From Geosiphon pyriformis uo1 (taxonomy: Eukaryota > Fungi > Glomeromycota): DNA of 9,687 nt. Positions within the stretch are counted from its first letter, which is position 1. Each line of letters opens with the position of its first letter. The notes beneath the pieces were generated by a model. It did no database searches. It was not told where the DNA came from and saw only the letters and a list, made by a program, of their open reading frames with translations. The translations under genes were made by a program, and so were the position numbers. Positions 1-9,687 of this stretch are shown piece by piece. The DNA lies in contig JAAOMT010000409.1 in assembly GCA_016748015.1 (NCBI GenBank), positions 1 through 9,687 of the forward strand. The letters run 5' to 3'.

Positions 1-1510
1 GTACTACCCGTACAACCCAGATTCCACTCCATCCCCAATCTACCCTAGTAGTACCGTAGGGAATATAGACCCTCCAATTATACCACCAAGACCCCAATAC
101 CAACAATTAGTACAAGAGGTACCATATCCCAAATATCCCTGACCCCCTTTACCCTCTATACTCCATATCCCATCTCCTCTCTACCCAGTATCACATACCC
201 ACCATCCCTAGTACACCAAATACCACTCAATTAGCAATACCTCTAAAGACTAAAAGATACGATGTATGGTAGCCATAACCACTAACACTCAAGCTAATAA
301 GATCACCAATGAGGTCCAGGATATACACTAAAATAGCGCATGCAAACTAACAATGTATAGCCGATATACACCATACCCACACCACTATGGGTTGTAAGGA
401 GTAGGTAGCCAGCAGCCCAATAGCAGGGAACTAACACTACCAAGGATAATGCTTGCTGCAGTGTAAGTATAATGCCCTAATGCAATAGACACCTTAGTAC
501 TAACTAATAATACAATAAGATTACTACCAACCTAGAGATGGTACCAATTAGCCTCAAATACCATAGATAGTGAAGTCTCGGTAGTTTATAGCCCAATAGG
601 TGCCCCAAAGTACAGCCACTGAATCCCCACGGTACCAACTAATGCCAGAATCATACCAGCCAAGATCAAATGGGGTCCATTGCCAAAGTACTAACTTAGG
701 TAAGGATAGACACACAAACTATATAACCATCACAAGGATCATTTAAAGGTTAGTGGAAGTTGAATTTGAGCCTGGGATAGGGTAGCCAATTAGTTAGTAC
801 TCCGATTGGGCCTGCTCCCCAACTATGGTAATTTACACTTTGGGATCATGGGAATTCCACTCTGGTAGTAGCCAGTACCTACTAAGATAAGATATAACCA
901 CCATTGAACAATAACTACCAATAATGAGGATACTGTAAGGATCATGCTAAGATCATTTAAGGGAGCCTATTCGATTGTATGGGCCCCACTACAATAGTGG
1001 TTTAAGCTAAAATGACACTACCAGCATAGGATAGCATCAATTTCACCCCTAACCTGAAGCACCTAAACTCTACAAAGGTAGTTTCATATCTCATGGTAAG
1101 ATCCACAAGTTTTATTGGTGTGGGAAGGACTATTGTAGGTCCCCTAATAGGCTGCCCAGTAGCCAATAATCAAGCAAGAGTTCAAACTACAAACACTCTA
1201 TAGGTATTCAATGGTACCTCCTAGCTATAGGGAACTATGAAGACTCCACAGCATCCCTAATCGAGGTATCTACGTTGGTAAGACACATAGCACTTTGAGA
1301 AGGATCATATTTAGAAATATTACCGACCTGACACTATGAACAACCACTACCATTGCTAAGATAGGGAACTACCAATTAGAGTAGCCCTAATAGACAACGG
1401 ATCGATTGCCCAAAGAGTAGGCACCAAATGAGGTCCCCAATAGGATACAATGACACACTGTAGTGGAAGTTTGAATTAAGCCTGGCAGCCCTATCTACTA
1501 TCCCCAATGA
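1..1510 (+). repeat. Terminal direct repeat, copy 1 (1510 bp)
   Basis: GTACTACCCGTACAACCCAG... at 1 recurs at 8178. The window end ...CTACTATCCCCAATGA equals 1495-1510. Internal spot checks (284/8461, 1184/9361) keep the 8177 offset with no mismatch seen. Confidence 0.97.
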
Positions 1511-1520
1511 CACACCGTAG
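229..1520 (+). rRNA. rrs: Extremely divergent bacterial/plastid-type SSU (16S) rRNA, copy A (approx. E. coli 240 to 1200-1400; boundaries approximate)
   Basis: Colinear landmarks matched by eye: ATTAGC 230; TACGATG..GTAGCC 258-274; GGTCCAG 313; ACAATG 350; CTATGGGTTGTAA 385-397; GCCAGCAGCC 408-417 (530 loop); GGAAGTTGAATT 755 (cf. GAAAGTGGAATT); CTGGTAGT 862; ATTG-TAT-GGGCCC-CACTACAATA-GTGGTTTAA 974-1005 (cf. ATTGACGGGGGCCCGCACAAGCGGTGG..GTGGTTTAA); CATGGT 1092; TAGGTCCC 1136 (cf. TAAGTCCC); AGTAGCCA 1158 (cf. AGTTGCCA); GGGAACT..AGACT 1230-1245; AAGACACATAGCACTT 1280 (cf. AAGTCATCATGGCCCTT); ACACACCG 1510. Order and rough spacing agree with 16S, but each motif is short. Confidence 0.62.
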
Positions 1521-1554
1521 CCATTGAGCCCTTTGGTCAGATCCCAATATGCCG

Positions 1555-2330
1555 GCTACCTAGATCTCCACTAACTAGGATTGGAACTATAGTAGCCGCC
1601 TACTCTGGTAACCTCCCCAGGGGTTAGAAGTAACACTTGAACTATCCCCCATCAAATAGAGGTAAGAGCCCAAATAGAGGTTCCCTATAAGTACCCACAA
1701 GATAGCCATAGCCAGAGTGAGTACTATCTCAGGTCTAATTAACCTAATAGGCACCACCACTCCCGAGATAGGCATAATACCTCCACTATTTAGTCCAATG
1801 ATAAGGCCCTGTAGCCAATATAGCAATCCCAGAGGTAAGACAACCTGCCATATATAGGATGAGATCCCACTGGATTTGAAGTCCAATCGTAGCCAACCCA
1901 ATTCCACTAATAATTAAAAAGATAAAAGTAACACTTTAACAGTAGGTAGCAAGTGTAAAGTACACATACACTAACCATAATGCACCATGGATCTAGGGTC
2001 CGATGGTAAGGCCCCATATATAAGATCCCAATAGACCAACTACCTCAATAGGGAACTACAAAATTGTAAGTAGTTTGGAAGTAGTATTAGCCCTAATGAG
2101 GCACAATGCTATAGACACCATCCCATACCTATTCGAGAGGGGTCCATTGCCATTGGCTTTACACTGTAGCCAGTAGCCATACCAGGTAACCATACACCAA
2201 CACCAACTAATAAGATCGAATGAGTTTAAAGGATTGAAGGTAGCGCGATAGGGAACTATTGCCCATTTACAACGGATCTCATAGTTACCCAATACCACCA
2301 GATCCAAAAGTTGAATTCCCAATGAGTAGG
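1555..2330 (+). rRNA. Second, independently diverged partial SSU rRNA copy B (5' and central domains, approx. E. coli 10-690); fragment or pseudogene
   Basis: Colinear motifs: GATC..AGGAT..GAAC 1563-1587; TAACACTTG 1631 (cf. TAACACATG); GTGAGTA 1717; TAATACC 1775; TAGC..GAGGTAA 1821-1838; AGGATGA..CACTGGA..GTCCA 1856-1885; TGTAAAGTAC 1954; GACCAACTAC 2034 (cf. GGCTAACTAC); TATTAGCCCTAATG 2085 (cf. TATTGGGCGTAAAG); AAAGTTGAATTCCCA 2307. It also shares private words with copy A, e.g. GGGGTCCATTGCCA at 672 and 2139. Confidence 0.48.
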
Positions 2331-2399
2331 TCCAGGTATTCTACCCATACCCATAACCCAGACCCCAATCCACCAATACCAACTACCACCTCTATCCCA

Positions 2400-3290
2400 C
2401 AATACCACTACTAGTACCATAGGGACTCCTAAATATTCCACTCCAACCCCCAGGACCCAAGTAGTACCCTAGGTACTATCATATCCCCTAGTACAAAATA
2501 TCCCCATATCCACGTACAAAGATTCCCTACCCACTACTACTACTACAATAGGTACCATCACTAGGACCCCCTATACCCAACCATATCCCCCTATTCTACC
2601 CATATGTCCCCATCCCCAATATCCCAGTACCCAAGATCCCAACCATTAATACCTATAGGACCCTCCCCCTATACATCCCCCTAGTACTTTGTACTATCAT
2701 CCGTACCTATCTCCCTAGATACCTATCTCCCATCACTACTACTCTATCTCCAATATCCCCATATCCCCCCAGTACCCAAGGTCTTCTATACCTTAGATCC
2801 CAACCATTCCTCCATACCCACCCACCATTAGTACCTAGATTCCCTACTCTACCCACTACCTATTATACCTATTTACCCCATGAGTACCAGATATGCCCCA
2901 TCACACCATCTTCCCTATTCTAAACCTCTGCCAAGATCCCCTCTACCCCAGATCCACCATACTCTCTATCCCCAACGCCACTAGGTACTACCCATCCCCG
3001 TACCTATCTGCCCAATCTCCCATATGCCCATACCCACCATACCCTAGGACACTCCCCCCTTCTACCCCTCTATACCCAAGACTCTAGTCCCCTATTACCT
3101 ATACTACCTATAGACCCAACCATGAGTACCCATAATACCAAATACCACTTCCCCCAGTCCATAGGTACTACCCCCTTCACTATCTCCCATATTCCCTACT
3201 ATCCATCCCAACCATAGGTCCTCTACAATAGGGACTATCCCTATGACACTCCATCCGCAAGATCCCCCATGAGTACCCTAGGTACCACAA
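2400..3290. repeat. Same GTAC-arm pseudo-palindrome family, left flank
   Basis: GTAC-CATAG-GGAC 2416; TAGTACC-CTA-GGTACTA 2462-2478 (7-bp stem); GTAC-CCTAG-GTAC 3273. CCATGAGT at 2878, 3120 and 3267. Confidence 0.75.
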
Positions 3291-3472
3291 CCAAACCACG
3301 CCCATCCAGGAGCACAGACTACCCAATACCCATACCATGACATCCTCCACACAGGATCATACCTACCATCCACAACCCACACCCACACATGCCCCAGTAC
3401 CTATCCACACCATACCCAAATACCCATCTATACCCAACCCCTACAAACCACACTCTCCACCCAACCCCATTT

Positions 3473-5259
3473 GTGCCAGGCAACCATCCACACCAACACT
3501 ACCCATTGGAGCACACACCATACAACCGCCCTTATAGGAGCACTATCACTACCACCCATACCAACCATCCACATACTACCCACCCACATTCCACAGGATC
3601 GCGATACCCCCTACTACCCAATACCAATCCACACATGCCCTACTACCCCATTATCGATACAACCCACCCATACCACAAGTGCCATAGGCACCATTCCACA
3701 CATCCATATCCTCCCCTGGGTGCAAGAGGCAACCACACATACCATATTCCACAATACCACCCATCCACTATCCACATTCCACACTGGTGCAAAAGGCTAC
3801 CACAATACCAAAGCCCAATAAAACCCCAGGGCCATAGGCCCCTCCAGACTACCCATGCCTACCAATCAACTGCTACCCTATAGGATCGATACCTCCCACA
3901 AGATACCCACAGGACCCCACACTACAACACATACCCAACATACCAGACCCACACACAATTTGTGCAATAGGCACCACCATACATCCCATATTACCCCACA
4001 ACCACCCTAGGTGCCAAATGCCCATCCCATACCATCCATTACACAGGAGCATACATCTACCATACCACATACCCATACTTCCACACCCATCCCATACAGG
4101 TGCCATAGGCCATACAACACAGGACCCATTCCTTACTATCATACTACCCAATACCTACTACCCCATTTCCCAAAGCCCATGCTCGTCCCCAATACTATAC
4201 TACACATGTGCAATAGGCACCCAATACCTCTACAAACTCCCTACATCCATCCACTACCACATACCCATCCAACAAATCCACCATAAACCCACCTACCCAT
4301 CCATCCAAGGCTGCCTCCAATACCATACCCCTCCAATCCCCACAACTACAGGACCACAATACCACTGCTCAGCATACCTCACACTGGCTTGCCACAGTAC
4401 CTACCAAACCCTATTTGCTTGCCCCGTACCACACTGCCCATCAACCCCAAAGTGCCCAGGCACAACCCATTACACATTACACCATACCCTAATACCTATC
4501 CACCACTCACATTCAACCCAGGTGCCCTGGCCAGACTACCATTTACCACACCCAAGGTGCCAAATGCCTACATACCCTATTCCCCACCACCATAGGTGCC
4601 ATAGGCCCCCATTACCAGTACCATCCACATTCCACCATACCCATCCACATTCCACAATACCCATCAGGATCGATACCCACGTGCCAAAGGCTACCACACT
4701 ACCTATAGGATCACACACTGGTGGCACAGGCACCCAATACCTCCCCTCTAGGACCCAAGCCTACTACCCATATCCCTACTACTACCCTCAGACTCCCCCA
4801 ATACCCATCCATACCTATAAGCACCCAACCCTAGGTGCCAAAGGCCCCACAGACCTGAGGAGCAATACCTACATTAAATAGGGCAATAGGCACCACAATA
4901 CCCATCAACAAGACTACTCAAAATACCACACTACTCCACAAACAACTCCACTAGGGCCATAGGCCCATCCACATCCCACAAGATACCCCCATATACCACA
5001 TGCCCATACCCATACCCAACACTACTCTAGGAGCACATACCACATACCCAATACCTACCACCATGAGTATCCTAGAGGACCACAAGTACTCCATCCTCCA
5101 CGACCGACCATGAGTCCCCTATACCCAGTCCCAGAGGTACTCTACCTACCCTTATCCACAATAGGTCCACCAGACCCTTAGACCCCAGAGGTCCCATCAC
5201 ACATTCTACCCATACTACCAAATGCCCTATGACCACTTTTCCCCATAGGCAATAGGCAC
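3473..5259. repeat. Dispersed array of ~17 GC-arm pseudo-palindromes, consensus GTGC-MAWAG-GCMC; candidate core/origin region
   Basis: GTGCCATAGGCAC 3679; GGGCCATAGGCCC 3829 and 4954; GTGCAATAGGCAC 3962 and 4208; GTGCCATAGGCC 4100 and 4596; GTGCCCAGGCAC 4452; GTGCCAAAGGC 4681 and 4835; GTGCAAGAGGCA 3720; GTGCAAAAGGC 3787; GGCAATAGGCAC 4882 and 5248. The repeats are seen directly; origin function is inference. Confidence 0.8.
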
Positions 5260-8200
5260 TACATCATCCACTAGACCCACCATACACCATAACCAAATAC
5301 CACAACAACTCTACCATACCACCAATTCTACCCAACCATCCACCAAGACTCCCTCTCCCCATCCCTATGACTCTCCATCCTCAAGGACCACCAGGAGTAC
5401 CCATAATACCCATACCACTATTACCCATTCCCCAATAGTACCCATCCCCCAATACCCATCCAACCCCTATAACACTAGTACCCTAGTATCCCCTATTCCC
5501 TATGTCCCCAATGTCCCATTCTACCCTATGTCCTATATTCCACCATACCATCATACCCAAGATCCCACCATCTCACAAATAGTACAATAGGTACCCATTA
5601 GTCCCATAGGTATTATACCCCATATCCCCATATGCCCCATATCCCCAATACTATATCCCCTCTACTAGACCCAACCATATCACACCTACCATTACTACCT
5701 AGATCCCATACCCAATACGTACCACTAGGTCTCTAGTCCACCATACTCGTACCCTATGCCCATATGCCCCATATACCAAATACCCACCATATCCACAATC
5801 TACCATTCTACCCATATCCCACCATGAGTACCAAATATCCCCACCATTCTCTCTACTAGTACCCCACTCTACACTAGTACCTGGTACTCTCACCCAGAAC
5901 CACTATTACAAATGTCCCACAATACCAAATCCCTACCCCATCACTAGTCCAACAGGTCCTCCATTATCCCTATGACCCAACCATGAGTCCCTAATACCTC
6001 TACTCCATGTGTCCCAAGGAGGACCACAGGTCTTACCCAATACCAACCATATCCACTATATGACCCAGACCCTAATACAATAGGTACTACATCAAATACC
6101 CAGATTCCCACCACCATCATACCCCATCCCCTCTTACCCATTCTACAACAGGGACTCTCATATCCACCATACCCCTTATACCCAGATTCCCTATCTGACC
6201 AAATGTCCTACCTCATACATAATCCTACCCATAATACCCATGTCATACATCAATACCCATAACTATTACCCATTCCCCATAGGACCGGGGTCCTACTCTC
6301 CCATAGACCCTATCTGACCCATAACCCAGTACCACAATATCCATTATACCCCAATAGTACAAAAGGTCAGACATCACCCATTCTACCCATCCTACCAGAG
6401 ACCCTCTACCCATACCCCAGATCCCCTATCCCCTATCATACCTCCACCATACCAAATATCCCTCTATCCAGTACCAAATCCCACAACAAGGACCGTAGGT
6501 CGATACAGACCCATACCATCCACCATACCCTAAAACCAAATACCACCATTATACCTCTACCACTACCGAGTCCCGTGGTACTATATACCCAGATTACCCC
6601 CTCTTCCCCAATACCCCAGGCCCATATACCCAGTCACAAGAGGTATTAGACCCATCATACACTCCCCCCCATTAGGACCGTAGGTCCTCTATCCCCTATT
6701 ACCCAGTACCCATCTACCCTATCTCCCATACCCTAGATCCCTTAGTACAATGAGTACCCATATTCCCCATTACCCACTCTACCATTCTACCACCATCTCC
6801 AATCTAACCCATAGTACCGTAGGGACTCTATCCTACCCTATCTCCACTACTAGTACCTCATACCCTATATCACACCAGAGTCCCGTGGTACTACACCCTT
6901 ATCTCCAATCATACCCACTACCCATAGATGTCCCACCATTCCCACTACTAGTACAGAGGTACTCTACCATCTGCCCAGACCCTATCTCCCCTATGACCAT
7001 TCCCACCCACTATGACCCATTGGTACGGAGGTCCCTACCCACACCCTAGAAGACAATAGGTACTCCACCATACCTCATACCCACTCTACCAACCACTACC
7101 ACTAATACCAGATACCCTTACCAGTCCCCACTATCCCATACCCATGATACCAGACGACAGGTACTCCTATATCCCATATTACCCATATCCCACCAGTACC
7201 TGGGACTATCCATACTCCTCTATCCCCACTACCCATTAGGACATACGGTACTACTAGATCCCATTATACCTATCACAACCACTATTCCACCATACCCACT
7301 CTACCATAGACCAGGACCCATTACCCATATTACCCATATTCCCCAGATGCCCTATCATACCAATACCCATGAGTCCCCTATCTCCCATACCAAATGTCCC
7401 CTATGAGTACACTAGGTCCTCTCTCCTCAGACAACAGGTCCTCCAATACCATATTCACTAGACCCGTACCTACATCCCATATGACCCCTATTAGTACCCT
7501 TATACCCCATCCACCAGGAGTCCCCATCAGACCTACCATACCAAGATTCCCTATATCATACCCACCATACCCTACTACCATCTGTACTACCCAATCGACC
7601 CATTCCCCACATCTAGTCCAAAAGGTATGACAATACCTCATATCCCATACCCCAATAGTACCATTTGTACTCCAATATCCCCTAATACCAGAGTATTACC
7701 CTAATTACTCTACATAACCTATAACCCCAGAGTCCCCTGAATACCTATCTCCCCTATGCCCATAATCCACTCCATCTAGTCCGAGGTACTATACTAACCC
7801 ACCATGTCCCCTATATACAATAGGTACTCTCATCTGCCCATACCACCCAGAGGACCCTAGGTACTACTAATACCACTATGTCCCTACTACCCATACTACC
7901 CTAATCCAAGAGGTATTACAATACCCCTAGACCTATCTCACACAATGCCTATAGTACCTATCATACCCATATGCCCTATCTTACCCAATACCCACTCTCC
8001 CCTATAACCCAGACACTACTACCCTAGATCCCTCTACTCCCTACTACCCACTATCCCAACCACTATTACCCATATTCTCCATCTATCCCAACCAGACCCA
8101 GGACCCAATAGTACCAAATATGCCTGACCCACCATGTTTCCTATTACCCATTACCCTACTACAAAATAGTACCCTTTGTACTACCCGTACAACCCAGATT

Positions 8201-8300
8201 CCACTCCATCCCCAATCTACCCTAGTAGTACCGTAGGGAATATAGACCCTCCAATTATACCACCAAGACCCCAATACCAACAATTAGTACAAGAGGTACC
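5061..8300. repeat. Dispersed GTAC/GGAC/GTCC-arm pseudo-palindromes (arm-N5-arm) and CCATGAGT words, right flank
   Basis: GTAC-AATAG-GTAC 5582; AGGAC-CGTAG-GTCCT 6674; GTAC-CGTAG-GGAC 6814; AGTAC-CATTT-GTACT 7657; TAGTAC-CCTTT-GTACTA 8167; GTAC-AAGAG-GTAC 8287 (= 110). CCATGAGT at 5061, 5108, 5822, 5981 and 7367. Confidence 0.75.
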
Positions 8301-9687
8301 ATATCCCAAATATCCCTGACCCCCTTTACCCTCTATACTCCATATCCCATCTCCTCTCTACCCAGTATCACATACCCACCATCCCTAGTACACCAAATAC
8401 CACTCAATTAGCAATACCTCTAAAGACTAAAAGATACGATGTATGGTAGCCATAACCACTAACACTCAAGCTAATAAGATCACCAATGAGGTCCAGGATA
8501 TACACTAAAATAGCGCATGCAAACTAACAATGTATAGCCGATATACACCATACCCACACCACTATGGGTTGTAAGGAGTAGGTAGCCAGCAGCCCAATAG
8601 CAGGGAACTAACACTACCAAGGATAATGCTTGCTGCAGTGTAAGTATAATGCCCTAATGCAATAGACACCTTAGTACTAACTAATAATACAATAAGATTA
8701 CTACCAACCTAGAGATGGTACCAATTAGCCTCAAATACCATAGATAGTGAAGTCTCGGTAGTTTATAGCCCAATAGGTGCCCCAAAGTACAGCCACTGAA
8801 TCCCCACGGTACCAACTAATGCCAGAATCATACCAGCCAAGATCAAATGGGGTCCATTGCCAAAGTACTAACTTAGGTAAGGATAGACACACAAACTATA
8901 TAACCATCACAAGGATCATTTAAAGGTTAGTGGAAGTTGAATTTGAGCCTGGGATAGGGTAGCCAATTAGTTAGTACTCCGATTGGGCCTGCTCCCCAAC
9001 TATGGTAATTTACACTTTGGGATCATGGGAATTCCACTCTGGTAGTAGCCAGTACCTACTAAGATAAGATATAACCACCATTGAACAATAACTACCAATA
9101 ATGAGGATACTGTAAGGATCATGCTAAGATCATTTAAGGGAGCCTATTCGATTGTATGGGCCCCACTACAATAGTGGTTTAAGCTAAAATGACACTACCA
9201 GCATAGGATAGCATCAATTTCACCCCTAACCTGAAGCACCTAAACTCTACAAAGGTAGTTTCATATCTCATGGTAAGATCCACAAGTTTTATTGGTGTGG
9301 GAAGGACTATTGTAGGTCCCCTAATAGGCTGCCCAGTAGCCAATAATCAAGCAAGAGTTCAAACTACAAACACTCTATAGGTATTCAATGGTACCTCCTA
9401 GCTATAGGGAACTATGAAGACTCCACAGCATCCCTAATCGAGGTATCTACGTTGGTAAGACACATAGCACTTTGAGAAGGATCATATTTAGAAATATTAC
9501 CGACCTGACACTATGAACAACCACTACCATTGCTAAGATAGGGAACTACCAATTAGAGTAGCCCTAATAGACAACGGATCGATTGCCCAAAGAGTAGGCA
9601 CCAAATGAGGTCCCCAATAGGATACAATGACACACTGTAGTGGAAGTTTGAATTAAGCCTGGCAGCCCTATCTACTATCCCCAATGA
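8178..9687 (+). repeat. Terminal direct repeat, copy 2 (circular overlap or start of the next tandem unit)
   Basis: Matches 1-1510 at a constant offset of 8177 and runs to the last base of the window. Confidence 0.97.
8406..9687 (+). rRNA. Redundant re-read of SSU rRNA copy A inside the terminal repeat (truncated by the window end)
   Basis: Same sequence as 229-1510 at offset 8177. Confidence 0.6.

Follow-up and report, generated by a model that had tools for sequence, protein, structure and literature searches.

A gene-less circular-mapping molecule and its sisters in the assembly of Geosiphon pyriformis, possibly 'empty' pieces of a fungal mitochondrial genome

Results

A circular-mapping unit of 8177 bp

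The window, that is the whole stretch of DNA analysed here, is an entire contig (C208) of 9,687 nt. Self-comparison shows that positions 1-1510 are identical to positions 8178-9687 (0 mismatches in 1510 positions), and this exact overlap of the ends defines a unit of 8177 bp, referred to below as M1. The features of the window are as follows.

1-8177, no strand: M1, one full unit, circular-mapping or head-to-tail (exact overlap and closure of the contig from run X1)
1-249, plus strand: end of the G-depleted zone, ahead of the island, G 8 % (composition)
250-2350, no strand: unique island with near-normal G (19 %), no gene signal and no match in the sister molecules (composition, Rfam, alignment, Pfam)
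1590-1907, minus strand: longest open reading frame of the island, 106 aa, an orphan not counted as a gene (no Pfam match, no periodicity, 0 database matches)
2351-3153, plus strand: G-depleted part A1, G 7 %, C 41 % (composition, repeats)
3154-3308, plus strand: blocks conserved with sister molecules, candidate cis-acting site (alignment to sister contigs)
3309-5260, plus strand: G-depleted part B, T-poor (17 %) (composition, motifs)
3838-4878, plus strand: 347-codon open frame, not a gene (low-complexity P/T/H/Y-rich translation, no homologue, no periodicity)
5261-8177, plus strand: G-depleted part A2, G 8 %, with GTAC/GGTCC-type hairpins, running on through 1-249 over the junction (composition, hairpins)
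8178-9687, no strand: assembly overlap, repeat copy of 1-1510 (0 mismatches)

A k-mer contig assembled independently in run X1, 8186 nt long, spans the whole circle and closes on itself 9 nt past its own start; its ends fall at 3265-3273, within a block that M1 has in common with the sister molecule C133/C246. The k-mer assembly contains no variants of M1 at its k-mer depth of 75. The terminal redundancy of 1510 bp proposed in the first-pass annotation is thus confirmed, and the proposed 8.2-kb circle is supported as a circular-mapping unit by the exact overlap and the self-closing contig. Run X1 otherwise consists of tiny contigs (2.09 million, mean only ~74 nt), in which M1 and similar circles are nonetheless whole, at k-mer depths of 75-171; this suggests a high copy number, the depths being absolute values. 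M1 is confined to this run; it is missing from two further runs made from the same sample.

The window has no inverted repeats, which excludes a missed-adapter palindrome artefact, and M1 is not a simple satellite, as it has no unit structure and only microrepeats of 7-9 nt. Searches of plasmids, phages, viral contigs, metagenome contigs and prokaryotic genome contigs returned no relatives.

M1 has no recognisable gene

The first-pass annotation had found no credible coding sequence, and this assessment holds: 3-base periodicity is absent throughout the window, no tRNA is present in it, none of 10 ORFs of the island has a match in Pfam, and the long frames are compositional. The 106-aa ORF has 0 matches among 1.84 billion representative proteins, and a protein search with a spurious 287-aa ORF was likewise without matches. 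The 347-codon frame is a by-product of the low G and T content of its zone, where all three plus-strand frames are open for at least 180 codons. Alternative genetic codes or relabelled bases do not rescue a coding reading, since open-frame totals track composition alone; relabelled or reversed coding is also out because the periodicity measure, which is blind to base labels and to reversal, shows nothing. M1 does not encode a polymerase or reverse transcriptase of the fungal mitochondrial plasmid type (no Pfam match; PF03175 is matched on another circle, C52, only).

The island is not recognisable as a ribosomal RNA gene

The island at 250-2350 had been read as a hyper-divergent 16S-like rRNA gene, the sole cargo of the circle, on the strength of more than 20 short SSU landmarks in colinear order. 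Its compositional distinctness stands: G reaches 19 % in the island versus 7-10 % in the rest of M1, and this is the only part of M1 of near-normal composition. A few short words are also reminiscent of SSU motifs, for example at ~405-425. The landmarks as a whole are not confirmed, however, as Rfam searches and alignments stay at the level of controls. Rfam cmscan returned nothing at E<=1 for the whole window and, at E<=10, four weak unrelated matches for 150-2450, none of them SSU or LSU; across the whole assembly, the bacterial SSU model RF00177 matches the nuclear 18S only. Aligned globally with the 18S of the assembly, the minus strand of the island scores 914, as against 893 +/- 17.5 for shuffles and 932 for a reversed-18S decoy, and the plus strand scores inside the range of dinucleotide-shuffled controls. 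Local alignments of the island with a mitochondrial-type SSU piece on contig C703 also score inside the shuffle range, and the fold energies of the island are unremarkable. The apparent 515-like motif is accounted for by the word GTAGCC, which recurs 12 times in the island (another word, GGGAACTA, occurs 5 times).

One point tempers the Rfam result. The true SSU piece on C703, of ~100 nt, is not among the best 150 of 326 cmscan matches, and short SSU pieces may therefore escape cmscan. That piece is itself conventional and well conserved, and it sits elsewhere in the assembly. The 16S-like reading is largely refuted, and we regard it as extremely improbable; the island would instead be filler found nowhere else, or else a small-RNA locus that is no longer recognisable as such.

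A G-depleted, hairpin-studded zone

The remainder of M1 is a strand-asymmetric zone that makes up 73 % of the molecule, the most extreme case among the circles described below, and whose opposite strand contains 40 % G and 8 % C. Perfect 5-bp hairpins are enriched in the whole zone (36 versus 6.7 +/- 3.0 in shuffles), as are G-quadruplex motifs on its minus strand (14 versus 4.4 +/- 1.9). Part A1 is made of G-free, TACCCA-like microrepeats of 7-9 nt interrupted by short GTAC-type hairpins. Part B carries repeated GGTGCC-ATA-GGCMCC hairpins together with the motifs AGGATCGATACC and AGGAGCAC, and these hairpins and motifs are common only to M1 and the C133/C246 molecule. Between the two parts, 3154-3308 holds the only blocks that M1 has in common with sister molecules: 3154-3230 aligns with C131 (79 nt, 83.5 %) and 3244-3308 with C133/C246 (66 nt, 94 %, with an identical core of 51 nt). 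Such conservation points to this segment as a candidate cis-acting site. A bisulfite-like or RIP-like origin of the depletion is unlikely because the retained G's lie outside CpG context and because the GC content of 46-48 % is above that of nuclear samples.

M1 belongs to a population of small circles

At least 15 other contigs of 5-12 kb without a recognised gene have the same dinucleotide signature (CpG 0.13-0.37, CC/GG 1.45-1.8, TpA 1.2-1.57) and the same zone architecture as M1; this signature is absent from three short nuclear samples. An assembly search with a triple TACCCA pattern matched ~20 small contigs and no large contig except simple microsatellites. All 13 contigs retrieved after this search carry the signature (CpG 0.13-0.37, CC/GG 1.47-1.77, TpA 1.2-1.5), and six of the 13 have a terminal redundancy of their own, with units of 5236, 6953, 7937, 8441, 8995 and 11926 bp. 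The sister contigs contain no ORF of more than 270 aa, no tRNA, no Rfam match and no periodicity. In their zones the rarest base amounts to 8-12 %, and most zones are enriched in hairpins; the GC content of the circles is 44-49 %.

Apart from short hairpin motifs and blocks of 66-159 nt common to pairs of circles, the circles are mutually unrelated in sequence; the blocks all lie inside the skewed zones. Poly-G/C aside, no k-mer of length 12 or above occurs in every member, and there is no shared core. The first-pass expectation of one circle among many is therefore borne out by these similar contigs, six of them circular-mapping, but not the sharing of the whole of 3300-5260, which is reduced to the pairwise blocks and hairpin motifs. 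There is thus a population of at least 15-20 small circles that share one compositional 'dialect'. It seems that the deposited assembly does not hold all of them: short shared pieces of two sister contigs of run X1 (11.6 and 11.9 kb) were not found in it at <=3 mismatches, and the 11.6-kb molecule, at least, is apparently not part of it.

These data bear on a nuclear origin, in which M1 would be the unit of a long-unit satellite arranged in tandem or a chromosome-derived extrachromosomal circle. Circles and head-to-tail arrays give rise to the same terminal redundancy, and the k-mer depth of 75 is an absolute value, not relative to nuclear depth. Against this, the 128-Mb assembly contains no further copy of M1 and no flanking chromosomal sequence, ~20 different units each lie on their own small contig, the signature is unlike that of the nuclear samples, and M1 is assembled whole in a run of otherwise tiny contigs. 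We consider a nuclear origin highly improbable. A non-nuclear origin is probable for ~20 contigs of the deposited nuclear assembly.

One sister circle carries a mitochondrial gene

C52, a circle of 6439 bp with the same dinucleotide signature, encodes an intact, unedited nad4L of the fungal type. Its signature distance (delta*) to the M1 island is 68, within the range found among the circles (54-141), whereas distances to the nuclear samples are 243-263. In the PDB, this nad4L is matched best by fungal ND4L chains, which have its length of 89 aa, the best two matches both being fungal; its identity to the closest relatives in the databases is only ~36 %. The single match to PF03175 in the assembly likewise lies on C52, a relic of a plasmid-type DNA polymerase (dpo) with 5 stops, which is visible only in a six-frame search with stops read through; Pfam finds nothing in the 92-aa ORF of C52 alone. 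Relics of this sort are a typical feature of glomeromycotan mtDNA (PMC4316621). In addition, C703, the contig with the mitochondrial-type SSU piece, has GC-rich hairpin elements that weakly match seven circles. M1 itself lacks poly-G/C elements like those of C703 and shares no sequence with C52.

The first-pass annotation had also envisaged an unsampled lineage and sister circles with plastid or other mitochondrial genes. The one gene that can be recognised in the family is closest to fungal ND4L chains, which speaks against the former. As for the latter, psbA (PF00124) has no match in the assembly, and six-frame searches show that cox1, cob, nad2/4/5, nad3, nad6 and cox3 are absent from it. 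As nad4L is the only recognisable mitochondrial protein gene in the whole assembly, a full multichromosomal gene set is unsupported here. Other mitochondrial genes may have been filtered out before deposition.

The circles could alternatively be multi-circle organellar or extrachromosomal DNA of another eukaryote, a fungus or a protist, present in the non-axenic culture. The public collections searched hold no relatives, nad4L is very divergent, the composition is unlike that of the nuclear samples and the circles occur in one run only; moreover, sequences without a database match tend to pass contaminant filters. This origin is less readily reconciled with the two fungal matches of identical length in the structural database, with the glomeromycotan character of the dpo relic (PMC4316621), or with the hairpin elements that some circles share with C703. 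We judge it unlikely, while giving it some weight.

The intact nad4L on a contig with the family signature also weighs against a technical product such as whole-genome-amplification junk or another library artefact. The ~125 kb of sequence with no gene or homologue, its odd composition and its confinement to one run would fit an artefact. Template-independent products, however, are short-period repeats, whereas the circles are unique complex sequences with a consistent zone architecture and shared blocks, and M1 closes exactly and has no variants at depth 75 in the k-mer assembly. We regard an artefact as highly improbable.

Discussion

Based on the compositional, alignment and gene-content evidence presented here, we tentatively favour the reading that M1, like the rest of its population, resides in the mitochondria of the sequenced fungus, either as an 'empty' mini-chromosome or as a plasmid-like circle, a reading that may well be right and to which we do not commit ourselves. 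One similar circle, C52, has a fungal-type mitochondrial gene, so that M1 could be an 'empty' fragment of a mitochondrial genome broken into many pieces; M1 itself is tied to mitochondria by the signature and the chain of sisters only.

Gene-poor circles are known from several organelles. Closest in kind are the mitochondria of Silene noctiflora and S. conica, with dozens of circular-mapping chromosomes that consist mostly of non-coding DNA and some of which are gene-less (PMC4647634). Here, too, one sample contains several distinct circular-mapping molecules, mostly non-coding and some without an identifiable gene. The plant chromosomes, however, range in size from tens to hundreds of kb, have repeats in common and show no extreme depletion of one base on one strand, whereas the present molecules are of 5-12 kb and of the fungal type, and the sister circles yield nad4L and a dpo relic only. 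Among fungi, Rhizophagus sp. DAOM 213198 has a glomeromycotan mtDNA split into two chromosomes of 62 and 29 kb, gene-dense and with 36.5 % GC (PMC4316621). The likeness lies in the division into circles, the break points in that species being marked by dpo relics of the plasmid type (PMC4316621); the difference lies in the many small, near-gene-free circles of 44-49 % GC found here.

The first-pass annotation had compared M1 with the plastid minicircles of dinoflagellates. These carry plastid genes, some of them are 'empty', and one core is common to all minicircles within a species. Both cases indeed feature small circles that combine a non-coding region with a single gene or with no gene. 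The analogy does not go further, as the assembly lacks psbA, the circles have only pairwise blocks of 66-159 nt in place of a universal core, and the family's sole gene is a mitochondrial one of fungal-like character.

Kinetoplastid minicircles and diplonemid chromosomes also comprise many ORF-less circle classes, with conserved regions (CSB/UMS or class-wide constant regions), and the combination of a unique cassette with a large non-coding part recalls the diplonemid type. The circles might accordingly be guide-RNA-like or cryptogene molecules, legible only after heavy RNA editing or trans-splicing. They fall into many sequence classes that are unrelated to one another and lack ORFs, tRNAs and rRNAs, and the strand that would be RNA-like, if oriented as nad4L is on C52, is poor in C, a trait of guide RNAs. 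Yet the universal minicircle sequence (the 12-mer of CSB-3) is at chance level (6 matches at <=2 mismatches versus 8.6 expected, the best with 1 mismatch) and no constant region is common to the circles, which argues against a kinetoplastid minicircle; a diplonemid-type chromosome is made unlikely by the lack of a class-wide constant region and by the failure of six-frame searches of the assembly, including those that read through stops, to find any cox1, cob or nad module. The only gene of the family, nad4L, is intact and unedited, and RNA editing of the kinetoplastid or diplonemid kind is not known from fungi. We give this explanation a very low probability.

If M1 is an 'empty' mitochondrial circle, each such molecule would need only a cis-acting maintenance region. 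This region would be located within the strand-asymmetric zone, where the only blocks conserved between circles lie (3154-3308 in M1). The depletion of G could be the footprint of one-sided C-to-T decay on a strand left single-stranded during strand-displacement replication, transcription or both, the few remaining G's being preferentially in short hairpins. The G-rich strand, prone to form G-quadruplexes and R-loops, could serve in priming. This scheme is reminiscent of vertebrate mtDNA, in which a G/T-rich H strand faces an A/C-rich L strand and the asymmetry is attributed to deamination while single-stranded. As there, one strand is depleted in C and enriched in G+T; here, however, the depletion is far stronger (8 % versus ~13 % genome-wide), is restricted to zones with sharp boundaries and comes with hairpin punctuation.

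The broader proposal would be that the mtDNA of an early-diverging, mycorrhiza-type fungus is split into dozens of circles of 5-12 kb, mostly gene-less and without a shared core, each kept by a hyper-asymmetric, hairpin-studded and G-quadruplex-prone zone. Fungi would thereby have their first example of a multichromosomal mitochondrial genome with 'empty' chromosomes, a possibility that we consider somewhat doubtful. If the circles are mitochondrial, this fungus would join plants of the Silene type, along with a few protists and animals, as an organism whose fragmented organelle genome includes gene-less chromosomes, though its circles would be much smaller and would share no core. This raises the question of how gene-less molecules are replicated and inherited. 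Their sharply bounded zones, with ~8 % of one base, would offer a natural record of one-sided damage in single-stranded DNA.

An 8.2-kb circular-mapping unit without recognisable genes

The window is the complete contig C208 of a eukaryotic assembly (G000; 128 Mb, 792 contigs), and direct comparison of positions 1-1510 with 8178-9687 gave 0 mismatches, so that the unit measures 8177 bp. Among the indexed public sequencing runs the sequence occurs in only one (X1), which derives from the assembly's own sample, and it is absent from two further runs of that sample. A k-mer contig of 8186 nt from X1, at depth 75, covers the whole circle once, ends 9 nt beyond its own start and has no variant positions. 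The exact overlap and this self-closing contig bear out the first-pass annotation of an 8.2-kb unit with a 1510-bp terminal redundancy, circularity being deduced here from sequence mapping in one sample and one run. A direct BLAST search of G000 with the window as query returned the self-match only.

The annotation had also found no credible coding sequence, and we reach the same view. Three-base periodicity is absent in every region of the window, none of 10 ORFs from the island (defined below) matches Pfam, and comparison of the longest of these (106 aa) with 1.84 billion representative proteins turned up no relative. The tRNA search of the window gave none, and its long open frames are confined to G- and T-scarce stretches in which all frames are open.

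Compartments of the unit
about 250-2350, no strand assigned: island, 19 % G, with private words (GTAGCC x12, GGGAACTA x5)
about 2350 round to 250: G-depleted (skewed) zone, 6.1 kb, 73 % of the unit, + strand with 7-10 % G and about 40 % C

Small clusters, about 200 in number, contain most of the G residues of the skewed zone, and many of these clusters are short hairpins, typically AGKMCC-N3-GGKMCT and, within 3300-5260, GGTGCC-ATA-GGCMCC; the background between them consists of G-free 7-9-nt microrepeats resembling TACCCA or CCCCATAT. The zone has 36 perfect 5-bp-stem hairpins against 6.7 +/- 3.0 in shuffles, and the island 10 against 8.5. The G-rich - strand carries 14 G-quadruplex motifs (4.4 +/- 1.9 in shuffles).

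The island does not behave as a 16S-like rRNA

The sole cargo had been proposed to be a hyper-divergent 16S-like rRNA with colinear small-subunit (SSU) landmarks. Rfam found nothing in the window at E<=1 and, in 150-2450 at E<=10, only four matches, all weak and unrelated; the bacterial SSU model, run across the whole of G000, recovered nuclear 18S only. Word-7 BLAST against 18S gave scattered matches that are not colinear, and the '515-like' word near 405 belongs to the 12 copies of GTAGCC. Global and local alignments of both island strands, with 18S or with a mitochondrial-type SSU piece of contig C703 as target, scored inside the range of dinucleotide shuffles, and a reversed-18S decoy as target scored higher. 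We regard the 16S reading as refuted as far as these methods reach. The genuine C703 piece, about 100 nt long, is not among the cmscan matches listed (150 of 326), so that very short rRNA pieces could escape detection and may be present. We rate the island as either filler or an unrecognisable RNA locus.

A population of sister circles

Short pieces shared by X1 contigs and the window pointed to contigs C246 (L014) and C133 (L023), which merge through an identical 1380-base overlap into one 7674-bp molecule of window-like make. It has its own island, unrelated to that of the window, and its GC skew changes strand near merged position 2460; in common with the window it has only a 66-nt block with a 51-nt identical core, and the hairpin motifs described above. 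The molecule also contains a private word, GGTCCCCA, eight times within merged 700-900, and poly-G runs at its unclosed end. A search of G000 for a triple TACCCA pattern returned about 20 small contigs of the same, non-nuclear composition, and large contigs only through microsatellites. The search also matched, on a large nuclear contig (C441:105333-105482), a 24-nt tandem repeat resembling TACCCACAACAACAAGGAGGAGCA and unrelated to the circles.

Small contigs of the same composition
C51, C60, C61, C72, C74, C75, C81, C82, C85, C97
C115, C127, C131, C147, C151, C187, C211, C241, C319

Detailed analysis covered 13 fetched contigs, all of the window's kind, devoid of recognised genes and 5-12.6 kb long, six of which have their own terminal redundancy (units of 5236-11926 bp). 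They contain no ORF longer than 270 aa, no tRNA and no three-base periodicity; their ten longest ORFs have no Pfam match, nor did Rfam match anything over their 110 kb. Every one has a zone in which one base falls to 8-12 %, usually hairpin-enriched and occupying 9-30 % of the molecule, against the extreme of 73 % in the window. Sequence kinship between circles is limited to short blocks, each inside a skewed zone.

Blocks shared between circles
window 3154-3230: with C131
window 3244-3308: with C133/C246
159 nt: C51 with C75

Word-size-7 comparison of the island with the sister circles gave no match, and poly-G/C runs are the only sequence common to all members, save the window, which lacks them. 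The expected sisters exist as small contigs of the same make, several of them circular-mapping, but they share short blocks and not the long 3300-5260 stretch. Sisters of the dinoflagellate plastid type are not supported: the circles have no universal core, and G000 has no psbA match.

X1 also yields two contigs of window-like sequence flavour, 11581 nt (depth 139) and 11857 nt (depth 171) long. The 11.6-kb contig seems to be missing from G000, in which no further copy occurs of the short piece that it and the window have in common, and may be a circle removed from the deposited assembly; the 11.9-kb contig may be C51 (unit 11926). The 2.09 million contigs of X1 average about 74 nt; the intact assembly of such molecules from this run, at depth 75-171, suggests that the circles are high-copy.

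An indirect link to the mitochondrion

Contig C52 (L027) is circular-mapping, with a unit of 6439 bp, and carries two recognisable features.

Features of C52
6105-6374, - strand: nad4L, intact, 89 aa, above the Pfam threshold
4275-4703, - strand: relic of a plasmid-type DNA polymerase B (PF03175), broken by 3 TGA and 2 TAA

Among solved structures, the best matches of this nad4L are fungal ND4L of equal length, Chaetomium and then Yarrowia. Fungal nad4L normally adjoins nad5; the C52 gene is isolated, with no adjoining nad5. The interrupted polymerase is the only PF03175 match in G000, and dpo relics of this sort are a typical feature of glomeromycotan mtDNA (PMC4316621). C52 and the window have no alignable sequence. 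Their kinship lies in the dinucleotide signature, which in all circles including C52 shows CpG of 0.13-0.37, CC/GG of 1.45-1.8 and TpA of 1.2-1.57, against CC/GG of 0.93-1.11 and TpA of 0.55-0.84 in three nuclear samples. By delta* distance, the window island lies 68 from C52, 54-141 from other circles and 243-263 from the nuclear samples. The well-conserved SSU piece of C703 (1490-1600 of L032, C703:22308-25326), from the 515 region, lies within very GC-rich (69 % GC) poly-G/poly-C hairpin repeats, of which seven circles, not including the window, hold weak copies.

Within the 128 Mb of G000, cox1, cob, nad2/4/5, nad3, nad6, cox3 and LAGLIDADG are absent, even as nuclear copies of mtDNA. This suggests that conventional mitochondrial sequence was filtered out, recognisable contigs presumably having been removed before deposition and unrecognisable ones left in.

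The best-supported reading is that the circles are small molecules of fungal mitochondrial type, high-copy and almost free of genes, and that the window, itself complete, is an 'empty' one of this population, its own mitochondrial link being indirect. Other readings are less likely: we place first an origin of the circles in a contaminant eukaryote, then an editing-dependent system, then a nuclear array and, last, an artefact.

Replication and maintenance would most likely be seated in the skewed zone, since it is present in all circles and is the only place where sequence is common between them. One-sided deamination of cytosines, in a strand kept single-stranded, would produce a composition such as that of the zone (one strand with 40 % G, 30 % T and 8 % C), and the remaining C:G pairs are concentrated in the small hairpins. 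In C52 the sense strand of nad4L is the G-rich strand, so that transcripts of the zone would be G-rich and prone to form R-loops.
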